A DNA stretch of 62,496 nt, the filler included, from Dimargaris cristalligena (lineage: Eukaryota), in the NCBI GenBank assembly GCA_003614675.1. It is 5 parts of 5 records of this genome, joined end to end, with 100 filler letters (N's around TTAATTAATTAA, not from the genome) between each part and the next. Parts side by side here need not be neighbours in the genome. Positions count along the whole stretch, not along the records: positions 50,200 to 62,496 come from ML003044.1; 4 more parts are not named here. One strand, given 5' to 3'. The notes below the pieces were generated by a model. The model worked only from the letters and a program-made list of their open reading frames with translations, did not search any database and was not told the origin of the DNA. Both the position numbers and the translations under genes were made by a program. Of this stretch, positions 1-62,496 are shown in pieces (the first letter of the stretch is position 1; every line of letters starts with the position of its first letter).

Positions 1-712
1 CCGGGGGGGCGGAAAAGCCCCCCCCCCCCCCAGATTGGCTGGGACAAGCGTCGGATGCCAGTAGTCGCAGCCGGCCTGAACCTGGTCATTGGCCTGGCTC
101 TACATGTATTGCCAATGAGCAGCATAGGCGTGCATGCTACGCGCAAATCGGCGGGGAGAACTCCGCGCTACGATGGTCCTCCTCCTTAAGAGAAACCCCC
201 ACTAGCCAGCCATTAATTATTTCTCCCACCCACAACAACCATATATGCGCATTGGAGATGAGATGCCCTTCTTGCTCTCCGAATTTAATGTATATGCGGC
301 TAATCCACCACCACTCTATTGCTTGACTCCTTTTGCGCTATTCAGGGCAGCTCAGTTGATCCTATTATATCCTTTTTCATATAAATACTCTTTTACCCCG
401 AGAATCCTGTCCCCCCACTCTTTCTCTCTTTTCCTACTATTTCCCAACTCCCACACACCCCCCCGTCGTGTTTCAGCTTGGCGTTCCTGCTGCTACTATT
501 TCTCGCCTTGCCGAACCGCGTCCTTCTCCTCCTCCTATAACTACTAGCCCTCTCCCGCTTTGGTTTCGTTACTCTCCAATTAATAGCCCTCCCTCTTCTT
601 GCGAGCCTCACGAAGCCAGCTCTATTCCTACTTCGGCCTCCCCCTGATCCCCTTTCCCCCCTTCGATTCTTAAGCACTTTTCCCTGATTGTCGGGAAAGT
701 GCACTCCCCATC

Positions 713-775
713 ACGGATTCCCCACGTCGACTCCTGCTGTTGTTGCGTTGTTGTGATCCACCACCGCCCTGGTAA
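713..775 (+). promoter_or_regulatory. Candidate non-AUG upstream ORF in ODC leader, (M)DSPRRLLLLLRCCDPPPPW*
   Basis: Open frame 674-775 has no ATG. ACG at 713 has A at -3 and G at +4. Ends CCA CCA CCG CCC TGG TAA. Confidence 0.65.
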
Positions 776-1406
776 TTCTTTCGGCTAGTCACATACTTCT
801 GACCTTCCTCAGCTCCACCGACGCTATATATTTTGGTCCGGATCCGCGCCTCCTGCTCCCGAACGACCTCCGACCCCGCCCAACCCACCTGTCCGAATCA
901 CCTCCCCTCCCCCGCTGCGGATAAGCCTTGCTTACCTCGCCCCCCCTTTCATGCTTCCCGGAGTTTATTTCGAATTCGCCGACTTTGCCTACACTTGAGT
1001 CTACCCCCTCTGTCCTCAATTTATCGACCAATTCGGTTGCGTTCGACCTGCATCGACTCCCCCTTCCCCACTGTGTTTCTCGACCGCGTCGCAGTTGGTG
1101 TGCTTGCGCGGAGGGTTCTCGGAGACCCTCCCCTTCATTCTGCTGTTGATCGATAGCCAGCCCGGCCCGATTTGTAATTAATTATAATATCCCCCGATAC
1201 GTCAACCCTTCCTTAACTTTTAGCCTTCAGGAACCCTGGGCCCCTCTGATCCAATTTCCGCGTACACTGGTGCCTCCTTTATTATACTGTCCATATTTTT
1301 GTCTCTCTCTGTCTGTGTGTGTGTGTGTGGCTGTAACCCCCTGATTGCCCCTTCCACTCACTGAGCCTGATTGTACTTAATCGCCAACCCCACTCTTCCG
1401 TCAGCC

Positions 1407-2792
1407 ATGACGTCCCTATCCCCCAATCTCTCTGCTCGTGTCACCATCGAGACCGCTTCCGTTGCGAAGCGCCTCGAGTCCGTGGCCCCTGCGGCGGTGT
1501 CCCGTCCCTCGGTCCTCTTCGACAGTCTGCCCGAGGTGCAACGCTCCCAAATTATCGACCATAAGGCGGAGGACGCCTTCTTTGTGGCTGACCTGGGTGA
1601 GGTCTATCGCCAGTATTTGCAGTGGCGTCAGCTGCTGCCCCGTGTGGAACCCTTCTACGCCGTTAAGTGTAACCCAGACCCCTCCGTGATTCGGCTCATG
1701 GTTAAATTGGGCATCGGGTTTGACTGTGCCAGCCGTTCCGAGCTGCAAACCGTCTTGGACTTGGGCGCCCCGGCCGACTCCATCGTCTATGCCAATCCGT
1801 GCAAGCAGCCGTCCCACCTGCGTTACGCCCTAGAGCACCAGGTCCGACTCATGACCTTTGACAATAGCGATGAGCTTCGCAAGGTGAAAAAGCTGTACCC
1901 GAATGCCCACCTTCTCCTACGCATTCTGACCGACGATTCCAAGTCACTGTGCCAGCTGGGGATTAAATTCGGGGCCCCACTGAACACCACCGTGGGCCTT
2001 CTGCGTCTTGCCCGTGAGCTTGGTCTGACTGTGGTGGGGGTCAGCTTCCACGTTGGCAGTGGGTGCCGGGATGCTTCCCCATTCGCCGATGCCGTTCTGC
2101 GGGCCCACCGGGTTTTCCAAGAGGGGACTGAGCTGGGCTTTGACATGGATATCCTGGATATAGGAGGTGGCTTCCCCAGTGCCCTGGTTCGGGAGGGGGT
2201 TACTTTCCCCCAGGCCGCCGAAGCCCTCCGGGGCGCCCTGGATACCTATTTCCCACCCTCCAAAGGCGTGCGTATTATCGCCGAACCCGGGCGCTATTTT
2301 GTGTCGTCGGCCTTTACCCTAGCGGTTAATATTGTGGGACGCCGTGTGGTGGCCGACCCTCTGGACCCCACCACCCCCACCCACTTCATGTACTATGTCA
2401 ATGACGGTGTCTACGGGAGCTTCAACTGTCTCATGTTCGACCATGCGACCGTGTACCCGAAGATCCTCGTTCGTGACGGCGAACTCCACCAGCCGGCCTC
2501 CCCCGCCCTGTCCGATAGTGGCGAATCCAGCACCACTTCCTTGGACACCCTGTGTTCGGGACCGGCGGACCCCTTTGATCGCGACTGTAGTATTTGGGGC
2601 CAAACATGCGACTCCATTGATTGCATTCGCCCGACCGCCCGTCTGCCGGAATTAGACGTGGGTGACTGGCTCCAGTTCCACGACATGGGGGCCTACACGG
2701 TGTGTGCCGCGTCCCGCTTCAACGGGTTCCGACCCAGCCGGGTGGTTTACACCGACGCCTACAACACCATCCCCTATGAATATCTCCTTTAA
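1407..2792 (+). CDS. SPE1: Ornithine decarboxylase (intronless CDS)
   Basis: PFYAVKCN PLP-lysine motif, FDCAS, GVSFHVGSG, IAEPGRY and WGQTCDSID with the catalytic Cys retained. ATG at 1407 in gccATG context; the ORF track starts at an upstream TTG. Confidence 0.96.
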   Translation: MTSLSPNLSARVTIETASVAKRLESVAPAAVSRPSVLFDSLPEVQRSQIIDHKAEDAFFVADLGEVYRQYLQWRQLLPRVEPFYAVKCNPDPSVIRLMVKLGIGFDCASRSELQTVLDLGAPADSIVYANPCKQPSHLRYALEHQVRLMTFDNSDELRKVKKLYPNAHLLLRILTDDSKSLCQLGIKFGAPLNTTVGLLRLARELGLTVVGVSFHVGSGCRDASPFADAVLRAHRVFQEGTELGFDMDILDIGGGFPSALVREGVTFPQAAEALRGALDTYFPPSKGVRIIAEPGRYFVSSAFTLAVNIVGRRVVADPLDPTTPTHFMYYVNDGVYGSFNCLMFDHATVYPKILVRDGELHQPASPALSDSGESSTTSLDTLCSGPADPFDRDCSIWGQTCDSIDCIRPTARLPELDVGDWLQFHDMGAYTVCAASRFNGFRPSRVVYTDAYNTIPYEYLL

Positions 2793-3451
2793 TATCCAGG
2801 CGATCCAGGGGGAAGGGGGGGCACACTGTTGTTCGATTGGCGATACTGGTATTATTGGTATACTCTACAGCTCCACCCGGATTTTACTTTACTTCCGTCA
2901 TTATTATTCGTTTTTAAATTTAGCCCCATGAATTTAGGAAAACGAAACCATTTTACCTTCTGCTAATTTAGCTACTCCTTCGACATTTGTGCCCGACTGC
3001 CCTTACCACCATTTATCTATTTCTTTTAGCATATTGATGATTGGCATCACCCGTAGGGCGACCAAGACGATGAACAGATTTAGTTTTAGAATATAAATCG
3101 CTAACCTACCTGATGGGGGAGGGCGGAGTACCTTGCTGAGTATTTGGCATTTCGTTTTTAAAACCAGGGCGATAATGGTGATTAATCGCCCATTTCAATA
3201 GGAGCGTTATTCCCGAGAATCCATTCAAGTCAATCTTTTCCGTAGTCTAGTATTTGGGGGTCAAATAGGCGGCTGTTACTCGCTGGTTGAGGGTGGGGTG
3301 GATTAACAGAAATACCCACGTTTATTGTATAAAAAGCTACACCAGGTTGGGGTATTTATGAATTAAAAAAATTAATCGCGGCCATGCAGCTTATTCATTT
3401 ATGCAAACCTGCGTATCCCTTCTATTCTATATAGATCATAGGCTGAGTTCA

Positions 3452-6327
3452 CTAAAAGTACCATTGATCGGCCTCCAGGCGTTCGATTCGAGTGACGCGC
3501 GTCCCACATCGCTCGCAGGAATGATCCTGGTGGTCAAGTGCCATTTGAGTGGCGATGCAAACGTAACAAAAGACATGACCGCAGTTGGTTTGGTAGGGCA
3601 CTCGGACGGGGTGTTGGGAGAATAGCCCACTCTTGGCCGCCGCTGTCGTAGTGATGGTAGTGGCGGTAGGATCATCAGCGTAGTTTGGGGTATTATCAGA
3701 TGTGGCAGCCACTTCCGATTGGCCGTGGAGGATAAAATCCAGGGCCTCCGGATGTGCTTTCATGGCCCCTGGTCCGCCCTGAAGACAAATGAGACACACC
3801 TGAATGGGAATGGCTGCAAGTGCCTTAGTTCGCGCCTGACTCGCCGCTGCACCCACCGCCGGCAAGCCCAGCCACCGGGCGGTGGATTGGCAGGTGGTTT
3901 GGATGCCCCGTTTTAAACGCCGGAAGTTGATGAGGGGGAGGATGAACATGAGAAATTCCTGGGGATATGGGAGGAGTGAATGGCAGGCAGGGAGGGAGTG
4001 ATGCGCTAATAGTTAGGAATAACACTGACAATCACTTCCCCACCCTAGGTTAAGGGGACTGGGCCGCCCAAAACGAACGGGGGGGTTGGAAAAGGGAAGT
4101 CCAGATTATGCTTGTCAGCCGATTACGGCGTATGCCGAGTAGTCAAATGTGGGCATATGAAAAGGAAGAAGGTATTGTGCCATTGGTGGAAAAACATTGT
4201 CGAATTTTCGTTTTCCGAAAAAGAAGAGGAATAATAGGGGGACGATGGATTCGGCAATATGAATACGGCAATTTGAAATAGGGAGTACCAATTGTATAAA
4301 GATAAATAAAGAATCCTACTTACCGTAAAGGCGTACCAAACCATCTGACGATTCAGGTATTCGTAGCTTATCTGAGACTGCATTTGAGGCCGGGAATATA
4401 CCAGTCGCATTCCCAGCAGTCGATTTAAAAGGGACTTGTAGCTGCAGTACACGCAATGCAGACCGAGGCAGCATATGGCATTTTGATTATCAATTTGGAA
4501 AATGAAAGAATAATGGCAATGTGATATATAAAACAACCTGGGTGTGAGTGATTGGAAGAATTGGAGATTTAATCAAGCCATCCGAAGCCCCCCCTCCCTT
4601 CACAGCATTTCCTCGTTCCATGGCATACTTCCTATTTGCAATAGCCATTCCCAACTAAGGTAAGTAAAAAAACAATGAAGCAAACACCTACCGGCCTGAG
4701 TATAGAAAGGCCACGAAATTGATTAGGGTGAGCGTATGGTACCACTTATCAACGAGCTGCACTATACGCCACATCCTTTGTCGCCAGGTATGCTAAAATA
4801 ATGTGATTCACAGTAATATTATATATATATATATATAGCGGGTTAGCCCAGATACATGAATATTGTTATATCGAAGAAGGAGTGGGGAGGGATACCACTC
4901 ATTAGACATCTGCTAGGTCTGCCGCCTACAATAAAACCGTATTCTATTGTAATGCAATAAACAAACCCAAAGTGGGCGGGGTGGGCAGTAGAGTGGTATA
5001 CTCCATTGAGTAGGTTTGATTCCTATTAGGGATGGTAACTTACATCTGGATGGTCCGCCCAACCCTTCGATATCATCAGTCGGTTTAACCGGGTCCAGAA
5101 ATATTGACCACCTACGAGTAGGGCACCGTAGGCGATCTTTTGGGTATGGGATAAGTTGGGGTTCCGAGTGTGATAGCGGTCTGGTTATAGGTGGAAGGTC
5201 GAGTACATTGGTGGTGATGGTGGTGTGTGTGTGGGGGGGGGGGTGATGTAGTACATGATTGAGCATATTAGTAGATAGTATAAGCAGCGATATTGGCTGG
5301 TAGAACGGGAGGGCGCGGGGATCCACTTCAGGCGCAACGGTTTCCACCAACCTATTCCGCCAATCAGTCAAAGTCGAGTGCGAAACAGTTTCGTTGACTG
5401 GATAGGATTCCCTCTAGTCTCCGACCAGGAATAAACCTATACAATAAAAAATTCGGTGGTCCACCGTTACTCACCTTTATGATGTGAAAATTCGTCACGG
5501 TAACGTAGGTTTTGTAATTGGGCTCCGTAGGTGGCCCCTTTTGTGCCACCAACAGTGAGGCCGTAGACGATCAAATGAAATACGGCAGTGATTTCGGGCT
5601 CTATCTTATCTTTGAGGGTACTCTAAACAGCGGCGGCGGGGGGATATATATTCGTATTGGGAGGGAGGGGGCAATTTAAACACCATTCTTATAGAAATGC
5701 ACATTCCCTATCTAATCGGTTACGGCCCAATCTACTGGACTTTGAACACCGAGCGATTGGCTACTATTCCTATTTCTATTTCTATTTCTATTATTATCAT
5801 TATTATTATTTCAAGCTAAAATAGTATGCCCAGTTTACCTTAAAGTAACGAAGTCCCTCCGTCCAGTGCTCCTTGATCGTTTCAACTAGGTCCGCGTCCA
5901 ATAAATCGGCGTCCAGTTGATTAACCCGCGAGACATGCTGTTCTTTAGCTTGGTTGCCGCTGCTCGGAAAGGCCACCCCAAACCAGGTCGCTAGTCCCTC
6001 CCACGGTGACCGGCCATTAGTATGTCGTGGTGGTGGTAATGGGCCAGTCCCCACGGGGTATGAATGAGAGCTTTCGTCGCCGCTGCCATTGGAACGGTGG
6101 AACCGACGCTCCCAGTGCTGAATGCGAGGCGCGAGGGCCTGGGCCTCAGGGGCCCAGAACGGGACGGGGGAACGTACCGCTTGGAGACCCCGGGCCTGGG
6201 GATCGGCCAACGGTGTCGCTGGAGGGGGGGAAGGCCTGGTGGCCAGTAGAGCCAGAACCGGGGCTGAAGGTAACGGCGGAGGCGAAGACGAAGGTGGAGG
6301 CGGTGTTGGGGAATCGGCGGAGGGCAT
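3452..6327 (-). CDS. PEX2: Peroxin Pex2, RING E3 ligase, about 6 exons
   Basis: Exons approx 6327-5839 (RVNQLDADLLD), 5622-5475 (ATYGAQLQNLRY), 5180-5045 (QKIAYGALLVGGQYFWTRL), 4792-4692 (LINFVAFLYSGR), 4441-4324 (ISYEYLNRQMVWYAFT), 3958-3452 (EFLMFILP, RING CLIC..CGHVFCYVC..CERC). GT-AG junctions join in frame. Confidence 0.92.
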
Positions 6328-7098
6328 TATAGACTCAAGGGGGAAGAGTTGCCACTATCGTTGCAATGGAACTATAGAAGAATCGGGCCAAATGGGCAGA
6401 CAAGGTCTCTCTTAGGGGGTATTGGTCAAGGGGGCTGTGGATAAAAAGGGGTTGATGGGAAAGAAGCCGTGGTTATTGTCGAAGGGTGTAGTGAGTAATA
6501 GGACCTTATTACTGCCTGTGTGTGCGTGACGGGTTAGAATTGTAGAGTAGGGGGCTGGTTGGTAGTACTGGGACCAACTCTACCTGCGCAATGGGAAGAG
6601 AGCTCTTCTGGGTCAATTAATTGAAGCTAAGGGATTCCCCACATTCGGTGCTTTGGCTTTTGAGACTAGTTTACTACTATATAGTGTGCTGAGAGGCAAT
6701 ACCAGTGACACGTGAAGGTTTCGGACTGCCCCTCTTCTTTAAGTTGCCCCATATGTTAGTGCACTCTACGCGAAGGTTAGAAGAGACTGGTCACGTCACG
6801 CACTACCCCCGTATTAGGCTTAATCAAACTACTAAGAGCACCCCTTGACCACCTCATATTCCCATAAACACTTTAAACCATGGCAAACTGCCCACTTCAT
6901 CTTAATACTTTTTTTCATTTTCTCAACAAGATAATAAATAATAAGAATGTAATGGCTATAAGGGAAATGGGGAAGTGACAAGCGTTAACGTGGGGTTTTA
7001 AATGACATCCATTTTAGGATAAAACAAAATATAAATGGATTTTGAAAAGCTGAAATAGGAAAAACCAATGTTCGGTATTAATATATTTACTACTACTA

Positions 7099-9974
7099 CT
7101 ACGTACCGAAAGAGTGGCGGTAGAAGGCGGGCGGTAGGAAATTCATCATGAGATCAAACGGCATTTCCACTGCGAAAAGGGTGTTGGGTCCCCAGAATTC
7201 CAAGAGCCCTACATTCTTCAGTCCACTGTCCACCACACGGTATTCGACGGCCTTGTGGCCTACCACTAGGTGGGTCCCACTGGCTGACTCGCCCTCTTGG
7301 TGACTTTGAAGGATCCCGTGGAAACCCGCGGGGGCCACCGTCAGGGAGTCGGCCGTACGCTGGTTGAGTTGGCGGGATAGGTTGGCCTCCATGTCTACGT
7401 CGGCGGTTTCTTGCCTATTCCCGGCCTTCTTAGCCTCACCATCCTGGGTAGCATCATCTTTCATCTCCTTCTCTTCCTCGTCGTCGTCGTCATCATCATC
7501 ATCATCATCGTCCTCATCTACGTCCTCGTCGTCGGTATAGTCGGCAAATGCTCCCGGCACACGGCAAAGCGAATAAGGGGTCCATACCACGAGGTCATCC
7601 GGGGTGGTTGGGTCCACCGCGATACCTTGGATGTATTCAGGGGGATGGGCGAACTGAACCGGTGGCCGGCGCAGACTAGCCCGGGTCCAATCGTTGACAT
7701 CGGAATCCAGTAGGCTGTAAATCAAGACCCGGTTACTGACGAACCCCAGCACCAGGTAGGGGCGGGTGGGGTGGAAACGGAGGGCGGTGCATAGGTCCTT
7801 TTGGCGCACGATGGTATGGCTGTGGGCCAAACGGTGGAGGTCAAACACATGGATGACATGGTGGTCGTCGCACGTGGCCAGCCATTGGCCGTCGTCACTG
7901 ACCGTTAGCAAACGAATCTGGGCCGACGTCCCCAAGAAGGGCGTCGAGGCACCATCGGTGGCGGTCGGTCCCAGCGCACGCCGGGTCGAGCGACGGCGGC
8001 TGTGGTGGTTGAACTGGTGCACCACGGTGGGACTCGCGGCGGGCCAGGTAGTCAAATCAATGACGGAAATGACCGACTCGTAATTCACCATGATCAAGTG
8101 GTCCCCGTCGGGCGTGAACCGGAGGTGTTGGGCCCCCTGGTAGATCCCTCCAGCTCCTCCGCCGCCTGCGACCGGCGAACGGGCGGGCAGGGCCGCACGC
8201 GGGGGGAAGTGGGGCATCTTAGTCAAGGTTACCGACCCCTTGACCATCTCGTCGGCCACACTGGGGTCCCGTTCCACCGCGAACAAACGTACCTTTTGGT
8301 TATCGGATACGGCGATCCACCGGCCATCCGGGGAAATATCGGCGCTCACGACGTGGGAGCCCCCGCTATCCAACCGCAGGTTCAGCACGATGGCCAACCC
8401 CTGGACATGCAGGGAACCGGGGCTCAGCGATTGCCCATTACCACTGCCGCCATTGAAATTGGCCGCGGCCGCTCCACCCCGCAGCACAAACTCCTGGGGA
8501 ATCTTGTACAGACGCAGCTGGTCGTTGGCGAACCCCAGCAGGAACCGTCCCTCCGGGGCCAGGGCCAGACAGCGCAGGGCGGGGGAGTGGCTGATCCCGG
8601 CGAGTTGGGGCTGGGTGTATTCCTCCACGAGGGTGGCCACGACCTTATTGTCCGTACCGGCCGTCACCAAAGTCAAAGAGGGGAGGGGAGACCGGCCCGG
8701 GCCCGGGCTCGGGGACGGATTGAGCTTCGAGGCGGAGGGGTACTGACCCTGGGCGGCCGCGCGGGCCGCCAGACTCCGCGGATCGGTGGGGAACACAATA
8801 AGCGCCCGAATATCGTGCTTGTGGCGCGGGGTGGATTGGGCGTGGTGCCATTGTTTGAACGCCGCGCCCTGGCGCGTACCGAAATCCGACTCGTTGGTTA
8901 ATGCGGTGCTGTGGAATTCCCCGACCCGCATATCGATACTCCCCGAAAAGACCTGGGTGCCGGTGGGATCGGCCGCCAAACAAGTAACCCCGGCCCGGTG
9001 GGCGGGAAAAGCATGGAGTAACGTCAACGAATCGCCATCGTAGAAATTCACCTGGCCACTGGCTAAACCCGTCACAATCGTGTCGCACGCGAGGACTAAC
9101 AGGGCCTGGGCGGGGTTGTTGCCGACCGCTTTGGCGGGGGTGTGGAATTCGCCCAGTTTGCCACCCGTGGTCATATCCCAGACACTGACGTTGCCCAGGA
9201 TGGTACTCGAGTACAGCTGGTTCCGACTCGGGTGCCAGGTCACGGCAACAATCCGTTCATTGAGGTTGGTAAACGTAGTCCGGTACGCGAGTTCGCTATC
9301 CGTAATATCAAACACCCGGACGCTGCCCTTGTCGCAGCCAATGGCCAGAAGCGTATGGTTGTGGTTGACGGCCATACTCCAAATCGGACCTTCGCCCGAC
9401 TCATAGGATCGCTTAATCGTAGAGTTGTTCAAATCCCACTCTTCGACAAATCCGTGCAGACCAGCACTGAACAGACGGAGGGGGGCGCGGGATCCCGAGC
9501 CATTGCCTTTTTCCTCGGGCGAGGCCTGGTGAACCCAGGCAATGGATTCAATCGACCGGGTTTCGCTACCAACCATAACCTGGATAGAAAACCGATTACA
9601 AGAATCACCGTGATGGTGATTTAATATAATATATATACAGTATACTGGATGAGTTAGTCAGATCATATGGAATATCCCAATCCGTATAGATCACAATGAG
9701 GGACAAGATAATTCGATCCGAGGAGCTCAGCTCCCGCGTTAGACATATGCCTATCATATTTGGCCCGAATACCGCGGGCCATGGAAGTGGGAAGTACTCG
9801 GGCCTAACTAACCTTTTCGGGGACATTCTTTTTATTCGCATTCCGAATTTCGATTTGTCCGGTTTCGCGTCCACAGGCCAAGAACCGCCCCGCCTTGAAA
9901 GTAGGCGGAGCAACGGCCAGACATGTATACGCCGATTGGCGGGGGGAGTAGCATGTCGAACGAACGAATTCCAT
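7099..9974 (-). CDS. UTP4: U3 snoRNP WD40 protein Utp4/cirhin, 2 exons
   Basis: Exon 1 9974-9813 (MEFVRSTCY..LACGRETGQIEI); exon 2 9579-7099 with WD repeats, SIESIAW, RLFSAGLHG, HKHDIRAL and C-terminus LPPAFYRHSFGT typical of Utp4. Confidence 0.88.
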
Positions 9975-12489
9975 CGGGGATTCGGAGGTGAGTGGGTGGG
10001 GAGAGGGGCGGAGAAGGTTCGTAACTCGAGTTCAATTTAACCAAGACTGCTCTCGTTGTGCTGCCTGTTCGATATTCAATGGGGTGAGCTGGCAAAAGAG
10101 GGGGGCGAGTCTCTTTTTCAGAAAGTCGGGAATGTACGAGGGCTGAATTCAATAATGGACTAGGGTATGAAAAGGACGGGGAATAGCCACAGGGAAAGGC
10201 CGAATAGGTTGGTCCAAAAGAAAAAAGGAGTAACTGGATACCAAACTCGCTTGTTAATGTTTTGGCTGTGTTTGCGCAAGCCTAGCAGCAAAATCTACCA
10301 ATTGCTAATTCAAAAATGTAAAAAAAATGAGCCATGGCCGAACAGCCGTAACTTGAAAAATCATCCAGAAATATCCAAATGACTATGATCACGTGATTAT
10401 GAAGCATTATCCTACTGCTTGCTGTCAACTGCTGCTGGTGGGGTGGATATCCAACAAAATGCCTGTCATAAATACCGACATCGCCTCAAACACAAAATCT
10501 CTAAAGCGTATTTACACTTAAAACTAATCCCATCCATTAATTTAAATGGTACAATGGATATTAAACGTATCCCCTAAACACAAATTACATAATAATATTG
10601 GGAAATCGTAAAGCAGCTAATATATTAAATCGGTTTGGTTGGTTATCCAGACCACATTATTAACAGGCACTAACGGCATTATAATCCTTCCCAGCCAATC
10701 AAACACCGTCGATATAGCAGGCATAGATGGCTAATGTAATGAAGACAATGCGCGGGTTTCCCGAACGTACTGGTCACTGAATATGTCAAGATTATTTTAT
10801 ATCTGCAAGCCTATTTAGCCATTATTTTAACTTGTTATAGTGAATAGTTAAAATCTCAACTATCTGTGTACTTGAATATTCTTCTAGTCCTATGCAACCC
10901 TCTCGCTGGGTCAAGAGGGCGGTCTTTTAGGCTAGATTACACCTTTTCCTAGCGGAATCTTCCATAATAACAAGCTAGAAAATGACCATCGCTGCATGGA
11001 CTCTTACAGCCGAACATGGAAGCCAAAGCCCACCCCGCAAGAATTTATCCCCAACTTCCCAACAACCTAGATTTGGCCAGACATTGTGATACTCCATATG
11101 CCACTTTTGATATAGAGTAACGTAAATAAAATCCTCCGTTAGTTCAAACACCAACAAGCGGTCTAACAAGCGAGCCTCAACCTTCCACCGGCCATGGTGG
11201 TTGTGAATAGAAATAGATTAAAAATGGTAGAGATGTCGGCGAAGGAAAGGAAGGTGGTCAAGAAGAGGAGCTTGTGGCTTGGGCCACCAGTTAACGGGTA
11301 TATGGGTTTGCTGCCGAGGAGAGGGGCGGTGCATGATTTACAAAGGCACGGCCCTGGGCTATAGACACTCCCTTTCTCCCTTTCCAGGGTCTACGAACGG
11401 GGGAAATAATAGCATAAGGCCAATCCAATGCCTGTCCGCCTGCGCCGTTCGCTTTCCTTTTGGGCGAACTGGGAAAGGGGGACACTGAAGTTGGCGATTC
11501 ACGAAGATAAAGCGGCTTGGACCGGGGACTCGACTAGAGATCTGGGCATCCACAACCCGCACCGAGGATACTATCCGAAGGGTAAATACCAAAGCTCCTT
11601 AAACCTTAGGCTATTTCCGCCTCCCAGCCAAAAAATATATATGCAGATTAGCCAACATCGTTGGGGTTCGTAGTGCCTGCATATCAAGTAGTAAAAATTA
11701 AAGTTTTGTTTTTGGCTTAGGTAAAATAAGCCATTCTAGATAAATGTTGGACTTACTAACTAGTGGCCGTGGGTCGCCCTATGAATTGCTTTTAGTCACA
11801 ACTGTGCTGCCGTGGGCAGCTGGCCAGAGGCCGCGTAAGCCCCAGTACACATTGCTAATCCAAAAAGTAGTCATACTTTGGATAAATTCAAGGTCCCCGG
11901 ATGATTGACGAGTTATTTCCATGGGAACGGTCTGGGGTCATTAATGTTATTTTATTTCTTTATGCTAGCTGATTCTCTTTTCGTTCAGCTTTCCAAATCA
12001 TATTTCCATTTACCTTTCCGTCTATTATTGACAAAGTTATAGGTCATCAAAATCAATAGTGATTTTAAAACTATGACGATTGACCACCTCATATTACTAC
12101 TTTTATGCTATTGACAATCCTTTATGAGCAGGGCTTAGGAATAACCAGCCTCCGGTGGATTCCTTCTGGGAATCACACCATACAACTTCTTAGCATGAAT
12201 TCCATTTATTAGTTTTATCGATATCCGATATGAAGGAGGTCTGGGAAGGCTGTGTCTTCCAACCTTCCAAATTCTATATTTTGTTTCTTTTTTAACCATT
12301 CATGACTATAGTTTAGCCAGTAGGTTAATTTTTCCCCTATCTTTAGGTTTTTTTTATGTCCTACAATTATTGCAGCATTACTCTTAGCTATAGTTATTTA
12401 GTTTGGTTATTTTCCTATATATATCTTAGTAGTATCCCCTCAGTTGAAGGGACAAGTTAGTTTCGAGATAAATGAATAAATATCTGTTT

Positions 12490-12589
12490 NNNNNNNNNNN
12501 NNNNNNNNNNNNNNNNNNNNNNNNNNNNNNNNNTTAATTAATTAANNNNNNNNNNNNNNNNNNNNNNNNNNNNNNNNNNNNNNNNNNNN
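12490..12589. other. Artificial contig linker
   Basis: 44 N + TTAATTAATTAA (stops in all six frames) + 44 N. Confidence 0.98.
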
Positions 12590-12591
12590 CC

Positions 12592-13212
12592 GAAAAACCC
12601 AATGTACGATGGGAACCCCCGTCAGCGACGACAGACGCGCCCAGTGTGGCCGAACCCTCTGACAGCGGCCCAACTAAAGCCCGGCCCCACAGTGGACTAT
12701 TCGAGCCCAACATGAGTATCATCGATGAAGAGCCGTCGCCGGGTGTTGAAACCTCCCCGTCAAACCCTACGGATGCCCCCACAGACTCCAGTGGGGACAC
12801 CGAATTCCATTCGCCCCAGACCTCTACGCCCCTTGGTGAGACTGCCTCCAATCCCGGACTCGGGGTGCCTGCCCCCATGAACAACCTACAGGCTACTACG
12901 ACCCAGTCCAGTACGGCTGCTCTTACAGGCGAGCCCGTGGCCAACGTTTCTACACCCACGACCCCCCGTGTTGACAGCGGGCAGGGCACCCCCCAATTGG
13001 AAGCCACCGCCCATCCGCCGGCCGATGCGTCCGAATCAACCGAGCCCGCCCCAATGGTTGATCCTAACTGGACCTTTGTCCGCTTTGAAATCATGATTGT
13101 CAAAGTGCCGCTGCTGATGGGACTTTATGGTCTTCGATTCCGACAGGTCGCGGGCCCCACCTGGCAGTACAAGCACATTTGTTCGTCTATTTTGCGGGAG
13201 TTGCGTTTATAA
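12592..13212 (+). CDS. C-terminal fragment of Kin1/MARK-family kinase (KA1 domain), 5' truncated by contig edge
   Basis: S/T/P-rich linker, then VRFEIMIVKVPLLMGLYGLRFRQVAGPTWQYKHICSSILRELRL*, matching the KA1 consensus ending in EL-x-L. Confidence 0.85.
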   Translation, partial: EKPNVRWEPPSATTDAPSVAEPSDSGPTKARPHSGLFEPNMSIIDEEPSPGVETSPSNPTDAPTDSSGDTEFHSPQTSTPLGETASNPGLGVPAPMNNLQATTTQSSTAALTGEPVANVSTPTTPRVDSGQGTPQLEATAHPPADASESTEPAPMVDPNWTFVRFEIMIVKVPLLMGLYGLRFRQVAGPTWQYKHICSSILRELRL

Positions 13213-14587
13213 GATCCCTTTGGCTGACTTGCTTTATGCAGAATGACACCCCAATCTGTCTGACGCACTAAATGAACAGTATTCACTGGCTTACTAGGCC
13301 GGTTATGCCGCGCCCTTGGCTGTTTGGGGATGTAATCACCGGGAGGTTATATGGCTATCCAGAAGGGCTATGGTTTTTGGTTGAGTAACCCAGCCTTTTT
13401 CCGTGGTATCCGTCTTTATGCCTGGCTAATTTATGACTAATTGGTATATGGCCACGCGTATGCCATGGACTTGAGTCCCCACCCTCTTTGATAGTATTGC
13501 CACACCAGCGAATACACTCTGCCTGTTAGATTAGACCGGGCCATTTCATTTTAACCTTCCTTCCGTATTATCTATTAGTCACCGATCGCTGCAATCTTAA
13601 CATCCAAGATCTTTGATTGGCATCATTTTTTCATGTATCAATACGTTGTGCACTCTACCAATATGCACCTCCCCCCGTAAGCTGACACTGTATTCTTCTA
13701 AAGAATTAGCGAGTCGGTTGTGGTGGTGGTGCATTTAGCATCGCAATGTCCCCCACAATCAGTACTTCTGGGGGCTGTCACCTTGAATTCAAGACTGGCG
13801 CTAGCCTAGTCCATTCTTTATTTTATAATATCTTTACTATAGCCCCTATTTTTAACACAACTCAAAGTCGGGTAGCGTGTATTTGTTCTGCAGTGGTTTA
13901 TCCTCTTCTCAGTATCCCTTATGATTCAATCTGCCATTTTACCAAAAGCCCAGTGAGATCCCATCAGATCATCCCGGCTGCTTCAAAATAATAACCAAAG
14001 AGGGCCGCAATCACTCATAGACCCGCCCTCTTTTCCAAAACTTCATGTTGATTTTTCAGTAACCCTCATTTCACACTCAAGCTATTCTGCCCCGATTACC
14101 ATCCTTCGATGATCCACAGCAAATTCCTCAATTATCACTTTTCCCCTCTTTCGTCAACATTACTCTAACTTACTTTAATTATATCTATTACTTCGTGACT
14201 AATGGCATTACCATTAATGTTGCAATTACACCCCTAATACAGACACCCCCTTATGCATCCTTACCCCGGATAGTTTAACCAACAAAATCTCGGCAGTTGA
14301 TTGGCGAATTTAAAATTTCTGTAAGGGCAACATTTACTGTCTATGGTGTCATTGTAAAAGGCGATGTACCAATACAGGCTAATCTATGTCGCCCAGGGGG
14401 TAGGCTATTATAGACTTCATGGGGAGGTTGGTGGTGGTAAACTAAAACCAATCCCATGTGGTGTATACCGCGGCCCTACCCAGGCTATTTTATCGAGCCC
14501 ATTGAGATCGCTGGTGTTGGACCCTGTTCGCATTGCCGTGTTATAAGTTCTTGTTTTTTGTTACTGCCAATATACTTTAACTTGCCC

Positions 14588-17500
14588 ATGACCATTCGTC
14601 CTCTCTCTGACTTAACGCAACGGCGCCTAGTTTCGGGGCAGGTTCTCCTTGACATTCCGAGTCTGGTCAAGGAATTGTTAGAGTAAGTTTTTAGTGCACA
14701 TGGCCCAGTGTTTGCACTCACTGAAGGAAGGGCACCTTATCCGCTGGTAAGGGCGGCCGATAGACGGGGCAGCTCGGGTCGGAGATTCAAAAGAAGGTCG
14801 CTTGTTTCTGTTTTCGTGCCTGTGAATTTGACTCTCATGTGGGTGGTACTAATGGCAATATAGAGGGATTCCTTTCGCTTACTTTAGGAATTCGTTGGAT
14901 GCGGGTGCTACGACTATTGCGGTCAAACTATCCAATCACGGTTTAACCACCGTGACTGTGGCTGACAATGGGTGCGGCATTGATAGCACCAGTCACCATT
15001 TGGTGGGTATTCGGAACACCACGTCTAAACTAGCGCAGTGGACAGATCTCGAACGGGTCACTAGTTTGGGCTTCCGGGGTAAGTATGCGTGCCATGGGCC
15101 AGAATTTTTAATATCCCCACCTGCGCCTTTGTTTAGGCGCTGTTCGGGAAGCAGTTCTTCCATTCGACTGACTCTGCTTACTTGGTCCGATTGACTACCA
15201 TGATTATGCCAAACTGTTACCAGGGGAGGCCCTCAGCTCCATTTGCAGTACCGCGTATGCTGTACAAATCACCACCCGGACGGCTGTATGCCCCGTCGGG
15301 TCGGTTCTTACCCTCGATAACCAGGGTCGCGTAACTCGAGTTCACTCGACCTCGGCTGAGGTGGGCACAACGGTGTTTATCGAAAAACCCCTGTCCCGGT
15401 TGCCAGTTCGCCGTGAGGTAAGCATTGCCTACTTTTAACTACCCATATATGAATGCGTATGGAATTTAATACCAGAACGAATGGCCCTGCTGAACGGTAA
15501 GGGCCCCGGCAATTCAGCTAAATTATTGAAATCCCAAATGGTCAGATGAATTAATTATTTTCCGTGGATAAACAAGGGCTGGCGGAATCCAGCTGGCTGA
15601 GCAGCAAGGTGGTCGGACGACTGCAACAATCCGCCAGTTACTCCGAACATATGGATTTGTATTCTCCCATGTGCATTTATCCCTCCAGAATCACATTTAT
15701 TCAACTGGACGCCCCACCGGTCCCACCCGCTGGATTAAGCTACCTGCGACGGACCCATTAGAGGCCGTCACTCGTGATTTCGGCAAACGACTGGGTTCGC
15801 AGTTGCGTTATTGGCGAAAGGTTTATCCCCGTTTCCCCAGCGATGGTCCGACCGCCGGAGGTCAGCTGGTACACAATTCCAGTGGGATCGATGATGCAGT
15901 TATTCTAGAGGCCCTGTTGCCACAATCCACACCCGGTAAGCTACATTGTGGAAACCAGCTGGCGGTTATCTAATATTATTATTGACGCTATTCAGCTGTA
16001 TTAATATAGAAATCTTTGACTTCATTTGCTCATAAAGATCGCTAACCGGCATACAGCATCCTCTATTCGTTTATTGTGTAGACGCTTTGGCCAATGGGTG
16101 GCCGTCGCCAGCACTGGTGTACGTTAACCAGCGACCATTGACTTTCCGGGGTGAGCCATTTGCGGAGCTCCATCGCATGTTTACCCACTCAGTTACCCAA
16201 GCCCGAGGTGGAGGCAACAGCGGGGACAACTCACAGGGGGGAACCTCAGTTCGCAAGCCTTTTCTATGGCTACATATACGACTCCCGCCCGACTGGTACG
16301 ATGTCAATGTGGAACCGAGCAAGAACCAGGTATTGGTTCACGACCCGCACCTACTAGTTCTTGCTTTCCAAGCCCTTTTGGCCGAAGCCTATCCCGAGTC
16401 TGCTGCCATGGATACAACAACCTCCCAACGCGAATCAACCCAACCCAGGTAAGTGGATGGTTCTATCAGTTAAAGCAATTACTTAGGGTCTATAATATTA
16501 AAAATAAGCAACCGTCCAACCTGTTCACGGATTTTTCTTCTTTATATTATTTTTTGTATATATAAATAAATAGTGATGAACACTTAAACGATTCTAGAGT
16601 GGAGTTCATAGAGCCACTCCCCCCGACACCCGTGGCGGTCGAATCCGGGGCTGCGCTCTTCTCCCAGCTCAGTATACCCTCTCAGACGCACTTCAAGCCC
16701 GACGCCAGGCTGCCCAAACGACCCAAGACCTCACCCACCCCTCTGTCCATGGACTCTCTACAGACTACTTTACTCAATGTATTGCATCCGTTGAGAAGGG
16801 CCACCACCTCCAAAAGTAGAACACCTTTAGCACTTTCTAGAACCGCTCCCGACCCCACTGGCTCACACTATGGGAATACTGGGGTTGGTCATATTACACC
16901 TCGGAGCCCTCGGCGCGACCGACTCGTAGCCACGGCCGATTTTAACTGCTGGTGCCGTATTCCGAGAGGCTATCGACAATTCGGTTTAAAACAGGATCAA
17001 CATGATATTATATCTGGTTATCGGGATCCTATACCAGCCATATATCCACCTTTAATGCATGAGGACGGTGACCCCCGGCACCATTCACCTGAACTCCCGC
17101 CCCGTTTAGTGGGCCAGGATATTGAAAAACAACACTGGCTATACTGGTGGGCCAACCGCCTGTGGAAATTAGACCCTTCCCAGTAAGTTGATTTGGCTGC
17201 CCCTCCTGATCTGAATTACTAAACAGGGCAGCGTGTACGTTGGGAACCCGCAGTATTGATGAGATAGGCATCTGTCTAAACCCAATGAATTGGACCAGTA
17301 TTAATGGATATGTTGCTACCATAGCTACCGGCCTGTATTATTTCCGCTCCTCTTCGTTAGACTTCACTTGCGAGAAACGACGATGGAACTGCAGAGTACA
17401 TTTAAGATACCCATTAGGCCACAGGTTCCGTGGGTCCGTTTGGATTGGTAGGTGTATTGCTAGGTCGCCCCAATGTCAAAATTTGCTTATATAACTGTAG

Positions 17501-18363
17501 TATTAATGATAAGCATGCACATGGGTGAAGTTCAGCTTGGTTGTATAAGGTTTTAACTGGTATGTGTATGGGAAAATCGGTGGGATGTATATTTTCAATC
17601 AGTAGTACTTGCCTCATCAAATGGATTTTTCGTTATACAGCCTTGCTGAACTACTCCCACATGTTTAGCCAAGCACATGGCAATTGCTTGATACGAATAT
17701 TGAACTTATCGCAGTGGGGACATACCTACACGTGTATTACCCAATCCCTTTTAATGAACCTAGGCCCTCCCCCTCCCAGTCGGCTGTAATTCTTCAAAGC
17801 CTCAATTGCCAGCGAGCCATTATCGGGGGAACCGAGTACCACTATGTTAAAGACTATCGGCTTGTAAATAACGGATTTGACCTTCGATGGCATTTAGGTA
17901 AGTCTAACTTTAATGGCTTTCTAGGGGCCATTAGAGCGGACTGGATATCATCGACTACCTGTCTATATCCTACAGGATTACCCATGTTAATCAGGTGGAT
18001 TACCTATCCATTCAATTATATTATTTACCTTGATACCTAGCATCCGATGGCACCCAATTGGTAGTGGAAGTCATGGGCTGTCCCGCTTTCCTGCCACTGA
18101 CTACATTGCCTAGTGAAATCGAGACAATATTAGCCAAAATCGGAAATTCGGCCAATGATGTGGAGACAGAACTGGTGCTGCCTATTCACCAGGAACGAAG
18201 TATGCTTGGGTTTCGCACAAATCTAATTGATACCTATTTACATGGCCAGGCTATGGAGAAGGCCCGGGATATTGATCGTACAGCACCGCTAGACCCCTCC
18301 GCGGCTCTGACGGGACTGTGGAATATGCTATCAATTGGTAGACCACCTGTGGTAGACCTATAG
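14588..18363 (+). CDS. MutL homolog, human PMS1-like, multi-exon
   Basis: GHKL ATPase motifs LVKELLE|NSLDAGAT, DNGCGI, TSKL, LGFRG|EALSSI, GTTV..LPVRR; YDVNVEPSKNQV; C-terminal LLFVRL, DYRLVNNGF and GRPPV resemble human PMS1. No DQHA-x2-E endonuclease motif seen. Confidence 0.85.
17523..17658. mobile_element. 136-bp MITE inside a MutL intron
   Basis: Imperfect 26-bp terminal inverted repeats (21/26; GGGTGAAGTTCAGC.. / ..GCTGAACTACTCCC) flanked by direct ACAT at 17519-17522 and 17659-17662. Right end recurs elsewhere in the window. Confidence 0.8.
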
Positions 18364-20467
18364 AGTTGCTCACTTCAAACCTCTATAAATTAACCCAAAG
18401 GTTTAACTCAGTAGATATTGTGCCTATTTTTACCATGGTGTTCATATATTTGAGGACTGGGTAATAAAATAAATGGAATATTTAGATGGGTAATGGATTG
18501 GTGGGGTGTACGGCTATCTGTACTGATCAGCTGCACTAGACGGTGTGGGATTCCGCTTGACTGATAATCGATTCTTGCTCAATCATCAGGGGAGAACTGT
18601 TATATCTTTACCATTGCATTTTTAGTCCCTGATTTTAAATCGAATAGATTGTCGAATATAATAGGGGCCTTATGAAAACTGTGATAACATTGGTAGCCAT
18701 TATTCAGTACAATTCAGATAGAATGAGATGTTCCCCTTCCCGATACGTTTTGGCTAGATACCATTAGGCTTAGTATTAGGAGATACGTTGTAGGGAACTC
18801 AATCACATTGCTGCATAGAAGACTGGTGCCATTGTTTGGGGTGGCGGTTAGCTTAGAATAGGTGCACTATTTGCCGCCATTTGAAGTGATTACACTGCGC
18901 TACTTGTGCAACTCTTTATTAGACTGCCACCAGTGGACCCTTGCCATTCACAGCGTTCATTTAAGTGGTTAGATAGTTTAGGCCTCTTAATACACTGTGT
19001 CCATAAGGTATAGCAATTGCCGAATTAGCCTTACCCCCATTCGAAAATTAAGCCAGGAAATAGATAATCGAATAGTGGTGTTTTTGGTTGCAGATAAGGC
19101 CCACTATATCATCAACAGCCCTTTGTTTTTGTCTAGATTTCATTGAAGAGCCATTTAAACCTATTTGGCTGGCTATCTTAAGGGCACCCCATTATCGTAC
19201 CACTGCACACTAAGAATATGTCGCCCCGATTGTTCGGTATACTGCGTTTCCTGTTGTTTTAGCCGGCTGTTTTTTGATCGGATATTATCCATCGACCCCA
19301 GTTATCAGACCGGATTCTCACTACCGTAACTGCAGGCCTAACAAAATGAGTAGGAAGGTAGGTCTGATTAATGTAGGGAGACTGAATCCCAGTAATGCAC
19401 AAATCTAATGGCTCATTCCAGGTTCACTAAGATAATAGATCAATCTTAATCACTAATTGAGTTGCTACAGCCACCATTCCATAATTCGAATTGATTTGTC
19501 ACGTTTGATGACGATCAACACGTTATGGCTTATTGTATCCGTTTTTGACCGGCAAGAATGGATACCTACACGATAAACAGATAATCGCAAGTACACTAGG
19601 GGGCATTTCAATCTGGGCTATCACTGCTAATATGTTGATAATCCTATCTGAATCCAGATAAAGGTGGTGAGTAAAGCGGAATCCCTTTCCCCACATTTTA
19701 CCCCCCCCCTTGATGACACCAGAGACACGTTGGAGGCTTGTCAGCATGGCTGCAAATGACTGCCTAGGGGTGGATAGGGCAAGGAAAGGTTCATCAAAAA
19801 CAGGGGCATCCCAAGTGAACCCCTGGAGGCGGGTGGTAGGGACCGGCGGCTCCATCAGGAGTGAATGCCGGCGCCCCATTTTGAATAATATATTTAAGCG
19901 TAATATCCTAAGTTAGGCTGGGACGATTATGTCTCTCTTGCGAGTACAAGGACTTCGAAATCCCGCAGCAAGGTGGCGTTAAAAGGTTGGCACATTTACA
20001 CTATAGAATCACCTATCATGAAAACCTGACACTTCAGACGAACCGCATGTAAAAAAACGCCAGCAATTGCCGGTTGCGACCATTAATATTGGGCCCCTGG
20101 CGTGGTGGCATTTTCCACAGGACTGCGGTGGATGAAGCGGGGTATTGGGTTACTAGGTGGGAGAGGATGCGGAATAGATGAGGAGGCGCCACGTTAAGTC
20201 TGGGGTTTACTGGGAACCGATTTGGTGTATAATATCAAGCCAGGAAAAGATGAGGATGTAGACTGTAATTTAATACCATTATATATACCCCACCCTACTA
20301 CCAAACTAACCCATTCGATCGACATTCATCCTTCGTTTTGAGGCACTAGGCATTAACCGTACTATACAACACCTTGGAACTAATCTAGAAGAAGGCAGCA
20401 GCAATTGACTAATGGGATTCTAGAAGTTCAACCCACGCCAATAATATATCATATAGTCCAATCTTAG

Positions 20468-21187
20468 ATGCCCAGTTTAAATATTCTAACACTGCCACTC
20501 GAAATCCTGGAGCGTATTTTACACCATAGCGATGTGGATACCCTTTCAACTCTAGCATGCACCTCAGTATACCTCCGATGTATTGTGGTTATCCACTTGG
20601 TAAATCACGTATTACCAAAACTCGGGTTTCAACTACGCATTGACCAAGAGCATCGGTGGCGATTCGACACCCGGTTCCGTTTTGAGCAGTTCGACCCCCA
20701 GTCACTTACAGTGAGGCTCGTTCCAACGCATCCAACCCACAGGCCTCATCGGGTATTTTACGATTTATTTCTTCGCCGACCCCGAGTGCGATCACTCGTA
20801 ATGACTACGAATCCCCAACGAGAGCTACTACAGGGGCGAGCCCCCGTGTCAAGGGCGACGGTAAGGATGCCGCTACCCGTCAATCGAGCGGGCTCGTATA
20901 TTAGACCGTACCCCATAGGGTCGGGTGGAAGGGTAATTATTCTAGCCTATGAGGTCACACATCGGATTCCCGAAAGGGGGCCTAGCCAGCGGCACCAGTT
21001 TGTCCCTGGCGAGCGCTGGATTATGTTTCACCAACTGAGTATACCTCTGGGCCTACTGGGCGGGTGGAATGGGGGGGTGATATCACCCAAGCCTCCACTT
21101 CCAGCGGCGGGGGCCCAGCAGTCCCCTTATAGGGAAATATGGTGTCGACTTCGGGCCCTCCTGGGCGGGATGGCACCAAACCCTTAA
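20468..21187 (+). CDS. F-box protein
   Basis: N-terminal ILTLPLEILERILHHSDVDTLSTLACTSVYLR matches the F-box consensus; the rest is unrecognised. Confidence 0.75.
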   Translation: MPSLNILTLPLEILERILHHSDVDTLSTLACTSVYLRCIVVIHLVNHVLPKLGFQLRIDQEHRWRFDTRFRFEQFDPQSLTVRLVPTHPTHRPHRVFYDLFLRRPRVRSLVMTTNPQRELLQGRAPVSRATVRMPLPVNRAGSYIRPYPIGSGGRVIILAYEVTHRIPERGPSQRHQFVPGERWIMFHQLSIPLGLLGGWNGGVISPKPPLPAAGAQQSPYREIWCRLRALLGGMAPNP

Positions 21188-21247
21188 TCGGAAATCCCTG
21201 GCAGGCGATATCGGCTTAAAACCCCTTTTGTTAAGCGGGGGGGGGGG

Positions 21248-22000
21248 CTAAATGGCATCAGTGGAACCAAGAAGATTTCGGCTTGACCAGAACCGCTTAC
21301 CGTAATTAATAAGCAACTCGGCTTGGGGTTGGATAGGGTCGGCCAGGGTCCATATACCCATATAGACAAATCCAGTGGACTCATGCAGGAAGTCAGCAAA
21401 CTCCACGTTGGGCACAGACGCTATGCCACGGTAATCGTTGACGAAACGGGCCTCGTTGCCCCTAGCGTCCGCGTCAATGGCTAGGCGGCGATTGGGGGCG
21501 GGCGTGACTGGCTGACCTATAGCCTGGGCCAAGGCGAGGGCAAGGTTAACACAGTCCCGCGGGTCGAGGCCCAGCACATAGTCACTGGAGGGGCAGGCGC
21601 GATCATAGTCGGTGACTCGTCCCATGTAAACAGCCACGAGGGAGCGGGGGGGCAGTCGGCGGGCAGCAAAGAGGCCGCACTGGCCGCAGGCAGGGTGAGA
21701 AAGGGGCTGGGTAATGGGGCGGATGCGCACCAGGGGATTGGGCGACGGCGGCAGCTGGGCTACGAAGCGGTAACGAGCCAGCTGCTTCAAGGTAACCTTG
21801 AGGGCCGGCCGATTCAGAGAGAGACCTTTCGGACATAGGGCGGGGGAGTCGAACCAGGTGGTCAGTTGGCGGATCTTCGTAGGGGCGAGAATGGCACGAA
21901 GTGGTTCGGGAAGGCGGTGGGCCTCGCGCAGGTCCGGGGACTCGTAGTCCAGCTGACGGATAAAGGGAACAGCAGACGAGGGCCAGCCGGGCGGAGCCAT
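21248..22000 (-). CDS. SET-domain protein, putative lysine methyltransferase
   Basis: GQCGLFA, YMGRV, IDADARGNEARFVNDYRG, ELLINYG. Likely start accATGG at 22000. Confidence 0.85.
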   Translation of the reverse strand: MAPPGWPSSAVPFIRQLDYESPDLREAHRLPEPLRAILAPTKIRQLTTWFDSPALCPKGLSLNRPALKVTLKQLARYRFVAQLPPSPNPLVRIRPITQPLSHPACGQCGLFAARRLPPRSLVAVYMGRVTDYDRACPSSDYVLGLDPRDCVNLALALAQAIGQPVTPAPNRRLAIDADARGNEARFVNDYRGIASVPNVEFADFLHESTGFVYMGIWTLADPIQPQAELLINYGKRFWSSRNLLGSTDAI

Positions 22001-22416
22001 GGTGAAGAAGAGGCAAGGGGGGAGAGAAGGAGAACGGCAATTGGCCCGGGTCCGTCTTGGGCGTCGCTTTGAGGGGTCCTTTATGTCAAACCCCGCAACG
22101 TTGTTCACGCATACATTTGTCTCTCCCCTATGTAACATACTCCAGTGCGAGACTGACGTTTCCTTTGGAACCAAACTCAGCTCCTCTCTATGCGACTCAC
22201 CTCCCCTATGTACACACACTCTCTATCTCTCCCTCCCTCTCTCTCTTTTTCTTTCCTCCTGTTTCTCTCCGTCTCCTTGTTTTATTCCCTCGTCATTCGC
22301 TGCATCCTGCTCCACTGCTCTAGCTACTTTTTCTCACTGTTGTACATGATCTCCGTCGACCACGCCCTCACCGCCTCCATCTCTAGCCGCTGACGGTTCG
22401 GCTCTGCTCTGTTGCC

Positions 22417-23608
22417 ATGAACGCCCTCCACTTTTTATTTCCATGCTTTACCGGCTGCGGCGAAGACCTCGAACCGTGCCGCCGGCCATTGACCCGCCGC
22501 GCCTCTGTCCACGAGGGTCTCCTCACGACCCCCGCACCCTATGACCCACAGGCCCTTCCCAAAGCCCGGCCGGGCGAGGGCCGCTGGGAGACCTGGCGTC
22601 GCAAGCTGGTTGCGACCCTAGGCCACCATACTGATTGTAAGTTCCACCAGGTCACGTTTAAGCGTGTCACAGGCTAAATGAGGTAGCGTATACAACGCAC
22701 GTACCCCACCAGGACGTGCTTTTGGCCCTTGACTTATTTTATATCTCCCTATGCCCTTTGTTTGATTCCCTATTTGGGTTGTTTTTGTTTTATCCCATCA
22801 CCCCACTTTCCCCATGTCCTCCTCTGTCCCTACGTCTCCATCAGCCGTTTTGCGCCGGTCTGGGTACCACGAACATTGGGACGACGACTATGCGTGGACC
22901 TCCCCCGGCCAGCTGGAACTTCCCACTACCCTGCATCTTCACCAAACGGGCATCCGTCGCGAATTGGCTCAAGTCCGCCAGATCAAGGAACTCGTCGGTT
23001 GGCTCAAATCCCTCCAGCCCGCCGCCGAGCTCTGCATTCAGACCCACCGGGCTCCAGACCGTCGAGAGACTCTGTCATTACCCCAGCGCTCCCTCCTCGG
23101 CCAGCTGGAGCACAACTGGGCCCAGGCCACCTTCCTCATCGACCTAGTGGAACAGTCCTCCCTGGACGCTCGCAACGACCCCCACTACCTCGCGGGGTCT
23201 TTACGACCCTCGACCGATTCCGGGCATCCCCTCGAAGCCTCCACGCCTCACCCGACCTCGACCGTTGACTCCGACCTACACGCCTTCTCCGACGACGAAT
23301 TCACCGAATTTATACCCGAGGATGAGCGGGGAGGCCCCGGCAACGGTCGCCCATCCCCGGCCCTCCAAAACGCAGAACACATGTCATTACTGAATCGGCT
23401 GATGGACTACCGTCGCATAATCGAGGAGCAGCCCAACCTCCCCGTCCACCCCACCCTGGAACAACCTGCCCTGGCGTATGACCTGGGTAGCTCCACCCAC
23501 CTGCCGCCTATCCTCTTCACCGTGGATAATTTACTCTTACTGGCTTCGGAGTGCAAAGCCCTTGTGGCCTCCGTTGAAGCCACACTGGCTGAACTCTCTT
23601 CCCTGTAG
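22417..23608 (+). CDS. Hypothetical protein, 2 exons
   Basis: gccATG at 22417, GTAAGT donor near 22637, CAG acceptor near 22844; phase-1 join into the 22814-23608 ORF. No family recognised. Confidence 0.6.
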
Positions 23609-24216
23609 CATAGTTGTGTTTGTATTTCCAACGACCCATGTTTGATACCTCCCCCTCCCTTCCCCTTAGATCTGCATCCCCCACCCACCCATTCACTCGC
23701 TTACTATATCCTTCTATTCCATTATTTTGACTCTTCCTAATTTTCTCCCCCTTGTTTTACTAGTGCTTCTGTCGATTATTTATAGGACCTCCTAATCATA
23801 TAGCAATGGTTCATCCCCCTTCCCTAACTCTCATCCTTTTTCTTTTGCCTGACTCTTCCCAAGTCGGTGGGCTCAATGCTACACACCCTCTTCCACGAGT
23901 CATCCCCCATAATCTTTTAAAAATAAAATTAGCCGACTACCTGGACAGCTAGGAAGTATCCCAAATAAAAATAATGGGAATGGGGTAGATCCCGATGCAT
24001 CTTGTTTTCGGGTAGGCTGCGTAAAAGGGCCTAGCCGACAATTTCATGTGCTAAACCACTAATCGGGATTGAATGTGGTTCAATCGATAATCAAAAGCCA
24101 CCCATATACCATTGGAGTCTCGGTTGCCGCATATAAAAGTATAGATTTATAGATATATTAACAATTGCAGGCATTTGACAGTAATTAAAGTAGTTGAACA
24201 GGATGTGGGGCGCGCT

Positions 24217-25078
24217 TTAATCTAGGACCCATTCGCGAAGCCGTTTGGTGTACTTGGCCATCAGGGCCTGGACGTCCTGCAGGATAAAGGCGCACACCAC
24301 GGTGTGTAGAAATTCTGAAATTCGGTTGAGTCGGTGTACAATTTGCTGGTGCTGCAGATTGCCCGCAAACCAGGGAAGGGTGGCGGGACCGGTGGTTCCA
24401 CTAAGGGTTGATAACACGGAGTCCGCCACGGATGGCCGACGGTAGTTCAGCTGAGAGGGCGGGCCAGTCCCGAAATACCCGGGCTCGGCGGGGGACGGCT
24501 CCAGGATCGCATCGTCTTCGCCCAAATCCGGGGAGGGTAGGTTAGCATCCGTGGTGGAGTAAAGCAGCGGGGATGACAAGGTCGTGGCGTCGGTACCTTC
24601 CCCGGGACTGGTCTCGGAGTGCACCGAGACAAGTGAAGGGGGGGCCCCGCGGTTGGGTGGGGTGGTTTTGGGGTGCTGGAGGCGCCCATTGAGCCGTTGG
24701 ACGGAGGGGCCGCACACCAGGCTCCACCAGCCGGAGTACCACCGGGCCCAACCCTCCAGGGTTTGGAGGGCCAGGAAGAGCCGGTTGAGTGCCAGTATGT
24801 ATTGGGTAGTGTCCGCTACCTTGGCCTCCCGGGTATAGCTAGCCTGGATACGGTCCAGGCCTTTGGTCATGCGCTTCCCAAGAGCCTTAAATGCACCGCC
24901 AGCGGATAGACTCGAGGAGGTGGAAGTGGCCGATGAAGCTGAGGGGGCATAAGATGTCGACACCGGAAGGCCACTCTGGTCGGGGCCGGGGGGGAGGGTG
25001 GGTGTCGTTGACGGAAGTGTGGGAAGAGGAGGGAAGGACGGGGTGGGGCCCAGTGGAGGTGATGTGATAATGGAGTGG
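24217..25078 (-). CDS. C-terminal fragment of conserved fungal protein (resembles C-terminus of fungal MIT-domain proteins)
   Basis: Long ORF near the contig end with YILALNRLF and terminal ISEFLHTVVCAFILQDVQALMAKYTKRLREWVLD. Family assignment is from memory. Confidence 0.55.
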
Positions 25079-25178
25079 NNNNNNNNNNNNNNNNNNNNNN
25101 NNNNNNNNNNNNNNNNNNNNNNTTAATTAATTAANNNNNNNNNNNNNNNNNNNNNNNNNNNNNNNNNNNNNNNNNNNN
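25079..25178. other. Artificial contig linker
   Basis: N44-TTAATTAATTAA-N44. Confidence 0.98.
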
Positions 25179-25228
25179 TTGCCTCATCAAATGGATTTTT
25201 CGTTATACAGCCTTGCTGAACTACTCCC
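25179..25228 (+). mobile_element. Right end of the MITE at contig start
   Basis: TTGCCTCATCAAATGG..GAACTACTCCC identical to 17609-17658, followed by ATAT. Confidence 0.8.
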
Positions 25229-25712
25229 ATATGGAGGCGGGTATGCTTTATTGGATTGGATTGTGCAGTCCCTGCAATTAACCGTGGGTGGGTTGGTTAC
25301 ATTTAGCCCCGGACATCGAAATCCCGACTGTGCTAGGCCAGTGCCGGTATTGAAGAATTGCGATTACACTCAACAGCCGTAGAATAGCAGCCGGCCGGCC
25401 GGGTTCGGGGCATTTGTGTATTTATTTTCAAATAAAAGCGTTCCGTACGGTTGGCGGGCCGGACAGGCTCGGTTCCGCAGTTACGAAAGCGGGCTGGTGG
25501 GGGAAGGGGGTCGTACCTGATGTCGGTGTAACGACAAGGGTCCTTGACGGGTGTGTAGAATGAAGGGGAGTATAAGTTAAGTGTTGGGTTGTGTCCTACA
25601 CACGTGACCAGACGCGGCGGGTCGGCGCAGGGGGGAGCCAAGGATGGGCGTGCGATTTGGGAGATATCAATAATGTATCGGGAGGGGATATCCCTCATCT
25701 GCCCATCAATGA

Positions 25713-27430
<1,718 letters not shown>

Positions 27431-28186
27431 TCTGTTTAATATCCGAACCCCAGTTTCTTAAAAAAAATTACCCAATTGTGTGGTATACTTTTCGCATTTC
27501 CTATTCCACGGACATATTTCCCCACTTTTTGTGTAAACGGACCCAATTTTCTGACGAGTCCCTCTAATTAAAAGTACTGTACCACCAAGATCCCTTGGCC
27601 ATTAGCATCAGTACTAGTATTGGTGGTCGTGATTAGTATAGTTCGAGTTAATAATGTTGGTGGGGCTAGGCTAGCTAGAACTATGCTTGCTCTACCAGGA
27701 GGGGAGTTGGGTTGGATTGGATTGGAATCATCCATATGCTGTCTCTCGAATGCCTTGGTGCTTAGCATGATCCGGCTATCCGTTTCTAATGTGATTTCTG
27801 GAGTATCTAAAGGCGGAGAAACCATAGTCGATACTTCCTGGCATTCCCACTGTTACTTAATTATCCCTCCCTGGCCCTACGGTATCTAGTTCTAGTAAAA
27901 GACCAGAGTCATTTACCGTATAACCTGTATGCTAAATCAATCCGATAAGCCAGTCTCTGTTAAAGAGCTGCAGTTAGCGGAACCCCAAAAGGAGGGAGGA
28001 CCACCACTGAAGCTGCCCTTTAACTGTTTCCCCATCCGGTGTGAGCAGATCCGCACTGATCCAATTAGAGGTTTTGGAATACTCACCAGTGCTACTTGGA
28101 CTCCTCCCAGCTATTCTGTATTCCCATTTGCCAAGTTCATTTTCTCCCGTCCTGGACTAGCTGGTTAACCGTACCCCCCACCCCTC

Positions 28187-29449
28187 ATGGCAACTCCACG
28201 CGATTCCATCGATCCCCGACCCCCGCCGAACGGAGCCACGCCTCCTACTTATACGGCCTACCAGCGGCGGGCGTCTATGCTGCAGTGTCTCGTGGCGGGT
28301 GGGATCGCCGGAACGGCAGTGGACACCGCCTTGTTTCCCCTCGATACCATCAAGACCCGCCTACAATCCCAGGTGGGCTTTCGGGCCGCGGGCGGGTTTT
28401 CGGGCGTCTACTCAGGGCTCCTGTCCGCTGTGATCGGTTCCGCCCCCTCAGCCGCCGCCTTCTTCGTCGCTTACGAATACCTCAAGCGGAGCGTGGGGGC
28501 CGGGGTGTCGGATTCCTATGCCCCCCTGGTCCACATGGTGGCTGCCTCGGGGGGGGGAGATCAGCGCATGTGTGGTCCGGGTCCCCACCGAAGTCATTAA
28601 ACAGCGCATGCAGACCAAGCAGTACTCCTCTACCTATAGGGCCATTCGATCCATTGCAAGTTCCGACGGTATTCTCGGCTTTTATCGGGGCTACCACTCT
28701 ACCGTGGTTCGAGAGGTAATTCACCACTGGTTTCTGGACTATCGCTGTCCCCTCGCAGGGTCCATACGATACGTGCTGAAGCATGTCCCTAGCGTGAATA
28801 GAGCGGTGCTGGGTATAGCCGTTTAATTCATCAATTATTTATGGCATCTATATATGTATCGCTTCCTCTTGACCCACACTATAGATCCCCTTTACTTGCA
28901 TCCAATTTTCACTGTACGAGTATCTCAAGAAGTGGTACGCATGCCATAAAGGCCGGCCCACCCAGCCCTGGGAGGCCGCCGTGTGCGGGTCGATTACGGG
29001 AGGGATTGCTGCTGCTGCTACCACGCCCCTGGATGTTATAAAAACACGCATCATGCTATCTTCTCGGGTAGGTCTTTCTTCGTTATACCGACTGGTTATT
29101 ATTCCCCCATGCCCGGTTTCGGCGCAGTGCTTGGGAATACGGGACATTCCTTCATGTTATTAGAGACCACCCTCGACTATGCAATGCATTTTGAGCCACA
29201 ATCATTCTAACATCAACCCTATCTAATGCCTTTCCTTACACTCACTAGCAAGCCATGGGGACCCAAAGTCACCTGTATTATAGCGGCATTATCAGCACGT
29301 TCCGCAAGATTTTACACGAGGAGGGCTGGCGGGCGCTGTATTCAGGTATTGGGCCTCGGGTAATATGGATTAGTCTGGGTGGGGCGGTTTTCTTGGGCAT
29401 GTACGAAAAGGCCAAAAAAACCTTAATTGACTATCGCATTGCGGCCTAG
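28187..29449 (+). CDS. SAM5: Mitochondrial S-adenosylmethionine carrier (Pet8/SLC25A26), 3 exons, apparent 1-nt frameshift
   Basis: Three PxD/ExxK repeats ([29 protein letters not shown]), [23 protein letters not shown]. One extra G in the G9 run at 28549-28557. Confidence 0.88.
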
Positions 29450-29932
29450 AAGGACGAACCAGGTCTCTCCAGGAACCAAAAAAAAACATTAACTTGCTAC
29501 AACAACTCGGATGAATTAATTGTAGTAATCAAGGTTATCCGCTATATTCTTAAACTGACCTATTGCCATTTCGGACTCTGGTTTACTTAGATATTCCAGC
29601 TACTCAATAAATCTCTTTACTTTTACTTGGCCAAACTATATACCAAGTCAGTAATTATAGGGTAAATATGGATTCACAAGAATCTGCCCAATTTAGTGCC
29701 AGAAAACTATAGGATATTTGGCCAACTTTTTGCGTGCCCTGCCCTGTGGTTCAAGGGAGATGGGTTGACCCCTTGCTCCCCTTCCTAATTCAGGCCCTTT
29801 GTTCCCATTGCAACTTGCATTTGCTCATTCACGCTTCCTCATTTTCCTCAATTCGGCGCCATTTCTCACTTTTCTATAGGGGTGTCTCAGCATTTGCACT
29901 TCAGCCTTTTCCCATACCATATACCAGTCGAC

Positions 29933-30570
29933 ATGGCCAGCAAGGAGCAGCGTAAAACGGTGGTTTTCGTAAGCGGCCTCTCCGACGAAGTCGATGACAA
30001 AGTTCTTTTGGCTGCCTTTTTACCATTTGGCGACATTATCGAGATTCATCTCCCCACCGACCCAACGTCACGTAAGTTAGGCCAATCCCACACGGCCTTG
30101 CTGTCATTTACAACCCTACTACACGCAATGGCCCAAGCCGCCTCCCCTCCACTGGTTTTAGGGATCGGGATCCAGTTACCAAGGTCTAGTTCCAAAGACA
30201 ACGCGTCTTCCACGTTTCCCGCATAATTTACACCCCACTGTATTTCCGAAGTTCTAACCCTGACTCTGGATATAACCCAACTTCTTTCCCCGATCGCCCT
30301 ATAGACAACCAACACCGCGGTTTCGGTTTTGTCGAGTTCGAAGAGGCTGATGACGCCCTAGCCGCCGTCGATAATATGCATTTTGGCGAGATCTACGGCC
30401 AGGTTATCAAGGTGAACCTAGCTCGCCCCATGCGGCTTAAGGAGGGCTCCTCCCGGGCCATTTGGTCGGAAGACGCCTGGCTGCAAAAGTACGCCGTTCC
30501 CGATGCCGAGGTCCACGAGACGACCGATCAGATGGCGAATGTCCAACTTCAACCGTCTTCCCCGGCCTAA
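29933..30570 (+). CDS. RRM protein similar to the N-terminal half of cyclophilin E (CYP33/PPIE), intron 30072-30304
   Basis: [64 protein letters not shown]. No cyclophilin domain follows. Confidence 0.85.
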
Positions 30571-30902
30571 TCATTAATGTATATTTTAAAATCCTTAACG
30601 CGATAAAATACTAGGGAATTACATTGTCCTATGAATCATGTTCAGTGGGGTTGCTCTGTGAGTTCGTTTTTTATATACTTTGCTGAACTGTAGTAGGGCT
30701 TACTCTCCTAGGTTGGGACTGAATCCACGTGTGAGTCGTTTATTGGTGTCGCTATAAGCCATATCGATGCATGCTGATATATAAAAATTACAAATCACCT
30801 CGTAGGAAAGTAGAGGTAAGACTAGGTGAATGTCGAGTTTGAGAACATCCATCATCGGTAGGGTGGAATCGGAAATCGGCCAGGTGAAGCGTTTGGGCCA
30901 GT

Positions 30903-31771
30903 CTAACCCTTGAGTAATTCCTCGCGTTTCAGCACCTCAGGACTGAGTTTGATCAAAAAGATGGTTCGTAGGGGTTTGTTGTCGACTGGCATAGTATGGG
31001 CAGTAACACGGGCGGCCTAAATAAATGGAACGCCGGTATATCCATATCCATATATATATAACAAGTGTCATGATTGGGAGGTTAGAGTTTCGACGTTTGA
31101 CTGACCCGTGGATATCTCAGAAATGGCAATTGGGACTAGGTGGTTTCGGAGCAGGCGAAGGGGATGAGACAAATATGCCAAGTGGAAGCTTATGTGGCGT
31201 TTTATCTCTATACATAGGGTGGTGGTGGGATACTTACGCATTGGCAGCCGTGCAGTACGCCTTCAATAATACCGGCCACGTAGGCATTACAGTTGAACTG
31301 CGAAAGCTCCCGCGGCACTGAAACAAACCGACTCACGATAGGTTCGTTGTCATACAGCATGTACTCGTCTTCGTTGTCGGTACTTTTCTCCAGTGCGTTG
31401 GCCTGTTTTCCGAACAGGGCTTTCCAAATGACATTGTGGATAAAATAGAGCACGTTAAGCACCCGGGTTTCCCGGCGCGGACTCTTTTCCCGCCACATGG
31501 TCAATTCGAGCATGCGGACCCCGATGCCGAAGCCTAGGGCGCTAAGCTTCCGCTCGAAATCCTGGATCCCCTCCACCCGGTTCTGAGTGTACTGTAGCAT
31601 CTCGGAGAATAGAAAGCTAAAGGCGCTCAGGTTGACCTCGGTGGTCTGGGTGCGGTTCAAGTGGCGGTCCAGAATGGAAGCGCGGCGGCGGTTGGTTGCC
31701 GTGCCACGGGTCTCGGCTTGGGTGTTGGACGGCCCCAAGCGGCTCGGCATCTGGGAAATGATTTTGGACAT
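30903..31771 (-). CDS. TRS31: TRAPP complex subunit Trs31/TRAPPC5, 2 exons
   Basis: EVNLSAFSFLFSEM, WKALFGKQANALEKS, FNCNAYVAGIIEGVL; exon 2 31016-30903 AARVTAH..TIFLIKL. Confidence 0.93.
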
Positions 31772-32303
31772 GGTGGGGCAGGTTATTAAAGGGAAGGTAT
31801 AAGCGACAGAGTATCTGGGGGTAGTGTCAGTTGGGGGAGATGGACAAGTCAAGGAAAGGCCTTTAGCATGCTATGAAGAGGAGGTGAAATGAACAGGCCG
31901 TTTGGTACTAGTGGGTATGAAAAGCACCCTCACCTACTCCTCCTTTCAGCTCAACGGGTCTCCCTAGATTATTCTAGGACCCATTTGATAGCTCTTCTAT
32001 AAAGGACATTTGTGAGGAAAGGGGCCGTGAATAGACAGCAATACGAAGCAGTCGCCCTATATGTCACCCTGAACCCTCACCCTATTCCTTCATCTGCAGA
32101 ACAATTACGACTATTTTGGCGACTTTTGCTCTAGTAAAACAATCGACAAGTACTTTATTGGAGAGCTAGCGGCTCAATAAAATGGGAGCAAACAAGTAGT
32201 CCAACAATAACCACAATACCCTACTATACGACAGGCGGCCAATCCTGTATATGTAGCGATAGCCTTCGCTAGACCAGGCAGCTGCCCGCCAAACCTAGCT
32301 AGT

Positions 32304-35176
32304 CTATTGTCCGACCCGGGCTTTGTAGGCAGTGCGAATCTCTGCGCTCTGCTTTATGAGCTCCTCCTCTTCCACACCATCCCGGATACTTTGCAGGATC
32401 TTGTCCACTACCGATGCGTGGTTACCATGCGGCTTATCTTCCCGGAACCGCATAAATTTCCACTTGGCTGGTGGGTTGTGGTGCGGGTCGTAGCAAACTT
32501 CAACAATACGGTTCTCAAATTGGATATTATTGCGCCGGAAACTATATCCAGGTGTAGAAAAGAGCAGTCGTAGATGTCCAGGGTGAGTAAAGTGCTCCAT
32601 TTGGAGTGCGGCTATAGTCGCCTTCGTCGTTTAGAAACCTACTAATAAATGCCCCGAGCATTACATCAACTTACTCTCTCCAGTCGGCGTCAGTCACCGC
32701 CATCTCGGCAAAGGGTGTATAGTCCTTCCCGCCCTGCCATACCGACAACACAAACATGGGCTTTTGGGACGACTCACTACCCGTAGGGTAGCGAAGGTTT
32801 ACCCGGAAATCTACAGAGTTCTCGTCGGCGGCCTTCCACTTGAGCCTAATATGCCACGTAGGAGTCGTATAATGGAAGTATCAAAAGAGTTGGGTGAGAC
32901 GACTATTCCAGGATGAATACCTGGGGGGCGGGGGTAGGTCGCGTTAACAAAGTCAATTGTTTGGGGTGGGGTGTGCAAAAACTAGATTCAGTTGGACCAT
33001 ATAATTTCCGTTCTTATTACAGCGACAGTAGCTGGGCGGATTGCACCGGCGGCTGGAACTTACATCTTCTCTGTGGTGCCTACTACGTAGGGGGCATTCA
33101 CAGAAGTAAAGATTAACCCGTCATTCTTGTGGTGTAGTTTAGGGATCTCTTCCTTAAGTACCTTGGGGGCGCCGTACGAAAACTGCATGTACTTGAGTAT
33201 AATACTGTGGGTTCAGTATAATTCGTATCAACTATACCAGAAAAGGGATAGTTAGTGGCTGGTCGGGAGAGTCTTACACAGAGAGTAAACCACTAGTTAG
33301 GGACAACCTATTCAATAATTACAGCCTCAGTAGCCTGGATGATGGAACTTATAGAAATATTGTCGACATGACGTACGTAAATGGCGTCGATCGAGCAAAC
33401 GAGGGGTTGGCTTTCATCAGAGTGTTGAACGGTAAAATAACGTGTTCATTAAGGTACTGGTATTAGGGGCATATGGTGGGTCAATTATATCATTATTAAT
33501 TAAAATGTATGGGATTGTGTGTTTGCCATCAACCACGGACAGGGACAGGGTTGGGTTAATTCAATGAGCCGTCAAACAAGTAATTACTGCCCCAAGGTTG
33601 TAAATAAGGCAGTGCAACCCCGGCGAATCAAGTAACCCTAGCATTTCGAGGGTACATTGGATGGTTTATATAACTTACCCCCAGTCGATTGGTTAGTGGA
33701 CGGTCTGTGACACATTTTCCTCCGACGGCCAGTAAATCGAAGCAATAGAGACGCAGATAACTCTAGAAAATAATTGACCATATATTCAAGGACATGGGGG
33801 TTATTACATAGGTGGGGCTGAAGTGGATCCCTGTGGGAGTAGGGGGAGCGCAGCTTCCTGGTCTTGATAGACCCCATTAATGGTATAGTACTTTGGAAAA
33901 CTCACCCGGCCATTGGGCTCCCGATCAATAATCAACTCGCCATCGAATAAGGTTCCATTGTGGAACTTGGGTCGGGCCGGGTCACTTGGAATAGGAATAT
34001 ATAGCTGAGGGACATGTCGGTAAATGTTCTTTCGGTCAATCTATACGGTGCAGGTAGGGAGGTAGACATAGTATCATCACCCAGAATATTGGTTCAATTA
34101 CGGGACACGTTGGGTTCCACAGGGGGTGTCGGGTTCGGTTCATAAGGATCTCCATGAGGTGCTTGTCCAGCCGCCCTGAAGGGTCTAGAGGTGTGGATAC
34201 TTACCAAGTAGGTTTCTGGGTGACCCATGGAGCTAAAGACGGCGTAAACGAGACACCGTACTCCGTCGGATTTTTCGCAAACAAAAAAGCTGCCAAGTGC
34301 GAGTGGGTGGGGCATAGTGGTGCAGAAATGTGAGTGAACATCCTGGGGTTACAGCGTAGGGGATTGGATAGTCTAAATACACCCCCTGCGAGCTAAACCG
34401 AAATAGTGCCACCCGAAGTTTCCTCTGCACCCCGGCATCTTGGCTAACTGCTGCAAACCTCAAAGAACCAATAGTCGGGTAAAAAGTACCGCATTGACTG
34501 AGCTTGCTAATATTAAAAGGGTACTTTCTATATTATCTCAGGGAATTATACTTACTCTTCATTCTTCAGGGTGTCGATGTGTTCCTTGAGAAAACTAACT
34601 GGCTGGGCACCTGTGCCATCATTAATAGACCCCGGGTTTTGATACAAAAAAGCACCGGGAGAGTATGGTTAGAAATAGCCCGCCGCCGGCACTAATCCGT
34701 GTAAATATCACTATTACATACACGCAGAGTTGCCAATGTTCCGAGCTAGGTGACACTACTTACCTGGAAAACTGAGAAACGGGACAGAGAAGTCGATTAA
34801 GGATATCGGGCAGGTTGTTGGTGGTGGGGAGAGGCCGAGTAGAAAATTGAAATGGCGCATCGGGGTAGCATTCGGATAGTTGCGGAACAGTGGGTTAGTC
34901 GTTCACGTCAATTCCTAACGAAATTCACTCCTTCTAGGGTTGTAGGAGGGGGGGGGGGTTCAGCAATACAAATGACCCAGAGCGGGGTCAGGCTAACCAT
35001 GCCAATACAAGAATAGGGTCGGTCTAGCGTGGCACTTACCGCTCGTGGTTCAGCTGCAGTAGTTGAGCCACCTTTGTCCGAAGCTCTTTTGCATACTGGA
35101 GGTCCACCGGACTGCCGGGGATGTCGGGGATGACACCATCCACTGAAGTAATCGGCCTAGTAGGGGGCATGGACAT
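32304..35176 (-). CDS. CEG1: mRNA capping enzyme, guanylyltransferase, multi-exon
   Basis: RFP|GAQPVSF, motif I VCEKSDGVR with catalytic Lys, TLFDGELI, HKNDGLIFT, KWKAADENSVDF, WKFMRFREDKPHGN. Confidence 0.93.
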
Positions 35177-35735
35177 GTTTGAAATGCGGGAGCGGAGGAC
35201 AGGTGGGCTGTAATGCAGGCAAACAGAGGTGGGTAAATAGCTGATAAAGATCGGAAGGGAGACACAGGCGATGGCGGCTTAGGGATATATTATGGCAGCC
35301 TTTAGCGGGGAGAAGTAGCATTGGACCTGGCACCACCCACCCAAAAGCAAGGTGGAGGGAGGGAGGGCCAGCGTCCTTAAACGAACAATCAAAAATTGAT
35401 TGGGATTGCCTACTATGCCAGTGTAAGGGTTTATTCGCGGGACCTACGCTTTAATCTTTCGCCTTCGTGGCAAGCAGGGCTTTCCATTCTATATTCCGGG
35501 GTTAGTATGCTTTATTAACGAAAAGTCCGGTTGACCCTCACTTTTCACTATATATTCTAGGTATGTTATTCAGGGTTTACAAGGATGCCCAAAGAGCGGG
35601 AAGGGGAATCAGGGTGGAGTTGGGGCAAGGGTATTTCCCCCTCCGAAGCCCCGCCTGGTCAGCAAAAAGCGGTTACATTACAATGCCCACGAACGGGGCG
35701 AGACACAGCCGGGGCAGGCTGAATACAATGGCCGA

Positions 35736-37169
35736 TTAGTGGTGAGCAGGGGCACTTTCCGCATGCTCACCAATATGTTTAACCAAACCCTGGATGGCTT
35801 GGATACTTCCGATTACCAGGCCCACGACTCCCAGAATGAGAATCACTACGCCGAAGACTCGCTCGCGCCAGTTGAGGATGCCGATGCCGAAGAGTTTGAC
35901 GTACCAGACCAGCGGGAAAATAAAGAAAACGGCCGTAGTGGACAGCGCACCAACCAGATTCAGTACGTCCGAAAAGTACGGGATGGCGGCCGCGATACCA
36001 AATAGGGCGGCCACGACCAAACTCCGAAAGATGAACCGCACCACGAACTCCTTGACCTTGCCAAAACGCTCGACGGTGATATTGCGGCTCTTTTCAATTT
36101 CCAGGGCAAAGGTGGTCAACATGATGGGGGCGGCCAAAATAACGTGTAAACTAATCAGGATAAGCGCAATCGTCTTGGGGATCCCGTTGCGTAGATTCGA
36201 CAGGATCGGTGATACGGTAGTATTGCCGTACACGGCGTAGCCGCAAATGGCCATGAGCAGATACATTGAACAGGTGCTCACCATACCCATAGTCAGAACT
36301 TTGGGCCAGTCCCGCGGCTGCTTCATGGAAGCTTCGACGTGGGGGTACACCACGTTACCGGAAAAGGCGAAGCTGATCGAGGCGATAGCGGAGGGTAAAG
36401 ACGTGATGGACAGCGCGGTGTAGGTGATATGGCTCTGAGCGTGCACCGCGGCAAACTCCGAGAACCCCACCACTACGGCGACTACTACCACCACCACGGT
36501 GGCGACCAGACCAAAGAGGGCCAAGATAGCTACTTCCTTCATGGACTTCATCACCACAAACGGGGCCCACATGACCAAGGACACGATGCACTGGCACACC
36601 TTGGCCCCAATATGCACGTTCACCTGTTCCAGTAGCCCGTTGATGTTATCACCCGCCAGGATAATGTAAATACAGACGGTTCCGAGGATATAGAGATAAT
36701 GGAAAAAGTAGGTAATGTACAGGCCTGGCTTGCCGAAAGCGGCCTCTCCGACCTCCGGGTAGCTGGACAACCGTCTGGTCCGATCGTAATATAAACACCG
36801 GATTAGAATGGTTCCGGAATAAACCCCGATAAACCCGGAAAGGAAAATAAGGACAATACCTAGCCAACCGCCCTCACTGAGGGCATAGGGCAGTTGGAGG
36901 ACACCGGTACCCGCCACAACACACACAATGTTAACGAATGCCGCCCAGTTAGAGGCCGTCCGTTGGGTGGTTTCGAACTCGTATCTGAAGCTCTCCCCGT
37001 CACTGCCACTGCCCTCCAGTGAAAGGTTATCGCTCTTGTCGTCGCCATAATCGCGCTTCTTGGTATCGCTCTTGTCATCACGGATGCTGGGTTTCCTGGA
37101 TTCGCCAGAGGTGGACTGGTCATCGCCAGGTGTAGTGCCGTCATATTTGACCTCTTCAATATCAGCCAT
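35736..37169 (-). CDS. AAAP/Aa_trans amino acid transporter (Avt1-like), intronless
   Basis: AFVNIVCVVAGTGVLQLPYA, SYPEVGEAAFG, FAFSGNVVYP, multiple hydrophobic segments after an acidic N-tail. Confidence 0.9.
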   Translation of the reverse strand: MADIEEVKYDGTTPGDDQSTSGESRKPSIRDDKSDTKKRDYGDDKSDNLSLEGSGSDGESFRYEFETTQRTASNWAAFVNIVCVVAGTGVLQLPYALSEGGWLGIVLIFLSGFIGVYSGTILIRCLYYDRTRRLSSYPEVGEAAFGKPGLYITYFFHYLYILGTVCIYIILAGDNINGLLEQVNVHIGAKVCQCIVSLVMWAPFVVMKSMKEVAILALFGLVATVVVVVVAVVVGFSEFAAVHAQSHITYTALSITSLPSAIASISFAFSGNVVYPHVEASMKQPRDWPKVLTMGMVSTCSMYLLMAICGYAVYGNTTVSPILSNLRNGIPKTIALILISLHVILAAPIMLTTFALEIEKSRNITVERFGKVKEFVVRFIFRSLVVAALFGIAAAIPYFSDVLNLVGALSTTAVFFIFPLVWYVKLFGIGILNWRERVFGVVILILGVVGLVIGSIQAIQGLVKHIGEHAESAPAHH

Positions 37170-37593
37170 GGTGATGAGACGCGGTAGACAATATGAGCCG
37201 GGGATAGGTGGGGAGAGGGGGGTTGGAGTGAACGAAAAGCCGGAGGGGCAATATAACCCTTGTTATTGGGGTGGGCACTTGTCAACAACTGGTGTTGCCG
37301 TGTACTAACGGGCCTGTCGATTAATAAAGATACTTAGGTTGGTAAGAAGTCCCGCAAATTCTGTCCGTAATACGTGGAGGCGGATTAGGAAATAGAGTAT
37401 TTTAGTAAAAATTGGACAGGCGAATTGGGGAATATAAACTAGCAAAGTAAATCAATGGCCATACCACCTTGGCTAAAAATAATAATAGCTGATTTACAGA
37501 AAATAATTAATAATTGTCGTATCGAAAATTCACTAGGTCAAATAAGGAGATTTCGTCAGGGTTGGGGTCAAGGTCGAAAAGGTGTATGTGATA

Positions 37594-37693
37594 NNNNNNN
37601 NNNNNNNNNNNNNNNNNNNNNNNNNNNNNNNNNNNNNTTAATTAATTAANNNNNNNNNNNNNNNNNNNNNNNNNNNNNNNNNNNNNNNNNNNN
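37594..37693. other. Artificial contig linker
   Basis: N44-TTAATTAATTAA-N44. Confidence 0.98.
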
Positions 37694-37744
37694 TTTGCCT
37701 CATCAAATGGATTTTTCGTTATACAGCCTTGCTGAACTACTCCC
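37694..37744 (+). mobile_element. Right end of the MITE at contig start
   Basis: Same 50-bp sequence as 17609-17658 and 25179-25228, followed by ATAT. Confidence 0.8.
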
Positions 37745-40700
37745 ATATATATATATAAGCGGAATGCAAAATAGGAAGCTAGGTGGATGGGCTTCTCCAC
37801 TGAGCTAGAAGACGAATTAGTATATCATGCTCGACTACCAATGTGTCATATCGGTGATCAACCTGGTACCACTCAACTCCCTTTCCGCTTCCTTCTATAA
37901 GTTGAAAATGCCCAAGCGTACCTGCCAAGCTAATACCAGTGTGGATAAGGCAGGCTATAGCGGATTTCCGTGGGTGTTTGAAGAAGAAACTGTTTCAAAC
38001 CAAAAAAGGGAAACTTCAAGAATCCATGGGGTGGGAAGAGCAGTAAAGATGGACATATCGGCCACCCCTGGTTAATAAGGATCACGGTTTGTTATCAGGG
38101 GAGGCGGATAATGAATGAGATTGGGCCAAAAGGAAGTAATAGTCGCAAAAAAAGGCCCTGAAACGGTTGTTGGGTTGGACCATCGATTTACATTAGAGAG
38201 AGAGAAACGAAGTGGGTGCGCCTTTTCCGCTGATTCTCTAACCAGCCTTATGGCTTTTATAACGTAGTAGAGCTGTTTCTTAGCAGCAGTAGTAGTTTAG
38301 TTATACAGGGGTGTCGAATTCCATTTAGTAAGGGCTGGTCAGCGACAGGGGCTTGGGTGGGGCGCCCCAGGGAGGCGTCGGAGCCATCCCGTGATTTTTA
38401 TATATATTATTTTATCTTCTATTGTTGTTGGTATTTTGCTATGCTGGGGAGGTACGGGCGGTGTTCCTGTAGCGGAGGAGGCAGAATCTGTGGTTGATAT
38501 CTTCAATGGTCTGTGGGACCCCACACATCCGTAGGTCATACATACATAGCAAACGTAAATTAAATTGGTACCGATTCGGACGAACCGCAGGCACTAAGTA
38601 TGCCCCAATCTACGAGCTGGGGTTTACCTCCGCGCAGCTGCGTTAATGCCGTCGGTGAAAATGACATCAGGGGGAATTGATGTCGCTGGGTCGCGGGGAC
38701 GACGTAGGGGGGTTGGGGGCTTTGGGAGAGGGAGGAGGGAGTATATGATGTAGCCAAGCCCAAAGGTAACTTCTACTCGGCGACGTTCTAGGCCCTATGT
38801 GATTTGTCGAATAGAAACAATCTGACAGGGAACGAAGGGAGGGGGAGTAGTCGGACTTAACCACGTCGAAACCCGGCGGTTATTTAACATCCCGAAGGGG
38901 GTTCACAGCGACGACGACAGATAATGGTCGGACTTTTTGCCGACCTCCTTCTCTGACGATCCTCGCCACGGTGGCCACTGCCATGGTTTGGGGGTACTGT
39001 GATTGTAAGTGTCATGTTTAGTACGCTAGTTTCAACCTATCTGGTACAGTTGACGTTCCCCTCGTCCACCATTCAAAAAAAGCCTGGGGCGAGCCCCTTA
39101 CGCGCTACTCACTTTACCACTCCCCCGCCTCTACCCCTACCCCCCACCGCTATTTCGTAGTAACCCAACCTAACTTGCCTTTCTCTCTATCCCTCACTAT
39201 ATACTACACCCACTCACTTTGCTCCAGCCAGTCCGCATTTCTTGACTTCTAAACTTGATAGAGTTGTTACTCTAACCCTTTATTTTACTCTACATTCCCG
39301 TCTTTGGCGTTGCTTACTTCTCGTTTTACAATATATATATATATATATATACCGCCCTTATCTACTTGGTCCATTCACCCCATTGTTCACCTGCGGCCGA
39401 ACAGAGTGCCCTACTACCCCTCCACCTTAATAGCCAGTTATACAATAGACACTTAGCTGTTGGAACCCGCCCCCTCGGCTCGCTCCCACCGTAACCAAGT
39501 CAGGCAGATAGGTAAGTGTATAGTGGACGAGATAAATTCTCTCTTCCTGGACACCATCGATACCTTTGGTTGGTCGGCCGCGATTCATTCAGACACCGCT
39601 TCCATGGTTCGTTGGCGGAATGTATGCGTGATATAAGTGGTACCTTGCTGTTCAGACTTGCCTCCCTTGGCGAATAAGCGGGTTGGAAACTGCTCAACAG
39701 GCGGCGTGTGAAGAGCGGGGTTAGCCAATAGAGGTAACGAGCAAGAGAGAGAGTGTGTGTGTGTGAGAGATAGACAGGACGTGAGCGAGCCAGCGAATTG
39801 TGGACCCGTCGTCGCTCTTCTGTGCCTGCGTTTGTTCGTACTGGCCGTACTCATTGTATGCACGCAACTTCCCCCTCCCTTTCTGGTGTGTCTAAAGGGA
39901 AAAGTTGTAGTAGTAATGGCGGTGGTGGTGGTGGTGGTGGTGTGACACGCGGGCTATATGCTCTTGTTTTGCTCCTTTTCGCTGGGGCTCTTCCAAATAA
40001 AGCGGGATACTACGTCGGGCTTCGTTTTCAATAGATCTCGTTTGTGGCCTGGCTTGATAGTGGGAAATGACTAGACCCAAGGTGCGCTTATCAGGTCGCA
40101 CACACACATATACACTCCCAAATCTATGTATATCTCGTCGGCCTGCGCACGTTATAGTATGCGAAGGTAGTGGTGGTGGTTAATTAAACGAACATGGATA
40201 ATTAATACACCCCACGAGGGGAGGGGCCCCGGCCGTCTTCAGTAGAACGACTTAATTGGCACCGTTCGATGCCTGAAAGACTTGGTTTACACATAACGAA
40301 GTCTGGCTGGCGGCCACACACTTCCGGACCTCGTTTCCCCTGACCCTGTCTTGAATGGGATTGTAGAGTGGTGCTGTATGCACTGAAATGGCGGAGGTTG
40401 TCCAGGGTCCCTTACCCTCTCTCTCTCCTCTCTCTCTGTTAAATAATAGCCGACAAACCTGTCTTTTGTTTTGTTTAATCTATTCTACTTCGTACTAACT
40501 TAGTTTTGCGCCCTTTGTTCGTCTGCCTCATTCCTTCCGCACTTCCCGTCTTCGCCAGCCGATCAGCTTAGTTACCGCCTGCGCTGTCACCGTTTTATTA
40601 CGACCCGTTCTCACCTGCCACGCTGAGCGAGCCTCGACACTTCGTCCGTTTCTCTACCGCAGCCTTTCTTCCTTTAGCAGTGCCTTGGACGCATAGACTC

Positions 40701-41473
40701 TGTCTCACCTAAAAATTGGGCGGTAGACCTCCTTTTTTGAAAGACCACCTACTTTTACAGTATATTGTTCAGTTTAAACCGCGCTCACCCTGGAGTAGTG
40801 TATCTGTGCATATACACGCCTGTGTCGATGGACTATCGCTATTTCCTTTCCTCTGTACACTAGTCTAGTTCCGCTCTCTCTTTTACTCCTTATCTTGGCC
40901 TTGTTGTCTATTGTCTCCTCCTTTTCTTTTCTCTTCTCTTTGCTACTTACTGGGCTACCTAGCGTAAGCAGCTGTTGGCCTACTACTTCTCTCTTTATTC
41001 TGCAGCGTGCTGAAGCCCCCCCCTCTCTCTCTCTCTCCTTCCCCGCATTCTTAACTGCCCACTGACTGATCTTCCCCCGTCCACCTTCACCTTGTGGTTC
41101 TTTCAACCCTCGTTTACCTGGGCTTCCTGAGAGCTGTGTGCTAAACCTAACCCTTACACTTTGGCCAGCCACCGCCATCCAGCAAAGTGCTGTTGTTCAT
41201 CCAGGCCTTCTTTTCTTCTTCACTCACTCTATTATTAACTCTTATATTCCCCTTCCCCTCTTTTTCCCCTACTGTCACCCTCCCTCACCCTCTCTCTTTT
41301 TCTTCTATACCCCCCTCCATTCACTTGGTTTCAACCCTCTTCAGGCTGCCTTATTTTGTCATCTTTCCTTCACCCCCTTACGCTCTGCTCCCTCCTCTCC
41401 ACTCCACTTCACTACGTCTACTCGGACCCGATAAGCGTCACCCGAACTCTCGGTTCGCTGTCCGTCTAGTTAT

Positions 41474-43520
41474 ATGCAGCAGCAAGTCGTAAAATTCAAC
41501 GCCTACCAGCCCTCTCGTCAATCCGCCAGCAACGGCCGAATGCAGTACTCATCACCCAACGTCGTGGGCGTCCACTACCAGGTCGGAAAACGAATCGGCG
41601 AGGGTAGCTTTGGCATCATTTACGAAGGTACGTGTCGTTTCACCTAGACCTGTCACACACTGTTTCTTCACTTGGCCCTAGTCCTCTGTTTTGTCGCGTC
41701 GCCCGTGTCTAACGCCATTTTATACTATATATATTTCTCTGTAATCCTTACTATTCCCCAGGCATCAATCTACTTAACAATCAGCCCGTGGCCATTAAAT
41801 TCGTAAGTTTAGTTTCCTCGCCTTACGAGGCCCCGTCGTTGAACACCCCTGTGTTTTTTTTAAAAAAATCTTTCTCACTGCGACCTCGTTGCCCAATTTC
41901 ACATGTCCGAACACCACCACGTCAACCAGCTTAACACCATAAACCATACGTCAACACACTCCTTCCTACTGTTGGATTGTTATTTCGCCATTATCCTGAA
42001 AGGCTTGGCTACCTGACCTACCTTGCTACGAACCAATCCCCTAATGCACACCTTATTGTCCAATCATTGGTATGTTCCATCTGACTGGTCGCCATCGTAT
42101 CTGTAGGAACCCCGCAAAAGCGATGCACCCCAACTTCGGGATGAATACCGCACTTACAAGATTCTGACGGGGCTTGTGGGTATTCCCACGGTGTATTACT
42201 TCGGTCAAGAGGGCCTGCATAACATATTGTGCATGGACTTACTCGGCAAAAGCTTAGAGGATATGTTCGACTTTTGTGACCGCAAATTCTCAGTCAAGAC
42301 CGTTTGTATGCTTGCGAAGAGTATGGTGAGTGATTTTTGGTCCAGCTTTTTTATTCTTTACAAGTCCGCCTCCGATGTGTCCGAGTACATTGATCTACTC
42401 TTCTGTTCTCTGCATAGTTGTTCGAATTACCGACCTGCCTCGGGAGAGTATATTATTGGCACTCTTGGTGTCAATCCGCCACTCACTCACTCAATCCCAT
42501 ACATAACCGCCAGTTGAGATCAACTAATGTCCCCCCTCTATCACTCCTCTAACTATGTCCTACTTGTATCGGTGATAAATCAAATCCATGCAGATTGCCC
42601 GGGTTCAAAGCGTTCACGAGCGGTATCTAATCTATCGTGATATCAAGCCCGATAATTTCCTCGTTGGCCGCCCCTATACCAAGAATGCTAATCTAATTCA
42701 TTTAATCGATTTTGGAATGGCCAAGTACTATTGGGATGTTAAGAAGCAGCAACACATTCCCTACCGTGAGCGGAAAAGTCTTAGTGGTACCGCCCGGTAC
42801 ATGAGCATCAACACCCATCTTGGGCGGGAACAGTCCCGGCGCGACGACCTCGAGGCGCTGGGCCATGTGTTTATGTACTTTTTACGCGGCCAGCTCCCAT
42901 GGCAGGGACTGAAGGCAGCCACTAATAAGCAAAAATACGAACGCATCGGTGAAAAGAAACACCAGACCCCCATTAAGGAGCTATGTCAGGGCTTCCCCGA
43001 AGAATTCGCTATTTATCTCAACTACGCCCGCAAGTTAGGGTTTGAGGAAACCCCCGACTACGAGTATCTGATGGGCCTCTTTAATACTGCCCTCGAGAAT
43101 ACCGGCGAGGAGGACGATGGCATTTACGACTGGATCGTAAAGGCCTCGAACCGCAGTAGCACCCGCACCAACAGTACCAGCCATCGGACCGCCGGGGGCT
43201 ACCAAACCCCGCGGGCTTCGGCTCAGATGGCCAATGCGTCTCCAGCCGGCCAGACCGCAGTGAATGGCGTGACACCGACTGCGGCGGGCGCCCATACCCA
43301 GGCCACTCTGGTTGCCCCCAATACTAAAGGCCACGATTTGCCCACGACGGCCCATGCCGATGCGGAGGCCGGCTATGTATCCAGGGTTATCCCGCCAGAG
43401 GGTACGGATGCCAACGTTTCTAACCAGGCGTCACAAAACAACTACCACCACCCCTCTAGCAAGAAGGGTTTCTTTTCGCGTCTCTCTGATCTTCTTACTT
43501 GCCGGTCCTGCTGCAGTTAA
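41474..43520 (+). CDS. Casein kinase I, Yck1/2 (CK1-gamma) type, 4 exons
   Basis: Exons approx 41474-41627 (IGEGSFG), 41762-41802 (VAIKF), 42107-42326, 42594-43520 ([31 protein letters not shown]). C-terminal CRSCCS suggests palmitoylation as in Yck1/2. Confidence 0.95.
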
Positions 43521-44979
43521 CCGGGCTGGTGCTCGTCGTTTTCCCCTGTACGATCGGTCCCGGTGCTGACGCTGACCATCTCGAATCCGCCCCATTCTGG
43601 TTATCGTTTCTCCTCCCTTCTCTATCTTATTTTAATCTTATCCTCTTTCGCTCTTTCCCCCATTGTCGGCTAACATTAATCTCTATAGTATCCCCCGGCT
43701 CAACCTAAATCTGTTCCCCTTGCGATATTCCAACGTGTTCCATCGTCGTCGCAATTATGGGTCTGTGGTTGTCTTTTTCCTAATTCTCGCCTGTCCGAGT
43801 TTCGGCTTCGTATCTGTTTATCCATAAATAACCTCCCCAGCTTGGTTTCTGTCTAGACTTGGTATCCCACCGCCTGTTTCAGAGTCACCACTCCCTTCAC
43901 CACTCTTCATCTGATTCGTTTTCGTATTCCTTTTTTAAATTTCCGCCATACCTACTTAATAGTGCACCAGCCTGATCAAATCAATCCTAATCCGCATTCT
44001 ACGCCTGTGCGGTCATTGGCGCCTTGCGCCAGTGTTGATTTGGTTATTAATACTTCGTCCATTTTTTTAAAGCTCCCTTCGGTTATCATGTGTCGTACCT
44101 CAACTTTGCCTCCTTCCCCCCTCTATCTTTCGATGCTCTAAACCATTCCTCATATCACTCCCCCAAAGATCTGCCTTTTCGGTTCTTTATCATTCTCCCA
44201 AATTGGTCGCATCCTCATTGCATTCGGTTCCGGGTCCTTTTTTATCTTGGTTTTTTATTTATCAATTACGTATGCGGTTACTATTCGATCATATTTCCCC
44301 TTTCCAGACCGACTGCCACCCAGCCTTTTTCTATACCGCCCCATTGCGCGGCACTCACACTCCATTTATTAACTTGTGTGTTTACTCTTTTACTTTATAA
44401 CTTGGCCCATTCTTTTGTCTTTAGGATTCCCGGCAATCTGCCCCTTCGTGTATTATGATGATTCCTGTTTTTTTATTACTTTTGGATCGAACCACCAATT
44501 CTCTATTTCCTCTAAAAATACATCGGTTCCCTTTTGTTTTATTTACTATTAAAGTTCTTTGGTTATTATAGGACATTGTGTATTTAGCGTTTTAGATCGT
44601 TTGTCGTGTTCTGTCGGCGTAGATTAAATCGCCCCTAAGAGCCCTTAGTTACAACGTTGTTCAACCATTTAACCAATGACCTAATCTGTCCTCCTTGTCT
44701 GCTTATACTACTAGTACTTTGGTGGACATGGTTGATCTCGTGGTTTTTGATGGTCAGTTTGGTGCCCGAATCGGGATTCATTTGGTTTTTTTGAGTTGAC
44801 TGTCACCCGGGTTTACTGCTCTTAGTCCGTCAAGAGTCCCGAGGATAGACTTCTAATGGTAGGCGGGGTTTAGACTCGGTCAAACGGGCTACTAGCATCA
44901 GGTATGGGCCACAGTGTTAACCAATAAAGGCCTAGGTGATTAGTTATGCAAGGGACGTGCAGTGGGCACACTTACGGGT

Positions 44980-46350
44980 CAGTATGAGGGGGTGAGTATA
45001 TATAGGGTTTATTGGAGTAAACTAGGGGGTAAGAATAAGCTGAGGAATTAAACCAGTCTTAAGGGGGCCCAGTTATATATATGTGGGGACAACTCCAGAG
45101 GGAGGTCCCAAGGGAAGACTATGGGTAACTAAGGTATATAGTGAGAATAGGCCAACTGGATGGCTACTAGGATTTGGAAGACTCTCAGGGTAACTAGAAG
45201 AGTCTTTGGATCAGCATGTTGAGTGATTAATGTAGAGAGCTGGAGTCTGGAAGGGGAAGGGTTATATTGCAGCCAGAAGAGGCCTCCCCCCCATAGGATA
45301 GAGGCTGATCTCCCCCACAGCAACTCCTCCCTGAGGGAGGAAGACCCACAGGACTATGGCAGAGATAGGCCAACCCCCCCAATGGCACAAAAGTAGTACC
45401 TCATCCAGGAGGAATAAAATATACCAACCCGAGTAGCCAGCTATTGTTTCTTGTCTTGGAAATAAATACTTACTTTATATTTCAACATGTTTAAATCATT
45501 ATTTATTTACCTGCCCCACTTGGCATCCTTTAACTATTTCACCTATAGTTCCTGGCCCTACTTGGCCCACTCGGTTACAATATGATATAGGGTAATCCCA
45601 TAGTACCAGGGATGACCATGGGAAGGTTAATATGGTGCTATAAGGCCTAATAAGGGTGGACAGTATGGTGTTTAGATTAAGGTAGATTAGAAGGGCTAAT
45701 ATTAACCAGGGTTATGTTGTATTAATCATTGTTATTAGTCATCTGGGATGAGCAAAATATGTGAGGTCCAGTGTGGCACCAAGTAATTTATGCCAATAAC
45801 CCTAATCTACCTATGTGTTTCTTTGCATGCCTGTAGTAATACAACTACAAAAATAATGGTTTATAGAACCATGATAGCACTCCAGCAGACATTTGTTAGG
45901 TTGGGAGACTGTGGTGCAAATATTTGTCAACTCACTGTATTAACCATAATGGGGCCCACACAGGAATATACCATCCAGATAAATGTATGCATCAATGGAA
46001 GTCCCAATAAACGGGCTGCCTTGGACCAGGTTGGATGGGGTATGAAAGCATTGCCTATGGGTGCCTTGTGAAGGCAATACAGGACAGAGTGTCTTTTTAA
46101 AAAAGTATGTATGGCTGGGGATGGGAGGGAATTGCTTGGCAGTGGACAGTTGATGGTCTAGTGGGTGTGTAGATGCCATGGCCAGCAGTGTGCATTGGGG
46201 GTTTGATTGCTCTAATGCATAATGCTTACACTCCCCTCCCTTTTTCCCATTTGCTTGTTTCATGGAGAACAGAGTATTGGGGTCCAGCTGAACTTGAGCT
46301 ATGGGTATGACATATTACAGGCATTTTTACTTGGGTCACCTATGTTGGGG
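44980..46350. other. CpG-depleted non-genic island, possible decayed transposon
   Basis: Only 3 CpG in ~1.37 kb by manual count. Contains a TGTGGGG..CCCCACA-bounded segment at 45082-45319. Confidence 0.45.
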
Positions 46351-47438
46351 GGAGGCACGGTTAAAGAGTGGTCAGGTGGGCTTGCTATCCAAAGCCGTGG
46401 TTCAAGCTTTTGTTTTTTATTAGATGAGATCCCACTGTATTGGGTTCGGTGGACGCCCCCTGGTGCAGTAGATAGAGCAGGTGGAGATGTATCTATTCAA
46501 TTAAATTAGCTTTTTTATTGCATTGGCCCGGTGTGCTTACTTTCTCACATAGTCGTCATCTACTTGCCTTTTTCACCCTTCGGTTCTTCCACACACCTAT
46601 CCCTCCCCCGATATGCAAGCCCAATTGCCTGACTATGAAGTAATACTAACTGGTCAGCGATAACCACCTTATACATCAGCTCCACCATCCTGCTAGTTTC
46701 CTACTGCGTGATTAGCTTCTACCGCTAAGACTATTTTCTTCCCCTAGCCCTATGTGTTCAGCATGGTTAAAGTTGCTGATACTGCCTCAATGGGCGAGAG
46801 CGGAGGGGGTTGAGTGAATCAACAGTGTAGTGCGTCGGTATCATAGTGGTTTGCGATCTCTGCCATAGCCAATTACATTTTTTCCAACTTCTACTGACCC
46901 AACCCACTCATCGGGGGCGTATTCCCAGGTAGAGCTAATCAGATTAATGGATACGACAATAAGAAAACCACAAAACCACCTTTGCCGGGCTTCTTTGGGT
47001 CTGAGTTGGTCCAGAGAAATGAAGAAAGCAGTTTGGTGATCAATGGGAGAGTGGTCTCCGGGGCCAGTAGACGAGAGGCGGCCCAATTAAGCTTCCAAGC
47101 AGTCACTGCAAGGGATGGGCAGGAAGTTGGCATGTAAGCCGTAGTTTGACGGGGACTGGGGAAGGATTGATTAGGATGTCGAAATAATATAAATAGAAGG
47201 GGAGTCTGGTTAAGGCTGGTCTCCCTATCTTTCGCCGCTTTAGTTCACTTTGATCTGCCAACAATTCGGACCTTCAACCATCTAACCCATCCCTTACTTA
47301 ACTGCCCATGTTCATCGCAATGGAACCCTCACCATTACACTATTAATAACTCTTTGGACTTTGTCCATCCTCAGCACCTACCTTTGGGCCTGCCCTCGTA
47401 TTACCTCCGGGGATTCTACCCCCATTTTCTCGGGCAGC

Positions 47439-47888
47439 ATGTCCCTGCTCAACGTCGACCAGCCTCCGACCAACGAATTCAGCGCCGAAAAGCCCCCGAC
47501 CAACGGATCAATGGATCATCCCTCACCCACCTGCGATGTCGGTAGTGGCTGCCTCGTGGACCTCCATGACCTTGCTGAGACTGTTCACCCCGTTGCCTTC
47601 ATTCGCCGTAGCATTGAGATTCGCCCGATACAAATCAAACTTGAGCAGACCAAGACCGAGCTCGAGAAATATCGCCGTGCGTTCCACAAGCGTAAACAAG
47701 AGGTGGAACATCAATGCACGGAGATTCAGAACTGTTATGCGATGATTCAAAACTATCACACGGTGATCCAAGACCTTCGTTCTGAAGTGGGGCACCAGCA
47801 CATGGAGTATGCGTACATCTTAGCCTATAGGGCTAATGACGGCGCTGCCATTCCCGATTATTCCGGGCCGTACAACACCGTAAGTTAA
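47439..47888 (+). CDS. Hypothetical coiled-coil protein
   Basis: ORF with heptad-like IKLEQTKTELEKYRRAFHKRKQEVEHQCTEIQNCYAMIQNYHTVIQDLRSEV. First in-frame ATG is 47439; TATAAATA near 47188. Confidence 0.5.
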   Translation: MSLLNVDQPPTNEFSAEKPPTNGSMDHPSPTCDVGSGCLVDLHDLAETVHPVAFIRRSIEIRPIQIKLEQTKTELEKYRRAFHKRKQEVEHQCTEIQNCYAMIQNYHTVIQDLRSEVGHQHMEYAYILAYRANDGAAIPDYSGPYNTVS

Positions 47889-49556
47889 CAAGTATAGTTG
47901 ATTGGATGCAATAATAATATTGTTATGAAGCTGAGGGCCGAGTGAATTAATTCCCACATAGAACTGAACTATACGTGGCGCACTATACCATCCAAATCGG
48001 CCCCCACACTCTCCTCATTCGTCTAATCCAACCTAGTCATCTGATCATTACTATGCCTAACCATTACGTAATCTGACCATCTATGTCATTGCTAACATTT
48101 AATTTATGATCCATACACACCATTTGCATAACCCACATCTGGTTATGGCTGGCGGCACTGCTCTTATATTGGATTCCGCCTCCATTATCGCATAATTTAG
48201 GTTTAAGTTTTAGGCATGTATATCTGACCAATTGGCTCAATTAGAGTGGCCAATCTGCCTTACTCTCCAACTTTTATCAAACCATCCCCTATACCCGGAT
48301 GGGTGCTTTAGCACGGTAATTATCTGGTTAATGGATACACTAAATTAGTACTAATATTAATAATGGCTGGCTTCAAATGTATCAATACATCTATCCTGTA
48401 AGTATGGTAGGCTACGTCACATCTGTACAACACCGGGGTTCCTAACCAGCCCAGTCACTAATCACACTATTATACCCATTGGTGGCTTCTATGCCAACTA
48501 TTACAATAATTATCCCTCACTCTAGGTCCTAAAATGGCGCTTCCTTCCGCGGCCATTCCCCAGTTCGCTCAATACCACTGTCTCCGTTACTTTGCCCCCC
48601 GTTCTCTCTATTTTTTTTCTTTCGTGGGGGCTCCTATCCTCTAGCATCCCTACCCTTGACCCTGGGTGATATTTTTCGTCTTTCGATTTAGTCTTCTTAG
48701 TTTATAGGGTCACTATTCAATATAATAAATATAGCGATATTCCCTTTTCTGAGTTCGTTTATATAAAAGTGGCACCGAGTGGTCCAATACCTGGAGAATG
48801 TCTCATTTAGTAATGATTTCTAAGGCCCTGGTATTCGGCTGGCCATCACATAGTCATTCTCCTAGAATTTAAAATGTATTTAGTCAATACGAGGAAACCC
48901 AGTTTATTTCTTTCTTCATACTACCTGTATGTAATAGGAGCTTTTTAAGGTACGCTATGTTGCAAAATACACCATGGGGATGCTTGGGATAGTCGCTTCT
49001 CATACCATCAAATCACTTGGTCCGCGCCAATAAATCACTCGACAATAAACCAAAATTAGTTAAGTGTTTTCCAATTGTCCGATTACTAATATGTTTGGTA
49101 GTAAGATAAAGATAAGGCCTGGACAAGAACAACACATGTACGATGCCAGGAGGGTGGTGCTGTTAACAAGATACATTGACGATGCCAACGTGTGGAATGA
49201 TAGGGGCACAAATAAGTTATCCGAAAACTCTCAAATTACTGTAGTAAGGGTATTGGACTATAGAAATAGGGGAGTCCCTGTAGAATTAGTTACTGTATGA
49301 CAAGAATGAAGGGCACACCGCTCACACATTTATTTGGGTCGACTATTCGAATTCCGCCCCCCCTAAAACTACTATAAAGTACTCCATCCATTTCTCTAAC
49401 AAAACGGAAAAATAATTACTAATATCCATTGTATTAGGATAGAAAACCGGCCACTAAAATGAAGCAGCAAATCAGATTTTTTGAACGTATAGAATAACGA
49501 ATAAAGAAATAGTAATAATAAAGGGTGGGAAATAGGAGCTAAAGAGCAAATCACGT

Positions 49557-50099
49557 TTAGGAAGCAATGCTGTTGGTAATAGCACGGTAGTTCTCATGGG
49601 ACAGTTTATGGAGACGCATCAAACGATGGTCTTCGGGAATGGGCACCCGTCGACCGGATGCCGAAGGGCCGCTGCTCGTCGTCGCACGTCCGGGAATCAC
49701 ATCAGCATTAAACAGACTGCTGTTCAGGGAGAAGGAGTCGCTCGGTCCAGCGACGGTCGTTAAAATGGCGGTGGCGTTTGGGCGAGTGGATTGGCCCACC
49801 TGCTGGGAGGCATTTCCGGCGATTCTCAGATAGCGATCGATTTGGTGGATATACGTTTGTAAACGCATGGTCATTTCCGATTGACTCACTTTGAACGTCG
49901 TATGCAGGCCCTGGGGGTGGCGGGCGGCCAGGGAAGTGCGGCTGAGCGACATACCACCGCCCGGGTGCCGGCGCGGGAAGGGAATGTCGGTGTAGGATAA
50001 GGGCGTAGGGCCCTGGAGCTGGGGCATTTGTTTGAGTAGGGCCTGCATCCGGCGGCGCAGGTTGTAGAGTTCGCTATCGTGTCCCCCGGCAGCTGGTTT
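49557..50099 (-). CDS. C-terminal fragment of unknown protein, truncated by contig end
   Basis: GC-rich open frame running to the linker, followed by AT-rich 3' sequence. No family recognised. Confidence 0.55.
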   Translation of the reverse strand, partial: KPAAGGHDSELYNLRRRMQALLKQMPQLQGPTPLSYTDIPFPRRHPGGGMSLSRTSLAARHPQGLHTTFKVSQSEMTMRLQTYIHQIDRYLRIAGNASQQVGQSTRPNATAILTTVAGPSDSFSLNSSLFNADVIPGRATTSSGPSASGRRVPIPEDHRLMRLHKLSHENYRAITNSIAS

Positions 50100-50199
50100 N
50101 NNNNNNNNNNNNNNNNNNNNNNNNNNNNNNNNNNNNNNNNNNNTTAATTAATTAANNNNNNNNNNNNNNNNNNNNNNNNNNNNNNNNNNNNNNNNNNNN
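50100..50199. other. Artificial contig linker
   Basis: N44-TTAATTAATTAA-N44. Confidence 0.98.
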
Positions 50200-52649
50200 T
50201 ACTAGTAATACATGGCCTCCTTAACCCCAATAGTATTCATACTTAGTAACAGGCTCGATCCACTTTGTTTTCTAATCCCATTCGGGCTATAATACTACTA
50301 TAGCAATTGGTTAAGCATAGTGGTATATTACGAAGGCCTATATTAAAATACTATTAAATCCATATACGTACGCAGAGATAGGCCATAAAGCAGATTTACT
50401 TAATTTTATTCGATTACTGCCCAAAGGGAAAGTGTGGGGCTTGTTGGACATGGTTTACGATCAAATCCGAGTGGGGGGGGGGGGTTAGTGCGTCGGGTCC
50501 CGAATTTAGAATGACTCGTTCCAGCCTGTGGTATATGTTAAATTAGCCTACATTCTATATAAGAAATGTGCCAATTAGAATAGCCTGTCTGCGGCCATAA
50601 CAGCCTTCCTCTTATCAGGAAATATCTCCGTCACGGTCGAATTCCTTGTTGTAATGCTGCAGATTATACTGGGTCAAAATTTAGATAGAACCCCTCCATT
50701 ACATGATTGAGCTGACTCGACATAGAGGAATATACGTGAAATTTGGACCAACTGTAAAAAGGTGTAAATATATTACGTGGAAGGGAAAATAGAAGGGGAA
50801 TTCATGTTTAACCAGTAGTATTTGCCCCATCCAACGGACTTTTGGTTTTACAACTAGGTTGAACATCCGCCATAGGTTTATGCACAATTTACCTAGACAT
50901 TTGGATTCTCCAAATAATTCAGATTATTGGTACCAGAGCTAACGGAAAAATGCGGATACGACCATTGGTCTTGTAAATGTGATTGTAGCCATCAGAGTTG
51001 TACACCCCGGGCTGGATCCTTAAACGACCATCTGCCCACACGAATGGATGCAAATAATTGGCTTTCCTCCAAAATTTATTTGGGACAGAAGCTCAGCAGG
51101 TAGTAGTCCATCCCACTCCGTTTCTATAAAAAAAATCAAATGCCCTTAAATACACCTATTCACAACATCTAATAAATATGTACATATATTCAAGTATTAA
51201 TCCATAGGAACTAGTAATTTCACAGAGACACATATCCAATAGGCGGATGTCGGCACGATAAGGGCTTTTTAGGATGTCCAATTTAACCGTCAGCCGACAC
51301 CAAATACTCGTATTGGCACCGCTGTTAGACACCGACCTCATACCAATGGCCATGTCGGTACAAATTGTCAGTGTTGGGCTACACTTAGTGTAGCCCTGAG
51401 TCAATGGGGTGGTTAATACTTGTAGAAGATGGCGTGTTTGCTGGGTTGGAATAGACAGCTCCAGTGGTGGATGTATTCAATATTTCGGACTGACAGGGGC
51501 GTCTAGACGACTGTCCCAAGGCGGGAGGCAGTACTAAAATGGAAATACGTATCGATAATAATATTAAATATCGATGGGGACTGCTTAAACAAACAATTTA
51601 ATGGCTTTGCTTATAGGCGGCTTAATCAAGCGCTGTATAGTATGCGACTATGTGGTTATACCGCCACTTTGGCCAATACTGCCCATGGCTCGATAACCGC
51701 ACGTTAATAGCATATTGGTATTATATATATAGGGGGAGGGGGGGTTATACTATATACAAAGTACATATGGCATATTTGGACAGCAAGATAGAGGCAAAAA
51801 TCATCCCAGCCACCCAATGGAAGACCCATTTGTTGGGTCGACTTTTAAAGACTGTAAATAAATCACAATGTATATTTTTCACCCCCGCCGTTTCGTCCAA
51901 GCGTCATGCAGCTCTGGGTTGGCTTGCATTCCTACGAAGAGAGGGGAAGGGGAAATGTAGGAAGTCAGCATCCCATGTAGTTAAGCAACAATAGCGAGGC
52001 GAGAGAAGCGACAGAATCTAATACATGTATAGTCCAGCGATATCTTTGAGGTACGACGATCCAAGGGGTATTACAATGACTTGTCCCCATTTTCGAATCC
52101 TAAAGCCCATTATACTAAGATGATCGGTGCATCTTCGTGGTTTGTATCGATAATCTACAAAGGTTGAACCATACTTGCCGTCTGGAAGGTGGTTTGGCCC
52201 GAAAGCAGGTGTAGGTAAAAAGTAGTCAACGGCCAAACCTCCAATTATGAGCAGCGGGAGGCTGGTGGCAGATCATGGTAGTATCAATTCCTTTATTTTT
52301 TCTTGAGGATAAAGGTAGTAGGAAGGAGAGGAGATACTGGCTGACTTGTAGTGGTTTTTCGCCAGCAATACTTTGGGAGAAATCCTTTGGGGTCATAAGT
52401 AGTATTCTCAATGGTAGGCTATGTTTAAGGTAGCGAGATAACCCCATATGCCCCACTTCGTCCAGCCGGGTGAACGGCTGCTGGGCGAATCAATAAATAC
52501 CCCAGAAGACGCCTCGCTTCTAATCAATATCACCCTTTCATTCATCGTACTCCACATCCACACTATCATTGCCTTACATTGTCATTGTCCATTTGCCCTA
52601 CATTATTGATTTCATTTTAACAATTCCTCACCCACTAACTACTATCATC

Positions 52650-52913
52650 ATGATTAAGCTTACCCAAGTGTTACTCTCCGTCGCTCTAATCGGCACCGCT
52701 CTCGTCGCAGCCTTGCCCCATCCGCAGCCCACCGAATTCACGGATAATGCAAAGGCTATAATAGCCATCAGCGGACTTGTTGCGAAACACAACGTCGGTA
52801 GAGCTACAAACGCTATAAAGGATAAGACTGCTAAAACCGTGAAAGCTGCAGTGAGGACGAAAGATAAAGTTAAAGCCGCTGTGCAAAGTACCGTTCGTAA
52901 AAATTCTACTTAG
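52650..52913 (+). CDS. Small secreted cationic protein, 87 aa
   Basis: atcATG start; signal-peptide-like MIKLTQVLLSVALIGTALVAA|LP; Lys/Ala-rich mature part with no Cys. Confidence 0.7.
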   Translation: MIKLTQVLLSVALIGTALVAALPHPQPTEFTDNAKAIIAISGLVAKHNVGRATNAIKDKTAKTVKAAVRTKDKVKAAVQSTVRKNST

Positions 52914-53453
52914 CCGTCCGCATCCGCCAAATAGCCGGTAACAGGTGACTATCAGTTCCATTGTATTTGCAAATGCTAGGGGGGGGGTCAGCGGGGCATT
53001 ATAATTATAACCTGCCCAAGCCATTTTGTCGAACCGCAATTACTATGGCAACATGGGCCCACATAAACTACTCGTATTATCTGTTCTTTATTTAGCCTAA
53101 CACTTGAGTATCCACCTTTTAAGCGTGCTTTTGAATTGAGCCATCCCATACATTTCTATATTCTTTCAATTTTGTGATTTATTTTTTAAGACAGTGTATC
53201 ATTCGTGATTGATCTCATCAAGCGCATGCTTTAGCAATAAGCCAATTTTTCCGTATTTAAGGATACCAGCCATTCTTACTATCATTTTTCTGTATACAGT
53301 GTAAATATGCTGATGCATGAATAGATATTATTAGCTCCCAGCGGCTTTCTTCCGCGACTGTTTATTTCTATTTTGTAGGGGTTAATTGCCTTCATCGCAA
53401 GGAAGTTTTGTAATGGATATACGAGTGAAATATACGGACGATTAATTTATAAA

Positions 53454-53512
53454 CAGTAGTTTATGCCTCATCCAATGGATTTATGGTTATACAGCCTGGT
53501 TCAACTTCTCCC
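53454..53512 (+). mobile_element. Diverged copy of the MITE right end
   Basis: CAGTAGTTTATGCCTCATCCAATGGATTTATGGTTATACAGCCTGGTTCAACTTCTCCC aligns to the 17600-17658 segment with scattered mismatches. Confidence 0.65.
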
Positions 53513-54051
53513 TTATCCTTACAAGTTCAATGACTTACTCTCAAGAAGTCCACAACTGGCCTGACGCTTGGCTACTTTCTATCCGTCTATATCAAAGAGT
53601 AATAAAATGTGACTTATTGTGAGAGTGGGGGTGCTTTGTTATATGTTTTCCCCGTGTGCATTTTACGGAGGCACTAGCCATATACCGTATCCCGTCATCG
53701 GGAGGGCTTGTTTAATGTTTAGGCGAATTGGACCGTTTGGTGGTGGACCGAACAGCGAAAATATCACGTGACACCCTCTCCATTCCCTGGCTCTTTTTTT
53801 TCCGATGCCTCCACGAACAACTGGACTAATATCGAATTTTCATGTCAAGCATTGATATGCTTTACCCTTTTTTCAATAGACGGAGCTGCCACAGAAGTCC
53901 AACAGGCGCATCCGTGAGTTTTCCTTGCCACCAACTCGTCTCATTCCGCTTGGCATTGGGTCGATTTCTCTAGACAGCTTTATATATTTTATCCTTTGGT
54001 AGTGTTCCCATTCAACCTGACCTCCGTTTCCCTCTCCCTCACATTGTCGAC

Positions 54052-57000
54052 ATGCCCAAGGTACCCCGTTCGCGCCGCGGCGCCTCGATTGACTACGATA
54101 AAGTTTTTGCTTCTTCGGATAACGAAACTTCGGACGTGGACGCCGAAATTCTCCGTTATGACGACATCGAGCTTCCGTCTGACGACCAATTGAGCGATGG
54201 CTCGGACAGTGACGATGTTGCCCCAGAGATAAACCTAAGCGATTCGGATAGCGATGCTAGTGATACCTCCGAGGATGCCGCCGAGTCCGATAATGAACTT
54301 AACACCATATACGATGATCTCCTACTAACCGAAGACGATAATGATAATGCCAACGATCCGCTCAATCCCCTGGCTGAGCCTCCCACCAGTGGTGTAGTCG
54401 GTAAAAAGAGGCGTAAGCGGCAGCGCGCCGAAGAAAAAGAGGCCGATTACGAAAGAAAACCCCGGACGGCCATGGCCGGCATCGAAGAGGAGGATGAAGA
54501 TTCGGAAGCCTTGCCCATTAAATTGGCCAATGGCCGTATTGTGCGGCCCCGTAGATCGGCCCCAGAACATCCCCGCTCCCAATTACTCAAAGCCGCCGAG
54601 CCCATCCCCGTCGAGCCGGTTGCTGAGGAGCCCACTGCGACCTCGTCCCGGAGGAAGGCCCGGGCCAAGAAAGCCGACGAAATCGATATCTCGGCCATGT
54701 CCAAAAAGGAGGCCAGCCTCTTCATTCGTAATTATCTCGCTGAGGCCGCCCAGACCGTAGTGGAAGACCCCGAAAATGGGATCGATTCCCTCAAGCGACT
54801 CCGGTCCATTACCCTGCAAGTCCGGGCCTACCCCCAGTACCATCGACTAGCCCTCTTGACCCAGCTCGCCGTGTTCAAGGATATTATCCCCGGCTACATG
54901 ATCCGTTCGCTCACCGAGGATGAGAAATCGGCCAAGGTGTCGAAAGAGGTTAAGCAGCTGCGGATCTACGAAGAGAACCTGGTCCGGTACTACCAGCAAT
55001 ACCTGCAGACCCTGGATGAGCTGATCAAGGATAACGAGGCGCATGAGATCACCCACCCCAATCAACCGAGCGTGGCCCAGGTCGCGGTGCAGTGCATGTG
55101 CGATTTGTTGGTAGCCGCCCCCCACTTCAACTTCCGGCTCAACCTGCTCAACTCCATCGTTTCCCGCATGAGCGCCCGGGAGTACACGGCTATTCCACAA
55201 CTCTGTTGCCGGGCCATCACCCAACTTTTCCAACAGGACGAGTCGGGTCAGTACAGTTGCGATGCTGTGTCCATCATATCTAAAATGATTAAGGGCCGGA
55301 AGTACAATGTCCATATTGAGGTAAATACACATTTATGATTCGGATTTACTAACGAATCAAACCGGGGGTTCGCGGACCACGTCGCCATTTATACATCCAC
55401 CGGTATTAATACTCGGGATTCTGGTTTGGCCTGTATTATGTGTATTGACTCACCTTATTTTGTGCCCCATAGGTAATTAAAAGCTTCCTTCACCTTCGGC
55501 TACGTGAAGAGCTTGACCCGAACGTCGTTCGCGAGGGGGACTCAAAAGGCAAGCCCGGGGACTCTAAAACCGGCTTTAAGCGCGGCACCGGGCCCATGAC
55601 CGATATGGGCAAAGCCGCCCATTTGTCCCGGAAAACCCGGAAACATTTGAAGGAAACCCAGCAAGTCCGCAAGGAACTCCAGGTGGCCGATGCCGAGTAC
55701 TCCCAAGAGGAGAAGCAGAAATGGGTTAGTGGTTTAATTATTTACTAATGGGGGCCTATTGCCCGGTAGTTAACTTATGGATGATATTTTCTGTTATTTT
55801 ACACCCATGTCTGTTCTATTTCTCCTAAGCAACATTAGTCAATGCTGACCTTACCGGACTAATTGGGTCGGTTAATGGGTTCATGTTTGTCGAGGAGTCT
55901 TATATTAACCAGATACTATACTACCATTTCCTTATTCACGACCTCACTCCCTCGATTCTAATTACCACAGCATACCGAAACCCTTAAAATGGTATTCATT
56001 ACCTATTTCCGCATTCTGAAGAACAAAGCCTCCAGCAAACTTCTACCCGCCGTACTTGAGGGTCTAGCCAGGTAAGAAACCCCGAATATTAACTACTGGC
56101 CTTTTGTCCAACAGGGCGGGGACTCCTGGCCAATGGTACACTCCCTCCTCCCCTCGCATCCCCTACTATATTATACCCTTTACTCATACATATCCTCTGA
56201 CCTTCACTTTATCATTTGACCTTCCCAACCACTAGATTTGCCCACCTAATCAGTGTCGAGTTCTTCGCCGACTTGCTCTCGATTCTTAAACAAATTATGA
56301 ATGGCGAGCATATCCATCAGAGCGTGGACGAGGACACCGTTGATTCGGACGAAGGCCACGTCCTCGTACCCACTCGTATTACCTTGCTCTGCATTGTCAC
56401 GGCTTTCCAACTCCTGTCAGGGCAAGGTGAGGCGCTGAACATTGACCTGCAGGAGTTCCATACCCAGCTCTACCGGGTCCTCCCGCGGTTGATGGGTAAT
56501 GCGGACCTGGATCAATCCACCCACGACGACCTAAAGGGCCAGATTATTTTGGACGCCAAAGTGGACAGCGAAGCCGCCCTGCTCCTCAAGGCCCTCGAAA
56601 TTCTGTTCTTCAAGCGAGGACAGGTTCCCATCGGACGCGTCGCCGCATTCACCAAGCGGTTAGCCTCGACTGCCATGTACTACCCGCCGGCTGTGGCCGT
56701 CAAGTGCATTACTTTAATTCGAATGCTGTTGACCAAGTACCGCCGTTTGGACCAGCTGTTCAACACCGAGGAGGCGGTGACGAGTGGCGTTTACATGGCC
56801 GAACTAGACGACCCGGACCTGTGTAATCCGTTTGCGACTAGTTTGTACGAGATTCACGTTTATGCGGTAAGCTATACTGGTCGACTGGTACTTATTCCCC
56901 CTCATATATGTTTATATTTTTCTGGATTGCCCATGTAATCTTTACTAACTGCCTTTATATTTATAACCTGTAACCCTTTGAACTGATTTAATAGAAACAC

Positions 57001-57066
57001 TACCACCCGAAGGTTCGGTCTGAGTATGCTTTGCTGATGAAGCAATGTCGGAGTCTCTGCGAGTAG
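54052..57066 (+). CDS. NOC3: Nucleolar complex protein Noc3, 5 exons
   Basis: [77 protein letters not shown]. Confidence 0.93.
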
Positions 57067-57683
57067 CCGTAACCTGACCCATTCTCCCTTGATTAATTCC
57101 TCCCGCTGGGCCCGGTTCATCAGTCCCTGCACCAGTCGATAGCACTGGATTCATTAGCACATACAAGACTCGCATATTCCCCGCTGCTTTTAATTAAATC
57201 TTATCAAGTATAAAATCCCTGGTTTATAATGTTTGACATTGGAGAGACGTGTTTTGAAATGTAATTTGTTGCACCAAGTGTGATGGCTCGAAAGCGTTAC
57301 CTGGTTACTATACAAATTATAATGACGTGTATTTACTTGAAGGGCAATCAGTATAGTATGAGCCACTAAATATCCCACTTGGGTGGGACTTATAGCCAAG
57401 CAATGACTAAATTGGTAAATCCAATAGTGTGGGGTCTGTTACACTGCTTATAATTTTTTTTCGTTCATATTCCGAATTTCAAAAAAATAATAATTTTAAA
57501 AAGCCACTGGTCTCTTATGCCCCCTTGTTGTTGAATTCAATCCTCATTCTAGCTTTAGTTTTTTATCGGCGTTTGCTACCGAATGGTCCCCATTTCGGCC
57601 CCCATTTTCACCCTTAGAAACCATAGATGTCCATTTGCCTTACCTCGCTTAATATTCGAAACGTTGGGCTAAAAATAGTTACC

Positions 57684-59882
57684 ATGACCAATACCAATAC
57701 CAAAACTAAGACCAAGACTGAAGCCACCCCCGCCAAGACAGCCAACGGCCCTTCCCGGAGCAAAGGCGGTAGTGACCAGGTCGTCTCCATACCTAAACGC
57801 CACGAGGAGGAGCGCAAGCGACTCCCCATTTACTCCGCCCGGGATGCCATTCTCGCCGGAATCAAGAAGCACCCGTCAGTCATTATAGTGGGCGAGACGG
57901 GCAGCGGTAAAACGACCCAGATTCCCCAATATATCCTGGAAGCCGGTTGGGCCCAGTACGGCGCCATCGCGGTCACCCAACCCCGGCGAGTGGCGGCCAC
58001 CAGCCTGGCCCGCCGTGTGGCCGAGGAGGCCGGGACGAAACTCGGCCAACGCGTGGGCTATACCGTGCGGTTTGACGACACCTCTTCACCCCATACTAAA
58101 CTCAAGTATTTGACCGATGGTATGTTAATGCGGGAAATTCTGTCCGATCCTTTGCTCCATCGGTATAACTACGTCCTGCTGGATGAGGCCCACGAACGTA
58201 CCCTGCGAACCGACATTCTGTTTGGTATGCTGAAAGATATCCAAAGTAAGCGGCACCAGCTCAGTCAACGGAAACGGGCCCAGTGGCGGGAAAACCAGGG
58301 CCGGAAATCGACCACACCGGAACCATCGCCCGCTACGGAGGATCCGCCAACGCCCCAGTCCCTGCCCCGAGAGCCCAATGGCTCCGCGACCACCACCCCC
58401 CGCATTGTGGACGAACTCAAGATTATTGTCATGAGTGCTACTTTAGATGCCGAGCGGTTCGCCAAGTACTTCAATAACGCCGAGATTCTTTACGTCGAAG
58501 GTCGCCAGTTCCCCGTGCGGGTCTTCAATACCCTCGAACCCCAACCCGACTATTTAGATTCGGCCCTCGTCACCGCTCTCCAGATCCACACCGAGCAGGG
58601 CCCCGGGGACGTCCTGGTTTTTCTAACGGGTCAGGAGGAAATTGAGAACCTCGAGAAACTCCTCCTGGAACAGCGCCAGCGCCTGCCCGCGGAAGCGCAG
58701 GACCTGTTAGTGTGTCCCCTTTTCGCCGCTCTACCCCCGGCCCAGCAGGCCCTGGTCTTTACGCCGGCGCCCCCGCGCACCCGCAAGATCATTCTCGCCA
58801 CGAATATTGCCGAAACGAGTATCACCCTGCCCGGGATTCGCTACGTCATTGACACGGGGGTGCATAAGTCCCGGGGCTATAGTTCCAAAATCGGCATCGA
58901 GTCCCTGCTTGTGGCCCCCATCTCCAAATCCTCGGCGCGCCAGCGGACCGGTCGGGCTGGGCGCGAGGCCCTGGGGTACTGCTACCGGCTGTACACCGAA
59001 GACGGCTTCGCCCAACTGGAAGAGGATTCCGAACCCGAGATTCTGCGCTGTAATTTGGCGGCGGCCATTCTGCAACTCAAGGCGGCGGGGGTCAATGATG
59101 TCCTGGATTTCGACTACATGGACCGACCCCCCAAACTCGCTTTGCTGCGGGCCCTCGAGCAGTTGTACGCCCTGAATGCCCTGGACGACACCGGTCGGCT
59201 CTCCAAGCTTGGGAAATGGATGGCAGAATTCCCCCTGGACCCGTGCTTTGCCAAAGTGCTCTTTGAATCCCAGGCCCACCAGTGCACCCATGAGGTCATT
59301 GATATTATTGCCCTACTTTCGGTGGATACCCTCTTTATGATGCCCTTCCATAAACGCGAGGAGGCGGCTGAGGCGCGGCAGAAATTCACCAGCCTCGACG
59401 GAGACCACATTACTTTCCTTAACCTCCAAAAAGCCTACCAATCGGTCAAGGGCGACTCCCAGTGGTGCAGCGACCATTTCGTCAACCACAGGGGGATGCA
59501 CCACGTCCAGGAGGTGCGGAAACAGCTCCGTCAGGTCTGCGAACGCGTAAAAGTGAACCCCAACGTTTCCTGCGGCCATGATTTCGACCGGGTGTTGCAG
59601 TGCTTTACCACCGGGTTCTTCCACCAGACGGCCCTTCTCCAACCCGACGGCACCTACCGCTCCGTGATTGGATCCCAGTATGTGCGGATTCATCCTTCGT
59701 CGACGCTGTTTGGAAAGCGCCATGAGGCCATTCTCTACAACGAACTGGTGTTCACTACCCGCCTCTATGTGCGCGGAGTATCTGCTATTCAGGCCAACTG
59801 GATTCCCGAAGCGTCGCCCCGCTATTTCAGGCAGGGTCAGCTCACGGCGAAAGCCGCCTTGCCAAGCGTCAAGGGCCCTTGA
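57684..59882 (+). CDS. DHR2: DEAH-box RNA helicase, Dhr2/DHX33 type, intronless
   Basis: GETGSGKTT, TQPRRVAA, DEAHERT, SAT, TNIAETS, QRTGRAGRE. Short N-terminus and motif details suggest DHX33/Dhr2. Start could be 57627 or 57684 (accATG). Confidence 0.8.
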   Translation: MTNTNTKTKTKTEATPAKTANGPSRSKGGSDQVVSIPKRHEEERKRLPIYSARDAILAGIKKHPSVIIVGETGSGKTTQIPQYILEAGWAQYGAIAVTQPRRVAATSLARRVAEEAGTKLGQRVGYTVRFDDTSSPHTKLKYLTDGMLMREILSDPLLHRYNYVLLDEAHERTLRTDILFGMLKDIQSKRHQLSQRKRAQWRENQGRKSTTPEPSPATEDPPTPQSLPREPNGSATTTPRIVDELKIIVMSATLDAERFAKYFNNAEILYVEGRQFPVRVFNTLEPQPDYLDSALVTALQIHTEQGPGDVLVFLTGQEEIENLEKLLLEQRQRLPAEAQDLLVCPLFAALPPAQQALVFTPAPPRTRKIILATNIAETSITLPGIRYVIDTGVHKSRGYSSKIGIESLLVAPISKSSARQRTGRAGREALGYCYRLYTEDGFAQLEEDSEPEILRCNLAAAILQLKAAGVNDVLDFDYMDRPPKLALLRALEQLYALNALDDTGRLSKLGKWMAEFPLDPCFAKVLFESQAHQCTHEVIDIIALLSVDTLFMMPFHKREEAAEARQKFTSLDGDHITFLNLQKAYQSVKGDSQWCSDHFVNHRGMHHVQEVRKQLRQVCERVKVNPNVSCGHDFDRVLQCFTTGFFHQTALLQPDGTYRSVIGSQYVRIHPSSTLFGKRHEAILYNELVFTTRLYVRGVSAIQANWIPEASPRYFRQGQLTAKAALPSVKGP

Positions 59883-60946
59883 GTCTCTGGTAGATTTATT
59901 TGATGCCTGCCGGGGAGAGACAGAGGGCACCTCTTCAGTATTGGCTTTCCGTAGTTGAGAAACGCCACCGTGAATTGCCATGGCTGGCACAAGTTTCTAT
60001 GGCCGGTAAATACCCGCCACCCCAAATACCCAGTGATGGTATTGAACTGTGCGTCATCACCCTGCCTTGCGACTAGGTGATTTCAATCGTGGCCAATTTG
60101 ATCAATTAGTTTTGGCGAGTCTATTGCTGCCTATTTTTGAGCCAGCTGGTGAGAAATATAGTTTTCGCCGTTATGATTGGTAAGACCGATGTCAACGGGC
60201 AGGTGAACTGAGTGTATTGTTTTCATTCGCAATAATAAATGAACTGGTATATAATGGGCATGGGTTGAAAATGGGGTTATTGGTTATGTTGACAAAGCCT
60301 CCCGTTAAAAGACATCAAAGTAATATTATTGAAAAACTACATCCCAGCTGAAGGGTGGCGTGTCACTACTGCCGGCTTTTTATTTAGACATTAGACTTCT
60401 AATTCCCTTTGGTCAATGCATGGCGACACTGACGACAAGTGTGATTTTGTTGATGCGGAAGGTAATGCTAAACATGTATTCCCAGCCCAGGAATGGCGGA
60501 GAGGAGCTGGTGCCTACAGTTAGTACACCTTTCATTATTATCATACAGTGCATATGTCGCCTTTCCTGCTCAATATGCTGCGCAGAAATCAACTATGCCT
60601 TATAGTATAACCGAATTTTGGCTGCGGCAAACCCATGGCACCATAGTCCAACCACACTTGTGCTTGGCTGCGGCACAGTAATGGAAATACTGCCATTTCT
60701 GTAATGAATATGGTTCGTGTATACGCCAGCTGTCTCGAAGAACCCAACTTGCCCATGACCCGCTCTAAATATCCAGCTATAAATATTTGCGAATGTTTCC
60801 TCTGTAAAATGTCAGTTTAATACACACTTTATTTTCTATTTTTACATACACATTTATAACGCCAATCCCCGTCACCTGTCAACTTCGTTTTCTGCCACTG
60901 AAGGGGCATAGTATCCCGAATAATCGTCAACTTGTTCACTTAAGAA

Positions 60947-61872
60947 CTACGCGGCTGGCTCCAGAGTGTGGAGATAATCCATGAGTTGGATTAGTTTTCC
61001 AGGTAGGGATAAAGATATGATTAATTCCGGCTGGTTATCCTCAACCATACCATAGATACTGGCAAGCTTAGTGCTTATAAGCATGCCATAAGGGAAGTAG
61101 CCAACTGTCATATATTCCTTGATTTGTAATATGCTGTCGACATTCAATTTGACGCACCCCTTACATTCGATAGCCATGAACGGCACGGTCAATATGCGAC
61201 TCCCCAACCCCAGGTGATATATGCTATAGTCGGGTATAACATAGTCGGGGGTGGAATCTATTATTAGTCGCTCCTGCGATTTGCAGTAGTACCCGTTGAA
61301 AGCAAATATGTTCACCATCGGGAGCATTGTACTAACTACCGCCGATACATCCGCTTCGTCATACGCATGGGACACTAGGTACTGTAGAACGTCCATCGCT
61401 ATAGCCCACAAAGACCCGGAAATGGAAGAGTGCATAATTCGTTCCGATGCAATTAAGGCCGCTTTAGGCAACGCCGGTGTTCCTCCTAGCCGGATCAAAT
61501 CGTCAAATTGGCAGACAAGTCGAGGGCCAATGTATCGCACTATTATTACGGTTATGAGGGAGGAGGTAAAAGAGGAAAAGGGGGAATGGCTTATTTTAGT
61601 ATATCGTGGTAAATGCTCAGATGTATATTTAGAAGGCCAAGGCTGGTATTTTAATACCCAGTACCATTATTCTCGTATAGGCAGTGTAGCCCGTAACAAA
61701 GTCCATTGCTACTTAAATGGCAATAAAATCATGAGTGCGCCGTATAACTCTGACGCATTGCAGCAGCTAGCAGGTATTATTATGGAAAATCAATAACCCT
61801 GTTTTAAATAAATCTTTTATATGCACATCGTATTTGTAGAGGTAACTTACATAAGCCTAATGGGGTATACAT
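60947..61872 (-). CDS. PD-(D/E)XK restriction-endonuclease-like protein, about 204 aa, 2 exons
   Basis: Exon 1 61872-61851 (MYTPLGL), GTAAGT donor, TAG acceptor, phase-1 join to exon 2 61539-60947. Motifs IPDY, IECK, QIKEY, YGMLI. Confidence 0.7.
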
Positions 61873-62233
61873 CGGCAGTGGGGTGTCGGTCTCGTTTATT
61901 TAAAAAGCGGTAAATATGAGGGTTTTGAAAAAGAGGAGTGCGAAGTTCGATATTATTAAGAAGCATTGGAAGTTCTAGTAAATTGAGGGGATTAAGAAGC
62001 TTGGCTGATGGCTATTTATATGGCCAATATTAATCCAGAAATAGGTGTAAGTAGGCGTCCGTAAAACATGGTTAAGGAACCCTCGGGGGCCAAATTCCTT
62101 GTTGTACATCAACATCTCGCCCATGGGATGGTGGTGGTTAACTAGTAGAGGTTAGCCCAGGGTTATTAAACTTCATTGACCAGGTTAATGTAAGAACAGA
62201 CTCTAGTCGGGTTGTAGATGGTTATAGTGTACC

Positions 62234-62496
62234 CTAGAAATCTAAAGGTATGTCCAGGGCTGGGGCCCCAGACATATCAGCGTAATCAAGGGGAGTTGAA
62301 TGTTTGTGGTAGCCGGGGTTGGTTCCTGAAATGGTCGAAAGTGTAGCAACACCCTCTATAGCCCTATTAATGTGGTAGCCATAGTCGGTGCCTGTTGTAC
62401 TGCCGTGGGCAGGGACGGGTTTCCGCCCTAAGAGTGGGCCCGGTGGATTACCATTCTTCAACACACCGCACACCTCATGAATCGGTGTGCCGTGCC
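62234..62496 (-). CDS. Possible C-terminal fragment of unknown protein at window edge
   Basis: Frame open to the window end; no motif recognised. Confidence 0.3.
   Translation of the reverse strand, partial: HGTPIHEVCGVLKNGNPPGPLLGRKPVPAHGSTTGTDYGYHINRAIEGVATLSTISGTNPGYHKHSTPLDYADMSGAPALDIPLDF

Follow-up and report, generated by a model that had tools for sequence, protein, structure and literature searches.

Upstream of the ornithine decarboxylase (ODC) gene of Dimargaris cristalligena, an ATG-less reading frame at 674..775 on the + strand translates to ALFPDCRESALPITDSPRRLLLLLRCCDPPPPW* and terminates in PPPPW-TAA. We consider it likely, on the basis of its sequence, that this frame is a uCC of the class known from the ODC homologues of animals and fungi, and that it acts as a polyamine-sensing translational brake. 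The window referred to below is the whole stretch of DNA that was analyzed, 62,496 nt in length. The relevant features are as follows:

380..387, + strand: TATAAATA, a candidate TATA box for a long ODC leader (pattern search)
400..1406, + strand: putative ODC 5′ leader, pyrimidine-rich and ATG-poor (composition, shuffles)
674..702, + strand: RNA hairpin with 10 pairs, one bulge and an 8-nt loop (fold and shuffles)
713..715, + strand: ACG in strong context, the putative near-cognate uCC start
713..775, + strand: the uCC proper, 20 sense codons TDSPRRLLLLLRCCDPPPPW followed by TAA (translation, pattern scan)
758..772, + strand: PPPPW codons CCA CCA CCG CCC TGG, a putative eIF5A-dependent stall site directly adjoined by the stop
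951..998, + strand: the sole AUG uORF of the leader, 15 codons, in weak context (T at −3, C at +4)
1407..2792, + strand: intronless ODC ORF of 461 aa (Pfam PF02784 and PF00278)

An earlier note had described an ATG-less frame ending in PPPPW-stop about 630 nt upstream of the ODC ATG, and the translation agrees: the frame is limited by a TAA at 671–673 on the 5′ side and a TAA at 773–775 on the 3′ side, and the distance from the latter to the ODC ATG at 1407 is 631 nt. The strong context claimed for the ACG at 713 was also confirmed. The sequence reads cccatcACGg, which provides an A at −3 and a G at +4, and this ACG is one of 7 strong-context near-cognates among 115 in the interval 400–1404. 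It is followed by 19 further sense codons and the stop, placing the Trp 57 nt from the ACG. The frame thus has several of the properties by which uCCs are defined in PMC2811004, namely the lack of an AUG, an in-frame near-cognate codon (here ACG) in good Kozak context, and two adjacent prolines near the C-terminus (here PPPPW*). Such uCCs, which start with AUU, UUG or ACG and contain adjacent prolines, are described there from animals, Pezizomycotina, Basidiomycota and Zygomycota, in line with the literature on near-cognate uCCs in ODC homologues, including those of fungi, that the note had invoked.

The ODC ORF is identical to the NCBI model for Dimargaris cristalligena, except for two in-frame gaps in the NCBI model. 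The small frame lies on the same strand as ODC, inside a continuous pyrimidine-rich, ATG-poor stretch 3′ of the candidate TATA box. The pyrimidine skew of the + strand begins at ≈300–350 and continues without a break to 1406, next to the ODC ATG, and the composition of 400–1406 is 37% C, 31% T, 17% G and 15% A. This interval contains a single ATG, compared to 9.6 ± 2.6 in shuffles, and a count of one or less was reached in none of 5000. The same holds for 297–1406 (1 ATG vs. 11.0 expected; 0 of 3000 shuffles that low). However, the depletion is only partly strand-specific, since CAT is also low in 297–1406 (7 vs. 16.0 expected; reached by 1 of 3000 shuffles), and in the part from 297 to 775 both ATG (0 vs. 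3.6) and CAT (2 vs. 7.0) are scarce. The depletion of ATG is therefore weakened as an argument for scanning, and does not prove that 674–775 is scanned. The one AUG uORF fits with the observation that conventional uORFs often co-occur with uCCs (PMC2811004). A search of Rfam with positions 1–3000 gave no matches at E ≤ 1, and a promoter and terminator scan, which relies on a bacterial consensus, yielded nothing useful. A pattern search of 400–1406 for GT[AG][AT]GT donors found none apart from a GT repeat.

A second TATA-like site, TATATATT, was found by pattern search at 825, 3′ of the small frame, so that transcription could start 3′ of the element. This site, together with the parallel loss of CAT and ATG 5′ of 775, would suit a chance frame in C-rich promoter or spacer DNA, neither contained in the ODC mRNA nor translated, a reading that we regard as quite improbable. 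Proline codons are common in the leader because of its C content of 37–39%, and among 5000 dinucleotide-preserving shuffles of 400–1406, 315 (6.3%) yielded a PPW no more than 12 codons away from a stop. However, a PPW immediately 5′ of a stop arose in only 42 (0.84%), and a PPW near a stop preceded at 15–30 codons by a strong-context near-cognate, a criterion chosen post hoc, in 14 (0.28%). In the window, four PPWs on the two strands lie within 12 codons of a stop, and PPW-stop occurs once when both strands are read in three frames each, in the present frame. A composite pattern (RNNACGG, 10–32 codons, PP[PW], stop within 16 codons) is found only at 713 in 125 kb of window strands; like the other composite patterns used here, it was defined after inspection of the data.

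Further evidence against a chance origin came from other ODC leaders. The comparison set consisted of 80 ODC loci from metagenomes, each with three control regions (antisense-upstream, downstream-sense and downstream-antisense); the loci that lend support belong to phyla other than that of the host. A PPW within 12 codons of a stop was present in 18 of the 80 loci in the sense-upstream regions (47 kb) and in none of the three controls (141 kb). Likewise, the ACG-PP[PW]-stop pattern, again defined post hoc, was seen sense-upstream of ODC at 18 of the 80 loci (55 kb), compared to none in the controls (164 kb).

One counterpart is locus L001, whose ODC protein is 98.7% identical to that of Linnemannia elongata and groups with it in the tree. 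Its leader has an in-frame ACG in atcatcACGg, 19 codons from the W of a PPPW. The heptamer ATCACGG is thus found in frame at the same spacing in L001 and in the window, while 545 kb of locus strands contain it 22 times, a background of ≈4 × 10⁻⁵ per position that also speaks against chance. In L004, an unplaced fungal-like locus, an ACG with A at −3 lies 22 codons 5′ of a DPPW. All 14 loci examined from a Pezizomycotina clade, named from L026 (93% identical to the ODC of Bipolaris victoriae) and from the tree, have an ACG in RNNACGG located 27–29 codons before the third P; including the pattern scan, an ACG-started frame containing PPP is present in 17 loci of this clade.

In the comparison of leaders proposed in the earlier note, here drawn from other phyla, the ACG, its context, its spacing and the PP[PW] motif are found again in L001, L004 and the Pezizomycotina clade. 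The peptide between the ACG and the prolines can barely be aligned. In an alignment of seven fungal and animal-type upstream frames, PPW alone is invariant. At the nucleotide level, the element in the window showed no meaningful homology when aligned with L001 and L004. The note's inference that this is an ODC polyamine uCC element is supported by the recurrence in L001, L004 and the 17 Pezizomycotina loci and by the restriction of PPW near a stop to sense leaders. Taken together, the frame, its rarity and its recurrence in other ODC leaders make it a probable further member of the published class of non-AUG uCCs (PMC2811004).

We also considered the possibility that the leader is spliced and that the PPW-stop reading is an artefact of genomic DNA. 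In this case, a 41-nt intron at 772–812 would remove the Trp and stop codons, and the frame would pass from PPPP into ...CSTDAIYFGPDP..., reaching a stop at 922–924. The sequence does offer a donor-like GTAATT at 772, a possible branch site (CTGAC) at 799–803 and an AG at 811–812, and another GTAATT at 1174 is followed by a possible branch site and by an AG 49–56 nt further on. Nevertheless, the two verified introns of the window, admittedly a sample of only two, start with GTAAGT and are much longer, at ≈170 nt (enolase) and ≈315 nt (Pex2/Pex12-RING gene). A Pfam survey of 40 small frames for introns gave the Pex2/Pex12 fragment as its sole match. Such splicing would moreover destroy the Trp, which is invariant among all of the upstream frames compared. 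We thus consider a spliced leader very improbable.

Among known systems, the window frame is closest to the fungal ODC uCCs (Ivanov, Loughran and Atkins 2008, as summarized in PMC2811004), with which, as far as that summary goes, it shares the location in a (putative) ODC leader, the absence of an AUG, the near-cognate start and the C-terminal prolines. The minimum length given for Zygomycota, “as few as 22 codons” (PMC2811004), is near the 20 sense codons found here. The frame differs from these uCCs in being unusually short, in having Trp as its last codon, in a hairpin on its 5′ side that none of the available texts mentions, and in its host, a member of the Dimargaritales (Zoopagomycota). 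A search for literature on Dimargaris in combination with ornithine decarboxylase found none.

The Pezizomycotina ACG frames and the window frame have in common a hairpin before an ACG in RNNACGG, a Leu/Arg-rich middle part and a proline triplet near the end. The Pezizomycotina frames, however, comprise 32–44 codons and have PPP without Trp, mostly as NN[IL]PPP but also, for instance, as DSKPPP, followed by 3–15 codons. They overlap a second conserved frame that ends in F[KR]PP*, and the published “100-codon” Pezizomycotina uCC may correspond either to the ACG-started frame or to the overlapping one.

With the uCCs of vertebrate AZIN1 and animal ODC, to the extent described in the available text of Ivanov et al. 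2018, the window frame shares the non-AUG start, the PPW near the end of a (putatively) inhibitory frame and the pathway. The animal-type loci end in ...EPPWDPS*, and the acidic residue that often precedes PPW is comparable to the D-PPPPW of the window. Their start is AUU in 13 of 15 loci, mostly of the aaaAUUc type, 43–47 codons before the W, whereas the window has an ACG and 20 codons; the AZIN1/ODC-type arrangement of an AUU ≈45 codons before PPW is accordingly not found in it. The animal-type frames continue with xPS* after PPW and have no upstream hairpin, while in the window the stop follows the W directly and a hairpin is present. Of the C-terminal PPWxxPS* given in the available portion of PMC10855120, the window frame has the PPW but lacks the PS. 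The same feature separates it from the HOL1 uORF of Saccharomyces cerevisiae (Vindu et al. 2021), which, according to the accessible part of PMC11550727, is sensitive to polyamines and eIF5A and works through stalling and queuing. The HOL1 uORF has an AUG start and a conserved terminal PS* and belongs to a transporter gene, and the window frame has neither AUG nor PS*. We therefore rejected the likeness to HOL1 that had been drawn from the poly-Leu stretch, which is not a defining feature shared by the two.

A further feature, outside the uCC proper, is the hairpin at 674–702, which ends 10 nt 5′ of the ACG. It has an MFE of −14.2 kcal/mol (z = −3.13), and 2 of 200 shuffles were equally stable. 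For the 40-nt segment that includes it, z was −3.97, with 0 of 300 shuffles as stable, and 2.9% of 173 nearby sliding 40-nt segments reached the same stability. Upstream hairpins are also present in L001 (z = −3.7 to −4.0) and L004 (z = −3.7 to −5.7); the stems of these two loci and of the window are unrelated in sequence, and all three end 9–10 nt 5′ of the ACG. Most loci of the Pezizomycotina clade have a hairpin 8–13 nt 5′ of the ACG, although the stems that L016 and L019 carry in this position are different ones. In the Pezizomycotina alignment, 89.8% of the cells pair, compared to at most 50.8% when the partners are slid. Two of the 14 loci (L049 and L064) had no clear hairpin, the shuffle p value exceeded 0.05 in five of the 14, and covariation was modest, with both sides changed in three of eight pairs, as many as in 53 of 500 shuffles.

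By comparison, none of the 12 scorable animal-type AUU starts had a stable upstream hairpin (all z > −1). Over the coding part of the window element (700–800) no RNA structure was detected (z = +0.72), which fits a signal at the level of the peptide or the codons. The shared arrangement can be written as a module, the definition of which followed inspection of the data: a stable hairpin ending 8–13 nt before an ACG in RNNACGG, PP[PW] 10–32 codons further on, and a stop within 16 codons. The window contains all of these elements (hairpin at 674–702, ACG at 713, PPPPW at 758–772, stop at 773). A significant hairpin at a conserved distance from the ACG is a further point against a chance frame, and the hairpin is probably part of the device. 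No such 5′ hairpin is described in the texts consulted on uCCs and near-cognate starts, among them the available parts of PMC5009743 and PMC11058473.

We infer that the element is transcribed and translated and that it stalls ribosomes in a polyamine-dependent manner, with a role for the hairpin. The mechanism would be carried over from AZIN1, for which the available text of PMC10855120, PMC11550727 and PMC11058473 presents the model of PPW, eIF5A and ribosome queuing that the earlier note had cited. By this analogy, most scanning 43S complexes would bypass the weak ACG and continue to the AUG of ODC, while the few ribosomes that initiate at the ACG would translate 20 codons, incorporate Pro-Pro-Pro-Pro-Trp and terminate, with a need for eIF5A. 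At high polyamine levels, eIF5A would be hindered, causing a stall at PPPPW-stop with ribosomes queued behind it. The 57 nt between the ACG and the W, about two ribosome lengths, would leave a scanning complex in the queue positioned on the ACG, leading to more initiation there and less synthesis of ODC. The end of the hairpin, 10 nt before the ACG, would be situated approximately where the mRNA exits the 40S channel when the ACG is in the P site. Our preferred guess is that the hairpin refolds behind the scanning complex and prolongs its stay on the weak start; alternatively, it might contact eIF3 and favor resumed scanning after the short ORF.

In a different view of the whole element, the uCC is translated but does not sense polyamines, acting instead as a constitutive brake, as a uORF controlling reinitiation through an eIF3-contacting hairpin similar to that of GCN4 uORF1, or as a general response to eIF5A or proline supply. 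Reinitiation would fit well with a hairpin on the 5′ side and with the 631 nt that separate the frame from the ODC AUG, and folded elements before short uORFs have been described (available part of PMC3131280). In addition, there is direct evidence of a dependence on polyamines only for AZIN1, and indirect evidence for Neurospora crassa (PMC2811004), and the terminal PS* of the animal frames is absent from the window. Against this view, the gene is ODC, whose homologues have polyamine-responsive uCCs, and the invariant PPW is a motif that requires eIF5A and is polyamine-sensitive in AZIN1, as stated in the available portions of PMC10855120, PMC11550727 and PMC11058473. We consider a uCC without polyamine sensing unlikely.

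Returning to the uCC as a polyamine sensor, we tentatively raise the possibility, about which we remain rather doubtful, that the hairpin, the ≈10-nt spacer, the ACG and the proline stall site constitute one ancient fungal device, common to Zoopagomycota (the window), Mortierellomycota (L001), a chytrid-like lineage (L004) and Pezizomycotina. The fungal ODC uCCs would then derive from one ancestor, whereas a 2009 review argues for their independent origin (PMC2811004). The hairpin would act at the exit channel of the 40S subunit as a cis-element not described so far, setting the usage of the weak ACG and the gain of the polyamine switch, and the Dimargaris version, with Trp as the last codon and 57 nt from start to stall, would represent a minimal switch.

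An AUG-less frame of 20–33 codons is beyond prediction by gene callers, and the gene models of the Dimargaris lineage cannot show this element because it has no AUG. As a likely uCC, it would extend the ODC class to an early-diverging lineage of mycoparasites. It is the shortest form among those compared, with 20 codons and the stall motif abutting the stop, and this compactness would make it suitable for testing the queuing model. The observation on the hairpins may matter more: in four fungal lineages, hairpins of unrelated sequence precede the ACG by a fixed distance, and none precedes the AUU-type frames of animals. If real and unpublished, the hairpin would add a testable RNA component to the selection of near-cognate starts.

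The small frame and the ornithine decarboxylase (ODC) gene lie on the same strand, with 631 nt between the stop of the former and the ATG of the latter:

671–775, plus strand: on translation, TAA, 33 sense codons (ALFPDCRESALPITDSPRRLLLLLRCCDPPPPW) and TAA.
1407–2792, plus strand: ODC ORF, the first long ORF to follow on this strand; intronless, 461 aa, PF02784 (E 2e-85) and PF00278 (E 4e-22).

There is no ATG in the small frame (674–775), and its sole near-cognate codon in strong context is the ACG at 713 (cccatcACGg; −3 A, +4 G), from which 20 sense codons, TDSPRRLLLLLRCCDPPPPW, lead to the stop. The earlier note had described the frame, the context of the ACG, the terminal PPPPW-stop and the ODC gene downstream accurately in every detail. 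The preceding frame at 587–673 (+), which is in the same phase and divided from the small frame only by the TAA at 671–673, ends in LIPFPPFDS-stop, likewise with two adjacent prolines near its end; no strong-context start was noticed in it.

All 424 residues of the public NCBI Dimargaris cristalligena ODC model are matched by the window ODC. Two in-frame stretches, one of 10 and one of 27 residues, are absent from that model although the ORF at 1407–2792 runs through them; since both include family-consensus residues, the two short model “introns” look like annotation artefacts. In a FastTree phylogeny of 108 ODC rows (locus L057 was left out by the program), the window ODC grouped with D. verticillata and Tieghemiomyces with a support of 99, which places the lineage in the Dimargaritales, within Kickxellomycotina and Zoopagomycota.

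Upstream conserved coding regions (uCCs) have been described in the leaders of ODC homologues from animals, Pezizomycotina, Basidiomycota and Zygomycota (PMC2811004, section 6). The longest have 100 codons and the shortest “as few as 22 codons in Zygomycota”; nearly all carry a pair of adjacent prolines close to the C-terminus, and most lack an AUG, having instead a conserved AUU, UUG or ACG in good context; ordinary uORFs often accompany them (PMC2811004). The window element agrees with this description in each sequence-level feature, and the sole AUG uORF in the putative leader (951–998, weak context) matches the remark on accompanying uORFs. Judged at the level of sequence and comparison, the element is a putative addition to the known uCC class, and to that extent the uCC reading proposed in the earlier note was supported. 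Literature searches found nothing on Dimargaris together with ornithine decarboxylase, and nothing beyond PMC2811004 about any “upstream conserved coding region” in Zygomycota.

The putative leader is 37–39% C, so that proline codons are common. Among 5000 dinucleotide-preserving shuffles of 400–1406, PPW no more than 12 codons from a stop appeared in 315 and PPW immediately before a stop in 42; PPW near a stop combined with a strong-context near-cognate 15–30 codons upstream, a criterion chosen after seeing the data, appeared in 14. On both strands of the whole window, PPW lies within 12 codons of a stop four times, and the only PPW-stop is that of the small frame. RNNACGG followed by 10–32 codons, PP[PW] and a stop within 16 codons gave a single match in the 125 kb of window strand, at 713.

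An alignment of 24 zygomycete-type ODCs was used to scan JGI metagenome contigs and yielded 80 ODC loci, many of them transcript-sized. In their sense upstream regions (47 kb), 18 of the 80 carry PPW no more than 12 codons from a stop; the antisense-upstream, downstream-sense and downstream-antisense controls (141 kb in total, 80 loci) gave none, indicating that the motif marks ODC leaders. About 14 of the 18 carry animal-type frames ending in EPPWDPS-stop. An ATT, mostly in the context aaaATTc, is located 43–47 codons before the W in 13 of 15 animal-type frames examined, in agreement with AZIN1 as presented in PMC10855120 and PMC11058473.

One fungal counterpart came from L001, a locus whose ODC is 98.7% identical to that of Linnemannia elongata. 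Its 548-nt leader contains no ATG, and an upstream frame ends in LPIITALRNSSFRSFLFRRPPPWHPGTDGLV-stop, with an ACG (atcatcACGg) 19 codons before the W. The heptamer ATCACGG is thus common to L001 and the window, in frame and at equal spacing; its background count over the locus strands (545 kb) is 22. In L004, which falls near chytrids and Blastocladiella in the ODC tree but is unplaced, an ACG (−3 A, +4 C) precedes the W of DPPWFILDFS-stop by 22 codons. Across these three early-diverging lineages, the ACG-to-W distance is 19–22 codons.

A clade of 24 rows was assigned to Pezizomycotina because L026, one of its loci, is 93% identical to Bipolaris victoriae ODC and all named top hits are ascomycetes. 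Seventeen of its loci have a frame of 32–44 codons with an RNNACGG-context ACG as its start and a PPP motif, mostly NN[IL]PPP, inside it; the ACG precedes the third proline by 27–29 codons in all 14 loci checked codon by codon. Seven members lack the ACG pattern, four of which have less than 420 nt of upstream sequence. A scan for the ACG-PP[PW]-stop pattern matched these 17 loci and L001, with no match in the controls (164 kb).

Two overlapping conserved upstream frames were seen in 13 loci of this clade (L079, L080, L008, L059, L064, L030, L045, L049, L018, L077, L055, L036 and L016). The first is the ACG-started frame with PPP (mostly NN[IL]PPP); the second, in the +1 frame, reads ...LER.LF...QLPHRT..VLPL.EE.S...F[KR]PP-stop, and its stop lies 142–175 nt past that of the first, always 1 mod 3. 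In a separate fungal ODC clade (six rows, support 99), upstream frames end in GEPP-stop or LEPP-stop, 580–820 nt before the ODC match, and probably represent another uCC type, ending in two prolines:

L007, 80–163: GEPP/LEPP-stop frame.
L072, 1786–1878: GEPP/LEPP-stop frame.
L050, 1854–1985: GEPP/LEPP-stop frame.
L023, 3–125: GEPP/LEPP-stop frame.

Several features support the putative inclusion of 674–775 in the ODC mRNA. The plus strand turns sharply pyrimidine-rich at about 300–350, around TATAAATA (380), and remains so all the way to the ODC ATG (GC skew −0.15 to −0.74). ATG occurs once in 297–1406, compared to 11.0 ± 2.7 expected (0 of 3000 shuffles), while its frequency in the ODC 3′ flank is normal (8 vs. 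10.3 expected). No canonical splice donor was found in the putative leader, and in Linnemannia (L001) the equivalent element lies within an apparent transcript contig. Transcription could instead start downstream of the small frame, at a point marked by TATATATT at 825. CAT is also depleted in 297–1406 (7 vs. 16.0, 1/3000), and this parallel, with ATG and CAT about equally low in 297–775, counts against 674–775 being in the mRNA; strand-specific avoidance of ATG is clear only in 776–1406 (ATG 1 vs. 7.4, 3/3000; CAT 5 vs. 8.7, 185/3000). It is very improbable that 772–812, which has the outline of an intron (GTAATT, CTGAC, AG), is spliced out: its removal would take away the invariant Trp, and the two verified introns in the window, in the following genes, both begin with GTAAGT and are far longer.

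3455–4572, minus strand: RING-finger peroxin gene (Pex2/Pex12 N-terminal region and C3HC4 RING), convergent with ODC; intron GTAAGT...CTAAC...TAG, ≈315 nt.
25956–27430, plus strand: enolase gene, first exon joined to the rest across a ≈170-nt GTAAGT intron.

The putative leader also contains a GT dinucleotide repeat (1311–1328), some 80 nt ahead of the ATG. G and C homopolymer runs at the window start (1–35, ccggggggg...cccccccccccc) may be a low-complexity or assembly-edge feature.

The ten open-frame codons preceding the ACG are not likely to have a coding role, and form a predicted hairpin:

674–702, plus strand: hairpin of 10 pairs with one bulge and an 8-nt loop, 3′ end 10 nt before ACG 713.

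Its minimum free energy is −14.2 kcal/mol, with z −3.13 on 52 nt (2/200 shuffles) and −3.97 on 40 nt (0/300); of 173 neighbouring 40-nt windows, just 2.9% reach this stability. A different hairpin ends 10 nt before the ACG in L001 (−15.7, z −4.02 and −3.65, 0.7% of sliding windows), and one of 13 pairs ends 9 nt before it in L004 (−15.3, z −3.71 and −5.72, 1.6%). In the Pezizomycotina clade, a block reading TAFGLxKG in the ACG frame forms an 8–9-pair hairpin that stops about 11 nt short of the ACG. This block is kept in L018 and L077 despite a frame-closing stop just upstream and outlasts a frame-shifting indel in L059, while an insertion in L045 falls in the loop only; L016 and L019 have other stems at the same position. 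In a 17-sequence alignment, 89.8% of cells pair, compared to 28–51% with the partners slid, both sides have changed in three of eight pairs, and the covariation score is 0.224 vs. 0.155 in shuffles (reached by 1/500). Support is uneven: nine of 14 clade loci tested gave a shuffle p ≤ 0.05, and two of the 14 (L049, L064) showed no clear hairpin. Covariation within the clade is weak because the clade is closely related; the stronger argument is the recurrence of unrelated stems at one distance in separate phyla. The hairpin 3′ edge, at −9 to −11, roughly coincides with the mRNA exit point of the 40S subunit, going by 48S footprints, for a start codon in the P site. The hairpin was absent at all 12 scorable animal-type ATT starts (z −0.99 to +1.38, mononucleotide shuffles). 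No description of a pre-ACG hairpin was found in PMC2811004 (section 6) or in passages of PMC5009743 and PMC11058473. An 8-pair GC-rich hairpin at 1110–1131, past the small frame and ahead of the ODC ATG, is not enriched (one found vs. a shuffle mean of 1.1).

The putative uCC coding part is unstructured in RNA folds, suggesting a signal at the peptide or codon level. By extension from the AZIN1 model (PMC10855120, PMC11550727 and PMC11058473), leaky scanning past the weak ACG would allow ODC to be made, while an occasional ribosome starting there would have to polymerise PPPPW and terminate, dependent on eIF5A. When polyamines are high and eIF5A is impaired, this ribosome would stall and followers queue behind it, keeping a scanning complex over the ACG, with more initiation there and less flow to the ODC AUG. 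The distances from ACG to stall (19–22 codons to the W, 27–29 to the third proline) are about two and three ribosome lengths, which fits the queue acting as a ruler but is no proof of it. The hairpin could refold behind the scanning complex and impede backward movement; alternatively, it could bind eIF3, as the elements preceding GCN4 uORF1 are said to do (PMC3131280). Sequence and comparison together support a putative role for the window element as a polyamine-sensing brake on ODC, and two particulars lift it somewhat above a routine member of its class: Trp as its last codon, and an upstream hairpin common to other fungal ACG-type frames.

Follow-up and report, generated by a model that had tools for sequence, protein, structure and literature searches.

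A candidate intron-less gene for a highly divergent HsdR-N/RecB-type PD-(D/E)XK domain in Dimargaris cristalligena

The window, i.e. the whole stretch of 62,496 nucleotides of Dimargaris cristalligena DNA that was analysed, contains near its right end an open reading frame on the minus strand (60947–61435). On balance we favour the view that this is an unannotated gene without introns, encoding one highly divergent PD-(D/E)XK domain of the HsdR-N/RecB type, and that it represents the surviving copy of a lineage-specific selfish or mobile-derived gene. Confidence is good for the domain itself: the ORF in all probability is, or was, an HsdR-N-type PD-(D/E)XK domain. The genome contains a small family of copies of this gene. 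At least one of these, which extends into the coding region, is dead and carries stops of the CpG-to-TpG type.

Reading frame, gene model and host

A stop-free frame of 239 codons (P0001) is read on the minus strand from 61666 to the TAG at 60949–60947. Frames of at least 239 codons are expected about 0.004 times per 62.5-kb window by analytic estimate, and this length was reached in 0 of 300 simulated 2497-nt sequences of the local dinucleotide composition, the maximum being 201 codons. The earliest in-frame ATG is found at 61435, with an A at the −3 position. The five ordered motifs listed in the first-pass annotation are all present in the order it gave and within this single minus-strand frame. 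Judged on sequence features, the locus is most simply intron-less, running from ATG 61435 to the stop at 60947 and encoding 162 aa. The features of the locus, including those proposed earlier, are the following:

60947–61435, minus strand: minimal gene model, a single exon of 162 aa from ATG 61435–61433 to stop TAG 60949–60947, with one complete HsdR-N-like PD-(D/E)XK domain
61436–61666, minus strand: upstream open stretch of 77 codons without an in-frame ATG (chance about 0.01)
61360–61346, minus strand: DEADV, first motif in the order
61252–61241, minus strand: TPDY, preceding IPDY
61237–61226, minus strand: IPDY, the PD motif
61171–61160, minus strand: IECK, the E-x-K motif
61126–61112, minus strand: QIKEY, the Q-xxx-Y motif
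61090–61076, minus strand: YGMLI, last motif in the order
61850–61872, minus strand: proposed 22-nt first exon (61872–61851) and first letter of the donor, not supported
61540–61850, minus strand: proposed 311-nt intron (GTAAGT...AATAATAG), not supported
61290–61796, plus strand: antisense 'shadow' frame of 168 codons, judged non-coding; its third codon positions coincide with those of the minus-strand ORF

The 77 open codons that precede ATG 61435 (p about 0.01) are left unexplained by the 162-aa model; they may be a leader, the remnant of a longer frame or a coding part contributed by another upstream exon. A hidden 22-nt first exon had been placed here in the first-pass annotation. The resulting gene of two exons and 204 aa (exon 1 at 61872–61851, a spliceosomal intron of 311 nt and exon 2 from 61539) would cover 34 of these 77 codons. 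The letters of the join exist, with ATG 61872, a GTAAGT donor at 61850 and an AG that places the start of exon 2 at 61539; the donor is perfect, a TAAC-like branch site and a YAG acceptor can be recognized, and the join is in frame. It is, however, just one of 38 in-frame ATG/GT/AG combinations that can be made from five upstream ATGs, and a C>T change at 61870 turns ATG 61872 into ATA in the sole contig that spans this position in runs X3 and X4. Codon 44 (CGA, 61537–61535), which would be the second complete codon of exon 2, reads TGA in every paralogous contig listed. Furthermore, the added residues bring nothing to the domain, which starts at about M1 of the 162-aa form and is complete without the intron. 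On these grounds the two-exon gene is considered improbable, and the single-exon model is retained.

A second way to account for the upstream codons is to regard the nuclease as the last exon of a larger gene, i.e. as the C-terminal portion of a bigger protein such as a multidomain effector or the product of a transposon or retroelement, with the other exons lying upstream or beyond the window. Besides the 77 ATG-less open codons, this reading could draw on the repeated unit described below, which reaches at least 62395, and on the position 62395|62396, where the lack of a bridging contig leaves the true upstream DNA unseen. Against it, the frame is interrupted by 11 stops over the 276 codons preceding 61666, no upstream ORF matches Pfam, the domain is complete from M1, and bacterial stand-alone HSDR_N_2 proteins of 155–162 aa exist. 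A last exon is therefore decidedly improbable, and we continue with the single-exon model. In agreement with the stand-alone organisation claimed at the outset, Pfam detected no other domain in the ORF, whether taken as 162 or as 239 aa, and gave no hits for the adjacent small ORFs. No methylase or specificity gene was found within 1.5 kb on either side. The codon usage of the ORF is atypical, with a GC3 of 0.50 when compared to 0.64–0.78 in clear host genes.

The plus strand was also considered. The 168-codon plus-strand ORF (61290–61796) was rejected as the real gene on the basis that it has no family and either no HMM score or one of −1.6 bits. It overlaps the minus-strand ORF and shares its third codon positions, and it can therefore be attributed to the usual antisense shadow. 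Paralogue changes hit its second and third codon positions, and in this frame the paralogue carries a stop at 61242–61244.

The convergent neighbour at 57627–59882 (plus strand) encodes a DEAH-box helicase of the DHX33 type, which is conserved across fungi. Its best match is a 'DHX33-like' protein of D. cristalligena, identical apart from a 36-residue stretch, followed by proteins of other Dimargaritales (70%); the host is therefore an early-diverging zoopagomycete fungus. The public D. cristalligena helicase model excises the 36-residue stretch (58263–58370), which is in frame and of low complexity, as an intron; the window ORF reads through it. In X1, X3 and X4, one contig covers the helicase and most of the nuclease ORF. 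This linkage identifies the ORF as chromosomal fungal DNA and upholds the earlier claim of host integration. The intron, which had been invoked as the argument against bacterial contamination, is not needed for this, and that argument fails since neither the intron nor the first exon is supported. In the runs of organism B, only short conserved pieces of the helicase were found.

No protein matching the ORF is present in the public collection, though the annotated protein of its neighbour is, and the ORF therefore appears to be unannotated. An exact look-up of three window proteins in the public protein collection found none of them. Literature on PDDEXK nucleases and fungal transposons and on transposable elements of Dimargaris yielded nothing bearing on the ORF.

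Relationship to the HsdR-N nucleases

The sole Pfam match of the ORF is HSDR_N_2 (PF13588), with an E-value of 0.017 and 15.7 bits, below the gathering cut-off of 25; residues 160–211 of P0001 are aligned with positions 48–100 of the 110-position profile. In 7.3 Gb of plasmid sequence, the best tblastn match (E 2) was an annotated HsdR-N-domain protein of Haloglomus. This protein passes PF13588 itself (E 2.5e-8) and aligns with the ORF motif for motif over PDY, IE.K, Q...Y and YG.L. Matches to PF13588 were gathered from 151 archaeal genomes (28 places in 25 genomes), and 27 of the 28 were used to build a family HMM, L020 being omitted for an internal TAG. Against this archaeal HSDR_N_2 HMM the ORF scored 15.6 bits, and 12.6 bits when L004, the Haloglomus sequence retrieved with the ORF as query, was left out. 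None of 1000 composition-preserving shuffles reached these scores (best 3.7 vs 15.6 and 7.3 vs 12.6, respectively). When the 113 window ORFs of at least 100 codons were ranked by the family HMM, the ORF came first with 12.1 bits vs 1.5 bits for the next. An hhalign comparison of the ORF with the family gave a probability of 70.2% and an E-value of 4e-5 over 75 columns. Of the 30 clusters nearest to the ORF in Protein Atlas, 14 are HSDR_N_2; once this family was masked, the named neighbours were all restriction-fold nucleases (HSDR_N, BpuSI_N, MmeI_N, VRR_NUC and PDDEXK_3).

Searches at the level of plain sequence similarity gave a different picture. An exhaustive phmmer search found 0 homologues at E ≤ 1e-3 among 1,835,955,588 (1.84 billion) protein representatives, and the gene is therefore an orphan. 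Word-indexed protein searches returned 0 hits, PDB sequences contained 0 homologues and NCBIfam 0 family matches, while the PHROGs and PADLOC profiles produced only noise. Likewise, tblastn against phages gave only irrelevant polymerase matches, and 0 related loci were found in the metagenome, prokaryote-genome and viral contig collections. Because no donor-like homologue could be detected in the sequence searches, a horizontal origin, which had been put forward as a possibility, is not demonstrable and finds no support here.

The absence of a significant database homologue, the Pfam score under the cut-off and the low-GC, repeat-rich DNA would all suit a chance open frame with fortuitous motifs. 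The rarity of a frame of this length in a window (about 0.004 expected) speaks against it, as do the family score that none of the 1000 shuffles attained, the codon-periodic divergence of a paralogue described below and the agreement of three independent methods (Pfam, Protein Atlas and plasmid tblastn) on one family. A chance frame is thus highly improbable. The original assignment to the PD-(D/E)XK nucleases of the HsdR-N/RecB (QxxxY) type was borne out at the level of remote homology, with all catalytic residues present. These residues were located by means of an alignment, A1, of 28 rows (the ORF and 27 archaeal domains), by the HMM and by hhalign:

61355–61357, minus strand: E27 (of DEADV), aligned with the glutamate that the family conserves in its first helix
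61229–61231, minus strand: D69 (of IPDY), in the family's only invariant column
61160–61168, minus strand: E90-C-K92, the (D/E)xK motif according to the HMM, hhalign and A1, with K92 in a column at least 90% conserved
61112–61126, minus strand: Q104-xxx-Y108, the QxxxY helix of RecB/HsdR type, with Y108 in a column at least 90% conserved

In A1, the residues E27, G49-Y50, E90 and Q104 fall on family consensus positions, and the 'TNG' that follows the fourth strand in the family is replaced by 'IST' in the ORF. Q104 sits 12 residues past K92. A QxxxY helix directly after motif III is described as a signature of the RecB family in a passage of PMC2475608.

The PD motif is tandemly doubled at 61222–61251 (minus strand), where two 15-nt units, identical at 12 of 15 positions, read PDYVI and PDYSI. 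D64 (of TPDY, 61246–61244) forms part of the other half of this duplication. The HMM aligns the second aspartate, D69, with the catalytic aspartate of the family, and BLASTP aligns the first, D64. In a paralogue the first PD unit reads P-E-H-I.

Structure prediction gave a mixed result. A single-sequence AlphaFold2 model reached a pLDDT of 34.6 and was unusable. The model driven by the family alignment reached a pLDDT of 79 and a pTM of 0.77, but its confidence is circular because the family alignment drove it, and the same holds for its order of elements, helix-helix-strand-strand-strand-helix-strand. In a Foldseek search with the alignment-driven model, all 10 of the 10 matches at E ≤ 1e-3 were restriction-fold proteins; for the top 10, E-values ranged from 8e-5 to 4e-4 and TM-scores (by query) from 0.37 to 0.63. 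The solved folds nearest to this model, at 11–16% identity, are the N-terminal nuclease of the type IIL enzyme DrdV (7lo5/7lvv), 9y1l, 3ijm and 3ot2 (DUF820), and the HsdR fragment 3h1t appeared at rank 24 (E 0.022). The check by AlphaFold and Foldseek that had been proposed at the outset thus showed a compatible fold in the circular, alignment-driven model and failed with the single sequence.

By the positions of these residues, Mg2+ would be bound by E27, D69 and E90, water would be activated by K92, and the helix carrying Q104xxxY108 would clamp the DNA backbone. The outcome would be a small metal-dependent DNA endonuclease that resembles in its action the nuclease head of type I HsdR subunits and the RecB-family nucleases; no helicase, methylase, specificity, kinase or secretion module is attached to it.

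Decayed paralogues and the state of the window copy

Assembly contigs of four public runs were compared with positions 57000–62496 of the window, which revealed a repeated segment:

61176–62395, no strand assigned: segment present in several diverged genomic copies, with contigs about 81–91% identical, covering the 5' half of the ORF and all of the upstream region

The assembly contigs break at 61440/61584 and at 62395. Paralogue type 1 extends over 61206–61584 with 73 differences (about 81% identity) and overlaps the coding region. Types 2 and 3 extend over 61411/61448–61714, with 36 differences and two 1-nt indels in the one and 23 differences in the other. Across the whole stretch, the predominant changes from the window sequence are C>T and G>A. 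The counts for the paralogues are partial, the differences listed being 40 of 150 overall and 18 of 73 for type 1; 6 of the 8 transitions listed in the copies are at CpG.

In the type 1 paralogue, the 12 differences listed for 61240–61274 are distributed 6/0/6 over codon positions 1/2/3 of the minus frame. The replacements among these 12 are conservative (I>V, T>A, D>E, V>I), and 8 of the 18 listed changes are synonymous. The same copy carries at least two CGA>TGA stops of the CpG-to-TpG type. To the left of 61206 it remains colinear and ungapped for at least 30 nt, with 15 of 30 positions identical and 8 more explained as C>T/G>A, an agreement over 30 nt that is equalled at only 0.4% of window offsets; the frame reads WGTILTILI there vs GSRILTVPF in the window. 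From the codon-periodic changes, the TGA stops and the colinear continuation, we conclude that at least one dead paralogue was formerly under coding constraint in this frame. Of the comparison suggested in the first-pass annotation, the search for paralogues thus delivered at least one decayed copy, and that for bacterial, viral or fungal sequence homologues found none. Neither blastn nor tblastn detected further copies within the window, and the region around 59800–62496 contains nothing convincing in the way of terminal inverted, long direct or tandem repeats.

Two observations concern the borders of the locus. Downstream of the ORF, a 128-nt piece at 60619–60746 recurs, with 24 differences, in other contigs of X3 and X4. 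It begins at a 21-nt direct repeat (60618–60638 / 60664–60684) and is possibly another repeat fragment flanking the gene. On the upstream side, the junction 62395|62396 is bridged by no contig of X1, X3 or X4, so that the final 101 bases of the window may reflect an assembly join or structural variation. Contigs that contain 61885–62395 continue differently, and 62396–62496 belongs to a separate repeat contig of higher depth.

The window copy itself shows a CpG observed/expected ratio of 0.92 in the ORF. Over 60947–61440, the runs X1, X3 and X4 have 0 differences from the window. Run X4, which comes from a different study, has 7 differences over 57000–61440 and 0 in 60947–61666. To the left, the 1064 nt separating the two genes contain 5 differences in this run; to the right, there are 11 over 729 nt (61667–62395). 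At the rate of the flanks about 6 differences would be expected in the ORF, which corresponds to a Poisson P of about 0.002, or of 0.03 when the left flank alone is used. Run X3 is identical to the window over 57000–61440. At 61441–61684 only diverged variants were seen in this run, and at 61475–61550 the whole depth has the other letter; this pattern reflects either uneven coverage of the sample or a recombinant upstream region.

These data bear on whether the ORF could be a silent relic, that is, an unbroken pseudogene copy, now neither expressed nor selected, of a nuclease gene that was once active and either mobile or horizontally acquired. Such a relic would agree with an ORF that is both unannotated and an orphan, with its low GC3, with the repeat-rich, low-GC surroundings at a contig end, with the death of at least one sister copy and with the head of the long frame, where an in-frame ATG is missing. 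The 239-codon frame is intact, however, with none of the six key residues lost. The ORF lacks the CpG depletion of this genome's dead repeats and shows 0 strain differences vs 16 in the flanks. Weighing both sides, we find a relic somewhat unlikely, though it deserves serious consideration. The intact frame, the retained CpGs and the lack of strain differences in the ORF give the window copy the look of a living gene. By comparison, a dead block elsewhere in the window (45001–46500) is nearly free of CpG, with 2 observed vs 44 expected in 45001–46000 (observed/expected 0.05) and a ratio of 0.38 in the next kb.

Comparison with known systems and possible origin

The HSDR_N_2/HSDR_N domains (PF13588, PF04313) are the nuclease domains at the N-terminus of type I restriction HsdR subunits, such as that of EcoR124I, and also occur as stand-alone prokaryotic proteins of about 150–170 aa. 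With HSDR_N_2 the ORF shares an aligned catalytic core, consisting of the helix E, D, ExK, QxxxY 12 residues after the K, and a hydrophobic strand. Its size is like that of the stand-alone bacterial HSDR_N_2 clusters, which measure 155–162 aa in Protein Atlas. It differs in its score under the Pfam cut-off, its eukaryotic host, the change from 'TNG' to 'IST' and the 15-nt duplication of the PD motif. The portion of the 2012 survey of the PD-(D/E)XK superfamily that deals with the HSDR_N/HSDR_N_2 group lists it as 'Prokaryota' (PMC3424549). Unlike type I HsdR, the ORF has neither an SF2 helicase/translocase domain nor HsdM/HsdS partners. An HsdR subunit of a type I restriction-modification system was rejected as an identity for the ORF, with no other Pfam domain present and the neighbour being an RNA helicase of the DHX33 type.

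The nearest fungal analogy is provided by the SPOK proteins, meiotic drivers (spore killers) encoded by a selfish gene family, which the ORF resembles in being multi-copy and patchy. As described in sections of PMC6660238, the PD-(D/E)XK domain of the Podospora SPOKs has HsdR as its best HHpred match and carries a QxxxY motif, its catalytic lysine is needed for killing, and a kinase domain of the same protein counters the killing. The same sections depict SPOKs as large Ascomycota proteins with an N-terminal coiled coil, a cysteine cluster and a C-terminal kinase (antidote) domain (PMC6660238). Compared by description, the ORF is unlike them in comprising 162–239 aa with the nuclease domain only and no partner domain. 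Membership in the SPOK family was rejected, no kinase or coiled-coil domain being found within or beside the ORF, and the search of the protein representatives revealed no sequence similarity to proteins of this kind.

Crinkler (CRN)-type effectors are eukaryotic, lineage-expanded proteins in which toxin domains of the restriction fold (REase) are combined with header domains. The ORF is unlike these in lacking any header or trafficking domain at its N-terminus, and it showed no similarity to them. In non-LTR retrotransposons of the R2/NeSL type, a restriction-like endonuclease (RLE) is located at the C-terminus of the reverse-transcriptase ORF. An R2/NeSL RLE was rejected as well, the upstream ORFs having no RT or any other Pfam match up to the window end and the frame containing 11 in-frame upstream stops.

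We read the ORF as a surviving copy, still or until recently active, of a lineage-specific nuclease gene of selfish or mobile-element origin. Duplicates of it would have been silenced and then eroded by the C-to-T repeat decay of this genome, and its cellular role could be that of a toxin, of a defence nuclease or of a nuclease encoded by an element. Of the origin first suggested, the selfish or mobile part agrees with the presence of decayed paralogues and with the unusual codon usage, and the horizontal part drops out. A more specific version is put forward tentatively and is in our estimation unlikely. In it, the window would carry the only copy still intact of a selfish nuclease gene specific to Dimargaris, either a drive/addiction-like toxin or the sole enzyme of an undescribed small mobile element, and a C-to-T repeat defence would be extinguishing the family.

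If expressed and active, the ORF would be a rare eukaryotic stand-alone member of the HsdR-N/RecB-type nuclease group and, after the ascomycete SPOKs, would provide a second fungal context for a multi-copy, patchily retained and possibly selfish domain, here in a mycoparasitic zoopagomycete. If the selfish-gene reading is true, a restriction-type nuclease family listed for prokaryotes would exist as an autonomous selfish gene in an early-diverging fungus. If the ORF is a relic, it would be an ordinary orphan ORF, and the chief value of the analysis would lie in the corrected gene model. The locus also offers a natural experiment on repeat decay, one copy having kept its CpGs and its frame and its sisters carrying CpG-to-TpG stops.

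Finally, the three clusters nearest to the ORF in Protein Atlas (0.91–0.92) are unnamed 'hypothetical protein' families of 195–241 aa from Ascomycota. These may perhaps form a fungal family of comparable small, nuclease-like proteins that has so far escaped recognition.
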